Shown in pieces: positions 1 through 64,000 of a stretch of 64,000 nucleotides of DNA; the stretch's first letter is position 1, and every line of letters begins with the position of its first letter. The translations under genes and the position numbers were made by a program. The notes under the pieces were generated by a model. It did no database searches. It was not told the DNA's origin and saw only the letters and a list, made by a program, of their open reading frames with translations. This DNA is from Zootoca vivipara (taxonomy: Eukaryota): assembly GCF_963506605.1 (NCBI RefSeq), contig NC_083276.1, positions 22,382,001 through 22,446,000 on the forward strand, read 5' to 3'.

Positions 1-2779
1 ACAAGAATAAATATCGACATCCTGGGCATCAGTGAACTAAAATGGAAGGGAATGGGCGAATTCAGTTCGGGTGACTATCATATCTACTACTGTGGGCAAG
101 AATCCCGTAGAAGAAATGGAGTGGCCCTTATAGTCAACAAAAGAGTGGCAAAAGCTGTAATGGGATGCAATCTCAAAAAAGGCCGGAATGATCTCGATAC
201 GAATCCAAGGCAGACCTTTTAACATCACAGTAATCCAGGTTTATGCACCAACTACCGGTGCTGAAGAAAGTGAAATTGACCAGTTCTATGAAGACTTACA
301 ACACCTTCTAGAAATGACACCAAAGAAGGATGTTCTCCTCATTACAGGGGATTGGAATGCTAAAGTAGGGAATCAAGAGATAAAAGGAACAACTGGCAAG
401 TTTGGCCTTGGAGTTCAAAATGAAGCAGGGCAAAGGCTAATAGAGTTCTGTCCAGAGAACAAGCTGGTCATCACAAACACTCTCTTCCAACAACACAAGA
501 GACGACTCTACACATGGATATCACCAAATGGGCAGCATCGAAATCAGATTGATTATATTCTCTGCAGCCAAAGATGGAGAAGCTCTATACAGTCAGCAAA
601 AACAAGGCCTGGAGCTGACTGTAACTCAGATCATCAGCTTCTTATAGCAAAATTCCAGCTTAAACTGAAGAAAGTAGGAAAAACCACTGGGCCAGTAAGA
701 TACAATCTGAATCAAATCCCTTATGAATACACAGTGGAAGTGAGGAACAGGTTTAAGGATTTAGATTTGGTGGACAGAGTGCCTGAAGAACTATGGATGG
801 AGGCTCGTAACATTATACAGGAGGCAGCAACGAAAACCATCCGAAGGAAAAGGAAATGCAAGAAAGCAAAATGGCTGTCCAACGAGGCCTTACAAATAGC
901 GGAGGAGAGGAGGCAAGCAAAATGCAAGGGAGATAGGGAAAGATACAGGAAACTGAATGCAGATTTCCAAAAAAAAGCAGCAAGGAGAGACAAGAGGGTC
1001 TTCTTAAATGAGCAATGCAAAGAAATAGAGGAAAACAATAGAATGGGGAAAACCAGAGATCTGTTCAAGAAAATTGGAGATATGAAAGGAACATTTCGTA
1101 CAAAGATTACCATAATAAAGGACAAAAGTGGTAAGGACCTAACAGAAGCAGAAGACATCAAGAAGAGGTGGCAAGAATACACAGAGGAATTATACCAGAA
1201 AGATATGGAGGTCTCGTACACCCCAGGTAGTGTGGTTGCTGACCTTGAGCCAGACATCTTGGAGAGTGAAGTCAAATGGGCCTTAGAAAGCACTGCTAAT
1301 AACAAGGCCAGTGGAAGTGATGATATTCCAGCTGAACTATTTAAAATTTTAAAAGATGATGCTGTTAAGGTGCTACACCCAATATGCCAGCAAGTTTGGA
1401 AAACTCAGCAATGGCCAGAGGATTGGAGAAGATCAGTCTACGTCCCAATTCCAAAGAAGGGCAGTGCCAAAGAATGCTCCAACTACCGCACAATTGCTGC
1501 GCTCATTTCACACGCTAGCAAGGTTATGCTTAAAATTCTACAAGGCAGGCTTAGGCAGTATGTGGACCGAGAACTCCCAGAAGTGCAAGCTGGATTTTGA
1601 AAGGACAGAGGAACCAGAGACCAAATAGCAAACATGCGCTGGATTATGGAGAAAGCTAGAGAGTTCCAGAAAAACGTCTACTTCTGCTTCATTGACTATG
1701 CAAAAGCCTTTGACTGTGTCGACCACAGCAAACTATGGCAAGTTCTTAAAGAAATGGGAGTGCCTGATCACCTCATCTGTCTCCTGAGAAATCTCTATGT
1801 GGGACAAGAAGTGACAGTTAGAACTGGATATGGAACAACTGATTGGTTCAAAATTGGGAAAGGAGTACGACAAGGTTGTATATTGTCTCCCTGCTTATTT
1901 AACTTATATGCAGAATTCATCATGCGAAAGGCTGGACTAGATGAATCCCAAGCCGGAATTAAGATTGCCGGAAGGAATATCAACAACCTCAGATATGCAG
2001 ATGACACAACCTTGATGGCAGAAAGCGAGGAGGAAGTAAAGAACCTTTTAATGAGGGTGAAAGAGGAGAGCGCAAAATATGGTCTGAAGCTCAACATCAA
2101 AAAAACCAAGATCATGGCCACTGGTCCCATCACCTCCTGGCAAATGGAAGGGGAAGAAATGGAGGCAGTGAGAGATTTTACTTTCTTGGGCTCCTTGATC
2201 ACTGCAGATGGTGACAGCAGTCACGAAATTAAAAGACGCCTGCTTCTTGGGAGAAAAGCAATGACAAACCTAGACAGCATCTTAAAAAGCAGAGACATCA
2301 CCTTGCCGACAAAGGTCTGTATAGTTAAAGCTATGGTTTTCCCAGTAGTGATGTATGGAAGTGAGAGCTGGACCATAAAGAAGGCTGATTGCCGAAGAAT
2401 TGATGCTTTTGAATTATGGTGCTGGAGGAGACTCTTGAGAGTCCCATGGACTGCAAGACGATCAAACCTATCAATTCTTAAGGAAATCAGCCCTGAGTGC
2501 TGCCTGGAAGGACAGATCGTGAAGCTGAGGCTCCAATACTTTGGCCACCTCATGAGAAGAGAAGAATCCTTGGGAAAGACCCTGATGTTGGGAAAGATTG
2601 AGGGCACTAGGAGAAGGGGACGACAGAGGACGAGATGGTTGGACAGTGTTCTCGAAGCTACGAACATGAGTTTGACCAAACTGCGGGAGGCAGTGGAAGA
2701 CAGGAGTGCCTGGCGTGCTATGGTCCATGGGGTCACGAAGAGTCGGACACGACTAAACGACTAAACAACAACAACAACA
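1..2779 (+). mobile_element. BovB (RTE-clade) LINE, 5' end outside window; APE endonuclease + reverse transcriptase, inactivated
   Basis: APE motifs (DILGISELKW in frame 1 from base 1, QVYAPT, GDWNAKVG, NQIDYIL, SDH) and RT motifs (FIDYAKAFD, GVRQGCILSP, LRYADD). C-terminus AMVHGVTKSRTRLND and (CAA)n tail at 2765-2779. One frameshift near 175-187 and one in-frame TGA at 1598-1600. Confidence 0.96.
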
Positions 2780-3839
2780 GGATGATGATGCATTGCAATA
2801 AAGGAGGAACTAAATTTCCTTTTTAAAACTGATATGGGATTTTGTGTGTTAGAAGGAGGAAATGCTTTGTTTGAAAGGGGGAAAAGTTTGTAAATTTGCA
2901 GGGATGGGTGCAGGATATTCTGTCATATACAGCTTCCATTTATGGATTGTTGTGAATCGTTCGGAGCACTGCAGAAGTCTTCACATTCTGACAAGCCAAA
3001 CTTGAAGTTTTGTACTGCAGCTTTACTGCAAAGTCCAGTGTCCAAGTCTGCTGTCAATCCTACTGTTTAATTTCATGTTACTGTTGCTCAGGTTTATTTG
3101 ACCTTGGAGAAGAGGCTATTTTTATATGGTTGAGACATGCAATTCTTGCGCTCATTTGGTCCCTCATTTATTTCCCTTTATTTAGCAGTAATGGGAATGC
3201 ATTTTTTATGAGAAAAAAATGACGAGAGGTTCATTCTCATTTTAAGAAAGACTAGTGAATTAAATTTTGTGGTACCCTTCTGCTCAACTTGCTACCTCTC
3301 CTGTAAACCTTGTACTGTTGAAAATTAAAGTTGGTTGTAAAGTTGTTTTCAGAACAAGTGTATATTAAAGAGATGCCATCCTGTTCTTTACTTTTCCATT
3401 TCAGCATTATGGTTGCTTTACATTTCTGAGGGATGGGAGGGATTTTTGTTCAGCCCAGATTTATATTCTGGATGATTCTAGAATAATAGCTACAACAGCA
3501 GCAAGATAACAAACATCGCTTTGGTGACCAGTGACAAATTTATTGCAATCTGGGCATATCTGGGGTGCAGACTGTGAAAGCTCAAATGCCAGCAAACCAT
3601 TTGGCCTTTCTCGTGTGCCAGTGTATTTTGCCTACATGTTATGTTTTGGATTTGAGGAAATAGTATTTTTTGTGTGATCGAGAGTAAAAAGTTACTTGAT
3701 CTTTACAAAAGTGGATAAATCAACTTTAGTAACTGGGCAGGTGTTGGGGGGGATGGGACTGATGCTTCCTTAAAAAGTATTAAATGTCAACATATTAGCT
3801 GGAAATACTATTTCTGTGGAATTCTGTGTATACATACAG

Positions 3840-3918
3840 GAATTTGACAAGAGGAGTCGGTAGATTTAGAGAGATCCTACGAGCTGTTGAAACAAGAACT
3901 ACACAAAATTTACGCATG
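3840..3918 (+). CDS. TTC7B: TTC7B exon (~6), 79 bp
   Basis: tacag|G AAT TTG...CGC ATG|gtaagt; NLTRGVGRFREILRAVETRTTQNLRM. Confidence 0.95.
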
Positions 3919-4459
3919 GTAAGTTTTCATAACTACAATTAACTACAAATAGTTTAAAATGGATAATAAGTGATTATTTTAGTCTGCAATTTTATACATT
4001 TCTGTTTGGCAGTAAGCCCCTATTGAACACATTGAAAAGTGGGTTGTTGTTGTTGTTTTTTGAAAAGTGGGACTTTTCATAAGAATGCACTGTAGTAATA
4101 CTGTATTTGATGTATTGTAGTGCAATGACCCTTGCTGTAACCAGCAGATAAAAATATTATTATGTTACAGTTGGTGGTTAACATGCACGCCTGTACAAGC
4201 TTATAATAAAAGTTAACAATTCAGAGAAGAACCTTGACCAGCATTTACTATTTATTAGAATGTTGAAAAGTGGGATCTGCATTTATTAACTGTTAAGAGG
4301 CTCCAGTTAAATTAAATAACCATGCAGTGTGAAGTACCTCTGTTCATGTTGCTAGCCACTCCATTCCTTCACTCTCATCCCCTAACTTTCTGGGCCCTCC
4401 CAACAGCCACCCTTCCATGCACATTGAATGTTACCTAAAAACATGAAAAACTCTTCTAG

Positions 4460-4562
4460 GTTAGGCTAATGACCCATGTAGTTCAGCATCCTGTTCTTAC
4501 ATTGGCCAGCCCATGGGAGGACCTGGATGCAGTAACACTCTCCCCACCTGCAGTTCCCATAC
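4460..4562 (-). mobile_element. Degraded CR1/L3-type LINE 3' fragment; probably resumes at ~7340-7395
   Basis: Similar to the CR1-type fragment at 42937-43470 (cagcatcctgttctyac...ggccag...cccatggga). Confidence 0.5.
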
Positions 4563-4586
4563 TGGGTGGAATTCTTCAGAGCACTA

Positions 4587-7160
4587 CCGTGTTTCTCATA
4601 TTTTAAGGCATCCCCAAAAAATAAGCCATGACAGGATTTCTAAGGGTTGGTGAAAAATAAGACATACCCCGAAAATAAGCCATGTCGTGTAGCCCCGACC
4701 GAGCGAGAGGCGAACGCGCGGGACCCAGCAGGAGCTCCCTGCCTGCTTCCCCGAGCCGTCGCGCATCGGGGGACAGAGCCGAAGATCGGCGGGCGCTCCT
4801 TGCTGGGCTTGACAAGCCCGGGAAACAGCGCCCGCCGATCTTCGGACCTGTGCTGTGTGACAGGCAGGGGTGGGGGGAAGCGGAGATCGTTCTCCGCTCT
4901 CCCCCCACCCCCGCCTGTCACCAAAGATCGGCGGGCGCTCCTTGCTGGGCTTGACAAGCCCGGCAAACAGCGCCCGCCGATCTTCGGACCTGTCCTGTGT
5001 GACAGGCGGGGGTGGGGTGGGGAAGCGGAGATCGTTCTCCGCTCTCCCCCCACCCCCGCCTGTCACCAAAGATCGGCGGGCGCTGTTTGCCGGGCTTGTC
5101 AAGCCCAGCAAGGAGCGCCCGCCGATCTTCGGACCTGTCCTGTGTGACAGGCGGGGGGGGGAAGCGGAGATCGTTCTCCGCTCTCCCCCCACCCCCGCCT
5201 GTCACCAAAGATCGGCGGGCGCTCCTTGCTGGGCTTGACAAGCCCGGCAAACAGCGCCCGCCGACCTGTGCTGTGTGACAGGCGGGGGTGGGGGGGAAGC
5301 GGAGATCGTTCTCCGCTCTCCGCCCACCCCCGCCTGTCACCGAAGATCGGCGGGGGCTGTTTGCTGGGCTTGACAAGCCCGGCAAACAGCGCCCGCCGAT
5401 CTTCGGACCTGTCCTGTGTGACAGGCGGGGGTGGGGGGGAAGCGGAGATCGTTCTCCGCTCTCCCCCCACCCCCGCCTGTCACCAAAGATCGGCAAACAG
5501 CGCCCGGCAAACAGCGCCCGCCGATCTTCGGACCTGTCCTGTGTGACAGGCGGGGGTGGGGGGGAAGCGGAGATCGTGCTCCGCTCTCCCCCCATCCCCG
5601 CCTGTCACCGAAGATCGGCGGGCGCTCCTAGCTGGGCTTGACAAGCCCGGCAAACAGCGCCCGCCGACCTGTGCAGTGTGACAGGCGGGGGTGGGGGGGG
5701 AGCGGAGATTGTTCTCCGCTCTCCCCCGCCTGTCACCGAAGATCGGCGGGCGCTGTTTGCTGGGCTTGACAAGCCCGGCAAACAGCGCCTGCCGATCTTC
5801 GGACCTGTCCTGTGTGACAGGCGGGGGTGGGGGGGAAGCGGAGATCGTTCTCCGCTCTCCCCCCACCCCCGCCTGTCACCGAAGATCGGCGGGCGCTGTT
5901 TGCTGGGCTTGACAAGCCCGGCAAACAGCGCCTGCCGATCTTCGGACCTGTCCTGTGTGACAGGCGGGGGTGGGGGGGAAGTGGAGATCGTTCTCCGCTC
6001 TCCCCCCACCCCCGCCTGTCACCGAAGATCGGCGGGCGCTGTTTGCTGGGCTTGACAAGCCCGGCAAACAGCGCCCGCCGATCTTCGGACCTGTCCTGTG
6101 TGACAGGCGGGGGTGGGGGGGAAGCGGAGATAGTTCTCCGCTCTCCCCCCACCCCCGCCTGTCACCAAAGATCGGCGGGCGCTCCTTGCTGGGCTTGACA
6201 AGCCCGGCAAACAGCGCCCGCCGATCTTCGGACCTGTCCTGTGTGACAGGCGGGGGTGGGGGGGAAGCGGAGATCGTGCTCCGCTCTCCCCCCACCCCCG
6301 CCTGTCACCAAAGATCGGCGGGCGCTGTTTGCTGGGCTTGACAAGCCCGGCAAACAGCGCCCGCCGACCTGTGCTGTGTGACAGGCGGGGGTGGGGGAGA
6401 AGCGGAGATCGTTCTCCGCTCTCCCCCCATCCCCGCCTGTCACCGAAGATCGGCGGGCGCTCCTAGCTGGGCTTGACAAGCCCAGCAAACAGCGCCCGCC
6501 GACCTGTGCTGTGTGACAGGCGGGGGTGGGGGGGAAGCGGAGATCGTTCTCCGCTCTCCGCCCACCCCCGCCTGTCACCGAAGATCGGCGGGCACTGTTT
6601 GCTGGGCTTGACAAGCCCGGCAAACAGCGCCCGCCGATCTTCGGACCTGTCCTGTGTGACAGGCGGGGGTGGGGGGGGAAGCGGAGATCGTTCTCCGCTC
6701 TCCCCCCACCCCCGCCTGTCACCAAAGATCGGCGGGCCCTCCTTGCTGGGCTTGACAAGCCCGGCAAACAGCGCCCGCCGATCTTCGGACCTGTCCTGTG
6801 TGACAGGCGGGGGTGGGGGAGAAGCGGAGATCGTTCTCCGCTCTCCCCCCATCCCCGCCTGTCACCGAAGATCGGCGGGCGCTCCTAGCTGGGCTTGACA
6901 AGCCCGGCAAACAGCGCCCGCCGACCTGTGCTGTGTGACAGGCGGGGGTGGGGGGGAAGCGGAGATCGTTCTCCGCTCTCCGCCCACCCCCGCCTGTCAC
7001 CGAAGATCGGCAGGCGCTGTTTGCTGGGCTTGACAAGCCCGGCAAACAGCACCCGCGTGCACTTTATTAAAAAATAAGACATCCCTCAAAAATAAGCCAT
7101 GTCGTGTTTTTTTGAAGAAAAAATTAATATAAGACATGACTTATAATATGAGAAACACGG
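4587..7160. mobile_element. Non-autonomous Tc1/mariner-superfamily (Tc2-like) DNA transposon with internal palindromic tandem array, copy 1 (2574 bp)
   Basis: TA on both sides (4585-86, 7161-62). TIR CCGTGTTTCTCATATT(T/A)TAAG, 20/21 match. Subterminal AAAATAAG(A/C)CAT motifs. No transposase. Confidence 0.92.
4779..7056. repeat. GC-rich tandem array, ~16.5 units of mostly 135-144 bp, each with two long palindromes
   Basis: 17 hairpin-A positions (cttgacaag centre; one inverted, one deleted) alternate with 16 hairpin-B (gcggagatcgttctccgc). Confidence 0.95.
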
Positions 7161-7162
7161 TA

Positions 7163-7343
7163 AGGATTTATGCTTGCCTGACGGAACAATCTCCCCTCTC
7201 CTCCTCCTGTGTGTGCTGTTCTGGGGATCTCTTGATCCTCCAAAGCGGATTTGGGGGGAGGTGGGGAGGAAGAACGCCCTGTTGTGCTAGTGGAAGTCCT
7301 TGCAGTGGCTTCCATTATCGGAACAGGGTAGCTGAATCCAGCC
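7163..7343 (+). repeat. Unclassified dispersed repeat (host of transposon copy 1); homologs at 9221-9415 (-) and 25206-25425 (+)
   Basis: Shared blocks gcttgcc(a/t)ga..gaacaa..ccyctctcct...ttctggg...gcac/taagtggaagtcct. Confidence 0.7.
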
Positions 7344-8447
7344 AACTGCCTCCAAAACTAGAAGTGGAGCATAACCATTCATAGCCTCCGTGAATTCTCA
7401 GTGGCCTGCTTTTTGGTGGGGTGGTGGTCCTGCTAAGTTTTTTTTGGGGGGGGGGTATTTCTTGTCATCTTGGGGTTGTCCGATGCCTGTTGATAGTGGG
7501 ACTACTATGGATGGACTTCTGGGCACAACTCTGGGGCCCCACACATCCCAGGAGCTCATGAACAGCCCTGGACATGCCCTAGAGGTGCTAGATATCTGCC
7601 ATTTTGATATTTAAAATTTATGAGCCCATGGCAGAAGTGGTGTGAGCTCTGCCAATGAGATTCCACCTTTGGGGGTGTGAGGCAAATGAGAGCAGGAAGT
7701 GGGTGGGCTGAGGAGGCTTGACCTGTCCCCTTGCTACTCAGATGGCCTCGGGAGCCCCACAAAGCAGACATCTCATTGGCTGAACTTGCTGCCACTCTCC
7801 CCCTGTGGGGGTTAGGAAACGCATGGACCCTCAGAGGATTTGGTCAGCGCAGCGCTTCACAATGTGCCATCCATCAGTCTTGCCTCACTTGCGAGCTTTG
7901 CTCACCCAGCTAGCTAGCCAGGCACAGAGGGAGAAGTTCTGGTCCACCACTACTGACACAAACATGGGAAAGTTTTTAAAAGTAAGGTGGGAAAAGGATG
8001 GAGTGGCCAGAGGATGGAATGCACTGTCTCTGGCGCCTTCTTCAAACCTGGCACCATCTCTGCCCACATGTAGAGTGACCTCATAGCTGTGTAAGGATCC
8101 ACACTGGGAGAATGAGCTACCTGTTAGTGTATCTTTCATCAGCTGCTCTTTTAAACCTTGGTTGATTCTGTTGGGAACTTTGTTTTTGTTAGCCAGTTTC
8201 ATTCTAATATGTATTACAGTGACATCGTATGTTAATTTACTATTATAAGAAGGTATAGAATACGTTGAGCAAAATGCAATATGTTGATGGCACATTCCGT
8301 TGTTGTACCGAAGTTACGTGTCGCAATTGTTTGTTTTGCTTCGTGCTCATAAGCCTAATTTTACAGAGTTTTCCTTACGTCCCTACTGCGGCAGTCTGTT
8401 TTTTGTACACCCTTAACTTCCCTGGAAATACTTTTCCTTGTTGACAG

Positions 8448-8620
8448 ACAATAGCAAGACAGCTAGCTGAAATCTTGCTACGAGGCATGTGTGAACAAAG
8501 TTACTGGAATCCACTGGACGACCCTCCTTACGAGTCACCCCTGAATGACCCCCTATGGAAAGGTGCAAATACTAAGAGTTATGCGCTTAGCAGAAGACCA
8601 CGGGTGTACTCTGGAGAAAA
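8448..8620 (+). CDS. TTC7B: TTC7B exon (~7), 173 bp
   Basis: ttgacag|ACA ATA GCA...GGA GAA AA|gtaagc; TIARQLAEILLRGMCEQSYWNPL...RPRVYSGE. Confidence 0.95.
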
Positions 8621-9220
8621 GTAAGCTTTTTGTTTATGATAATGATGATTTTTTAAATCCGTTACTATGAATTGCAACAGTATTGCTGATACAGTATATA
8701 AATTGGGCTGATAAAATGGAATGGTGGAGAACAAAATCCATACTTTCTGGTTTGTGTTAAAGCTATTTGGATATTATGCCTGTTTTGTTGAGAGATGCTT
8801 TAAGTGGGCTGCAGTGTACTAGCTTAAAAAGTTGGAGTCCTCCAGTGGCATGGTCTTAGTTTGGCACTGCCTTTCTCTCTCTTTAAAATCGCCAAAAAGT
8901 GGTAGCTTATATCTCCCCTGCCTCCCGGTCACCTGCTTGTCGAATTAGAATAGTATGAACATCTTCAGAAGTGTTTTCTTGGCAGGTCCCACCATTTTTT
9001 TAACATCATGCAGAAGTTTTTCCTACCTTAGAACTTTTTTTGGAGCTTTAGAATTTTTACCTGCCTTGAGCCTTTGTTCCATGAAGTAATGAAACAATCC
9101 AATAATTAAATTTCTAATTGTTATTGCTGTAGTGCAACGTTGTTGATCATTTTCATGTGCTGTGACCTGCTCCAATAGCATGTAGGAGGCCTTCTAAAAT
9201 GATAAAGCATTTAAGTTCCC

Positions 9221-9415
9221 AGGACTTCCACTTGTGCAATGGGACTGTCCCATCTCTCCTCCCCCCCCCCCCAATCTCCCAGATTGGCTCTGGTTGGTTG
9301 GGAGAACCCCAGAACAACACACAGCGGGAAGGAGAGGGGGGTTGTTCAGTCTGGCAAGCTGAAAGGCTTGTGCAGAGGGAACGACTGGAAGAGCACAACG
9401 TTGAGTTACACCCAC
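9221..9415 (-). repeat. Inverted copy of the unclassified repeat at 7163-7343
   Basis: Reverse complement aligns by eye with 7170-7300. Confidence 0.65.
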
Positions 9416-10211
9416 AGTGCTTACGAAAAGGTATCCAAGTTCGAATAGTAAAGAAAAGCTGATGTGTAGCTGTTTTCTAGGCGTTGTTTCGGAACAGCAG
9501 GAGAGCAATTAAAATGACAATTCTTCCAGTCTCTTATTAGCGATAATGAAAACATCGAAATGTGTGTTCAAAAATATTTCACAAGAATAATTAGCAAAGC
9601 CATTGCAGAAACTATTCTTACAGTACAGGGACTGGACCTGTATTTATGTTGCTTTGAGCTGGGTAGAGATTTTCAAATGGAGAAACTTGCAGGGGAAAAT
9701 TGGTTCTAAGCATTTCCCTTAGCTTTGGTCTGAAAGATTTCCCCGAGCATGTTTAAATGCACTCACTTGCATTTGCTATCATTTGGCACTTTGGACTTGG
9801 TAAGCGGAGTGAAATTTGTTCTATCCGACTTTTTTTGATATACTGAATTATGCATAGAGTAGAATATTAGTGAAGCATTTCCTTAAAGGCGTAACGAAAG
9901 TAAATTCCCAGAAGAAGAAGAAATGTTCTTCTGGTCTTCCTTTCCTTGTTACATAAAGAAGTTTCCCCCCCTATATTTAATACCTCTGAGGATTCCTAAA
10001 TAGCTGCATCCCTTGATCTTTGCTAATATTATGGGAAGGGAGGAAAAAGCAAGAACAGAACTACAGGAAGTAGGTCTTACACCAGATAGGACTATTTGTC
10101 ATTGAAGCCTTATACTGCATACTCTGGCAGGTAGCATCTTTCTAGGATCTTGGGCAGAAGTAGGAATAGTGGTAAAACTTTTTGGGCTGCACTTTCAAGT
10201 GAATTGATCTA

Positions 10212-10248
<37 letters not shown>

Positions 10249-10616
10249 AAGAATATCCCACCCATCTGGCTGGGTTTCCCCAGCCACTCTGGGCGGCTCC
10301 CAACAGAATATTAAAAACACGATAAAACATCAAACATAAAAAAAAAACATACCTTCAGATGTCTTCTAAAAGTCAGATAGCTGTTTATTTCCTTGACATC
10401 TGATGGGAGGGCATTCCACAGGGTGGGTGCCACCACCGAGAAGGCCCTCTTCCTGGTTCCCTGTAAAATCACTTCTCGCAGTGAGGGAACCCCTGAAGAT
10501 CCTCGGAGCTGGACCTCAGTGTCCAGACTAAACAATGGGTGTGGAGACGCTCCTTCAGGTATACTGGACCGAGGCTGTTTAGGGCTTTAAAGGTCAGCAC
10601 CAACACTTTGAATTGT
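10212..10616 (-). mobile_element. L2-type LINE 3' fragment with (CAT)n tail
   Basis: Minus-strand peptide RAFSVVAPTLWNALP...FRRHLK is typical of the L2 ORF2 C-terminus. Sister copies at 48137 and 55591. Confidence 0.85.
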
Positions 10617-10944
10617 TTGCACCTCCTGCACCGATACGCATGCAATAGAGATTCAGCAGCAGCCTTCTATTTTAACTTTTAAACTCCTGTTGAAAACTTC
10701 TATTCCACCAGGCCTACGCAAGCAATTGAGAATACATCTTTCCACAATAGTTAATTGATGTCTGCTTTTAACTTTTCAAAATATAGTTTTATGTCTTTTT
10801 GTTGTAAACCGCTTTGATATTTTTAATGAAATAGTGGTCTATAAATATTTTATAAATAAATAAAATACATTTAGAAATGTGCACATTGAGATAAGATGCA
10901 TATATAAATATTATGTTGTGCTAAAAGATGTATAAAGATAAACC

Positions 10945-11184
10945 AAGTCATACCTTGGTTTTCAAACAGCTTAGTTCTCAAACTTTTGGCTCCCAGACGT
11001 TGCAAACCCGGAAGTGACTGTTCTGGTTTACGAACTATTTTTGGAAGCCTAATGTCTGCCGGGGCTTCTGATTGGCTGCAGGAGCTTCCTGCATCCAATC
11101 AGATGCTGCACTTTGGTTTTCAAACATTTTGGAAGTCAAATGGACTTCCAGAACGGATTCCATTAGACTTCCAAGGTATGACTG
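10945..11184 (+). mobile_element. Tigger/pogo-like MITE
   Basis: Ends (c)agtcataccttgg ... ccaaggtatgactg followed by TA. Internal palindrome ctgattggctgcagga..tcctgcatccaatcag. Family members at 33144 and 43099. Confidence 0.85.
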
Positions 11185-11777
11185 TAGGTAGTTCAATACC
11201 AATTTTCATACAGATTTTTTTAAATGTTCAGATTAATGTAGAAATGAGGTAGAATGGACAGGAATAAACACATGTAAAATTGACGTGGACCAGAAATAAA
11301 GTGGTCCTCAGACAGAGGTCTTTCCTATCACCTGTTTCTTGATCTTTTTAAACTGGAGATATCAGTGACTGACAAGTGCCTAGGACCAGTGATGCAAAGC
11401 ACTGAGTTATGGACCCTCCCCATATCACTCAGTCACTCAATAAAAGGAATTGGTTTTGTACCTCTGAAAACTCAGTAGTGTGGGCCAGTGTAGAAACATC
11501 ATCATGTAATTTAATCTGAGTTTATTGTTTCTTCAGTGGGCATTCCACAAAGTTCTGTCTATCTCAGGAGCATTCCCCTTGCTCCTGCCAACCTTCCATA
11601 TTCCCAATTAAGCAGAAAAATGACTGGTGTTGTAGATTTTCTAAGAAAGAATATAATAATGCAAAGTGGCTCAAGCAAATTAATGTTATTAAGAGTTTGG
11701 AGTGCAGCTAAAATGCAAGGTATTGCGATCCAAATATAAGAAGCCTAGAGAGCAAATTCAGTGTTGGCTATTGAGTG

Positions 11778-12090
11778 ACGGACGCAGGTGGCGCTGTGGG
11801 TTTAACCACAGGTTGGTGGTTCGAATCCCCACGACGGGGTGAGCTCCTGTTGCTCGGTCCCAGCTCCTGCCAACCTAGCACTTCAAAAGCACGTCAAAGT
11901 GCAAGTAGAGAAATACAAGCGGGAAGGTAAACGGCGTTTCCGTGTGCTGCTCTGGTTCACCAGAAGCGGCTTTGTCATGCTGGCCACATGATCTGGAAGC
12001 TGTACGCCGGCTCCCTCGGCCAATAACGCGAGATGAGCGCCGCAACCCCAGAGTTGGTCACGACTGGACCTAATGATCCTTTACCTTTAC
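11778..12090 (+). mobile_element. Sauria SINE (lacertid-type), near full length
   Basis: tRNA-like head (A box ggtggcgctgtgg, B box ggttcgaatcc), BovB-like tail, (ACCTTT)n end, 10-bp TSD ctattgagtg at 11768-77 and 12091-100. Confidence 0.93.
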
Positions 12091-12419
12091 CTATTGAGTG
12101 TGTATTGCTATAAATCCAGAAATATGAAGGTACTGCCTTTGAGCACAAATGCAATGTGACAATTTGTAGTTGTCAAAAATAGAAAATTGGTTTGAGCTCT
12201 TAGTTGTTGATCCTAATTACTGCAGTTTTGTTAAATTTCAAAACATATTTATTTCCATTATTTGATTTGCTGATGCTATGAGACCCAAAATAGGTTTTCA
12301 TAAACGGTGTTTCAGTAAATCATTAGTAGCACAAAATGTGACACAGCAGTTAATTGTTGTATGTAAATGAATCTCGAAGAACTTGATTTTTACGGTAATG
12401 AATACTCAATTTTTAACAG

Positions 12420-12483
12420 CATTTTCTGTCCTCAAGAGAACACTGAAGAAGCGCTCTTGCTGCTGCTGATTAGTGAATCTATG
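12420..12483 (+). CDS. TTC7B: TTC7B exon (~8), 64 bp
   Basis: aacag|C ATT TTC TGT...TCT ATG|gtaagt; IFCPQENTEEALLLLLISESM. Confidence 0.95.
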
Positions 12484-13335
12484 GTAAGTGAGCCATTTTT
12501 CTTTATGAAGGAACCCTCATTTACATTCCTGCTGTTGCATTATTAACCTTAGTCAACCTTTTCACACCATGATTTACTCCATTTTGAGGATGAGCATATG
12601 GTGTACCATACTTCAGGCACTCTGTAGGATCCGTACTGCTGCTGGCATTGCCATCGTGGGTGTTTGCAACTGTGTATGTTTTTGAGCTGCCAGAATATCC
12701 AGGGCTGAAAGGAAATGTCAGTTTTGTTCAAGGGGAATTATACTCTTGATCTATGAGGATGTGTTTTCATGGCAATATATGAGTAGTTAAGCTTCTAAAA
12801 GCAGAGTGCTCCTTATCGACCACTTTGAAAACCTACCCTGGTGACTGATTACCTTGATTCACTGATTTTTATGGACCCCAACCATTGGCCATCATCAGCG
12901 TCTTTAAAAGAAGTCAGACAACTATGAGTGTGAAGTCTTGTTGAAAAGTAAAGGACATGGTGATCCCTGGTCAGATATAAAAGTAAATTACCTACTAATT
13001 TATATCTAAAACCCTACAGAGGAATACATTTAGAGCAATTCATCTTTATTACTTAAGGCATCCACCAGGTGAATAAACAGATGCCATATGTACTGTTCTT
13101 CTTGTGGAGAGAGGTTGTTCAGCATCTTTTCATGTTTTTAAACATCTCAGGTATTTTGCATCTCAGGTATTTATGGTAGTTGTGATGCAGCAGCCCTTGA
13201 GAAATGCAGTTCCTTCATCCAAAGCAACAAAAGTTTGAATTTGCCATTCCATTTTGGAGAACCCCAAGCATGGGACCTGGTTTTATATATTTTGTTCACT
13301 GATCCTCTCTTCTCGTTTTTGGTCTTGCTATCCAG

Positions 13336-13473
13336 GCTAATCGCGATGCTGTGCTGAGCAGAATACCAGAACATAAAAATGATCGCATCATCAGTTTGCA
13401 AAGTGCGTCTGTAGTCTATGACTTGCTTACCATTGCCTTGGGAAGAAGAGGTCAATATGAAATGTTATCAGAG
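13336..13473 (+). CDS. TTC7B: TTC7B exon (~9), 138 bp
   Basis: tccag|GCT AAT CGC...TCA GAG|gtaggc; [13 protein letters not shown]...[11 protein letters not shown]. Confidence 0.95.
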
Positions 13474-15677
13474 GTAGGCTGTGACAGCTGACCAATGAAT
13501 CCAAGGCCCAGTGGTTCACCTAGGCGACATTCTGGGTTGACAGCATATGAAAAGTTAACTCGCCAATTCAGCATAGCATGGAGCAATCTGTGTATCATTC
13601 AGCTGCATGTTGACTTTGGTGGATATAATACAAATACTGTCTTAGAGATAACAGTCATTGTGTAATGTGGACACAAATAATGGAAAGTAATTCATAATCA
13701 GTGCAGCTACACATTTCTTCAACTAGATGATTGTAGTGTTTTTGTTTGGCACGCTTTGTCCCAAATCAAACAGTTGGATTCAGGTTCACACTGCTTTATA
13801 GTTAGGAGACTTTATTACTTGTTCAGTACCAATTTGCTTAGCTGGGTATTTGAGTGATCCCACCTCGTGACTGTCTTTAAGATGTTATAGCAAATAAGGT
13901 GAGAGAGCTGACAGGTAAGTATTTTTTTAAGTATATAACAGGAATGCTTTTGTCTATCTTCTGATGCAAAATTTAGCAGTTACAGCTTAACAAGCCAATT
14001 TTTAAAGACCGTTTACTACTAATATTGAGCCAACTTCAGTGGCTTTTGAGTTGTTTCCAGGCCCAATTCAAACTGCTGAATTTTATCTTTAAAGGCTTAA
14101 ATGGTTTTGAACCTAGGTATCTTACATTCTGGCTTTTCCCATAGATTGTTAGTTGAATTCTCTGTCTGGCTAGTGTCAACATGTATACCTCAGTGAAGTT
14201 TCTGCACATTTTAAAAGTAATGCGAGTTGAAAGTTGAGATTTTGAAACCATGTTACCTTGATAGGCTTTTCTGTTTCCTTGCTGCCACAATGAGTTATTG
14301 TATGTCCAACCTTTATTTTTTGAGAATCACCATAGTGATTCAAAGCCTGGTTGAAGAAAGTCTCCATCACATTAGGCAAAACCAAGAAGACAATGTTTTC
14401 ATTGTCTTCTTATAACTAGATTCTGTGATAAAAACAATATTGCGAATGAATTCTTAGGGTGGTTTTGTTTTGTTTTGTTTTAAGAAAAACATCATATACA
14501 TACAGAGTCCTGTAATTTTCTAAGGTTACAATGCTATGCAAGCTTACCTGAGAGTAATACTTACAGAATTCTGGAGGACCTGCCTCAGAATAGACATGTA
14601 TAGCATTGTTTTGGGTATTTGAAGTAACTTTTAAATTGGCATTTATTAAAAATAAATTAAAATTTATCACCTTTTATTTAGAAAGCCATCAAGTGTGTGC
14701 ATATGAAAGATATTTTTAAAATCTATATAATTATTTAACTTTCCTGAATTCTCAAAGCTAGGGAGAAAAATGGTATTAATAACAACTGTGCAAAAACATA
14801 GTCATGCTAGAACTTCTCTCTGTGACTGCATAATAAATGGTCTACCTAGAAGATGAAGATGTGGGGAAATGACTGTATCAGGTCAGAAAGTTTGAATGGT
14901 CCCAGTTCACTACTTTAGCTTGGCTTTTTTTTTGTTATTATGGCTGAGTATTGGTGAATCAAATATTTCAACTTTAAGTTCTATATTGTGAAAAACAATA
15001 AAGGGAAAATACTTTCAAGGGGAAATACTTTAATCTTGCCATTTAAAAACAAATCAATGGTTCACAGCAAGTAGATGCAGAACTTGGACTGATGCATGCA
15101 GCTGTGAGGAACTGAGCAACTCAAGCAAAGCTTTGCATGGAAATATTCAGAGTATACTTGCCAGGAGATCACCATGATGGTTACAGTAGCTGGTTTCCTT
15201 TTTGCAAAGAGATGACCTACATTTCTCACTTTTCCAATTTGGATCATGCACTGTTGCTTTGAAAGGTCGCACTGTATCTGTAACCTTGAACCTACTTTGG
15301 AACTTTCTTGTTACACTTCCCTTGACTTTTTCCCTTTTACCTTACCCTTTTTACTGACACAGATAAAGCCAGCTTGTGCTTTGTCCTCCTGATCTGTGTT
15401 CTATTGATTCCATTGTCTTGATCAGTAGAGCTTTTGAACTGGAATAAATCAGAGATTTCAGAAACTGTGCACTTTGTGACCTAAAGTGTTTGAGAGAAGA
15501 TCTCCCCCCCCCCCCGGCTGCATCAATCTCAGCATCATGAAGAGTTTTTATGAAGTGGCTTAAGGAAAATGCTAGGAGTTAAGGGGAAAAGAGAGGGAGG
15601 GAAGAAGAGACACAAGAGAGAATCTCCCCAATGCTATGAACAATCTGTTCCACTTGGGAAAATAAAGTTTGGGTTTA

Positions 15678-15795
15678 CAGTGGTACCTCTAGTTACGGAC
15701 TTCATTCGTTCTGGAGGTCTGTTCTTAACCTGAAGCTGTACTTAACTAGAGGCGTGCTTTCGCTAATGGGGCCTCTAGCTGCCACTGCTAGAGTT
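15678..15795 (+). mobile_element. Truncated Tigger-like MITE
   Basis: TA + CAGTGGTACCTCtagTTACG terminus; no matching right TIR seen. Confidence 0.65.
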
Positions 15796-16184
15796 ATTAA
15801 GTTATTTCTTTGGTGTGTAAAGAAAGCCCAATACCTTGTGAAAGGAGACCTGAGAGATGGGTTCATATTGTGCTGTGGAGAAAAAAGTAGGTTAGCAGAA
15901 AACATGTAAAAAAAGAAAATCCCAAGTTGCAATTGTAATAAATTTGCCTTCTTTGGGTTAATGCAGCAATGTGCACTTCATGAGTCATTAAAACGTAGCC
16001 CTTAGTTTTTTGCATTATGCAATATTACTTTTATTGCAATTTTATTTTATTTGTTTGTTGCTCATTTATATAGCACTTGCAAAAAGCCAAGTGCCTTCTA
16101 ACATTTATTTATTTCCAGGCTGCTGCTGGAAAGATGCACACTATTACTTTAACTGAAAATGGATGTTGTTTCTTCTCGTTTTAG

Positions 16185-16268
16185 TGCTTGGAAAGAGCAA
16201 TGAAATTTGCATTTGAAGAATTCCATCTTTGGTATCAGTTTGCACTGTCCTTAATGGCAGCAGGAAAA
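16185..16268 (+). CDS. TTC7B: TTC7B exon (~10), 84 bp
   Basis: tttag|TGC TTG GAA...GGA AAA|gtaggt; [28 protein letters not shown]. Confidence 0.95.
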
Positions 16269-17199
16269 GTAGGTCTCTTTGCAGATTTTGTTTTATTGAG
16301 GTCTGCTGCTTATAATGTGGGCTGCAGTCCTGCACATGCTAAATCAGTGGTGTTTTAGGGGGTTGTTCTTGGGTGCAGGATTGTAGCTTTAACTGCATTT
16401 AAAGCCAAAGAACTTTAAGCCACGTTTAATGTCTTCGTGCAAGACTGAATATAATTTCAGTATGGCAAACACTTTTATATGCTCACTATTTAGCTAAGTA
16501 TACTGCTGAAAGAGGTTGAATTCAATTTTTTTTGTTTATTTCAAGTGACTTGTAACTTTTTAGCAAAACTGTCTCTGTCCAATGTTTTATTCAGAAATTA
16601 TGCCCCATTTTTTTTAATTGAGAAAAAAGTTTGATAACTAGATGGATAGAAATATGAAATGGCATTCGTTGGTTCCCTGGTTTTGAAATATTCCCTCCCT
16701 TCCATTCCCTTTTCTTTAGAGCAGCCTCTTCACTCATAAATGGGAGAGAAATGGAACATAAGTTGTGCTGGGGGAAAAACAGCCATAAAGGGGAGGTATT
16801 TGGTGGCAGTTCTTGCTAATATTCTTGCTAATACTTGGGTGGTTAATACCAGACTATTTTATTTTAATACCATGTGGCGGTGTTCCTCCATCTCTTCAAT
16901 ACAACTTCCTGGCTTGTCTGCGGCTTGGAAATTAGACATGTAGCCTAGGACCCACCATGTTTGATAGCCTGGCTGTGTTGCGCAGGATGCAATACCTGTT
17001 CCATTCTCTAAAAAAAAAGATACTCACAATCAGATTTGTGGGTATTGATCCTATCATGGAATTAAACTAATGCCTTTTATTTGAAATTTGTTTAGAAATC
17101 TTTTGTTACAGCTTGGAAGGGGCTTAAATGGCAAAATGCAAAATTCTTACTATATTCCGCTACCCTGGTTGTCTTATCCCGAGACATGTTTTTGTACAG

Positions 17200-17304
17200 T
17201 CTGCTCGAGCTGTGAAGGTCTTGAAAGAGTGTATACGGTTGAAACCGGACGATGCCACAATCCCACTTCTTGCTGCCAAACTATGTATGGGATCCCTTCA
17301 TTGG
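17200..17304 (+). CDS. TTC7B: TTC7B exon (~11), 105 bp
   Basis: tacag|TCT GCT CGA...CAT TGG|gtaagt; SARAVKVLKECIRLKPDDATIPLLAAKLCMGSLHW. Confidence 0.95.
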
Positions 17305-18316
17305 GTAAGTTGTTTATTAGTTCTCTGAGTCCAGAAAAATGGGTATTTAAAGAAATATGCACACATGCTGTTGCTTTGCTGCTTTTGATCCAGCATGATT
17401 TATAATAAACAGAAATGTGATTCCCTCTGCCAGGTCAAAATATCAAAATTCCAAGAATATATCAGATTGAAAAGAATATACTTTTAAAAGAGTGTTGAGA
17501 TCCCTAACCACTGCCACGATAATTTTAGAATTTTTGAGCACCCTGTGCTGAATGTCGAGCTAATTTCTAGAGATGGGTAAACTTGGTTCAGGTTGGAAAT
17601 GGGTTGGTAATTGCAGGTAGCATTGGAGAATACTAAAATATATATGTTGATAAAAGCTGTAAATTGACTTGTATTTATGGTACGTACGCAACTCTTTGGA
17701 ATACTCTCAAGGTATGTGCAAGCTGGGAAGCAGCATGTTGGTTGGATTAGATAACCCTATCATTCTATGTTGCCCAGACAAAGGTTGCGATTCTTAAAAA
17801 TTCATCTGATTGCTCAAAAGCTTAATAAAAATTTATCAGTTAAAAAAAATGCATGCCACACCAAGCGCACTGTTACAGATCATCCACAATTAACCAACCA
17901 TATGAGAATAATCACCAAAAAAGTAGCACTTTTCAAAATTGTTTCATAGTTGGTTTGTTGTTCACAAGGTAGGACCCCATCCCTCCGTGCATAGTCAGCT
18001 AGATTTTCTTTCCTAAAGGCCACTTTTACATGATGCATACTCTGACCCGCCTCCCCTTTAAGGTGGATGCAAGCATTTCCAACTTGGAGATTCCGGACCA
18101 AAACTAATTGATAAAGTCAGGACAGAAAAATACCCTGGCAGCCTTCTATAAATACCCTCTTCTATACTTGTGCCTCCCCATTAATCACTGAGAATGGCAG
18201 TCCAATTAATCGTAACATTTAAGCAGACCCCATTTGAAATAGATATGTGACCATTGGGAGTGAGCAGGGTTCTGTCTATTAACTAGTCTCATATAAATCT
18301 GTGCTTTTGTTTTTAG

Positions 18317-18434
18317 TTAGAAGAAGCAGAACGGTTTGCCAGAATGGTGGTTGATATGGGGGACAAATCATCAGAATTCAAAGCGAAAGGTTTCTTAGCC
18401 CTGGGACTGACTTACAGCTTACAAGCTACAGATG
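18317..18434 (+). CDS. TTC7B: TTC7B exon (~12), 118 bp
   Basis: tttag|TTA GAA GAA...ACA GAT G|gtaagt; [39 protein letters not shown]. Confidence 0.95.
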
Positions 18435-18591
18435 GTAAGTATATCAGTTTATAAGGGTAAAGAGTCAACAATATAGAGCATTTAGAAATATGTCAAATAG
18501 TCAAAAGGATTCATTGTATGTCCTTTTTTATTTTAAAAAATGCTTGGTCTGAAGCCTCTGCTTAATATGACTAATTAAATCCTGTTTTTAG

Positions 18592-18649
18592 CTTCTTTGC
18601 GAGGGATACAAGAGGTTCTGCAGCGAAAGGCTCTTCTTGCATTTCAAAG
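18592..18649 (+). CDS. TTC7B: TTC7B exon (~13), 58 bp
   Basis: tttag|CT TCT TTG...CAA AG|gtgagt; (A)SLRGIQEVLQRKALLAFQ(R). Confidence 0.95.
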
Positions 18650-19417
18650 GTGAGTGGGTGTTAATCTTTTCATTCAGCTGTAGATAATGAAAAACCTTAT
18701 GTGTATTTTTTAAAAGATATATTTATAAATGATTATGTAATGCGGATTTTACCTCTGGGAGTCTGCGTGCATGAGTACAGAACATATTGCGTTAACGTTT
18801 GCTTCATCAAGTAGTGCTGGCAAATCCTTTGGAATCAGACTGGATTTCCTCTGATTTCATTATTAAAGATATTTTTGTTATCAGCTAGTAGAGAATAATG
18901 TTTGCACAACATCTGTTTGAAGAATGATTCTTTGTCTGAATACACATTTTGTTCCAGAGGAAGAAAATGTAGCTCTGAATAGCATTCCCAAAATTGACAG
19001 AATATATTGTATATGATATTGATGTTATTTTATTAGATTGGTTTAAAGTATTTATTGTTCATTCAGGGACTTAAACCCTCTTATTCTAAGAGGTTATGAG
19101 CAAGTGCAATGTCTTCACCATGACTTGTAATGTGGCTCATGAATTCTCATAAAGCAGAAGGATGAAAATAGTTTATTACTGCAATCAAGTTGTGTTTTAA
19201 AAACTTAAGCGTTATTGGTTCTGTATTAGCTTCCTAGAGACCGAGAAATACCTTATTATCTTCAGTCACAACTTCTAGCTCCTTAACTATGCACACAGGC
19301 AGAATAGTTGCATGAGCAGAGAATTAGGGCAGATACATTTGATAGTAACATGATTGTGAGCCATCTCTAAATTTAATTTGTACCTCAAGCAAGAAAGTGA
19401 TTGACTGACTGGTGCCC

Positions 19418-19460
<43 letters not shown>

Positions 19461-19462
19461 AT
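19418..19462. repeat. (TAAA)n microsatellite
   Basis: About 11 perfect units seen directly. Confidence 0.95.
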
Positions 19463-20675
19463 TTACATTTTTATGTAAACAGGGGGCCCACACCTATTAG
19501 AACTTGAACTTCCTGATTTAATTCTTTTAATTGTTCTTTCTGATGTTTTAATTGTTTAGTAAAACACAGCTGAAATTAAGGCATAATGACTAGGCTGTAA
19601 TGCTTCCTATAGGACAGGGTGAACATGCTTTTTTATGAAAAAGAAATGTTCTGAGTTAGAAGGCTTCTGGAGAAATTCCTTTCTGGCTTTATTCATGACC
19701 CTCCAGCAGTGGAAAATATGGATTTAGCTATCATATACACTTTCTTGCTACAGATGGCATCGCCTCTGTCATCTCTTGTACCATAGCAGGCATTTGTGCA
19801 AGCAGTATTAAATCTGGATTATTTCTGGGCTATTTACAGAGGTCTGAAATTGATGGGTGTCATATAGATCAGTGAGCAGCTGCCAGATGGTAACAACTTT
19901 AAGTCAGTCCTAGCTTTAACTGGATTTTTGAAACAGTAACCTACAAGATAAAATCTCTGTATCCCATTATTAATTCAATGAGCTGCCTATTTATCAGTTT
20001 TTTAATTCACTTCTTAAAAATAGAATAAAATGTTAAAGGTCCCCCGTCCCTTAACCTCAGAGCAGAAGGTATTCTTCCTACTTCAAGAATATTATTACTT
20101 CACTGCATATTTTGCTTGTGAGCACTAGAAAATGGAAACCTTGAAATAGGACCCTGGAAAACACATGAAAGTGCCTTCATCTGCCATCTTCCCCAGATGT
20201 TCCAAATATTTGATTTTGCATTTATGTATGTATTCAAATATTCCAAAGTCTGATTACCACAGGTTCCCCACTCTGAACTAGAGACTTGCTTTGCAAAGCT
20301 GTGATAAAAGACCCAGTGGAGAGTCATGAGAAATATGAGGACTCTCTTTCTTCTAGTTCACCTTTGCCTCTCCTGCCTTACACCCTGTCAATTTGCTCCT
20401 TTTTTTGTTTTTAACACCCACCACATGCAAAGCGATTGAATAAATAAAAGCAGAGATCTTCACATGAACTGTATTGTTAATAATTAGGCTGATGGCTGTA
20501 ATGTTGTGGTTTAAGATGGGGGTGCTAGGAAGGCTGAGAAGGCTGAGTTAGCTTCCTGCTCAGGAACAAAATTCCACTGGTAGATCAGTTATCAGCAGTT
20601 AAAATTGACAAATACAAAGGTAAACCTGGAAATTTAAAGTGACTTGATGGTCTATATACGTTTACTGTTTTTCAG

Positions 20676-20748
20676 GGCTCACATCTTGTCTCCAACAGAT
20701 CACCTGGCAGCATTTTATCTAGCTTTACAGTTTGCTATATCCCGACAG
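20676..20748 (+). CDS. TTC7B: TTC7B exon (~14), 73 bp
   Basis: ttcag|G GCT CAC...CGA CAG|gttagt; AHILSPTDHLAAFYLALQFAISRQ. Confidence 0.95.
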
Positions 20749-22215
20749 GTTAGTTCTGAAATTGTTATGTTACTGGGGTTTCCCCCCCATATTTTTCAGC
20801 AGAATCTATATGCTGGTGGGGGAGGGGGTCAACAAAAAAAAAATTCCTACAGGGGGATAATTAGGGAAGTATAAATAATAGCTGTATTAGTTAATTATCA
20901 TCTCTGTACATTCATATTTATTCTTGATCTTCCTGTTTCTAAGAAGTGGAACAAACGTTTTCTTCGTCCACCAAGAAGTGCAAAGAACAGTTTCAAGTCC
21001 TTCATACCTTGAAAACAAGGCTCTTATGCTGAGATGTTTAAGAAGAACTGGAGATACCTCTGGGATGCATCTAGCCTTCAAAGTCCAGAAGCACAAAGGC
21101 TTCTTATATTTTTACTCAGCCTTCTTCTCTGTTGCGCAAGCACCATCCCAACATAAAATCCAGTCCCTTGCTGCCTTTCTATTTTAAGGAAATCCCCTCA
21201 TATTCTCTTGAGAGAGTTGTAGGGTATTTCCAGATGGCGGCCTTCTATTGCAAATGGGTCATTCTTATCAGATTTTTCTGAGTGTGCATCTGTCATGTTA
21301 CCTTCCACACATTCTCATTTTTCAACCATTGATTTTCATGGCTGTTCTGTCTCTTGCTGTCCATACCAGTTGCTAAAGCTTGGCAGTTTTGTCTGGGTGG
21401 ATTTTTTGTGTGTCCCCCTCCCCCCACCATTATTTTATTCCATTCTGGATATGTGTCCAGATATTTCTATATCTGTGCTCCTTTAAATAACCGAGGTCTT
21501 GCGCATGAGTGCTAAAGAGGTTTTGTGCAAAACCTCTGTATTAAAGCCTAATGTATGTTCCACAGTTACAATGGTGGTAGCACTGAAGCAAGGGGCACCA
21601 CTGATGTTTCAAGCAGTGTTATTATTGAGACCTCACTCATCCCCAACCATGTGGTGTAGTTAAAACCACTTCATATTCATCAGAAACAAAACCACACTAC
21701 TCCTTTTGAACGGCAGGGGTTTGTTCCGAGGACAAATTTTTGGATGACCATCAACACCAGCCAAAATGGTGGTCCCCTGTGTAATTATGCTTGTTTCTTG
21801 AAGATTATTTGATGTTTTAATTTGTTTCATAAAATGCTACAAAGCTGAATTTTGTTTAGTCAGAAGAAAATCTGTTAATTTGCAAAAATCCCAACGCCTG
21901 GAACACTAAAGCTTGTTCCAAGTTGCTTTACATTTTGAGTGCAAAAGGAAAATTTTAAAGTTTATTTTAGGAAGCCAATAGGAGTCACATACTTTGGCTA
22001 CTTTTCATTGTCAGTGAGCGGCAAAATCATCAATGCCTCAACACTTTTCTGAAGAGAACAGTTATATATATGTATGTGTCTTTGGTTTCCCCCCTAGTAG
22101 TGAATATTTCTTCGGTGGAGGCACTTTCCATTCCCATTTCTTCCTAATCTCTAAATGCAGGGGAATTATACTGTATGTGATAAGAATAACCCATTTCAAC
22201 TTTTCTTTCAAATAG

Positions 22216-22376
22216 ATACCAGAAGCTTTAGGATATGTTCGTCAAGCTCTTCAGCTTCAAGGAGACGATGCTAACTCTCTGCATCTCCTTGCCCTCTTGC
22301 TGTCAGCTCAGAAACACTATCACGATGCTCTGAATATCATTGACATGGCCTTGAGCGAATACCCAGAAAACTTTAT
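22216..22376 (+). CDS. TTC7B: TTC7B exon (~15), 161 bp
   Basis: aatag|ATA CCA GAA...TTT AT|gtgagt; IPEALGYVRQALQLQGDDANSLHLL...SEYPENF. Confidence 0.95.
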
Positions 22377-25008
22377 GTGAGTAGGGGTTTTTTTTGGTAG
22401 TTTCTATGCATATGCGTGCTTAGTATGAGACAAAATTTAAACCCTTGAAATGACTGGGCCATTTTTGGCCTTGCAAATTTTGTGCATTGCGTTTCTCCCT
22501 TTTTCCATGTTGCAGAAGGCTATAGCTTTCAGACTTTGTGAATAGCAATGTGATATTCTGCTTCCTCAATTCTTATTTTTCATTGTATTTGTTAGCTTTT
22601 GCTGCAAAGTAATATTCACAGACCTTACATGATACATAGAATGAAAACGACAAGCTCTCGTCCTCTCATTTTCTTTTTTTGAAAGAAACGTCATGACCTC
22701 CCTTTGGAAAGTTGATGGGTTCCATAGAGTAGATTATCTTGCTGCTTTTCTTAATATATCATGATAAATAAATGAGAATAAAGAGCCGCATCACAAAACA
22801 GCTGAGTGGCAAATAGCACTCATTCAACAGATGTGTGCACATCAATGTGCTTAAAATGTCACTGGTTCTTATCATTCTGTAAAAACAAGTAGTGTATCAG
22901 AGTGGTCATGAACATGATCTGTGAGTTGGAAGTTTAAATTTTAACTCAGTTTTGAGCGCATTTAATGGCTTTAAGCAAGCTGCCATCTTTCAGCTTTATT
23001 CCCTACCCCTGTGACCTGCTGTGTGTAGAACCGTAATATTGGCCTGCCTTATGACTTAAGATGTAAGTCATGCTGGTTGGGGTCCAGTTGTTTATCTGAC
23101 TTTTAGAGTTTCTGCCTGCTCATAGCCATTAGCAAAAACCAGCCCAGTAATATACTGTTGAACTATAGGAATACTGACTTGTAGTAACAATCTTTAATCC
23201 AGCATAAGGCACTGTAATGATAGTACGCACATGAAATGACACAGTTCTTTGCTTTTTTATTACTTTGTTTTGATCCTAGTTTGGAGTTGTTTTAATGCTG
23301 TATTATAATTGTTTTTAAATCTATTTCATTTTGTGAGCCAGCCAGAGAATAACTCATCATTATGTGGTGCCACACGAATAATGTCAAATAAATAAGTAGA
23401 AAATAGTATAGCCCTTGTCTCTTTGAGTGCTTCTTTTGAGAAGGTTTTTTTAAAAAAACAATCATTTCTACACCTGCAGTCTATTTGGGGACTATGCCAG
23501 TTTCCATACTGTTTGTTGCTTGTTGAAACTTCAGAGAAGGGACTTACAGGATCAGTCCCAAACTGCAAGCGCAATCAGCCACAATGCCAAACTATGGTTT
23601 GCAAGGGGCTGCCAATGTGGCAAATGTAACCGTGATTTGCTGTTACGACTGAATTCACAAGCTGTTGACTATCCACATTTAGTGCCATTGTTTATGTCAA
23701 AAGTCTGCTGCATTGTGAACTTATGACACTTAATGTTGATTGTTTTTATCTTCTGCTTTTTATTTTTTGCTTTTATTGTTTGAGTGTATTATTTTATTAC
23801 ATTTTTATGTTCTCATATGAAAGGTGGGGTATAATATGTTAAGTCCTAGATCTGGATGAGTAACTTCTATATTTTTTAGCTATGTCTCTATTCTGCAAAC
23901 AGCTGTCTGGAGGCTGATACATACTTTTGATACACAAATTGGTGGTTTAGTTGGAGCGCACAGTCTGTAGAATTGATCCCCTCTAATAGAGAGGGTTTTA
24001 GTTAAGGGGTGGTACATGACTGGACCACTATTTAAGTATACCAAAAGGAGTGATGCAACAGTCAAGTGCAGAATCTCTCTCGGTGTTGGAAAACAGCTGT
24101 GAAATTCTGAAAACATTTTACCACAGCATAATTAAAACTCAATCAGACCAGCTGACTGGACACAATCCCCCAGGCACTTTCTTGCCCATTGCTAGAAGCA
24201 ATTGTGCACTTCCAAGCAAAACTTGCAAAACCCTCACAAATCCCCTCCTCGTGTTTCTGGGCTGCTTGCCTTTTTTAGAATTACGCCTACAAATCAGTTC
24301 AAAATGTTCTATTTTGGTGGATGGAATTGACAGATTAGTTGACTTAACACATTTCTCATTTGGTACACCTCTAATACACTTGCTTTCCCTATAACAGTTA
24401 GTTTTCGCTCCTCCTAATTGCTTTCAATATAATTCAGAGGCACGCAACCTTTAGCAAAACAAACTGGTAAGCAGAATAAACCGTTGCATTATTCAAGTAT
24501 AATTTCTTCAGCATTGTAATGGTTCCTTTTTCGCTGCCATAAAGCTTAATAGAAAATCGGTTAGTTTTGGCTGCTGACTAGAGTTTTTTCAAAGTTAGAG
24601 TGTACATGCTACTCTAATGCTGCTGCTTGGCTGTTTTCAAAGAGAACGTCTGCCTCTGTGCTCTAGAACAGTGATCTAAAACCTTTTATCTTTAGGGAAC
24701 CCTTTTCATATTGACTTGCCTGCAGAGAAACTCCTTCATGTGGGTCGCAAAACTCTAGGACGTCGTAGTAACCTGGAGTAATTGTGAAAGCAGCAGTTCA
24801 CAAAAAAGGACCCACTAGGCTTGTTAAGTCTTAGCATCACTTGGCATGAACCAAGGCTGCTTGTCTGCTTTCCATAGGCATCTGGGATGGGCACTGGAAG
24901 AAGTGGGATGATGAAGTAGATGGCCTTTGCTCTGTCCATCAGGGCTGCATTCATGTTTTTAACGTCCTTTATTGTTGAATTACAGTTTGATTTTTCTCTC
25001 CTTCTCAG

Positions 25009-25125
25009 ATTACTGTTTTCAAAAGTCAAATTGGAATCACTCTGCCGGGGCCCAGATGAGGCACTCCTTACTTGTAAACACATGTTGCAGATCTGGAAAT
25101 CCTGTTACAATCTCACTAACCCCAG
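25009..25125 (+). CDS. TTC7B: TTC7B exon (~16), 117 bp
   Basis: ctcag|A TTA CTG...CCC AG|gtagga; LLFSKVKLESLCRGPDEALLTCKHMLQIWKSCYNLTNP. Confidence 0.95.
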
Positions 25126-27070
25126 GTAGGACAATACAGAACAACACGGAACACATTCTGTTTGTGTGTGCAGGGGGTCGGGGTGAATCCTTTGCATATA
25201 AATAAAGGTTGGAATTCAGCATCACACTCTTCCAGTCATCTTGTTTGTGCAAGTATTGCAGCTTGCCAGATGGAACAATCCTCTCTCCTCCCACCGTTTT
25301 TATTCTGGGTGTCCAACCCCCCCGCCAATGGGGGAGCAGGAGGAAGAAAGGGCAGGGCAGCCCTGTTGCACAAGGGGATGTCCTTGTGCTGGGATTTTGC
25401 TGGTTGGTTAGATGAATTCTGCTCATAGCTTGATTTTTTTGGGGGGGTGGTTATCATACTCCAGTTTATATTTCATGTGAGGTTTGTGTGGCTATATTTT
25501 TGCTTACCATGTTAGTTGCTTTTCTGTTATGGGTGTGGTGTATGTGCATTGGACTGGCTTGATTTCTTTATTTAAGTGGAAAGAATCTGAGCTGTTCCAC
25601 TTGAGTGACCTTCAAGATAGTAAACAAAAATGAAGTTTGGGTTGTATCCAATCGTGGCATTCTGCTGACAGAGGGCTCTTTGATTCAGCAGAGGCTTCCA
25701 TTAGTTGAGATTGTAGGGCAACGGTTTTCTTTGATTTTCCCCCTTCCCTTTTCTTCGTCCCCCCTGCATGCCCAATCTGCTCCAAGAAGACATGAAAATC
25801 TTGAGTGAGTGAAACTCAGTCGTTGAAGTACAGTACAAGTAGCAGAAATTCTGATTTGCTTTCAGTAAAAAGAGAGGATTCACCCAGCTTTGCAAGGCAA
25901 AATGAGAATCTTGAGAGTAGAAACTTTGTTTTTTTTTTCTCCTGGTAGTACTTTGCAACTTTCTACTGCTACATTCCTGTCAAGTAAATGAAAAGATACA
26001 GTGACATTATGCCGCAGCAAGGCATATCAGAATAATATTCCATCCTGTATGATGCTATCAGATCAGCAAGGTCCCCCATGCAGTGTATCACATTTCTCTT
26101 TTCAAATTCTGTAAAAGCCAGCATGTAATAGCTCTGGCCCCGCTGTGAGTTAACAACCTCCATGTTGCGCTCTCTTTATGCCAGGTGAGAACTGACTTGG
26201 AGTAAATGCTTGCATATGCGCCCAGCTCGACTTCAGCAGTCTTGCAGATGTCATTCACTGTCAGACTTCAAATGTGTGATCCAAGATGAGACAAACATTT
26301 ACGTTCTGCATAAAGGCTGAATTTTATGGCTTCCCCTCCGTCCCTTCAAAATGTTGATTCATTTAAGCACATAAAGCAGGCAAATGAGGCAGAGGGGAAA
26401 ATATAACCTACCAGTTATGGATTATGCACTTATTATAAGACAAACTCACTGATAATTGGGTCCCCTCCCATTTGAGATTTGGCACATTGAAAAGTGACGT
26501 TTCATACATCAGCTTTCCTAAAATGTTTAGAAAGGATCCATGCTGTCATTGGTACACATAATTACAAGCTGTGACTCTATAGACCTGGTTGCTCCCCTCA
26601 TTACCACTACATTTACTTGTGGGGTGGCAAGTCATATTCAGCCTTATGAATGTTAGAAGAGTTGTTCTGGATAAGATCAAAGGCCTTGGAAGTTCACAGG
26701 AAGAACAGAGCAACAGCCTGCTCCCAGTTCCTTTGCAACTGATGATCAGAAACATATTGCCTCTGATCCTGGGGGTAATATATAGCCATCACGACTACTA
26801 GCCATTGGTACTCCTATGTCTAGTCTACTTTTAAAGCCGTAAAAGTTGGTGGCCATCACCATGTTTTGTGGCTGCAAATTCTGTGGTTTGTCTGCAGTTT
26901 GCGCCATGACCCTCCAGCAGGTAGAGAGAAGAAGAAAACACAGGAAGTAGAATGGCTGTGCAGATGGTGTCGTTATCAGAGAGGGTTACAACATTGCATA
27001 TATCCTCGCCCAACTTATCAGTGTGTCTTACTGAGGCTGAATGAAGCTAGGGATGCTACTAAATGATGTA

Positions 27071-30000
27071 CCGTGTTTCTCATATTTTAAGGCATCCCCA
27101 AAAAATAAGCCATGACAGGATTTCTAAGGGTTGGTGAAAAATAAGACATACCCCGAAAATAAGCCATGTCGTGTAGCCCCGACCGAGCGAGAGGCGAAGG
27201 CGCGGGACCCAGCAGGAGCTCCCTGCCTGCTTCCCCGAGCCGTCGCGCATCGGGGGACAGAGCCGAAGATCGGAGGGCGCTCCTTGCTGGGCTTGACAAG
27301 CCCGGCAAACAGCGCCCGCCGATCTTCGGACCTGTGCTGTGTGACAGGCAGGGGTGGGGGGAAGCGGAGATCGTTCTCCGCTCTCCCCCCACCCCCGCCT
27401 GTCACCAAAGATCGGCGGGCGCTCCTTGCTGGGCTTGACAAGCCCGGCAAACAGCGCCCGCCGATCTTCGGACCTGTCCTGTGTGACAGGCGGGGGTGGG
27501 GGGGGGGAAGCGGAGATCGTTCTCCGCTCTCCCCCCACCCCCGCCTGTCACCAAAGATCGGCGGGCGCTGTTTGCTGGGCTTGACAAGCCCGGCAAACAG
27601 CGCCCGCCGATCTTCGGACCTGTCCTGTGTGACAGGCGGGGGTGGGGGGGAAGCGGAGATCGTTCTCCGCTCTCCCCCCACCCCCGCCTGTCACCAAAGA
27701 TCGGCGGGCACTGTTTGCTGGGCTTGACAAGCCCGGCAAACAGCGCCCGCCGATCTTCGGACCTGTCCTGTGTGACAGGTGGGGGTGGGGGGGGAAGCGG
27801 AGATCGTTCTCTGCTCTCCGCCCACCCCCGCCTGTCACCGAAGATCGGCGGGCGCTCCTAGCTGGGCTTGACAAGCCCGGCAAACAGCGCCCGCCGATCT
27901 TCGGCCCTGTGCTGTGTGACAGGCGGGGGTGGGGGGGAAGCGGAGATCGTTCTCCGCTCTCCCCCCACCCCCGCCTGTCACCAAAGATCGGCGGGCGCTC
28001 CTTGCTGGGCTTGACAAGCCCGGCAAACAGCGCCCGCCGACCTGTGCTGTGTGACAGGCGGGGGTGGGGGAGAAGCGGAGATCGTTCTCCGCTCTCCGCC
28101 CACCCCCGCCTGTCACCAAAGATCGGCGGGCGCTCCTTGCTGGGCTTGACAAGCCCGGCAAACAGCACCCGCCGACCTGTGCTGTGTGACAGGCGGGGGT
28201 GGGGGAGAAGCGGAGATCGTTCTCCGCTCTCCCCCCACCCCCGCCTGTCACCAAAGATCGGCGGGCACTGTTTGCTGGGCTTGACAAGCCCGGCAAACAG
28301 CGCCCGCCGATCTTCGGACCTGTCCTGTGTGACAGGTGGGGGTGGGGGGGGAAGCGGAGATCGTTCTCTGCTCTCCGCCCACCCCCGCCTGTCACCGAAG
28401 ATCGGCGGGCGCTCCTAGCTGGGCTTGACAAGCCCGGCAAACAGCGCCCGCCGATCTTCGGCCCTGTGCTGTGTGACAGGCGGGGGTGGGCGAGAAGCGG
28501 AGATCGTTCTCCGCTCTCCCCCCACCCCCGCCTGTCACCAAAGATCGGCGGGCGCTCCTTGCTGGGCTTGACAAGCCCGGCAAACAGCGCCCGCCGACCT
28601 GTGCTGTGTGACAGGCGGGGGTGGGGGAGAAGCGGAGATCGTTCTCCGCTCTCCGCCCACCCCCGCCTGTCACCAAAGATCGGCGGGCGCTCCTTGCTGG
28701 GCTTGACAAGCCCGGCAAACAGCACCCGCCGACCTGTGCTGTGTGACAGGCGGGGGTGGGGGGGGAAGCGGAGATCGTTCTCTGCTCTCCGCCCACCCCC
28801 GCCTGTCACCGAAGATCGGCGGGCGCTCCTAGCTGGGCTTGACAAGCCCGGCAAACAGCGCCCGCCGATCTTCGGCCCTGTGCTGTGTGACAGGCGGGGG
28901 TGGGCGAGAAGCGGAGATCGTTCTCCGCTCTCCCCCCACCCCCGCCTGTCACCAAAGATCGGCGGGCGCTCCTTGCTGGGCTTGACAAGCCCGGCAAACA
29001 GCGCCCGCCGATCTTCGGACCTGTCCTGTGTGACAGGCGGGGGTGGGGGGGAAGCGGAGATCGTGCTCCGCTCTCCCCCCACCCCCGCCTGTCACCAAAG
29101 ATCGGCGGGCGCTCCTTGCTGGGCTTGACAAGCCCGGCAAACAGCGCCCGCCGATCTTCGGACCTGTCCTGTGTGACAGGCGGGGGTGGGGGGGGAAGCG
29201 GAGATCGTTCTCCGCTCTCCCCCCACCCCCGCCTGTCACCAAAGATCGGCGGGCGCTCCTTGCTGGGCTTGACAAGCCCGGCAAACAGCGCCCGCCGATC
29301 TTCGGACCTGTCCTGTGTGACAGGCGGGGGTGGGGGGGAAGCGGAGATCGTTCTCCGCTCTCCCCCCACCCCCGCCTGTCACCAAAGATCGGCGGGCGCT
29401 CCTAGCTGGGCTTGACAAGCCCGGCAAACAGCGCCCGCCGACCTGTGCTGTGTGACAGGCGGGGGTGGGGGGGAAGCGGAGATCGTTCTCCGCTCTCCGC
29501 CCACCCCCGCCTGTCACCGAAGATCGGCGGGCGCTGTTTGCTGGGCTTGACAAGCCCGGCAAACAGCGCCTGCCGATCTTCGGACCTGTCCTGTGTGACA
29601 GGCGGGGGTGGGGGGGAAGCGGAGATCGTTCTCCGCTCTCCCCCCACCCCCGCCTGTCACCAAAGATCGGCGGGCGCTCCTTGCTGGGCTTGACAAGCCC
29701 GGCAAACAGCGCCCGCCGACCTTCGGACCTGTCCTGTGTGACAGGCGGGGGTGGGGGGGGAAGCGGAGATCGTTCTCCGCTCTCCCCCCACCCCCACCTG
29801 TCACCAAAGATCGGCGGGCGCTCCTTGCTGGGCTTGACAAGCCCGGCAAACAGCGCCTGCCGATCTTCGGACCTGTCCTGTGTGACAGGCGGGGGTGGGG
29901 GAGAAGCGGAGATCGTTCTCCGCTCTCCGCCCACCCCCGCCTGTCACCGAAGATCGGCGGGCGCTCCTAGCTGGGCTTGACAAGCCCGGCAAACAGCGCC

Positions 30001-30669
30001 CGCCGACCTGTGCTGTGTGGCAGGCGGGGTGGGGGGGAAGCGGAGATCGTTCTCCGCTCTCCGCCCACCCCCGCCTGTCACCGAAGATCGGCGGGCGCTG
30101 TTTGCTGGGCTTGACAAGCCCGGCAAACAGCGCCCGCCGATCTTCGGACCTGTCCTGTGTGACAGGCGGGGGTGGGGGGGAAGCGGAGATCGTTCTCCGC
30201 TCTCCCCCCACCCCCGCCTGTCACCAAAGATCGGCGGGCGCTCCTTGCTGGGCTTGACAAGCCCGGCAAACAGCGCCCGCCGATCTTCGGACCTGTCCTG
30301 TGTGACAGGGGGGGTGGGGGGGAAGCGGAGATCGTGCTCCGCTCTCCCCCCACCCCCGCCTGTCACCAAAGATCGGCGGGCGCTGTTTGCTGGGCTTGAC
30401 AAGCCCGGCAAACAGCGCCCGCCGATCTTCGGCCCTGTGCTGTGTGACAGGCGGGGGTGGGGGAGAAGCGGAGATCGTTCTCCGCTCTCCCCCCATCCCC
30501 GCCTGTCACCGAAGATCGGCGGGCGCTCCTTGCTGGGCTTGACAAGCCCGGCAAACAGCGCCCGCGTGCACTTTATTAAAAAATAAGACATCCCTCAAAA
30601 ATAAGCCATGTCGTGTTTTTTTGAAGAAAAAATTAATATAAGACATGACTTATAATATGAGAAACACGG
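27071..30669. mobile_element. Non-autonomous Tc2-like DNA transposon with palindromic tandem array, copy 2 (3599 bp), same orientation as copy 1
   Basis: TA at 27069-70 and 30670-71. Same TIRs as copy 1. Non-array ends almost identical to copy 1. Flanks unrelated to those of copy 1. Confidence 0.92.
27263..30565. repeat. GC-rich tandem array, ~23.5 units of 134-146 bp
   Basis: 24 cttgacaag hairpin centres counted. Confidence 0.95.
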
Positions 30670-30931
30670 TATTAAGTGTATTAAGTTTAATCAGAGCTCT
30701 AAAGCAAGGTTTAGGGGCATCGCAGAGTTCATTTTATGACTGGTTAACAGTTATCAGATACAGCAATGAACCAAGCGTGAAGGGCATCTCATTCTGTGCC
30801 TGCCACCCATCCTATTATGAGTGATCCGAGGTATTATAACATCTTCCTATGACCACAGCAGTAGTATGGGCAGGGCCTGTTTTTAATAAGAATACTATTT
30901 GTTGTTGATGATGATGATAGTAGTAGTAGTA

Positions 30932-31218
30932 GAAGAAGAAGAAGAAGAAGAAGAAGAAGAAGAAGAAGAAGAAGAAGAAGAGAAGAGTTTGGATTTGATA
31001 TCCCGCTTTATCACTACCCAAAGGAGTCTCAAAGCGGCTAACATTCTCCTTTCCCACCTCCCCCACAACAAACACTCTGTGAGATGAGTGAGGCTGAGAG
31101 ACTTCAAAGAAGTGTGACTAGCCCAAGGTCACCCAGCAGCTGCATGTGGAGGAGACGCGAACCCGGTTCCCCAGATTAGGAGTCTACCACTCTTAACTAC
31201 TATACCACACTGGCTCTC
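30932..31218 (-). mobile_element. Squam3-type tRNA-derived SINE with (CTT)n tail, giving ~(GAA)16 on the + strand
   Basis: Minus strand begins GAGAGCCAGTGTGGTATAGTAGTTAAGAG...GGGTTCGC. Ends ATCAAATCCAAACTCTT(CTT)n. Flanked by agtagtagtagta on both sides. Confidence 0.85.
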
Positions 31219-32115
31219 AGTAGTAGTAGTAATGATAATAATGCAGTACTACTATGTAAATAATATTTTTTCCCAGTTCCCAGTAATTTCACATTTCTGT
31301 GCACAACTTTTAATTCAGAGAACATATGTGTGGGTTTGTGCTTTAAATTAATAATGTTCCCCAAAATAAAATACCCTGTCCTCATTCAGTAGGTATCTGG
31401 GAAATGTATAGTTAAATCAATTGCTCGTCTCTAAATTTTAAAAGTTGGTTTCAGTCATATCTAAGTCTACGAATTGTATTTTGATTAAGTAAAAAGTGGA
31501 TTACAGTTGTTGCTGTTGCTGATAGAATCAGTAGGCTCGGAAGCAGGCTTTTTCATCTTAAACACATTTTGAAGCTATTTCCCCATTCTGTATTTGCAAA
31601 ATGTTCTGCTTATCTGAGTTTCCAGAGTGCTGATTTGAGCAGTGCAGTGATAGTTTCCTTTTACACCTAATTTCAGCATGATATTTTATGTGCGCACAAT
31701 TGCAGTAATATGTTTAAACCTTCAAACTTCTGCAGCTTGCTTGATGTCAGCACAGAATCTAATCATGTTTGGCCAGTGCTTTTCTGATGAGCTTGATGCA
31801 CCCTTGGCTAAAAATATTTTTTAGTAGTGATTATCCTGGAGAGCAGTGTGCATTTTGACCTGCAATGAACCAGAGAAGTTACTGTACATAATTTTCAAAT
31901 GACATAATTTGTTAGCTGTTTCAGTTTCCCTGCTTCTTACTAAGTCAGTTAGGGTCCAGTTGTAACATTGCTTTTTCTGCCTTGAGTTTAGAACTGATGA
32001 CTTTAAAAAAAATAATCTAAGAACTCGGTTATTAAAAAGTAAAACACAATTAATTCCCTGGCTGTGGAATATATAAGAAAAGAACTTTCCTGCATCACAT
32101 GAATTAATAATCACC

Positions 32116-32192
32116 GGTAAAGGTAAAGAACCCCTGGATGGTTAAGTCAGTCAAATTTGACTTTGGGGTGTGGCGCTCATCACCGCTTTCAG
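32116..32192 (-). mobile_element. Sauria SINE 3' fragment
   Basis: ggtaaaggtaaag tail and ggggtgtggcgctcatc are reverse complements of 12032-12090. Confidence 0.7.
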
Positions 32193-33143
32193 TGCTGAAA
32201 TGCTTTTGTGTACCTGTGCTTAATGAAAATTGGGGTGGCTCAGGGTTGTATGGTGGCAGTGGCAACAAGTGGTCGGTCTCAATATGCAGTTATTGTACCT
32301 TCTCTGCGAGGTCAGTCAAGATTCAGAACCAGTTGTGCAGTGGTTGGTATACCAACCGAATCCCTATTACTGACTACACACCCTTATAATGGACAGTGTC
32401 TGAGTGTGCATAGCAAATAACAAACCATCCTTATGGACTACAACAGCTCGTGTTTCTCACCCATTAATGCTCCTGCCTGGGCTGCCCAGCTGGAAGCAAT
32501 TGAGACCTGTGCTAGCCAGCCGAGCCTCCACAAGAGGTTATTTACCTTCAGCTTCATTTTCTTCCTCACTGACGTTTGGCACAGCATTGTTCATGTATCA
32601 AGGAAGTAATTAATAGAGCTGTTTCCAGGAAATGTGTGCTGACTGATGTAATAGTTATTGGTTGATAAAATGGACTAAGGAAGGTCCCTTCTGTTTCCTG
32701 TGGATTACTGTAATTGCATCATTGCACAAGGAATTAGCTGTGTTGGTGTCTTTCAGAGTTTGGGGGGGGTTTTTTGCACCATTTTAACAGCAGCCAGACA
32801 AAGAAAGGAAATAGTTTCATTCTGTATATAGAACACATTGCTTAAAAAAATGGATTTAGACGTTTCACCGAAAGGAAATGTTGAGTGAGTTCAGATTCAA
32901 AACCAGGAAGCCATTTTCCAGCTTAGTGAAGAAACGAGGATTTCTAACACTTTGAAAACCAGATCACTAGGGATGTCAGCAGTGTTGATGCAACAAGAGC
33001 AGTAAGCAGAATTGCACCCCTATAGAAAGGGATGAATAGTATTTGCTTTTAACTGAGCAGCACCAAATCCCAGGTCTGATATTTACTTCTGGTGCAATTA
33101 TAACATCATCCATATAGTCATGCCTCACCATTTTGTCACTATA

Positions 33144-33379
33144 CAATCATACCTTGGAAGTCGAACGGAATCCGTTCAGGAAGTCCGTTTGACTTCCAAA
33201 ATGTTCGAAAACCAAAGTATGGCTTCTGATTGGCTGCAGGAAGCTCCTGCAGCCAATCAGAAGGCACGGAACCCACATCGGATGTTCGGCTTCCCAAAGA
33301 ACATTCTAAAACTGGAACGCTCACTTCTGGGTTTTTTATTGCTCGGGAGCAGATTTGTTTGGGAGCCAAGGTACGACTA
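33144..33379 (-). mobile_element. Tigger/pogo-like MITE, same family as 10945 and 43099
   Basis: TA+caatcataccttgg ... ccaaggtacgact; internal palindrome ttctgattggctgcagga/tcctgcagccaatcagaa. Confidence 0.85.
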
Positions 33380-33921
33380 TTGTCAAAATAAGAACGAAAT
33401 AATTTCCTTTTCCTGAGCTGACACTTTTCCTGAGCTGACACATTCATAAAGTGGAAGACATTCCATAAATATGTGTAGTCATTGCATTTTCTTCCGACAT
33501 GCATCCCTGTCTTGATTTCCCTCTCATCCCTCTGTTGTTTTCCTTGTGTCTGTTTTTAGATTGTAAACCCCTTGGGGGAGGGGTCCGTCATCTCATTCTG
33601 TGAAAGTCATTCATGGAAAGACTTCTTTTTTTAAGCTAGGTCTCTCAGATCCGCCAAGTGGAGCCAATCATTTTCATCCCACGAGTGACTCAGTAGAGCA
33701 GACGTCCACTCACAATTAAATAAGTGCTTTGAAGTGATCTGAACCATAGTGTGAAAATACTTTAATCAGCATGAAATGCAGTGGTTTTTTTATATGATAT
33801 ATGGGTTGTCTATCCCGTTGGTACACATAGCACTGAGCTCTGTATATGAAGAGCTGTACAGTAAGCTAAACATTCCCTTTTAAAGCCTTAAATGACAAAT
33901 GCCTTGCATTGTTTCCTACAG

Positions 33922-34019
33922 CGATTCTGGACGGGGCAGCAGTTTGTTAGACAGAGCCATTGCCGACAGGCGACAACTTAGTACAATTACTTTGCCAGAC
34001 TTCAGTGACCCTGAAACAG
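33922..34019 (+). CDS. TTC7B: TTC7B exon (~17), 98 bp
   Basis: tacag|C GAT TCT GGA...ACA G|gtgagg; DSGRGSSLLDRAIADRRQLSTITLPDFSDPET. Confidence 0.95.
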
Positions 34020-34160
34020 GTGAGGATTACTGTCTACAACAATAAAGTGTCAGAAACAATATGTGTTGTCTGCTAGATACTTTAATCTAAAACCTGTCAA
34101 AGCAATTGAAGCAAGATAGAAATTTGCTGCATAATATTTATTGATTTTATGTTTAGTTTC

Positions 34161-34165
<5 letters not shown>

Positions 34166-34201
<36 letters not shown>
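34166..34201. repeat. (AC)18 microsatellite
   Basis: Seen directly. Confidence 0.95.
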
Positions 34202-34205
<4 letters not shown>

Positions 34206-35460
34206 TTTATACATATGCAATAAAAGTTCAGGCACATATTCTAGGTGTTCTGTGTTAGCCCTCTCCTGTGTTAAATGCTTAACATAAACATCCATGTATA
34301 CTAAGGGCCAAAAGTTCATAATCCAAACTTTGCACCTTGGGCTACAATCCTCTGCATTGTTACTGAAGAGTAATTCCTATTGCAGGGGTGGCTAATTCCA
34401 ATCCCCGTCAGCCCCGACCAGCATGGCCATGGATGATGGGATTTGTAGTCCAGCCTCACATGTAGAGCCAAAAGCACAGAATTCCTTGGGGCATAGTATC
34501 AAGTAAACACAGGACTGGATGGTACAGACATCTTCACACATTTGTTTTTAGGCGTATTTTTCAGAGTCTGATATAAAAGGGTGAATGTGGGAAGCAGATG
34601 TTTGAAAATCATATCTCTCCCACAAGTACATTCATGATGGAACCAGCTACATCAGCTCATGAAGTCTTTAAGTTCAGGCAGAGCCCTATTTTGTTTTTGT
34701 TTTACACCTGTAAGCCCTTCTACACACCTAAAGATGTTTTCGCTGCATTATGTAAACAATATTGAAGAACAAAGTTTTAATATATTTTTTACAATATAAA
34801 CTAATGTAAGCAGTTCCACTCATCATAAGTAGATTTCCTTCACGACTTCCAATGTGTTTATTTTTAGTTTACTGGCTCATTGAAAGCATACTTCATTTAA
34901 GGGATGGGCACATAATGTAATGGGGACACGTTTAACAAAAAAATTAAATATTTTTCAATATGCCAAGTCATTAGCCTATCATTGAAAAGAGGGCTAAATT
35001 AAATTGCATAATTTATCCATATTGGTCCTTACTATATCTCTGTGCAGTCTCTTTCTTACGCCCATTTGTTTTCATTAGCATATAAAACCACTTTAGATCT
35101 TCGCAAGCCATACAGTGTTGCCATAACAGCTAAGAGTAAAGTTTTCATATTAAATTTCTGGTGTTCTGAATGAAGATACCCAATCTACTATCTGTCTCCT
35201 ATTTTCTTTTTCTTTCCAATTGGGTATTGGCAATGAGGTGCGTTTCCCAGTCTTCACGTTGCAATTGAAATGTTTTGTGTTGTTATTTACATGAGTTGTT
35301 ATTTAGGCAGGCTTCAGTGCTAAAATTTCACAAGCTCTTTACAGGCAATATAGTGGAATTCCACAGTGGTGGAATCAGGCCACACTAACTGGGCCCATCT
35401 CTTGCCGCTCTGGACCTCTCTGATATTAAAGCAATGATTTCACGTTCAGTTACGGACCTT

Positions 35461-35470
35461 TGCACGCGCG

Positions 35471-35518
<48 letters not shown>
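35461..35518. repeat. Compound (CG)7(CA)20 microsatellite
   Basis: 58 bp of uninterrupted purine-pyrimidine alternation. Confidence 0.95.
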
Positions 35519-35522
<4 letters not shown>

Positions 35523-35614
35523 TTTGATGTCCAATGTCCAAATGTCAGGCAAGTTTGGAGGCTGGGACTGGGAAGATGGCAGGGTTGGTTGAGGGAGGAA
35601 TTGCACAGTAGAAG

Positions 35615-35880
35615 ATAGAATCATAGAATCATAGAGTTGGAAGAGACCACAAGGGCCATCCAGTCCAACCCCCTGCCAAGCAGGAAACACCATCAAAGCA
35701 TTCTTGACATATGGCTGTCAAGCCTCTGCTTAAAGACCTCCAAAGAAGGAGACTCCACCACACTCCTTGGTAGCAAATTCCACTGCCGAACAGCTCTTAC
35801 TGTCAGGAAGTTCTTCCTAATGTTTAGGTGGAATCTTCTTTCTTGAAGTTTGAATCCATTGCTCCATGTCCGCTTCTCTG
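35615..35880 (-). mobile_element. CR1 LINE 3' end
   Basis: (ATTCTATG)n tail on the minus strand, ggggttggactggatg motif, and coding remnant (LNIRKNFLTVRAVRQWNLLPRSVVESPSLEVFKQRLD). Confidence 0.9.
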
Positions 35881-35964
35881 ATGAAAGAGCTACAGGGACT
35901 GGTCAAAACAGGACCTTCAGCATGCAAAGCAGATGTTCTACAACAGTGTTACAGCCCCTCCCCA

Positions 35965-36146
35965 AGGGGAGAGGGTGGGCTCTGAATTTCCTGTGAGCAA
36001 ACATGTCCTTATCTGGCATTGAGAGGTAGGAGTTGAAGATAACCCTAACCAAAATGCTGAAGAACTGCAGGCAGTTAGTGTAGTGACAATACTGAACTAG
36101 ATGGACCAGTGGTCTGACTCTGTATAAGGTAAATTTCTATGTTCCC
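35965..36146 (+). mobile_element. Degraded SINE with CR1-like tail, head-to-head with a minus-strand tRNA-like SINE head at ~35895-35962
   Basis: gacaatactgaactagatggaccagtggtctgactctgtataagg...ctatgttcc terminus. Confidence 0.6.
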
Positions 36147-36527
36147 CCAGGCCAGAGGACAGTAGACCATGCGTTAAAAGTCAGCATGGCCTTCGCTTTT
36201 TTCTTTGCAATCTTTTAAACTGGTCCAGATTCCTCCCACCCACCTTATAACCATGCCCTTCATCCGATTTTCAGAGTCAACAGTCCTTTTCTGGATCTAG
36301 GTACAACAAAGCCAGATCATAGTTTAGAGGCAAGTTTAGACTGCAAGCATCGATGGACCTTATTCTGACTCTCTTTTTTTAGACTATGGGCTGCTAATCT
36401 GGTTTTAGGACAGAACTGAAGATTAAGTTTTATTTGTTTTCAACCTACCTATGCTTATGTGTCAAAGGCTGCTTTGATAGTGGCTCTGGCAAGCTGCCCA
36501 CCTGGAACAAACTCCTGCTTGTGCTTA

Positions 36528-36853
36528 CAGTGGAACCTTGGTTTATGAACACCTTGGTTTACGAATTTTCGGTTTACGAATTTTCTGGAACGGATTAATT
36601 CACTTTCCATTACTTTCAATGGGAAAGTTCGCTTCAGTTTATGAACGCTTCAGTTTATGAACAGACTTCTGGAACCAATTACACCCATGCTTCAGGTTAA
36701 GTACGCTTCAGGTTGAGTACTCTGCAGACCATCTGGAACAGATTAATCCACTTTCCATTACTTTCAATGGGAAAGTTCGCTTCAGTTTATGAACGCTTCA
36801 GTTTATGAACAGACGTCCGGAACCAATTGTGTCCATAAACCGAGGTACCACTG
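36528..36853. mobile_element. Tigger-like MITE with internal 148-bp-period duplication
   Basis: TA|CAGTGGAACCTTGGTTTATG ... CATAAACCGAGGTACCACTG|TA; 36584-36680 repeated at 36732-36828. Confidence 0.9.
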
Positions 36854-37733
36854 TATTTTAGCAAGCTAGCCACTCTTTAAGCACTTTTCTTCTGGTCTTC
36901 ATTGAGGCTTCAGGGACCTCCCAAGACGGAGGTTCAAATGTAAAAGTTGATCCTTGATGGCTTGCTCCATCCACGCATGAACTGCAAAATAGCCACATCT
37001 CCTGCTGCTTCATCAGTACTGGAATTTTTTTGTTTTACTGAAGAGAAAAAAGAGAAGTATGAGAGTTTGTAACTACATCAGAGCTTATACACAATTTACC
37101 AGTTGTTTCATAGATCTCTTCTTTAAAACAATTAACTGTGACTGCAGTCTGCAAAATGTTATCCGGCAGAGCTGTTTTCAGTGGTGTACAAGCTAGCATA
37201 CCCAGGCTGTCTCCACCCACTCATTCTCTACCAGCTCTGACAAGTTTTCCCGCCTCCTTTTCAAGCAAAATGGCTCATCTAGAGCAGGAGGAAGTCTAGT
37301 TCCACTACAGAATTCGAATTATAGGGAGGATTTTGGAGTTACTTTGAAGCAACTCTTTATTTTGAGGCCTTGCCTGGCTTATTTACATAAAAGGGGATAA
37401 TCCTTTATATGCCTCTGTAAATTCTCGGGAGGAAGAACTGGATTTAATAAAAATAAATACACACATTGCCTTTGGTATTGTCAAGGGACGGTGTGAGCAA
37501 CAAATTGTTGAGTCGCACCTGAGCACATGAACCAGGATGCTTTGCCAGTGGAATGACACCAGGATCTCCTTCCTTTCATGGAATAGGGTGATGAATCGGA
37601 CCTTCTGCCTGCTGTCATTCAAGGATTTATTTATCTTTTAAATGAAGTTCATTATCACTTACCTAGACAGTTTGTGTTTTATTTCTAACTTGGATAAGCA
37701 TTTAGCAGCTTCAGGCTCTCAGGTTTTAGGACA

Positions 37734-37863
37734 CAGTGGGCAACATGGTGCTCTGCAGATGCTGGACTACGACACCAGTCATCCCTGAGCATTGCCACCC
37801 TAGGTGAGGCTGATGGGAGTTGGAGTCCGAAACATCTGCAAGACACCACGTTGGCTACCCCTG
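37734..37863. mobile_element. Short hAT-like MITE (relatives at 41519-41654 and 34383-34470)
   Basis: CAG...CCCCTG ends and internal inverted ggactac..cccatca / tgatggga..tagtcc motifs. Confidence 0.65.
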
Positions 37864-40591
37864 TTTCAGAAAATAATTTTTGCCATCTGTATTCCTATTG
37901 GACATGCCAAGTAGCTTGCCTTACAAATGTTTTTATTATAACATTTTTCCTTTCCAGAATGACTTGATTGAAACTAGTTTTACTAAATCTCAGTAAACAT
38001 TTTAAAACATTTCTTTTTCATACAAGGAAAGGGACCTTTTTGCAGTGCTTGTAGGAAAATACATTTCGTGTGGTAAACTGTTGCTTCCTTTTTAGCGGTG
38101 GTTAAATGAGCTATACATTATTAGGATTATTATTTTCTTTTCATGGCATCCATTAATCCATTCAAAACCTATTCCTGGCATTTTCTTTATATTTTTCTCT
38201 TTCACTTTTTAGCTTCTGATTCCTCCACATCTTCACCTCTCTCAAGAACAGAATCTCCTCTCCACCTGTTTATGTCTCCTCACCCTCATCCCAAATCCGA
38301 TACCTTTGTCTGGCCCTATGCAACCAATCCATACTGTGACCTCGTTCCTGGGCCCTGCGAACCGCCACTCTGTAAACTGATTTCCTCTTTCTGATAGGCG
38401 TGCTAGTTTGCTCTGTTTGTGCTTCTGATAATCTCCATAACTGCTAAGCATCCATTGCCCTGAAATGTTGTTGAACATCAAGGTATTTGGTATTAGTGCA
38501 ACCTACCTGTTTGGATTAGATGGTGATGATGATTAGGGCATTTGAAACTGTTTCTTCAAGTAAACAGTGATGGTTTCAAGTGGGCATGCTCTTAAATCAG
38601 TCTCCTCACCCCAATACCCTTGGAAGGCTCATGAAATGTTACATCGAGGGACCACCAGGGGGCTCCATTGCCTTCCTGAGAGCACCGAGCAAGTGCTGCC
38701 ATAAGGCATTTTAGCAATATTGTGATAGGTCGGTGGCACAGCTGTTCCAAGAGTCTGTGCGCAAGGATTGGCACCCATTGTCGATGCAGTGCTGTGGAGC
38801 TAGGATTAACACTGGGGGTGTACCAGGATGTGGAAGATTTCCATGTCGTGGCTGTGAGCCAGGAGAAGAAAGAAGTGATGGGGTTGCCATTTTAACTCCC
38901 CAACCCACCTCAGAGCTCTGGATCTGAAGCCTCAAGCAGGAGAAAACCTGGCCCCTTATAGGGCATGGCAACTCTTTGTCCACATGCCTGTGCCTCCACA
39001 TCATGTATGATGGAGTGCTTGGAAAATATGCTGTTAGTATTATAAGTATGCGCCCAAATTTGTCAGTACTGTACTGATTCTTGAGTGGTAGGAACTCAGC
39101 TCCTACTTCTTCTTTTGTACTATAGGTGCAACATTTTTTATTTTTTACTGGATTTTGTTCTCATCCATGCAATTAACTCGTTTCGAAATGTTAGGACCTT
39201 TATTTGACAGAATTAAATATAATTGGCAACAATTTTCATTCCTAGACGCTAGCTTCAAGACAGGAAAGGATTTATTCTTTTGCACTGTGGTGGGTTTTTT
39301 TTTTTTGCTATCGTAAATTGGCTTAATCTGTTCGTTTCGGAGGAGTAGAGTGAGTAAAGCGTTGTCTCTGGCACAGAATTAGATGACAGGTGCTAGAAAA
39401 TAAGTAGCAAAGGAGTGCAAATTAATCAGGTCACAATGTAGTTGGATCCTATTCAAGATGCTATTTGAAAGGATAGCACTTGTGCTTTCATATTGATGTT
39501 AATTCTGCTCCCACTTGTTTTGCCAAGGCTTTTCTGTGATCCTGGTTCTTCAGTGGGACATTAAAAAAATATCACCCCTCCCTAAGAGCCGTACTGCACC
39601 TTACAGAAAATGAGGCCATAGCTAAGCTGGTACAATTCTGTACTCTACTACTTTGTATGTCTTATTTTCGGGGAAACAGGGTACTACCTGAAGTGAGGTG
39701 GCGTTTCTTCATAAGGGAGCATACGAAAAAAGGTCTTTGCTGTCTGAAATGGTGCTGCCCATAAAATTGCTGTGAGGTGTAGTTTGTCATTTGGTCTTTG
39801 TCTACTGGTCTCTGATGGATCTGTGTCAGAATTCATTTTGCAGTTGTTGGAATCACGTGCTGCCTGCACTTACGGGTGCTGATATGAACTTTGGAGAATT
39901 TATTTCCCACCCACCCCCAAAAAATGCTTTAAAAATTCAGGACTGGTTATTACTTTGGATGCTAGCTAACAGCTGCAGAAGTGTGATAGACAATATCCTT
40001 TTCTAAAACAGAGCCTCTACAGAGCATAGCCCACGTAGCATTAAATTGTTGTTGGTGAAGCCGCGAACTCATTTAGCTTTCCATAGGGATGTAGGACCAA
40101 TCATGAGATGCTGCAGAAATGAAAGCACAAAAGCAGGCTGCGAATTTTCTACCTCCAGCAAGAGCTGCAATATCTTATTGGGGGGGGGGGAGAGATGTGG
40201 CAACTTTGTAGGAGCCTCAATTTGACCTCAGAGCAGTTGTTTATGTACTTTCATTCCCCCATTGAATCCATATGAGTAGAATTGGTCCAAACCCTCTGTA
40301 GCTTTCTTGCTCTTAATATGTATACTCTGTTGTTTTTCTATATTCAATTTGATTGTTAACATGACATGAAAGGGATTTATTGAACAAGAACTTTCTCCAA
40401 ATTCTTACCGGAAATTCATTATGATTTTAAACTCCTTATTTCAAAATGTTCACTGTTCTTTGGAAAAAAAACAGGAAAACGAGCTTACAGTTTGAAGGTT
40501 ATCAGAAGTGTATTTTGCTTTTTTGTGCAGTTCTGTTTTATAGCTGTTATCCTTCGTGATTTTAATTTGTGGTTTGATCTGTTGTTTAAAG

Positions 40592-40642
40592 GCAACCCTC
40601 CAGATGCTTACTTTCATGGTTTTTTCTCCCTTTTTTCAGTTT
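40592..40642 (+). CDS. TTC7B: Probable 51-nt cassette exon of TTC7B (phase 1-1): G-NPPDAYFHGFFSLFSV-C
   Basis: U-rich tract...tttaaag|GC AAC CCT...TCA GTT T|gtaagt. Length divisible by 3, stop-free, phase matches both neighbours. Confidence 0.7.
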
Positions 40643-41518
40643 GTAAGTAGTATTTACTATACAGGTCTATTTTTAAACTTCTAAAGGCTTAGTAATAACA
40701 CCTTCCCTCCACCACAGAATGTAAATGTGTGTCCATTTGTCATGGAGGTTTGACATTGTGCAAAGCAAGGCTACTGCTCCTTAGCCATTCAAGTCCCCCC
40801 TGAGTCTGCAGTCCTATGAGATCTGAATGCCCTCAGCTAGGACTAGAGTTCACTTATTAAAGAGGCAGTATTATTTTCAGGAGGGATGCAAATAAAGGTC
40901 CTGGGGAGCAGGGGCTGACTTTATAAAATCCATTGCTTAAGCCCATAATACACCATAACACCGTATTTATGATTTCTCCAGATCAGTTAGTTCATTTTCT
41001 AGTCTCTTGGCTAGAAGGAATAAGGGGCGAAAATTGGAATAAAAAGATTTTAAAAAGAAAATAACGCAAAGTTGACCTATTCTAAAAAAACCCAACCACT
41101 TTGTTTTTTGTATTTAAGATATGTTGTTGGCATTCTTAAGCCTAATACTGTATTGTTATTTATTAGCCATTTATGTGGTCTTGGCACCATTCTGAATTAT
41201 ATTGAAGAGTGATTTTGGCCAGTTAATGGCAGTGTAGGATCACTTAGCAAAAAGCATATGATACTTGTTTCATGTACCAACCCTATGGAACAAAGAAAGT
41301 TTTGTTTGTTGATGGAAGCCCCGGCTCCTCTTCGTTAATGTACACCACCCATTTCGCAAAACGTCGATGAGCCTTTTAACATATTGGAGGTGGGGGATGA
41401 GTTATTGCAGTTGCTAATGAAGGGTGATATGCAATGTTCGTCATACTCAGACTAGATCCATTGACTAGTCTTAGTATGACTATCATTGGGTATTGCCCAC
41501 CGTCTTGTGGGATTAGCT

Positions 41519-41654
41519 CAGGGACAGCCAGTGTGGTATTACCTCCAGATATTGTGGACTATAACACCCATCAGCCCAGATGATTGATGCTGCTGACTGG
41601 TCTAATGGGCTTTGTAGTCCAAACAGCTGAAGGGCACAAACTTGGCTACCCCTA
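41519..41654. mobile_element. Short hAT-like MITE
   Basis: caggga...cccta ends; imperfect 8-bp TSD gattagct/gattagac. Confidence 0.65.
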
Positions 41655-41749
41655 GATTAGACCGTACACATACATGTTTTATTTGGTCCTAAAGAATGTA
41701 CTGTCTCTTCATCTAGAGAGAGTTTTACTCGCACTGGCATACAGATCTC

Positions 41750-41840
41750 TGCATGTATCACGGTTTGGCACTCTTACATGCTCTGGCACCTGCTTTTTTG
41801 TGTGTGCATGTGAAATCGGGTTGTGTTTTCACCTTGCATG
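41750..41840 (+). promoter_or_regulatory. Cluster of three UGCAUG (RBFOX) motifs, putative intronic splicing enhancer
   Basis: TGCATG at 41750, 41805 and 41835, ~1.1-1.2 kb downstream of the cassette exon. Confidence 0.5.
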
Positions 41841-42936
41841 ATTTTGCTCATTTCCTTTCCTTTAATTAAGACATTGTTCTCATGAAATTTGATTGAAAAG
41901 CAACTTTCCATTCTGCAGCAAGGAGAGGGGTGAGCCTCTGAAGGATTTGCATTATGTCAAGTATTTACCATTTCATCATTCACTTGGCAATCCTAAAGAT
42001 AAACACAGGGGAAGTAGCAACATGCTCATCATATTAAGAAGCGGATCCCCCCCCCCATAAACGTTCAAGTAGAAAAGCAATACAGTATTGTCTTCTTTTG
42101 GTTTTTTTCTTGTGTCAGGCAATTTATCAACTGTTCAGAAACAAAAGGCCTTCTTAAAGTAAACACTAGCAACAAAATGCTGAAAAATTTAATAATCATC
42201 TTGTCACAATAGACGGCTTCCTTTGTTGGTGATTCAAATAGTGGCAGGTGTCCCTTGTTGAAATAAAGCACTATAAAATTAAGCCGTTTAAACAAAGCAC
42301 TGGTTCATCCTAGTGAATAAAATCTTAGCTCAGTTACTTTTGTTAAGTTTATAATGACCCCTGGAACGGGTGTAGGGTTAAGTGGTACACAAATAGCTAT
42401 CCAGTCTAACAAGAAGTGAGGCAGCAAATTTGGTAGCTGAAGCCACAGCTGAATATTGGATTCTTGCTATTTTCTGAAAGTTACGCCCTGACCATGAAAA
42501 GGGTGTTCTAGTTAAACAAGCAAGCCATAGTTGGTAGCAGAAAATCTCCAGTTGGTGATTGACAAGAAAAACATAAATGTGTATGGAGATTAGGCAAAGC
42601 GCCTTAGATGTTTGCCTTATCCCTACCATCTTCCACATAGGCCTCATTTTCACTGAGGTGCTAAGCCCATATCAGGGTTATGTTGGTTCACACTGCAGTT
42701 GAGGCTCACTTGATTGAATGCTGCTTTATAGGGGCCAGGATCCTAGATGCCAGGGATAATGTATGTACTAAATCACGTTTCAAAGCTGGTTGGGGGGGGG
42801 GAGACCTCGTTAGTCTTCACCACATTTATATGTGCCAAAACATATGAATGTCCTCTCATAGCGGTCCCCCTTTCAATAATGAGAAGTCATTACTTATGTA
42901 ATATCTTGAATTCGTGGTGCCCATGGCATTTCCAGT

Positions 42937-43470
42937 CATAAGAAGATAAAATAGCTCTCCTGGATCACACCAAAGGCCCATTTGGTGCAGCATCCTGTTC
43001 TCACTGTGGCCAGTCAGGTGCCCATGGGAAGCCAATAAGCAAGATTCGAGTGCAATCTCCACACTTCGGATTTCCAGCAATTGGTATTCAGAGGCACACA
43101 GTCGAGAACCTTGGTTCTCGAACATCTTGGTACTTGCACGTTTTGGCTCCCGAATGCCGCAAACCCGGGAGTGAGTGTTCCGGTTTGTGAATGTTTTTCG
43201 GAAGCTTCCGCGGCTTCCGATAGAGTGCAGGAAGCTCCTGCAGTGAACTGGAAGCCGCACCTTGGTTTTCAAACCGTTTGGGGAGTCGAAAAGACTCCCG
43301 GAATGGATTAAGTTCGAGAACCAAGGTACGACTGTACTGACTCTTGACAACGGAGGCAGAACGTAGCCATTGTGGTCTAGAGGTCTAACGACAGCCTTCT
43401 CCTGCATTGATTTGTCTAGTTCTCTTTTAAAGCTGTTCCTTTTGGAGCTTCTGTGGGGCAAGCAGTTCAG
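42937..43470 (-). mobile_element. CR1/L3-type LINE 3' fragment interrupted by a MITE
   Basis: cataagaa tail, ctggatca..ccaaaggcccat..cagcatcctgttctcac; minus-strand FKRELDKSM remnant. A similar fragment lies at ~26650-26885. Confidence 0.7.
43099..43334 (+). mobile_element. Tigger/pogo-like MITE nested in the CR1 fragment
   Basis: cagtcg..accttggttctcgaac ... gttcgagaaccaaggtacgactg|TA. Confidence 0.85.
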
Positions 43471-44610
43471 CAGATGACATTTACCCTTTCTGCATGCCAG
43501 GGAAAGTTTCATTCGATTAAGTTCTGCTTGTCACACAGGTCTTAAAGCCCCAGGAGCTCTTGCCAGACTTAAGACGATGATAACTTTATGTGTGAACAAG
43601 AAGTTACAATGTAAACACCTGACATTATTTGGGATACATTTTAGCAGCTCTGTTCCAAAATTGCCGTCAAGGAAATACTAGAAGGTGATTAGATGAGTGT
43701 GCCAATTTATTTGTATCTTGACAAAGAAGGCATTTGTCTCTCTGCTTCTCCTTGCAAACATTTCTGATGCTTCACTCTTTGTTTATATTCTTTGGTGACC
43801 TCAGCTTTTGTCAAGCATGCATTTAAGTCTTTGAACATCATGTTTAATTGGCACCACGTTGGAGAGATGCAGTGAGTGTCTCACATATGGCAGGAGCTGC
43901 TTGCTTATTTGTACATGCATATCAAATAGAAATTGTCTAAAAGCAATAAACCATAACATATAGGAAAATATCAAGGAAAATAATAATCTGTTGGTTAGAT
44001 TCCCCCCCCCTTTAGATTTATCAACTCCCTTTTGGACTAAGTGCTCATTCTGTTCACTTCCCCAGCTGTTAATATTGGTGATTAAGTGAACTTTATAGTC
44101 TTTGCAGCTTAATTGGTTTCTGTTCAGGGAAATGTTGAGATCATTCTGCATTTCTTAGGTTATTTTAGTCTCTCTATTATTATCCTTAAAATAGGATTCT
44201 AATTACCCCTCCAGGAAGGGGGGGTGTTCAGTGATAACTAGCAGTGAAGAGTAAGTAGTAAGAGTTACATCAAATAAGCGTCACCCCCAAACCTCTTTGA
44301 GTCTTAGAGCTTGTATGTGTGTGCGTGGAACTTGTATACCTGCTGTCGATCGTCGAAAGCTTTGTGTTTCACGAGTGGCTGCTCCAATCTCATCTGTCAT
44401 TTCCGCTAGTAATATAATAGGCTTTTTAATGCAGGTTCACTAACACTAACATCCTTGTAATCAGGGAAGGGGGAGCCTGTCAAACATGGATGTTTTAAGG
44501 TTTTGCAACACCTTTACATGTACAGAGTTAAAATGAAGAACAGCAAACAGCTGAAGTCCAGGCTTTCTCTCTCTTTCTACTGATGCAACCTATTTCTATT
44601 ATTTCCGCAG

Positions 44611-44751
44611 GTTCGATCCATGCGACGTCGATAGCAGCCTCTAGAGTGGAGCAGGCACTGTCTGAAGTTGGCTCGTCTTTGCAGAGCAGTGCTCCGAAGC
44701 AAGGTCCTCTGCATCCTTGGATGACACTGGCTCAAATCTGGCTTCATGCAG
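44611..44751 (+). CDS. TTC7B: TTC7B exon (~18), 141 bp
   Basis: cgcag|GT TCG ATC...GCA G|gtaata; SIHATSIAASRVEQALSEV...AQIWLHA. Confidence 0.95.
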
Positions 44752-45256
44752 GTAATAGGGCACAGCTGCTGTTTTCATTTTTCCTGCTCATTAGCTACAG
44801 GAATCTGTATTCCTTGCCTTCAGCGGGGCAGAATGTTTTTATTGTATGTCAGCTAAAAGCACAGCTTTTAAGGACACTTATTCGGAATGTGGCATTTCGT
44901 TACATTTCAAGACAAGAACATTGTATGCTTAATTTATGAAACAGCAGTCTAGGAGAGGATGGCATTTAGTATTTAACAACCTTGTCAGAAGGTTGAGTTC
45001 CCCACCCCACCCCCGCCGCCCCCTTTTCCATCCACTGCTCAGGTTGTGTTAAGTCATGGAAATTTAAAGTGCCTCATTGAAAATGAAGAGTGACGTTGTT
45101 TTGGTGAACTTTAATCTGGGCAGCTCAAACTATGGATTTCAGGCAAAAAAGATAAAATGGCATCTGCAATTATATGCTTTTCAGACTGCAAAAGAGAATA
45201 GCAAGCTAAAACTAATTTTGGGAGGGGTGTGGAGAATCTGAAATACATTTATTATG

Positions 45257-45397
45257 TAGAATAATGAATTTGTAGAGTTGGAAGGGACCATGAGGGTAAT
45301 CTAGTCCAACCTCCTACAATGAAGGAATCTTCTTGCCCCACATGGGGCTCGAACCCATGACCCTGAGATGAAGAGCCTCATGCTCTTCTGACTTGAG
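45257..45397 (-). mobile_element. tRNA-Lys-derived SINE with CR1-type tail
   Basis: Minus strand agagcatgaggctcttcatctcagggtcatgggttcgagcccca resembles tRNA-Lys(CTT), followed by ggttggactagat...ccttccaactct. Confidence 0.75.
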
Positions 45398-48136
45398 GTG
45401 TCAATAACAAACTCATGTAAATGTGCTTTAATAGAGTAAAAGTGGGTGACTGAACCTTCTGGTGTTAAAGCTCAGATACGTGAGGTATATTGAGATACTG
45501 ATATTACAGAGTTATGGAATGAAGTTTAAGGTAGTTCGACCCGCAAGGGAGGTGGCAAGCTATTATCAGGGACTATATTGTACTTACTTCAAGAAACGAT
45601 GTTGTTTTTGAAATACAGGTTAGAAGTAAAATCACTTTGCCCCAAAACAAATCAGCTGAAGACCCATATGATGTATCTGTGAACGGTGCTGTACTATCTT
45701 AGACAGCAAGTTAGAGGAATCAGATCCACAGATTATGGATGTCTGCAAATACAGAAACTAGAATGTTAGTTACTCACTCATTTGTGAAACCCATCTTGCC
45801 CTAATCTTCATCATAAGGCTGTTATGAGGATTTGAGAAGCTAGCAGCCTTTTACCCAGCGTTGCTCCAGAACGCTGAGAAAGCAAAAACTCAGTGCAGTG
45901 TTGAAAAGTTCGATCTGCCATCTTGATTGAAAATTGAATCCAATAGTGTCCATTCCTGCTCCTTGATCTCAGAAACCATCATGCAAAAATTTCATTAAGA
46001 AGTGTCCAAAATGATTGTGTTTAGGTTTCTTTAAAACAAAAAACAAAGGTAACTCCTAAATCCATAGTTGATCAATACCTTTGTTAGAACCAACCAAGAA
46101 GTCACAAGAGTTTTACGGCAGCTTAAGGTCTCACTTTTTTTGTTTTGTTCTTTAGTTTTCTGTGCTGACTTCTTCCAACTAGTGGAGGTTGTTGGGTATG
46201 CCCAATAGTTCTGAGAAGAAAAATGTGATTTCATAGTAGCACACGCATGCCTTGTGTGTTTGGGGAGCTTTTCTTTTGGAACAACAGTCCTTCATATATT
46301 TTATTTTATTTTTATTTTTCTGTAAGCCTCAGAATGCCTTGAGGCTTATTTCAAGCCTGAGACAGTGGCCTTTAAACAGATGAAGTACTTTGGTTGGTTG
46401 ACATGTTTCAAATGGTGCTCAAGGTGGCCAAAAGCAATGAAATGCAAATAAAATAAAGCACGATAACATTAAAGTGAAAACATTAAACAAGGAAGATAAA
46501 ATACACCAGTAAAATGGCACCTATTTTGCAGAGGCCAAGGCTACATTATGAGTCAAAGGCCTGCTGGAATAATTTCATCTGCAATGGGACTAGACCAGAC
46601 TCCCACTGCATGAAATTCCAAAGCATGGCAGCCAGACAAGACCTAATATGTCCCAAGACAGTCCTGAGTTACCCTGTGACTCACACAGGCTCCGCCTCCC
46701 CTCTGGCTACTCTTTTGAACCCTCCTGTTCCCAAACTTTTTTGGCATACCTGGGTAGCAGATGTTCCTGAGCCCTGGTTTGAGTTTCACCTGAATAGAAC
46801 CAGAGTGATGTCATTGACTTAAATTGTCTTTCTCCCTCTCTTCCACACCTTGATCAGAAGGGGTTCCAACTTTAATACCAGAACCCCACTGTTTGCATTG
46901 TATGCAGCGCCATAATATTTGGGGTTGGTGGGCGGGTGGGAGAGAAAGTAAGAGGTGGTTTGTCATCAGAAAGATAGGCCTGACAAGTATGGTGTTGTTT
47001 TGTTTTGTTGTAAGGCACTGTTACTACAGTGGAAAGTACATTAAGTCCATGTGATATATCATGAATGGCCCTTGGGATCCTGGCTGTCACTTTTTCACTT
47101 ATTACTATCATGCTGATGATAGTAAACAGTGCTTATTTAAAAAAATCTTCATATGGAAGCAGTTTTTTATATATCAGCCACATTATTTTACAGGTAGGGG
47201 AAAACACAATTGTGTGTGCGCGTGTGCGTGTAGATGTTGCTTTGATTATTAAAGTATAAGTAAACAGGAAAGTGGAGATATATAGGGAATTTATAAATCA
47301 GCATCTTTACTGCTTCTGTGAAAATTGAGGTAGTTCAGAGTAGTATGAATGATATCAGGGAAAATTGGAGAGAGGGAGAGAAAATGCCTGAAAATGTCAG
47401 TGGAAACAAATTGCATGAAGTCCCTCATCATTAATAACTCATTGAGAGACAGACTTGAGTACCCGTCTGAGCCTAATCGCAAGGCATTTTGTTCTGTAGC
47501 CTGGGCTGCAATTTACTTAAACATTGGCTTTAAAATTATCAAATGCTTTTATGAGGTCCTTGATGTTTTTATGCTGTTATTGGAAGGGCTTCATCAAACT
47601 TTTCAGATTTTCCTTTATTCTTCCTCTTGCTGGTTCCCAGCAGATCGAAGTGCTAATATATGCCTTCACACCTTTGGTTAAAATAATCTTTACTTACTGG
47701 GCTGGGATCCAGACAGCTACTTTAAGAATCCCCAAAGGCTTGCATGTGCTCCTCAGATTCCCCACCCCCGCCTTTGAACACTTCCACATCCCATATTGCT
47801 AACAGTTTATGAAACTGTCCCTCGGTTTCAAAAGCGGTTGCTATAGTAGAGAGAGGGGTTGCTCTCCTAGAAATAAAAGTCCAACTTTCCCCTGAGTATT
47901 TGGAACTAGTTGCCTGATTCTCTGCCCTAATCTGAAGGGGATACAGTGGGTTGGGAGGGGGGGAGTCACATTGTGTGACTGGACCTTATTCCGCACACAT
48001 GACAGTTTAGTTGAATCCCACCTATTGTGTTTTTAAAGGGTCTCAAAATTCATGCTATCCTTAATGCATGTTGTCTGAATTCTCCTGTTCCAGGGCCATG
48101 TTGTTGTTGTTTTTAGAAAAAGATCAAGGATCGTAG

Positions 48137-48469
48137 TAATAATAATATTATAAAATTTTATTATTTATACCCTGCCCATCTGGCTGGGTTTCCCCAGTCA
48201 CTGTGGGCAGCTCCCAACAGAATATTAAAAACACGATAATACATCAAACATAAAAAACTTCCCCAAACAGGGTTGCCTTCAGATGTCTTCTAAAAGTCAG
48301 GTAGTTTCTTGACATCTGATGGGAGGGTGTTCCACAGGGTGGCCGCCACTACCGAGAAGGCCCTCTGCCTGGTTCTCTGTAACCTTACTTCTCGCATTGA
48401 GGGAATCAGCAGAAAGCCCTCGGAGCTGGACCTCAGTGTTCGGGCTGAACGATGGGGGTGGAGACGCTC
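48137..48469 (-). mobile_element. L2-type LINE 3' fragment
   Basis: Close match to 10260-10551. Confidence 0.85.
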
Positions 48470-48540
48470 ATAGAGTTAGAAATAGCGTGGATAGAGATGG
48501 GAGAGGTTTGAAGGCTGTTATCTTTCATATGGAAACAACC

Positions 48541-48667
48541 CAGTACTATTTTTCGAGGTGCTGGAACTCACCATGAACGGCTCCCTTGTTCTCTTATAAT
48601 GGCAATGGCGCCCACCTGAAAGGTGCCGGAACTAATTTCTGGCGAGTTCCAGCTGAAAAAAGCCCTG
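48541..48667. mobile_element. hAT (Tip100-like) MITE
   Basis: Perfect 8-bp TSD aaacaacc; ends cagtactattttt / aaaaaagccctg. Confidence 0.8.
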
Positions 48668-48935
48668 AAACAACCCATGCAACCTCATTATTGTCTCACA
48701 TCAGAGTGAAGCCCAAGTTTCCCTTTGTTCCTTTCCTACCCTACCCTTTGTACCCTTGGATTCACAAAAGCTTGTGTCTCAAGAGAATTAATGAAGATTG
48801 GAATATATATAATTGAGAGAGAAAATCTTTGCTTGGGGTAGTTTCCTTGGGGAACTTAGCCATAAAACAGTCAATGGAGAGAATATTAATTGGGGAGGAC
48901 CATTCATTTGTCTCTCTCCTTCCTCCTCCTTACAG

Positions 48936-49138
48936 CTGAAGTATACATAGGAATTGGAAAGCCTGCAGAAGCCACAGCATGTATTCAGGAAGCTGCTAAC
49001 CTCTTTCCAATGTCTCACAACGTTCTGTACATGAGAGGTCAAGTGGCAGAACTTCGGGGAAATATTGATGAAGCCAAACGCTGGTATGAAGAGGCCTTAT
49101 CTATCAGCCCAACGCATGTCAAAAGTATGCAGAGATTG
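48936..49138 (+). CDS. TTC7B: TTC7B exon (~19), 203 bp
   Basis: tacag|CT GAA GTA...AGA TTG|gtaagt; EVYIGIGKPAEATAC...THVKSMQRL. Confidence 0.96.
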
Positions 49139-49851
49139 GTAAGTCCAGTTTACACAACAGAATGCATGCAAAGCGCTTGAACACTGGAAAAGGCTTTGCC
49201 TATGTCAAGTGCTTTGTGATTAATATTATTATTGCGCCCCAAACAGTTTGATAATTAGAAATTTGTTGAGCATTCTACAATGATGTTCCATGAGTTCAGT
49301 TAATATGGAACCTTAGGGCATTGGTCTCAAAACTGTTGTGAGGCTACCTGCGATGGAAGAAGAGAAAGAGAGGACAGAACCACATTGGTAAAAATAATAA
49401 ATAAGGAACAAACCACTTCCAGTGCTGCTCCTTGGCAGCCCCCCACCCATGCACACCACAGTTGCGGCATCAGCCGCAGTCAGCTAGTCGAGGGGGGACT
49501 TCTCTTGGGGTTGCTAGTTTGACTCGTACAACTTACAGTTGTCAGTGGTGGCCTTTTGCACAGAGGGGCCTTCCCCAGGGTCAGACACAGCACCCAGGAG
49601 AGGCGAGGTGAGACAGCCTTTCAATCACCTGATGTCAAGTGATTCATTTTTGCTCTGTGCTTAGAAAACCCAACAGGAACACAGCTCTCTGCATGCATCA
49701 AAGAGCCCCATGCAACGCTAAGCGCAGGGTTCTGCAGGTGACACCTATCAGCTAGTCAGCAACCTCTACAAGCCACATTTGGGCCAGCCGTGTGTCGTAC
49801 CTGCCAAAAAGCTCATGTCCTATATGCTGCCAGATTTTGGGCAGGTGGGTG

Positions 49852-50012
49852 CAGGCCCATGCAGTGCTTGTGTGAGGCCCGGGCAGGAGTCTTGTTAGAA
49901 TGAAGTTATAAACTCAAACAAAAAAAGCAGCAAGTCCCTGGCGCCCCCGTCAGCGTAGCCCTCTGAGACCTGGGCAAATGTACCCGGCTGTTCCCTGCTC
50001 TGCATGGGCCTG
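49852..50012. mobile_element. hAT MITE
   Basis: Perfect 13-bp TIR caggcccatgcag and perfect 8-bp TSD ggtgggtg. Confidence 0.85.
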
Positions 50013-50599
50013 GGTGGGTGTGGCTTGACTAAGCCAAAACCACCATGCCTGCCTTGGTGAGCCTAATTAAGCTGTGGGCTGTAGGTTTTCCACTGGTGTT
50101 AGTGTAGCTTTGATTGCTATCCCAGATTGCAGCACAACACTGGACCTGCTGACATGCTCATTTTGATTTTGTTCACAGTATGAATTACTTATAAGGCATT
50201 TAACTGCTGCATAAGGCATTTCACTGCATCTGATTTTCGGTACAACTTAACTCAAGATTTTTACCTCTTTCCTATTCATGTCTTCTGCTTCATGTGGATG
50301 GAAATTAATCTTGATTTCAATTTTCTTTTTTCAGTTCTTCAAGTGGTTGCAGGTTTTGTAATAGGTTTTCTTTCTAAATGCTGTGAGTGTGTTTCACATT
50401 TATTAACAGAGGAAGGGGAGTCTGAAATATTGGGGCACAACAGTGAAATTCCCTTGGTTTTCCTCCACATTAGCTCACTAATAAATGTGATACCTTGTAT
50501 AGTTTCAAACTTGTGGATGGTGCCAAAAATCACACAACCTCCCAATATTTAATATACAATTCCAGACAAAGATATAAGACACTCAATGCAAATATGTTT

Positions 50600-50860
50600 C
50601 CAACGATACGCGAATGTCCTACAATACAGATCTTTTGGAAGACTGTCTTATTAAAAGGGGGAAGATATCCAAACAAAATTACTACTAGATCCCTTGGAAG
50701 ATATTATCTTCCAAGGGATCTAGTAGTAATTTTGTTTGGATATCTTAGAGGTATAATGTTGGAAGAAGACCTGGAAATGGTAGTTCGTTTAATGATGGCG
50801 GCTAGAATGCTAATCTTTCAAAACGGGGGGGATGGACCCCAACCGCCTGCAATATAAAGG
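50600..50860 (+). mobile_element. L1/Tx1-like ORF2 C-terminal remnant containing a perfect palindrome
   Basis: ECPTIQIFWKTV...LPRDLVVILFGYL...LMMAARMLI resembles the CP..FW / AAR..I pattern of non-mammalian L1. Confidence 0.6.
50662..50746. repeat. Perfect inverted repeat, 42-bp arms, 1-nt spacer
   Basis: aagatatccaaacaaaattactactagatcccttggaagata-t-exact reverse complement. Confidence 0.97.
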
Positions 50861-52779
50861 AATAAATGTCATAACTTAGGAGGGGGCACCCCAGGATGGC
50901 AAGGTAGTCATGCTCTCTGTGCCTCATTCCACAACAACACAGTCCAAGCCTATTGGAGGGGTGTGTGTGTGTTGTTTTATTTGTCTTGTTTGTTAAAAAC
51001 CAGCCATGAGGGACTAAAGAATGCCATGTCTAGTTTGGCATTAGCGAACAGCTCATAGCGGTACAGAAGTTAGAGGTGCAAGTTTGGGAATCTCCTTTTG
51101 GCCAGCAGGAATGGTATCTTTGATCTGTTCCATTAGAATTGTATTGCAGAGTAGTCTTTTCAGTGTAGCTTTGCTATGCAAAAAAACAAACAAACCCCAC
51201 TGTCCCATTTTAACATAGCTGTTCAAAGTACCTCTGCTGCAAATAGATCTCGGTGGAAAAGTTATAATCCCTTCCTTGTACCCAACGTTTTTATTCAAAA
51301 GTAGGAGCTTGTTTCTGCCTAGGCCCCTATAAATTATTCAGAGAGGCCTTTCCTCCCTGCATCCCGAAAAAGAGCACATAAGGCAAAACATCAGAATGGA
51401 ACACAGAGCAGGGGAAGGTTTCTTTTTCTTTTCTTTTTTAGTTCCCCGGCTGTTCGAGATAATTAAGCACATTGGCAAGTGCTAAAAGGTACCTTGTAAA
51501 GCGTGTGGGCGGTGGACAGAAAGCAGCACACTTATGTTAAAATAAAAGCCATACATTAAAATCCCCTGCCTTGCCCACTTGAATTCAACTTGAAAGAAGC
51601 AGTTTCCATTATATTTCCTCTGAACGCCATAGAGACTCTTGTCCTCAGCTGATAGAAAATGGGCTAGGATGAGTTCCCTTAATGCTGAGGAGAAGCCTCC
51701 CCCCCTCTTCCACAACAAACGTTACACAAATTTCTAAGATTTAGACAAGAGTGTGGCCCTCCTCTCCACCCTCCCCATGTCCTCTTGCCTTTCTTTCCCT
51801 TTATGTTTCCCCCCTTTGCATTTTGGGGCCCTGCCAATTATAGCAGACTGGGTCCTACGCTGCCCCGAAAACTTACGTGTTTTCAGTGTCAAGTGTTTAC
51901 TTAATATATGCAAGCAAGCAGTCACAGTTTGTGTTTGCTAAGGGCTAGCATCTGTAAAATGGGAATAACAAATCTTCATAGTAGTAACAGAATGAGTAAG
52001 AGATCAGTGGCATAAGGTTTAGGTACAAACTTCCCAAAATTTTGAAGAGAGGATTTTTTGACTGTGTTTCTAGTTTCCTATAGCTAAGTTTTCTTTGGGT
52101 GGATGCTGGTTTTATCTGTGTCTCTGCTAGGACTTTTGTAATAATTCACTTTTGTTGGTAATTTTGTACTGCTTTTACGTTGGATTATATTTTATGGTAT
52201 ATATTGCTGTATATATTGCTTGTTGTGTGAACCGGCATTTACTTAAGTCTGAACAAACTCACCCAGTTCTGCTCCGTTATTCCTTGCCATTCCTTGGTGC
52301 TCCAGCTGAGCATCTATGCAAACATAGTGAGCCCGCCTTTCCCGAAATTGGCTCGAAGGGGTCAGGAGAAAACCTGGAACAGCGTACAGCAGCAGGAGAG
52401 TGGCCAGTGGTCGGAATATCTTGTTTGATATTCTTCTTTCTGTTGGCAGAGTTCAGCTAATTCCATTAAGGGTTTTTTTTGGTTGTTTTTTTTTTTTTAA
52501 TCTACTGGAAATTTTACTGAAACAAAGTTTCCATCTCGTAATGAAACAGTTTTTATAGTGGTCCTTTGAAGATGAAATAGCGGATGGCAGGTTTCATGTG
52601 AGCTTTCCATTTTATTGTCTCCTTTGTGTGTTAGCATTGGAAAAGATGCTCTTTTCCATTGCTTATCAGTTAAACAGAAGCACTTCTATGATTTGGAAAA
52701 TATAAGTTAATGGCAGTGCTCATGCTAGAGCTGTGGCAACGACTTCATGCTCATGTTTCAAATTGCATTGAAGTAAGTA

Positions 52780-52954
52780 CAGTGGTACCTCGACTTACGA
52801 GTGCCTCGACTTCCGAAGGTTTCGACTTCCGAAGTCCACTGACCCGGAAGTATTTTCCCAGTGCATGCGCAAAATGGATGCTTCGACTTCCAAAGGTTTC
52901 GACTTCCGAAGAGCGCCGCGGAACGGATCGCCTTCGGAAGTCGACGTACCACTG
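52780..52954. mobile_element. Young Tigger-like MITE, 175 bp
   Basis: TA|CAGTGGTACCTCGACTT ... AAGTCGACGTACCACTG|TA; TCGACTTCCGAAG-like motif reiterated; CpGs intact. Confidence 0.9.
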
Positions 52955-55590
52955 TAGGTCGTTTCTATCCAAACTTATGATGTCATTGCAATTCGCTCAT
53001 CTTGTATATGGTTAAAGTGCTAGTGTTGAACTTCACTGGCCTAACAAGGTGCATTCTTCAAAAGAGTTATATAGCATGTTTTATTTAATGTTTTGTCAAG
53101 TTGTGCATATCAGAGAACAGTGTTCTGTCTGAGGGTCAAGCCAAGCTCATCATTTAAAATAATAATAATGTACACGGTGTAGCCCCCCTCCCCCAATTTA
53201 CTAGGACAAATGACACATGATGCTAAAAGTGTCCTTAGTAACTACTTCAAACTTTTTCCTAAGACTCATAGCCAGGGAGAGTGCTCATTGAGATCACAGC
53301 TTGGGAATGAACACTTAAATTCTCCGTGCACACTGCTGTCCTGGTGAAAGTGCTATTAAATTGTTTTAAAGACTTTATGTAGTTATTAATAACACATTTA
53401 GCCTGTATAGTTTTGCCTTAAAAGAATGGGCAGAGAATTCTTGAGGATGCAAGAAACCTAGCCAATTTCACAGAATTCAAAGAGATGCTGAATGTCTGCA
53501 TTTCAGCCCACTGGTGCAGCAACATACTAATTTTGTATCAGCTTGCCAATTTTTTTGTAATGTATCGGTATCAATATTAGCCTAGTATATAGGCCAATTT
53601 AACTGTGGTTCCATGATTTCTGAACCAGACATAATTATGTATAGAAGCTTAAATGACTCAACTGATAATTTTAGTAAATCAACTGATTAATCAGCTAGCC
53701 ATTTAAATCATGACTAATGCTGAGTAGCAGTGCCATTTCCTGAATATTAACCGATGGTAACTTCATTTTGACTAAGTATAGCATGTGTTGTTGTTTTTAG
53801 AAGAAGAACATGCATCTTTTTAAAACAAAACAAAAGTAAGGAAACTTGACAATGTGTTTATAGTGTCTGCTCAGTTAGATAATACACTGTATTACCTTTT
53901 AATTTGGTGAGTGGCTCTCCTATTCAAGGCTTCTTAAAGCAATTTAATGTTATAATATTAATTAAGAACTGATTATCAGTTTTGCTACAAAAGTGGCAAT
54001 GAAGATGTGACATCGAATGAGATTAAATTATATTCCGTTACCCCCCATGATCCTTAAGGACTGGGTGAGCTGCAGGCAATTCTGTGAAAGTAGTAATTTT
54101 CTTTGCTGCTTGCCTATATCTGTTTTCTCTCTCTGATCTTTGTCACTGTTTAGTTCTACAGTTGTAATATTTGCATAGCCTTGTGAGATGCTATACTTAA
54201 ATCCAGCATGCTGTTTTCCTTGCACTGAGCCGCTGCACCAGAATGCAGCAGAATAGTTATCATGTTTACACACTTTATCAAATGTTAAAGCCTTTATCTG
54301 GACACTTAGTCCTGTTTAAATACAAGCAGTGGGGAGAAGAAACAGGGCCTTTTCAGTGGTGGCTCCCTCTGAAAAGTTCCCTGGTGAATGTCAGAAGGTT
54401 CCCAAAGACCTTCCTCTCTAGGAGTGCCCCTTGGGTGAGTGATTCTGGCTCTTTGCTTCACATTAGTTTTAGATTTTTAGTGCTTAGTGATTATCAATTA
54501 AGCTGTCTAAAAGAAAAACTTGGCCAATAAATAATTCCATGTGTAATAATGAACTTGTTCTCCAAGTGTGGATCCTTGTGTAGCCAAACTGGCATCATCC
54601 ATGCACGGAAGGGAGGTATCAGCACATCTTGGGAAGCCCTAGCATTTTGAAGTTTGAAAAAATCTTCAGACCAAAATAAACCAGTAAGGATTGAGCGTAC
54701 TCAATGGCCACAGAATACAGAGTGTCTAGGGGTGGAAAACGAAGAGGGGGGATTTTGGTGGAGCATCCTAGGAGACAGGATGGCTGCCTGGAAGGAACAC
54801 TGGACAGGAGCACTGCACACTGCAATATTTTGACTTCGGCCTTCCATGATCTGCTTCCACCTCTCCACCCCCTTTTTTCCTGTGTTGAGCAAGAAGGTCT
54901 GAAGATGGGTTCTGAGTGTGTTTGGCTGGATCCCCATGCCCTATCTTCTGCTTACCCATAGTTTATATTGTGGCATTATTTCAAAAAGCAAGGCTTTTAG
55001 GGAAGCATCCGGAACATACATATTGAGACCCTGACATTGTCTTTGGGAATATAGCTCTGCGTCATTGTTCGGGGCTTTTGCTTAGGAAATTGGACAAAGA
55101 TTAGGCATGCTAAGAGGAAGCTTCCATGCCCAAAAGCCACATTTCCTCGTATAAAGCATTTGACCTGGAAGAAAGGGTCTTTTATAGCACTTAATGGTCA
55201 GATTTTAAAAGGGGAGCAAAGCAGACCATTAGCAAACCACCAACCTTGAAAGAGCACAGAGACAAAAGGCCCTGTTAGCATTACAAGGGAGCTAAAAGCT
55301 TAAGCATCATGCAGTCCTCTTTGGGAGATGTTAGGAAGCATAATGCACAGGGGGCCCAAGAGCTGTGCACACATTTCTTTACACTTTCGCTTTGGATAAA
55401 AATGTGTTTTACATGTAACTAATTAATAATGGAGTAAGAACCCCAAGTATATATTCTTTCCCTAAGGCTGGACTTTCAAGGGAGTCGCTCTTGCTTCTCC
55501 TCCTGCCATCTGAGGTGAGGCAAGTGGTAAGAGGGGAAAAGGCTGCTGGCCATGGTGGCTGTCAACGGTTTCTGCTGTCTGAGGCGGTGT

Positions 55591-55712
55591 GCCCCACCCA
55601 TCTGGCTGGGTTTCCCCAGTCACTTCGGGAAGTTCCCAATAGAATACAGTATTAAAAACACACAATGAAACATCAATCATTAAAAACTTCCCTAAACAGG
55701 GCTGCCTTCAGA
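55591..55712 (-). mobile_element. L2-type LINE 3' fragment
   Basis: Matches 10260-10360 and 48175-48283. Confidence 0.8.
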
Positions 55713-57255
55713 TTAGGAACAATACTTTCCCATTCTTCAGACCTAAACATCTCAAATTCATTCATTTTCCTTTCCTAGGCTGTGACTTCTCCCATTGGGT
55801 CATCTTGGAATTTGGAGTACCAACTTTCATTTTTAAAAAAGTAATATCTTGAGTTTTGTGGTTGTGAACGCATGATGACCTTGATGCTGAACCACTAGCA
55901 CAAAACTAATACTTAGAATATTAACTTTTTGAAAGCATCAGTAAGCTTGGCTTCTTCTTTTTAAGCAGTAGAAGAAGAAATAGGGGAAGTACCAGTCAGT
56001 TGAGCTGACAGTTGGTGCCCATGCGTTGCTTCAGTTAGCGTGAATCATGAGTATATTATCTTGACACACAATAAAAAATGCATGGAAAAGAGAGAAAGTG
56101 CCTCCTCATGTCACTCACCTTTATGTGTACTGTAACTCATTTCTTGGGAATCTTTGCAACTATTTAGCTGCTGTACAAAGAATCTTAGCAGTGAAAATCT
56201 TGGCAAAATGTCTGCTCAGAATGGCAGAAAGCACAATTATTGGAAGTTTTGGTGCAGGTTGGTGGCATGTGAGGGATATGACCCTGGGCAAATTGCTCAG
56301 CCTAGCTCACCTGAGAGCGCTTGTGATGCTCTTTGTACACTGAAGTTGGGTATAGGATGACAATAACCTTCCACTAGACATTCAATGACTTCACCCCCTC
56401 CGCTCAGAAAACACCATTTATATTGTTCTGTATAATACCTGTAAAAGATTTTTAAAAACAGCTGTGTGTTTTTAAGAACTATTTATTTGTTTCGGTAGCC
56501 TAATTTGGAAAAAGAAAAGAAAGGCTATTTCTATTGTTAAACAGTTGGTAATCGGAAATCCTTGGTGCTCTACTGCAGGTTACCCAGAGATCTATCCTGC
56601 ATAAACAAAGCTCAATCATCTTTTGTATGAGCCATGTTTTGTGGCTCTTGTATCAATATTATTTACTTTTTTCTTCCTCTGATTAAATGTTTAGATTCAT
56701 ATCAGATTGAAAATGCTTCTCTGTACTGTAATTATTTCTGCTTATACTGGGGAAGGATGACTTAAGTAACCAGTTTTATCTTTAAGTAACCATTGTACTA
56801 GAAAGCGAAAACATCGTATCTCATTTTGTTTTGTTGCTTTTAATTAAAAACAGCTACTCAGTTGAATCTATACACCTATGAAATAAATGGCTTCGTAAAA
56901 TACACAGCAGGACCAGCAGGAGGTGAGAAAATAAACTTAGAAATGAAGGACAGAGAAGTTGTGCCAATGTGGAAATATAATTCTCCTACTTGACTCATCA
57001 GGGCCAACTCCATTTCCTCTTTTCAGATTTCCCCCCACTTTACCGCAGGTTCAAAACTATGAATGTTACTGTTTTCTTGGCAGTTCATCAGGATGAACTT
57101 TAATGGATTTAAAAAATGGATGTTTCTGACTTGGCACATAATCCACTTGTGCAAATGTAACAAAGCACAAATTTCAAAAGAAAACAGATTTACTGCCATT
57201 CAATGTGAATTTATTCCATATATGTCAGATTCACATCACCCTTTATGAAAGCAAC

Positions 57256-57410
57256 CAGTGTTATTTGGGGTGCGGGGCGGCGCAGGGGTATGCATACCCC
57301 TAAACATTTTGTGAATCTAAGTTTGGCCTCATTGAGGGGCAGTACTGTATTATAATACAAGTAGGAAAATGAGAGTACCTCTTTAAAAAATTATAGGAAA
57401 AAAAGCACTG
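57256..57410. mobile_element. hAT (Tip100-like) MITE
   Basis: Perfect 8-bp TSD aaagcaac; ends cagtgttattt / aaaaagcactg. Confidence 0.8.
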
Positions 57411-57558
57411 AAAGCAACACACACTTCATGGGGGGCCCTGTGTTGTGTGTACACAGAGAGATACAGGCACTTTTTCGGGGAGCCTTTTTACAGCACCATC
57501 ATTCTCATAAATTTCAGAAATGTTCATCCAAATGTACATAAGTGTGGTATACAGTCAT

Positions 57559-57602
57559 TGCTGCTGCTGCTGCTGCTGCCGCCGCCGCCGCTGCCACCAC
57601 CA
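57559..57602. repeat. Compound (CTG)n(CCG)n(CCA)n trinucleotide repeat
   Basis: Seen directly. Confidence 0.9.
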
Positions 57603-60268
57603 TGTTCATTTTGTGCCAGCCATTTGTTACTGAGAGATAAAATGAATAACTGTCCTGCTGAGGTGGGGCGATAAATGGAACAATGAGACAAAAACAGAAA
57701 AATTGCCAATGATGTGCTTGAGCTTTAGAGTTGATCATGAAAACCTATGAAAAAGCAGGATGTACTAAAAAAAAGAGGCCAAGGGAAACTGTCTGTCTGG
57801 TAGTATTACTGACAAAGGTTGTCCTGTCATTATACAAACTGTGGCTTTTGGGTGCAGCTGGATTCCTGAAAAAGCTAAGGGTTTTTTCCTTTTCCTTTTG
57901 CTGCGATCGAATTCCTAGCTCTGACTGTTGCAGAGATGCATTTTAAAACCGTGTGTGACTCAGGCCTCATGCAGCTGAGTTGTGTGGGTGGATGCAACTT
58001 GCATTTGAAGAGAAGTGTTATGATTTAAACAGAAATAGATATCTAAGGGCGGCAAGCAGTTGGTCTTGTGTTCTTTTGCTGTAGGAACCTGGAGGCAGTA
58101 CTGCAGACCAATTACACATCTTATTAAAATAGGCCACAGGGCTTGGTTTTTCAACCTGCCCATGCTGCAAAGCCAAAAAGATGTAGACTGTTGTGCAAAG
58201 TTGTAATATCTGACAACCTCTGAAGGGCTTGAGGCTGGGAAAGGCAAATGTTTTCTTTAAGCAGCACGAGCCTCCATTTATCAGCAGGGCATTAAAGCAT
58301 AGCTGCCAAGTTTTCCCTTTTCTCACGAGGAAGCCTATTCAGCATAAGGGAATTTCCCTTAAAAAAAGGGATAACTTGGCAGCTATGCATTAAAGGAATA
58401 AACAAAGATTTCTAAGCAAGTAAGAGAATGATTTAGAATTCAATAACAATAAAATAGAAGTATATTTTTATTTTACTCCAGCTCTTCTTCATTTGATACG
58501 AGCTGTTATGGCTAGAATGGATTTAGGATGAGTTTTAACGCAGCCAGGATCCTCATGTCCAGTTATAGCAATGGTGCACCTAAAACGGCACTGCTACATT
58601 CTTTACTTTAAATATATCTAGGTCCCTTTCAGTTTCTTTTGAAATTGATTTAATTAGTTTACTTGAAATGAGTGGAAACATCAGTTGATTGTCATGTTTA
58701 AAATACATGTTTGCCATTCTGGAGCGCTGCAGCTTAAAACAAACCATACCCTCTTGCCATTTCAAATGTTCCTCATTACAAAGCTTTTCTTTCTTCTGCA
58801 AGGAGCTGGTTTCTTCTTAAAGATTTCAGGAATTGCACTAATTTGTTTCATGCCTCCATTTGTTGTTGTTTTGGAGCAAAATAAAGTTCAGCATGTAGCA
58901 ACAACCACGGCTGACCTTTTGAAAACACTGTTGTCAAGCAGAAGAGCATTTTCCCCTTAGCAACAAGAGTTTTGCAGCAAGGGAAAGCAATTCAATACCT
59001 TAGCTCCAAGGTTTGTTTGAGGGCGGGAGGGTAACAACAATGAGGATTGGACTCTTCACTATAGCACAGCTGCATTTATGTAATATACTAGAGAGTTTGC
59101 ATTGTACAATCAAATAGGCAGGAACAGGCATGAAAAACAAACATAATAACATAGTCAAGACATACATTGCATACAAACAGTGTTCCACTGTCTAGTTCAG
59201 TTCAATTCTTTTATTGTGAGGACTTGCAAACTTTACTTTAAAAATATATATATTTCCTTTTCTTTTTCCTTCAGAAGAGAAACAAGTAACTGTTTTGAAA
59301 CCCTTCCATCTCTAAACAACTAATATCTTCTGTTGATAGCCCTCCCCTGGCATATTTAGGATTTGGACCTGGGGGAGAGAGAGATGGTTCCTTATATTTA
59401 TCAATAATCCACCAATAAAAGAACTCAAAATAAATTATCTGGTGAAGTTTTGCCCAAAATATTAGATGTAGAATCTAGAACTATTTGAATAAGTTTTAGT
59501 TTTGCCATTGACCAGAAGATCCTGAAGATCCTGATTGAAGATCCTAGATAAAGTAGGATCACTAATACCCAATAATGTAAAAATATATATTGTGTTTGAA
59601 TGTAGAATGGATAGCCTTAACTGATACAAAAATATAGTTTGACTCTCCATTAATTTTTGTCAGTTTTTATTATTTGAATGCAAAGTTCATTTATTGTGAG
59701 TCATGTGGAGAGGAAGGCTTAGCAAGGAATGTTTGAATTCTAAAACCCTCTTGGGTTTTTTTTTTTACTAAGTTCATATTTTTGAATCTGAATGCCTCTT
59801 TTAAGATTTTATCTCGTTTTCCCAAAGCACTTGCCTGATTAGAATAAACAGATTAAATGTCGCACGTGCCCTTTCTTCAAACGAAAGCACTAATAAATAG
59901 TTTCCTGGATCATTTCATGCTTCCTTTAGAGAAGCAGCCATGCTACTTCTGCTACCCTTTTAATCCGTTAGATAGACAATAAAATTCCTAAGAAGGAGGA
60001 GATGTCTGGATTCATTTATTTGCTGATATACTTTTAACCTTGCCCTCGCAGTCGGTACAAAACCTGCACCTTTCTCTGCATGTGCAACTGATACAGCTGG
60101 AATACCCCTCCCCTTCATACTAATTTAGTATACTAATATTCCAAGCATAGTCACATCACAGAGTTGTTATAAAGGCATTGTTTTTTGTTTTGTTTTTTAA
60201 ATGCTAGTTATCCAGTATGGTTGAAATCTGAAGGATAAATAAAATATAATGGTGCTTTAGCTATAGTG

Positions 60269-60521
60269 CAAAAGGTCAGCAACCTTTTTCAGCCATGGGC
60301 CAGTTCACCGTCCCTCAGACCATGTGGTGGGCCGGACTATATTGTGGGGGGGGAAATATGAACGAATTCCTATGCCCCACAAATAGCCCAGAGATGCATT
60401 TTAAATAAAAGCACACATTCTACTTGTATAAAAACACACTGATTCCCGGACCGTCCGCAGGCTGGATTGAGAAGGCGATTGGGCCGCATCCAGCCCATGG
60501 GCCTTAGGTTGCCTACCCCTG
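60269..60521. mobile_element. hAT-Charlie non-autonomous element
   Basis: Perfect 8-bp TSD ctatagtg; degenerate TIR ca..ggt..gcaacct / aggttgcctacccctg. Confidence 0.85.
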
Positions 60522-60650
60522 CTATAGTGGCTGGCTGAAAAGAACTCTTATTCAAAGGTATACTGTGTATAAACACAGCTCACTAAAGTACTTTCTGCTC
60601 ATTAAGAACAATCAACAGAATGGGAGATGTCACCTCTATCTACCTTAGAG

Positions 60651-61233
60651 CAGTGGTTTTCAACCAGTGTGCTGGGGCACCCTCAGGTGCTGCGGGCAAC
60701 TCTGGCCTCTGTCCCTCTTTCCTTCTCTCCCTCCTCTGAGGCCCTCTTGCATCTCTGCCTCCCAAAGGCTTGCGCAGCTGTTTGTTGCAGCAGCCCTGGC
60801 TACAAGCTCCCCAGGCGAATGGTGCCTCTGGGGCTGGCCAGGGGGTGCTAGTTGCCAGGAGCCGAGGCGGCCTCGGAATAAGCAATTAAGCAGGTGAGGG
60901 AGCCCAGCCACCCACTCTGCCAGCCCTTGCTGTTGGGAATGGACAGACAAGTCCCAGGCCCCTGTGGGGCAGCGTGAGGAACAGCTCTCTTTGGGGGCAG
61001 CTCAGAGACCAGGGGTGGTGGCAGCAGCTGCCTGGAGGACTCACAAGGAGAGGGGAGAAGAGAGGAGGCTGAGGAAACACTCCACAAGGAAGGGTGTTTG
61101 AAAAAGGGTGAGAGGCTGCCAGCTCTGCAGGCAAGGGGGGGGCATAACTGGGCTCCTGAGCCCCACAGGGGTGCCGCCGAAAGAATGTAGTTGGTCAAGG
61201 GAGCCGTGGACTCAAAAAGGTTGAAAATCTCTG
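60651..61233. mobile_element. hAT-Charlie-like non-autonomous element
   Basis: TIR cagtggttttcaacc / ggttgaaaatctctg; TSD ccttagag/ccttgggg (6/8). Confidence 0.8.
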
Positions 61234-61886
61234 CCTTGGGGGGGATGGGGTGATTCTTAGTATGCATAGTGTACAGTGATCTTTATGTACTCATTTAATT
61301 TGTTTTCTCTGTTTACAAAGCATAGTTTATAGCCACTTGCTGTTCTGATTGTTTTCTCCGAAGGCTAGCTTCTACCTGCCAGAATTTGAAGTGGAAGGAG
61401 TCCTCAATTGACTAATAGGTTGATGATCTCATTATTCTAGGAGTTTAAAAAGCTTCCCCTTATTTGAGAATACCAAAGAGGAAACAGTGCACAACTGAAC
61501 TGTTTATTTGTGTGTTGATGAAGAATGCATACTGCTTGTCTTAACTGTAATGGAAAATTGCAAGAATAGCTGCCTTTTCCTCCAGGGTTGCACAGCCAAC
61601 ACTTGCCCTTTAAGAGTTCCTCTCAGCTAAATCAACAGAGGCTCAACCTCTGCACATATACATCTTCCGTTCATTTTCCATTTTAGCACGTGTTCTTCCC
61701 CTTAAAGAATCTTATCATAGTGCAGAATCCAAATATTTTGGGATTTGGTAACGGCCCAGCCTTGTTGCCATGGTCTTCTCATTTGCCCTGTCTGAAGAAT
61801 GTGCTCCTCTTTTTAAAAATTTGCAGTATTTCATTGCCGTTCCCTCAACCTCTTTTCCATGGCACTCTTTTCTCTGCTCGCTGCAG

Positions 61887-62108
61887 GCTTTGATACTTCA
61901 CCAGCTTGGAAGGTACAGCCTGGCCGAGAAGATTCTTAGGGATGCTGTCCAGGTGAACTCCACGGCCCATGAGGTTTGGAATGGCCTCGGGGTGGTTTTG
62001 CAAGCTCAGGGCAATGACGATGCAGCAACCGAGTGCTTCCTGACAGCGCTGGAGCTGGAGGCCAGCAGCCCCATTGTCCCTTTCACCATCATCCCTCGAG
62101 TCCTCTGA
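61887..62108 (+). CDS. TTC7B: TTC7B terminal coding exon (~20)
   Basis: ctgcag|GCT TTG ATA...GTC CTC TGA; [31 protein letters not shown]...PFTIIPRVL*. Confidence 0.96.
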
Positions 62109-62935
62109 AAGACTGTCCTCATAAATTGATGAATCATCATGTGAGAATGTTAGGAAGCATACTGCGTAAGCCTTCCTCCTGATTCGAAGGGCGGCTCTTC
62201 AGGCTGAGAGGTAATACAACAAAACAGGCAATCTGCTCATTACTGTGAGGGATTCTGACTGTGGAAGTGATACAGCATCTTATTGTTAATGCAGAGAAAT
62301 AACTAAACAGAAATGTGGGGGAACCACACACATGCCACCCCCCCGTGTATCACCTACATCTTCGCCCCATAGTAGTTTTAAAGCCTGACGCTATTGTTCA
62401 AATGGGTATTGTGCCATGTTTTATTAGGTGACATCTGAGTGTTATGTAAAACTTTAAATAGAATCAAACACCAACTGTAGAATAATAGATTCGAGTTAAA
62501 ATTCAGTGGCAGAGCAGCCTATTTTTAACCAAGCCTGTCAAAGACCCGTTCTCTTCATGTCTTTCAACCTCTCTGGGCCCGGAATCAAAATGTGAAATTT
62601 GCTGTGCTCCATCTCTGCAGTAGTCCAGGCAGACAAATTAACCGAAAGGTTTATGTTTTTAGTTGTTTATAACTGTGATGTGTAGCTAATTGTTACTGCC
62701 TTTATTTAGAAGAGAGGTTGTGTACAAGAATATTTATATTTTACCAATGTATGCCTGTTTAAAAGAAGAAGAAGAAATGAAAAGAAAATATTAGTTATTT
62801 AAGTTTAACTTTTTTATGTGAATTCAGAGTTTATTTATCAATGGAAATATGTAAAAAGATGCTAAAGACGGAATATTTACCGACATTCCTTATGCATTAT
62901 AAACCCACTTGGCTCAATGGGAAGATTATGTTAAT

Positions 62936-62941
62936 AATAAA
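62936..62941 (+). terminator. Candidate polyadenylation signal of TTC7B (3' UTR ~62109-62960)
   Basis: AATAAA preceded by AU-rich/TGTA elements and followed by a GT/T-rich tract. Confidence 0.65.
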
Positions 62942-64000
62942 AATGATTTTTGGATGGATATAGTGCTTGTCCTTCGTTTTGAGAGCTGGATGAAAATAAT
63001 CAGGCTGCCCCAAAGTGGCAGTCTGGGCCATAACACAGCCATAGTAGAAGATTTGATTAATCTGATACCTCTGTTTTACAAAAAGATGCTCAGAAGAACA
63101 TCTAATTTGAACTATTCTTAAATCCAGGGCAAATGCCTGATCTGAGAAAAGGTCGAGATCCACCATTAAATCAGGGGCTCAACTGGGCTTACACATAGCA
63201 TGCTGGTTCAGTCATGTCAGAATCCTCCAAGAAGTGGTTTTAGAGCATACCATATGAGACGGGCTAATCTCTGTGACAAACAGCTGCCCGTTGTTGGCCA
63301 CATTTCCCCTTTGCTCAGAGTTCGCTGTCCAGCAGTCTTTCCTTTTGCTGCACATAGGTATATGGAAGGTGTAAACCAATAGACCACTTTTACGTCAAGT
63401 TATATAATACTTAATACAAGCAGCTTGTCTTCCTGTTTAAATTGGGGCCTGAAAACAGCCCTTGATCACACCTGAATCAAAAACTTCATCCAACTGACCT
63501 GGAAATTCCTGTTGAATTAGTCTCCAACGGGGAGCTGGGCCTGTTTTGTTAAAAGGTACTTAAAGCCACTAATGGACCCTGAGACCCTGGCAAATGCTAT
63601 GGAGCATTGAAGAGTTAGCTCTTATTTGGCCAGCAACTGTACAGACCCCTTGATCAAAACAAGACACAGCAGGTCTAATTGGTAATTTACAGAAAATGGA
63701 ACCAATGTCGGTAGCCATTAGCAAATTAACTAAAAACATGCCTTCCTACTTGTAATTCCCTTTTGCTTGATCATCATGCACAGGGCTTTGGCCATGTGGC
63801 AGCAGCTGGGCGGAGGGCAATGAAGTAGGTTCTGTTGTCCTTTAAAACATTAATATCCTGTCTTTTAAAAAATCCGGCTAACACATTGCAAAATCTATAA
63901 AAGTTGCATTACAAGCCTGGAATCGTAGCTTAACCAACAGCTATAAAGAGTGTTTTTGACGCAGCACTCATTTCCCACTAGTTTATGGTTGTATTGTGGA

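What the first reader, a model, noticed from the sequence alone, without database searches (positions are those of the whole stretch)
4587..7160. Young Tc2-like transposon whose body is an expandable array of double palindromes
Seen: TA-flanked element with 21-bp CCGT-initiated TIRs and reiterated AAAATAAG(A/C)CAT subterminal motifs. It has ~190 bp and ~105 bp unique ends around a ~143-bp tandem unit. Each unit is palindrome A (33-bp arms, 1-nt centre, ccgaagatcggcgggcgctgtttgctgggcttg-a-caagcc...), a ~10-bp spacer, and palindrome B (~31-bp arms, gtgacaggcgggggtggggggg..agcggaga-tcgt-tctccgct...). About 93% of the array is therefore self-complementary. Known: TA TSD with CCGT ends fits the Tc2 group of Tc1/mariner, and MITE-borne tandem repeats exist (Xenopus Xmix/Xstir, Drosophila Tetris). 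Inference: a mobile satellite seed or cruciform cassette. I do not recognise this double-hairpin architecture as described in lizards.
Basis: partly seen in the sequence, partly recalled or inferred. Interest (0 to 1): 0.85.

Follow-up and report, generated by a model that had tools for sequence, protein, structure and literature searches.

The report
Lizard transposon carrying hairpin minisatellite cargo
A young, non-coding cut-and-paste transposon in a lacertid lizard carries a 143-bp tandem repeat whose units fold into two hairpins and whose unit number differs between copies; it is a clean new example of a known habit of small transposons, not a new kind of element.

Summary
Window 4587-7160 is bounded by TA|CCGTGTTTCTCATATT...AATATGAGAAACACGG|TA. 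It holds 16.4 units of a 143-bp, 68% G+C repeat, and each unit folds into two long hairpins (-81 kcal/mol, z = -19).

A second insertion at 27071-30669 has different flanks and its own TA duplication. Its ends are almost identical (1 difference in 297 nt), but it has 23.4 units. So the element moves, and the array changes much faster than the ends.

Contigs from public runs add three points:
- The repeat boundary lies exactly at 4586/4587.
- A cargo-less chassis of about 157 bp exists and is hyper-abundant.
- The cargo-bearing form is present at roughly 100 near-identical copies, and also in a second species. A third species with the orthologous flank has almost none.

The "body" is therefore cargo, bracketed by a 38-bp direct duplication of chassis sequence.

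The "double palindrome" is simpler than it looks. The array is 90% identical to its own reverse complement, which is what tandem repetition of one palindrome produces.

Tc2 membership could not be tested because no transposase was found. The closest known cases are the Xenopus miDNA4 and bivalve tandem-repeat MITEs and GC-rich Pack-TIR capture. The scan had already noted, on other DNA of this genome, the same chassis with other cargos and a Helitron with a 152-bp double-hairpin satellite.

Interest is modest.

The parts
4585..4586 (.). Left TA target-site duplication of copy 1
   Evidence: Single-copy flank contigs of two individuals end exactly at 4586. A contig from the second species starts at 4585 with TA+TIR.
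4587..4611 (+). Left terminal inverted repeat (16 nt perfect, 23/25 overall)
4587..4690 (+). Left chassis arm (104 bp, 39% G+C) with motif copies at 4618, 4654 and 4672
   Evidence: Contigs from other family members leave the sequence after 4690 and run directly into right-arm sequence.
4691..4779 (+). Unique GC-rich cargo segment (89 bp, 74% G+C, CpG o/e 0.98); origin unknown
   Evidence: It is 88/89 identical in copy 2. 4715 C is private to copy 1, and every other contig reads G.
4780..7056 (.). Tandem array of 16 units (125-146 bp) plus a 56-bp partial unit. Each unit is palindrome A, an 11-nt spacer, then palindrome B.
5080..5118 (.). Core of palindrome A in unit 3, present as the exact reverse complement of the common variant (in-place flip)
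   Evidence: The printed string matches after a 1-nt shift of coordinates.
5484..5608 (.). Unit 6, where the centre of palindrome A is deleted and a 14-bp piece is duplicated (palindrome-destroying rearrangement)
7057..7069 (+). 13-bp junction (GTGCACTTTATTA) between the truncated last unit and chassis sequence
   Evidence: identical in copy 2
7070..7107 (+). 38-bp direct duplicate of chassis positions 4653-4690 (35/38 identical), bracketing the cargo
7108..7160 (+). Right chassis arm (53 bp), including the right TIR at 7136-7160
7161..7162 (.). Right TA target-site duplication of copy 1
27071..30669 (+). Second, independent insertion of the same element. It has TA on both sides and unrelated flanks. 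The array at 27264-30565 has 23.4 units and contains a recent 4-unit block duplication (27695-28251 vs 28252-28809, 552/557 identical).

Best explanation
This is a non-autonomous cut-and-paste DNA transposon of the TA-targeting (Tc1/mariner-like) kind.

Its working parts are a chassis of about 157 bp: 104 bp on the left and 53 bp on the right, with 16-25-bp TIRs and ATAAGNCAT-type subterminal motifs. This chassis is extremely abundant in this lizard. It is presumably moved in trans by a transposase encoded elsewhere.

One chassis copy took up foreign GC-rich DNA: an 89-bp unique piece plus a 143-bp tandem repeat. The most likely route is template switching during repair or replication, with the return switch landing 38 bp too early. 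That would have left the 38-bp direct duplication that brackets the cargo.

The loaded element stayed mobile and spread recently to the order of 100 nearly identical copies. Two of them lie 22.5 kb apart in this window.

The array is a passenger. Its unit is one long palindrome repeated in tandem, which creates a second dyad at every junction. Single strands therefore fold into two hairpins per unit.

Unit number changes quickly, through replication slippage, unequal exchange, or synthesis-dependent repair of the gap left by excision. The hairpins probably promote stalling and misalignment.

Shown: the anatomy, mobility, youth, copy-number class, array turnover, palindrome flip and centre deletion. 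Inferred: the capture route, the role of the hairpins in the instability, and the transposase.
For: Mobility and boundaries
- Two copies have unrelated flanks, and each is bounded by TA.
- Flank contigs from two different individuals stop exactly at 4586. A second-species contig spans 4585-4800 with 7 differences.

Youth
- The ends of the two copies differ at 1 of 297 nt.
- An 89-nt left-arm contig with no differences has depth 443 against 4.8 for the flank. A 57-nt cargo/array-junction contig with no differences has depth 1887 against 19.3. Both ratios are of order 100 and are rough.
- CpG o/e is 0.79-0.98 in the cargo, against 0.28-0.30 in the flanks.

Chassis with and without cargo
- Contigs leave the sequence at 4690 and continue as TTTTTTGAAGAAAAAAT..ATATAAGACAT, which is the start of the right arm at 7108.
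- Other contigs attach different GC-rich sequence at 4683 and before 4652/4653.
- Summed depth over the TIR is 10^3-10^4 times the flank depth.
- The chassis shows no similarity to the unit.

Array turnover
- There are 16.4 units in one copy and 23.4 in the other. The first two units are orthologous (284/287) and the variant repertoire is shared, but the internal order differs.
- Recent block duplications reach 552/557 and 143/143 identity.

Palindromes
- One unit folds at -81 kcal/mol, z = -19.
- The array is 90% identical to its own reverse complement.
- One unit carries an exact in-place flip of a palindrome core. Another has lost the centre of palindrome A.

Literature
- Tc1/mariner MITEs with variable internal satellites are described (miDNA4, PMC12628747).
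- Multicopy Pack-TIRs prefer GC-rich cargo and arise by template switching (PMC8277862).
- Lizard non-autonomous TA-duplication families incorporate extraneous DNA and often lack a known autonomous partner (PMC3014272).
Against: - No transposase or autonomous partner was seen, so trans-mobilisation and the subgroup are inferred.
- Copy numbers rest on summed contig word depths. The tool itself warns that these are not copy numbers.
- The 38-bp duplicates differ at 3 positions while whole copies are 99.7% alike. The capture is therefore much older than the recent spread, or the two arms come from two different chassis copies.
- An empty orthologous site was not recovered. The third species' flank contig breaks at an upstream high-copy repeat at 4496.
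- Nothing here shows that the hairpins form in vivo, beyond the flip and the centre-deletion footprints.
Confidence: 0.85

Rival explanations
1. Composite origin. Two chassis MITEs inserted in the same orientation on either side of, or into, a pre-existing genomic GC-rich minisatellite. Inner parts were then lost, and the outer TIRs now mobilise everything between them. No template-switch capture into a single MITE would be needed.
For: - The overlapping 38 bp of the two arms differ at 3 positions (92%), although whole copies are 99.7% alike. That fits arms drawn from two different chassis copies.
- The chassis is hyper-abundant, so neighbouring insertions are likely.
Against: - It needs two separate internal deletions that happen to leave overlapping chassis segments.
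- Other cargos join the chassis at the same points (4683/4690 and 4652/4653). That suggests a preferred switch point rather than independent accidents.
Confidence: 0.25
2. The array was born inside the element. A single captured palindromic segment of about 130-143 bp was amplified in situ, so no pre-existing satellite was captured.
For: - The array starts at a unit boundary right after the 89-bp unique cargo and ends inside a unit.
- The first two units are conserved between copies, while inner units turn over.
- No units occur outside the two elements in 64 kb.
Against: It cannot be told apart from capture of an existing array without a genome-wide search. The miDNA4 model favours capture of a pre-existing repeat (PMC12628747).
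Confidence: 0.4
3. The hairpin array has a function of its own. For example, it could be a source of hairpin RNA or small RNAs, or a mobile CpG island that alters regulation of the host gene.
For: - Each hairpin is pre-miRNA-sized and scores 35-77 bits against many unrelated miRNA-precursor models.
- The array meets formal CpG-island criteria: 68% G+C, o/e 0.79, more than 2 kb.
Against: - Every Rfam match is well below its family's gathering score and spread over many unrelated families. That is what any perfect GC-rich hairpin gives.
- No RNA run held the stretch.
- About 12-14 of 44 distinct unit variants are CpG transitions, although CpG sites make up about 18% of positions. This points to germline methylation rather than an unmethylated island.
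- Units decay by deletion and flipping without sign of constraint.
Confidence: 0.05
4. The element is not a transposon. The two copies would come from segmental duplication or false duplication in the assembly.
For: The two copies are in the same orientation only 22.5 kb apart.
Against: - The flanks are unrelated beyond the TA.
- Independent short-read contigs show the same boundary and high multiplicity, and the element occurs in a second species.
Confidence: 0.02

Closest known systems
Xenopus tropicalis miDNA4 (Tc1/mariner MITE carrying a satellite; Scalvenzi and Pollet, as summarised in PMC12628747 and PMC9659126)
   Same: - It is a vertebrate TA-type MITE whose interior is a tandem repeat, present as a variable number of units between copies.
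- The repeat is thought to have been captured and is bracketed by short direct repeats.
- It is proposed as a seed of satellite DNA.
   Different: - Here the unit is a GC-rich dyad-symmetric 143-mer with an extra 89-bp unique cargo.
- The bracketing direct repeat is 38 bp of chassis sequence, not a 5-bp AT-rich microhomology.
- No emancipated satellite has been shown.
- The sequences were not compared, because no reference was on hand.
DTC84 / pearl-type tandem-repeat MITEs of bivalves (PMC3879986)
   Same: - The flanks act as a cassette around an internal array of variable unit number.
- Repeat variants occur in ordered positions.
- A palindrome in each unit is proposed as a hotspot for length change.
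   Different: - Those elements have an AA target duplication, at most about five units, and a microsatellite tail. They are now linked to Helentron-like elements.
- Here the duplication is TA, true TIRs are present, there are 16-23 units, and almost the whole unit is palindromic.
Pack-TIR elements (PMC8277862)
   Same: - A TIR transposon carries foreign DNA taken up by template switching.
- Multicopy cases favour GC-rich cargo.
- The loaded element keeps transposing.
   Different: - Pack-TIRs are defined by an identifiable parental host locus, usually genic. No parental locus could be sought here.
- Here the cargo is mostly a tandem repeat.
Foldback-type elements (Drosophila FB, Tetris)
   Same: - The interior is made of tandem repeats and reads nearly the same on both strands.
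- The whole element can therefore fold back on itself.
- These elements are linked to satellite birth.
   Different: - In FB and Tetris the repeats are part of the long TIRs themselves.
- Here the short TIRs and arms are unrelated to the unit, and the target duplication is TA.
Anolis TcMar-N non-autonomous families (PMC3014272)
   Same: - These are lizard families with TA duplications and no recognisable autonomous partner.
- Their structures are diversified by incorporation of extraneous DNA.
- Some have ends like Tc2-related frog elements.
   Different: - The host family is different (lacertid).
- No tandem-array cargo is mentioned in the passages read.

Membership tests
Tc1/mariner-like (TA-targeting) non-autonomous DNA transposon | 2-bp TA target-site duplication | tested here: met
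   TA lies on both sides of both copies, and no longer duplication is present. A second-species repeat contig begins with TA+TIR.
Tc1/mariner-like (TA-targeting) non-autonomous DNA transposon | Terminal inverted repeats at precise, family-wide boundaries | tested here: met
   The TIR is 16 nt perfect and 23/25 overall. It gives four exact hits in 64 kb; 0.43 are expected with up to 3 mismatches allowed. Flank contigs end at 4586.
Tc1/mariner-like (TA-targeting) non-autonomous DNA transposon | Multiple dispersed copies at unrelated sites | tested here: met
   There are two copies with unrelated flanks in the window. Contig depths are about 100 times the flank for the cargo form and 10^3-10^4 times for the TIR (rough).
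Tc1/mariner-like (TA-targeting) non-autonomous DNA transposon | A DD(E/D) transposase partner with matching TIRs | not testable with these tools
   No copy with coding capacity lies in the window. The two weak TIR-like hits at 10307 and 48221 are SINE-like sequence. The host genome cannot be searched.
Tc2 / pogo subgroup | Transposase grouping with Tc2/pogo, or TIR similarity to a Tc2 reference | not testable with these tools
No transposase was found, and Repbase and Dfam are not on hand.
MITE in the strict sense | Small size (a few hundred bp) and high copy number | tested here: inconclusive
   The loaded elements are 2.6 and 3.6 kb. A ~157-bp cargo-less form is inferred from contig loose ends at 4690, but no full copy was read.
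Tandem-repeat-containing MITE (miDNA4 / Xstir / DTC84 kind) | Internal tandem array whose unit number varies between copies | tested here: met
   The two copies have 16.4 and 23.4 units, with block duplications.
Tandem-repeat-containing MITE (miDNA4 / Xstir / DTC84 kind) | The same repeat also exists as free satellite arrays | not testable with these tools
   No units lie outside the two elements in this window. The rest of the genome is not searchable.
Xstir / Tetris type (repeat derived from the element's own ends) | The unit is homologous to TIR or subterminal sequence | tested here: not met
   blastn with word size 7 finds no similarity between the chassis and the array.
Pack-TIR | Cargo traceable to a parental host locus | not testable with these tools
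   The origin of the 89-bp segment and of the unit is unknown.
Rfam miRNA precursor families | Score at or above the family gathering threshold | tested here: not met
   The best hit is 76.7 bits against a threshold of 168. The others score 33-46 bits against thresholds of 58-105, and they are spread over many unrelated families on both strands.

The most novel reading that the evidence does not exclude
GC-rich double-hairpin minisatellites of about 145-150 bp (roughly nucleosome length) may be a recurrent, self-amplifying cargo in this lizard. Unrelated transposon superfamilies would pick them up and spread them: this TA-type chassis, and a Helitron with a 152-bp double-hairpin unit noted elsewhere in the genome. 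On this reading the palindromes drive their own expansion during excision-gap repair and seed a new dispersed satellite. It would be stronger still if the two units proved homologous, or if the hairpins yield small RNAs.
Probability: 0.1. Interest if true: 0.55.

Novelty: new member of a known kind. Interest (0 to 1): 0.32.

Why it matters
It is a well-resolved natural example of how a small DNA transposon can load, carry and scatter a tandem repeat in an amniote.

Both ends of the process are visible. An empty chassis exists alongside a loaded form that burst recently to about 100 copies. Arrays reorganise while the arms stay identical.

The family could be used to measure minisatellite turnover against a transposition clock. 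It could also be used to study palindrome instability in a vertebrate germline, since it shows flips, centre deletions and arm-shortening deletions. A third use is to ask whether dispersed arrays grow into satellites.

For annotation, apparent CpG islands of this type in lacertid introns are transposon cargo, not promoters.

It does not change current understanding of transposons or satellites.

Tried and rejected
1. Autonomous partner in the window. The only other TIR-like hits (10307, 48221; 3 mismatches) are SINE-like tails, not relatives.
2. Cargo-less chassis copies in the window. None were found by sensitive blastn.
3. Known RNA family. Only sub-threshold hairpin look-alikes turned up.
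4. Coding capacity. The 30 ORFs of 60 aa or more are mostly GTG/TTG-started runs through a GC-rich repeat on both strands. They were not searched further. The only non-repeat interior is 89 bp.
5. Literature string search for the TIR and unit. No paper matched. A search for TcMar-Tc2 in lizards gave nothing relevant.
6. Earlier-findings look-ups by sequence were blank.
7. Orthologous empty site. The third species' 2.1-kb flank contig (about 96% identical) ends at 4496, inside an upstream high-copy repeat. The site could not be read.
8. Expression.
9. The array was deliberately left out of the stretch given to read laying, because that tool turns away long repeats. Joints across the whole element were therefore not sought.
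10. Canonical G-quadruplex motifs. By eye, the G5/G7 runs give only three G3 tracts per unit. This was not pursued.
Full report
**What is there**

The sequence at 4587-7160 reads TA|CCGTGTTTCTCATATT ... AATATGAGAAACACGG|TA. The two ends are inverted repeats: 16 nt are perfect, 20 of 21 match, and 23 of 25 match.

The 16-mer occurs exactly four times in the 64-kb window. Those are the four ends of two elements. With up to three mismatches allowed, 0.43 matches are expected by chance.

Tandem Repeats Finder reports a 143-bp period, 16.4 copies and 89% matches at 4779-7050. Cutting the array at unit boundaries gives 16 units of 125-146 bp and a 56-bp partial unit. A recurrent 8-bp deletion produces 135-bp units.

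One unit folded as single-stranded DNA gives two long hairpins at -81 kcal/mol. Dinucleotide shuffles give -27.8 +/- 2.8, so z = -19.4. Across all units of both copies, about 81% of bases are paired in the per-unit minimum-energy fold.

The AAAATAAG(A/C)CAT motif is present three times near each end. All six copies are in the same orientation.

**It is mobile and young**

A second copy lies at 27071-30669, in the same orientation. Its flanks are unrelated to those of the first copy, and it has its own TA on both sides.

The 192-nt left end differs from copy 1 at one position (4715). The 105-nt right end is identical. Its array has 23.4 units.

Contigs of public runs were laid on 4000-4800; the array was left out on purpose because the tool turns away long repeats. 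They show the following.

- The single-copy flank contigs of two different individuals of the source species stop exactly at 4586. One of them differs from the window at several flank positions and carries a 12-bp insertion.
- Depth jumps by three to four orders of magnitude over the TIR.
- An 89-nt left-arm contig with no differences has depth 443 against 4.8 for the flank.
- A 57-nt contig across the cargo/array junction with no differences has depth 1887 against 19.3.

The tool warns that summed depths are not copy numbers. I take these ratios only as [quoted passage not shown].

Position 4715 C is private to copy 1. Every other contig reads G, as does copy 2.

A second species yields a 224-nt contig covering 4585-4800 with 7 differences. 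It came from a run too shallow to assemble the flank, so the loaded element is multi-copy there too. A third species has the orthologous flank at about 96% identity but almost no TIR signal and no cargo signal.

**The array is cargo in a small chassis**

Several contigs follow the left arm to 4690 and then continue TTTTTTGAAGAAAAAAT(A)AATATAAGACAT. That is the sequence that starts at 7108 in the window. A cargo-less element of about 104 + 53 = 157 bp therefore exists.

Other contigs attach different GC-rich sequence after 4683, or in front of 4652/4653. That note is unchecked, apart from this indirect support.

In the window copies the cargo has four parts:
- an 89-bp unique segment at 4691-4779 (74% G+C);
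- the array;
- a 13-bp junction;
- a 38-bp direct duplicate at 7070-7107 of chassis positions 4653-4690, 35 of 38 identical.

That duplicate accounts for two of the three right-hand motif copies. Sensitive blastn finds no similarity between chassis and unit. So the repeat did not grow out of the element's own ends, unlike Xstir or Tetris.

**The double palindrome reduces to one**

Each array is 90% identical to its own reverse complement over more than 2 kb.

If one palindrome (arm X, arm X') is repeated in tandem, every junction X'|X is a second dyad. Here X is the right arm of B followed by the left arm of A. The only asymmetries are the 11-nt spacer, the 1-nt and 4-nt centres, and a few arm mismatches. 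One inverted duplication followed by tandem amplification is enough to produce this structure. No special two-hairpin design has to be explained.

**Array dynamics**

The first two units of the two copies are orthologous (284/287), and they share diagnostic variants. Most variant types occur in both arrays, but in different order.

Copy 2 contains a four-unit block duplicated at 552/557 identity, plus a further unit identical to one of them (143/143). Copy 1 has two adjacent units at 142/143 and a terminal block at 187/191. Arrays therefore reorganise by multi-unit steps, far faster than the arms accumulate substitutions.

There are direct footprints of palindrome instability:
- The core of palindrome A in unit 3 (5080-5118) is the exact reverse complement of the common variant.
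- Unit 6 has lost the centre of palindrome A and gained a 14-bp duplication.
- The 8-bp and 7-bp deletions shorten arms.

**Composition**

The arrays are 68% G+C with CpG o/e 0.79. The 2-kb flanks have o/e 0.28-0.30. That meets formal CpG-island criteria.

However, 12-14 of 44 distinct unit variants are CpG transitions, while CpG positions are about 18% of the unit. This modest enrichment points to germline methylation. The high CpG content is better read as youth than as a protected island.

**Most likely mechanism**

The chassis is mobilised in trans by a TA-targeting DD(E/D) transposase. This is inferred from the TA duplication and TIRs, on established knowledge of Tc1/mariner elements.

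The cargo most likely entered by template switching during gap repair or replication. The return switch landed 38 bp early. This is the route proposed for Pack-TIRs, which favour GC-rich cargo when multicopy (PMC8277862).

The loaded element then burst recently. Unit number changes by slippage, unequal exchange or synthesis-dependent gap repair after excision. The hairpins probably favour stalling and misalignment. All of these steps are inferred.

The two copies lie 22.5 kb apart. With about 100 copies in a genome of roughly 1.5 Gb (general knowledge for lacertids), far fewer than one neighbour is expected in 64 kb. Local hopping, well known for Tc1/mariner elements, is therefore a reasonable reading. 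It is untested.

**Rivals**

- Origin from two neighbouring chassis copies is possible. It would explain the three mismatches in the 38-bp overlap.
- Whether the array was captured ready-made or amplified in situ cannot be decided here.
- A function as hairpin-RNA source or mobile promoter has no support. All Rfam matches are far below threshold and spread over many unrelated miRNA families on both strands. No RNA run holds the stretch.
- Segmental or assembly duplication is excluded by the flanks.

**Comparison with what is known**

Tandem-repeat-bearing MITEs are established:
- Xenopus miDNA4, a Tc1/mariner MITE with a satellite of variable unit number, thought to have been captured (PMC12628747, PMC9659126);
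- Xenopus Xstir;
- Drosophila Tetris;
- bivalve DTC84, where a palindrome in each unit is proposed as the hotspot for length change (PMC3879986).

In Anolis, non-autonomous TA-duplication families have diverse structures from incorporated extraneous DNA. They usually have no identifiable autonomous partner (PMC3014272).

This element fits that kind. The Tc2 label could not be tested, because there is no transposase here and no Repbase or Dfam on hand. No paper in the held library contains the TIR or unit strings. That is weak evidence that the family is undescribed.

Earlier notes of this scan record, on other DNA of the same genome, the same sort of chassis with other cargos (s1-851738) and a Helitron with a 152-bp double-hairpin satellite (s1-850079). 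I could not compare those sequences.

**Verdict**

This is a real, neatly resolved, young loaded transposon. It is a new member of a known kind. Interest is modest, at about 0.3.

The host-gene context (TTC7B, from note s1-852130) was not verified here.

Noticed in passing
window 4459-4512: About 75 bp upstream of the insertion lies a short stretch with summed contig depth of 4-8 x 10^4 in all three species laid, including the one that lacks the transposon. It looks like a fragment of an older, very abundant interspersed repeat; loose ends read ...GCCTGCTGGATCAGGCC.... It breaks the flank contig of the third species at 4496.
   Followed up: no
window 10250-10330 and 48160-48250 (- strand): Two copies of a SINE-like tail (…ATCGTGTTTTTAATATTCTGTTGGGAGCCGCCCAGAGTGGCTGGGGAAACCCAGCCAGATGGG…) match the transposon TIR with 3 mismatches by chance. 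The first is followed by a (GAT)11 microsatellite.
   Followed up: partly
window 4587-7160 and 27071-30669: Two copies of a family of about 100 copies lie 22.5 kb apart in the same orientation. This is far closer than random placement predicts and is compatible with local hopping or a regional insertion preference.
   Followed up: no
window 4517 (run X7): One individual of the source species carries a 12-bp insertion (AGGTCCACAAGC) behind 4517 and several T>C differences in the left flank. Its flank contig still ends at 4586, so the insertion is shared by at least two haplotypes.
   Followed up: partly
window 36535-36810: A cluster of short 15-16-bp direct repeats (CGCTTCAGTTTATGAA, GGTTTACGAA…) was reported by Tandem Repeats Finder. 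It looks like the repetitive subterminal region of another transposon.
   Followed up: no
window 30900-30990: Compound trinucleotide microsatellite (GAT/AGT/AGA runs) about 230 bp downstream of the second insertion.
   Followed up: no
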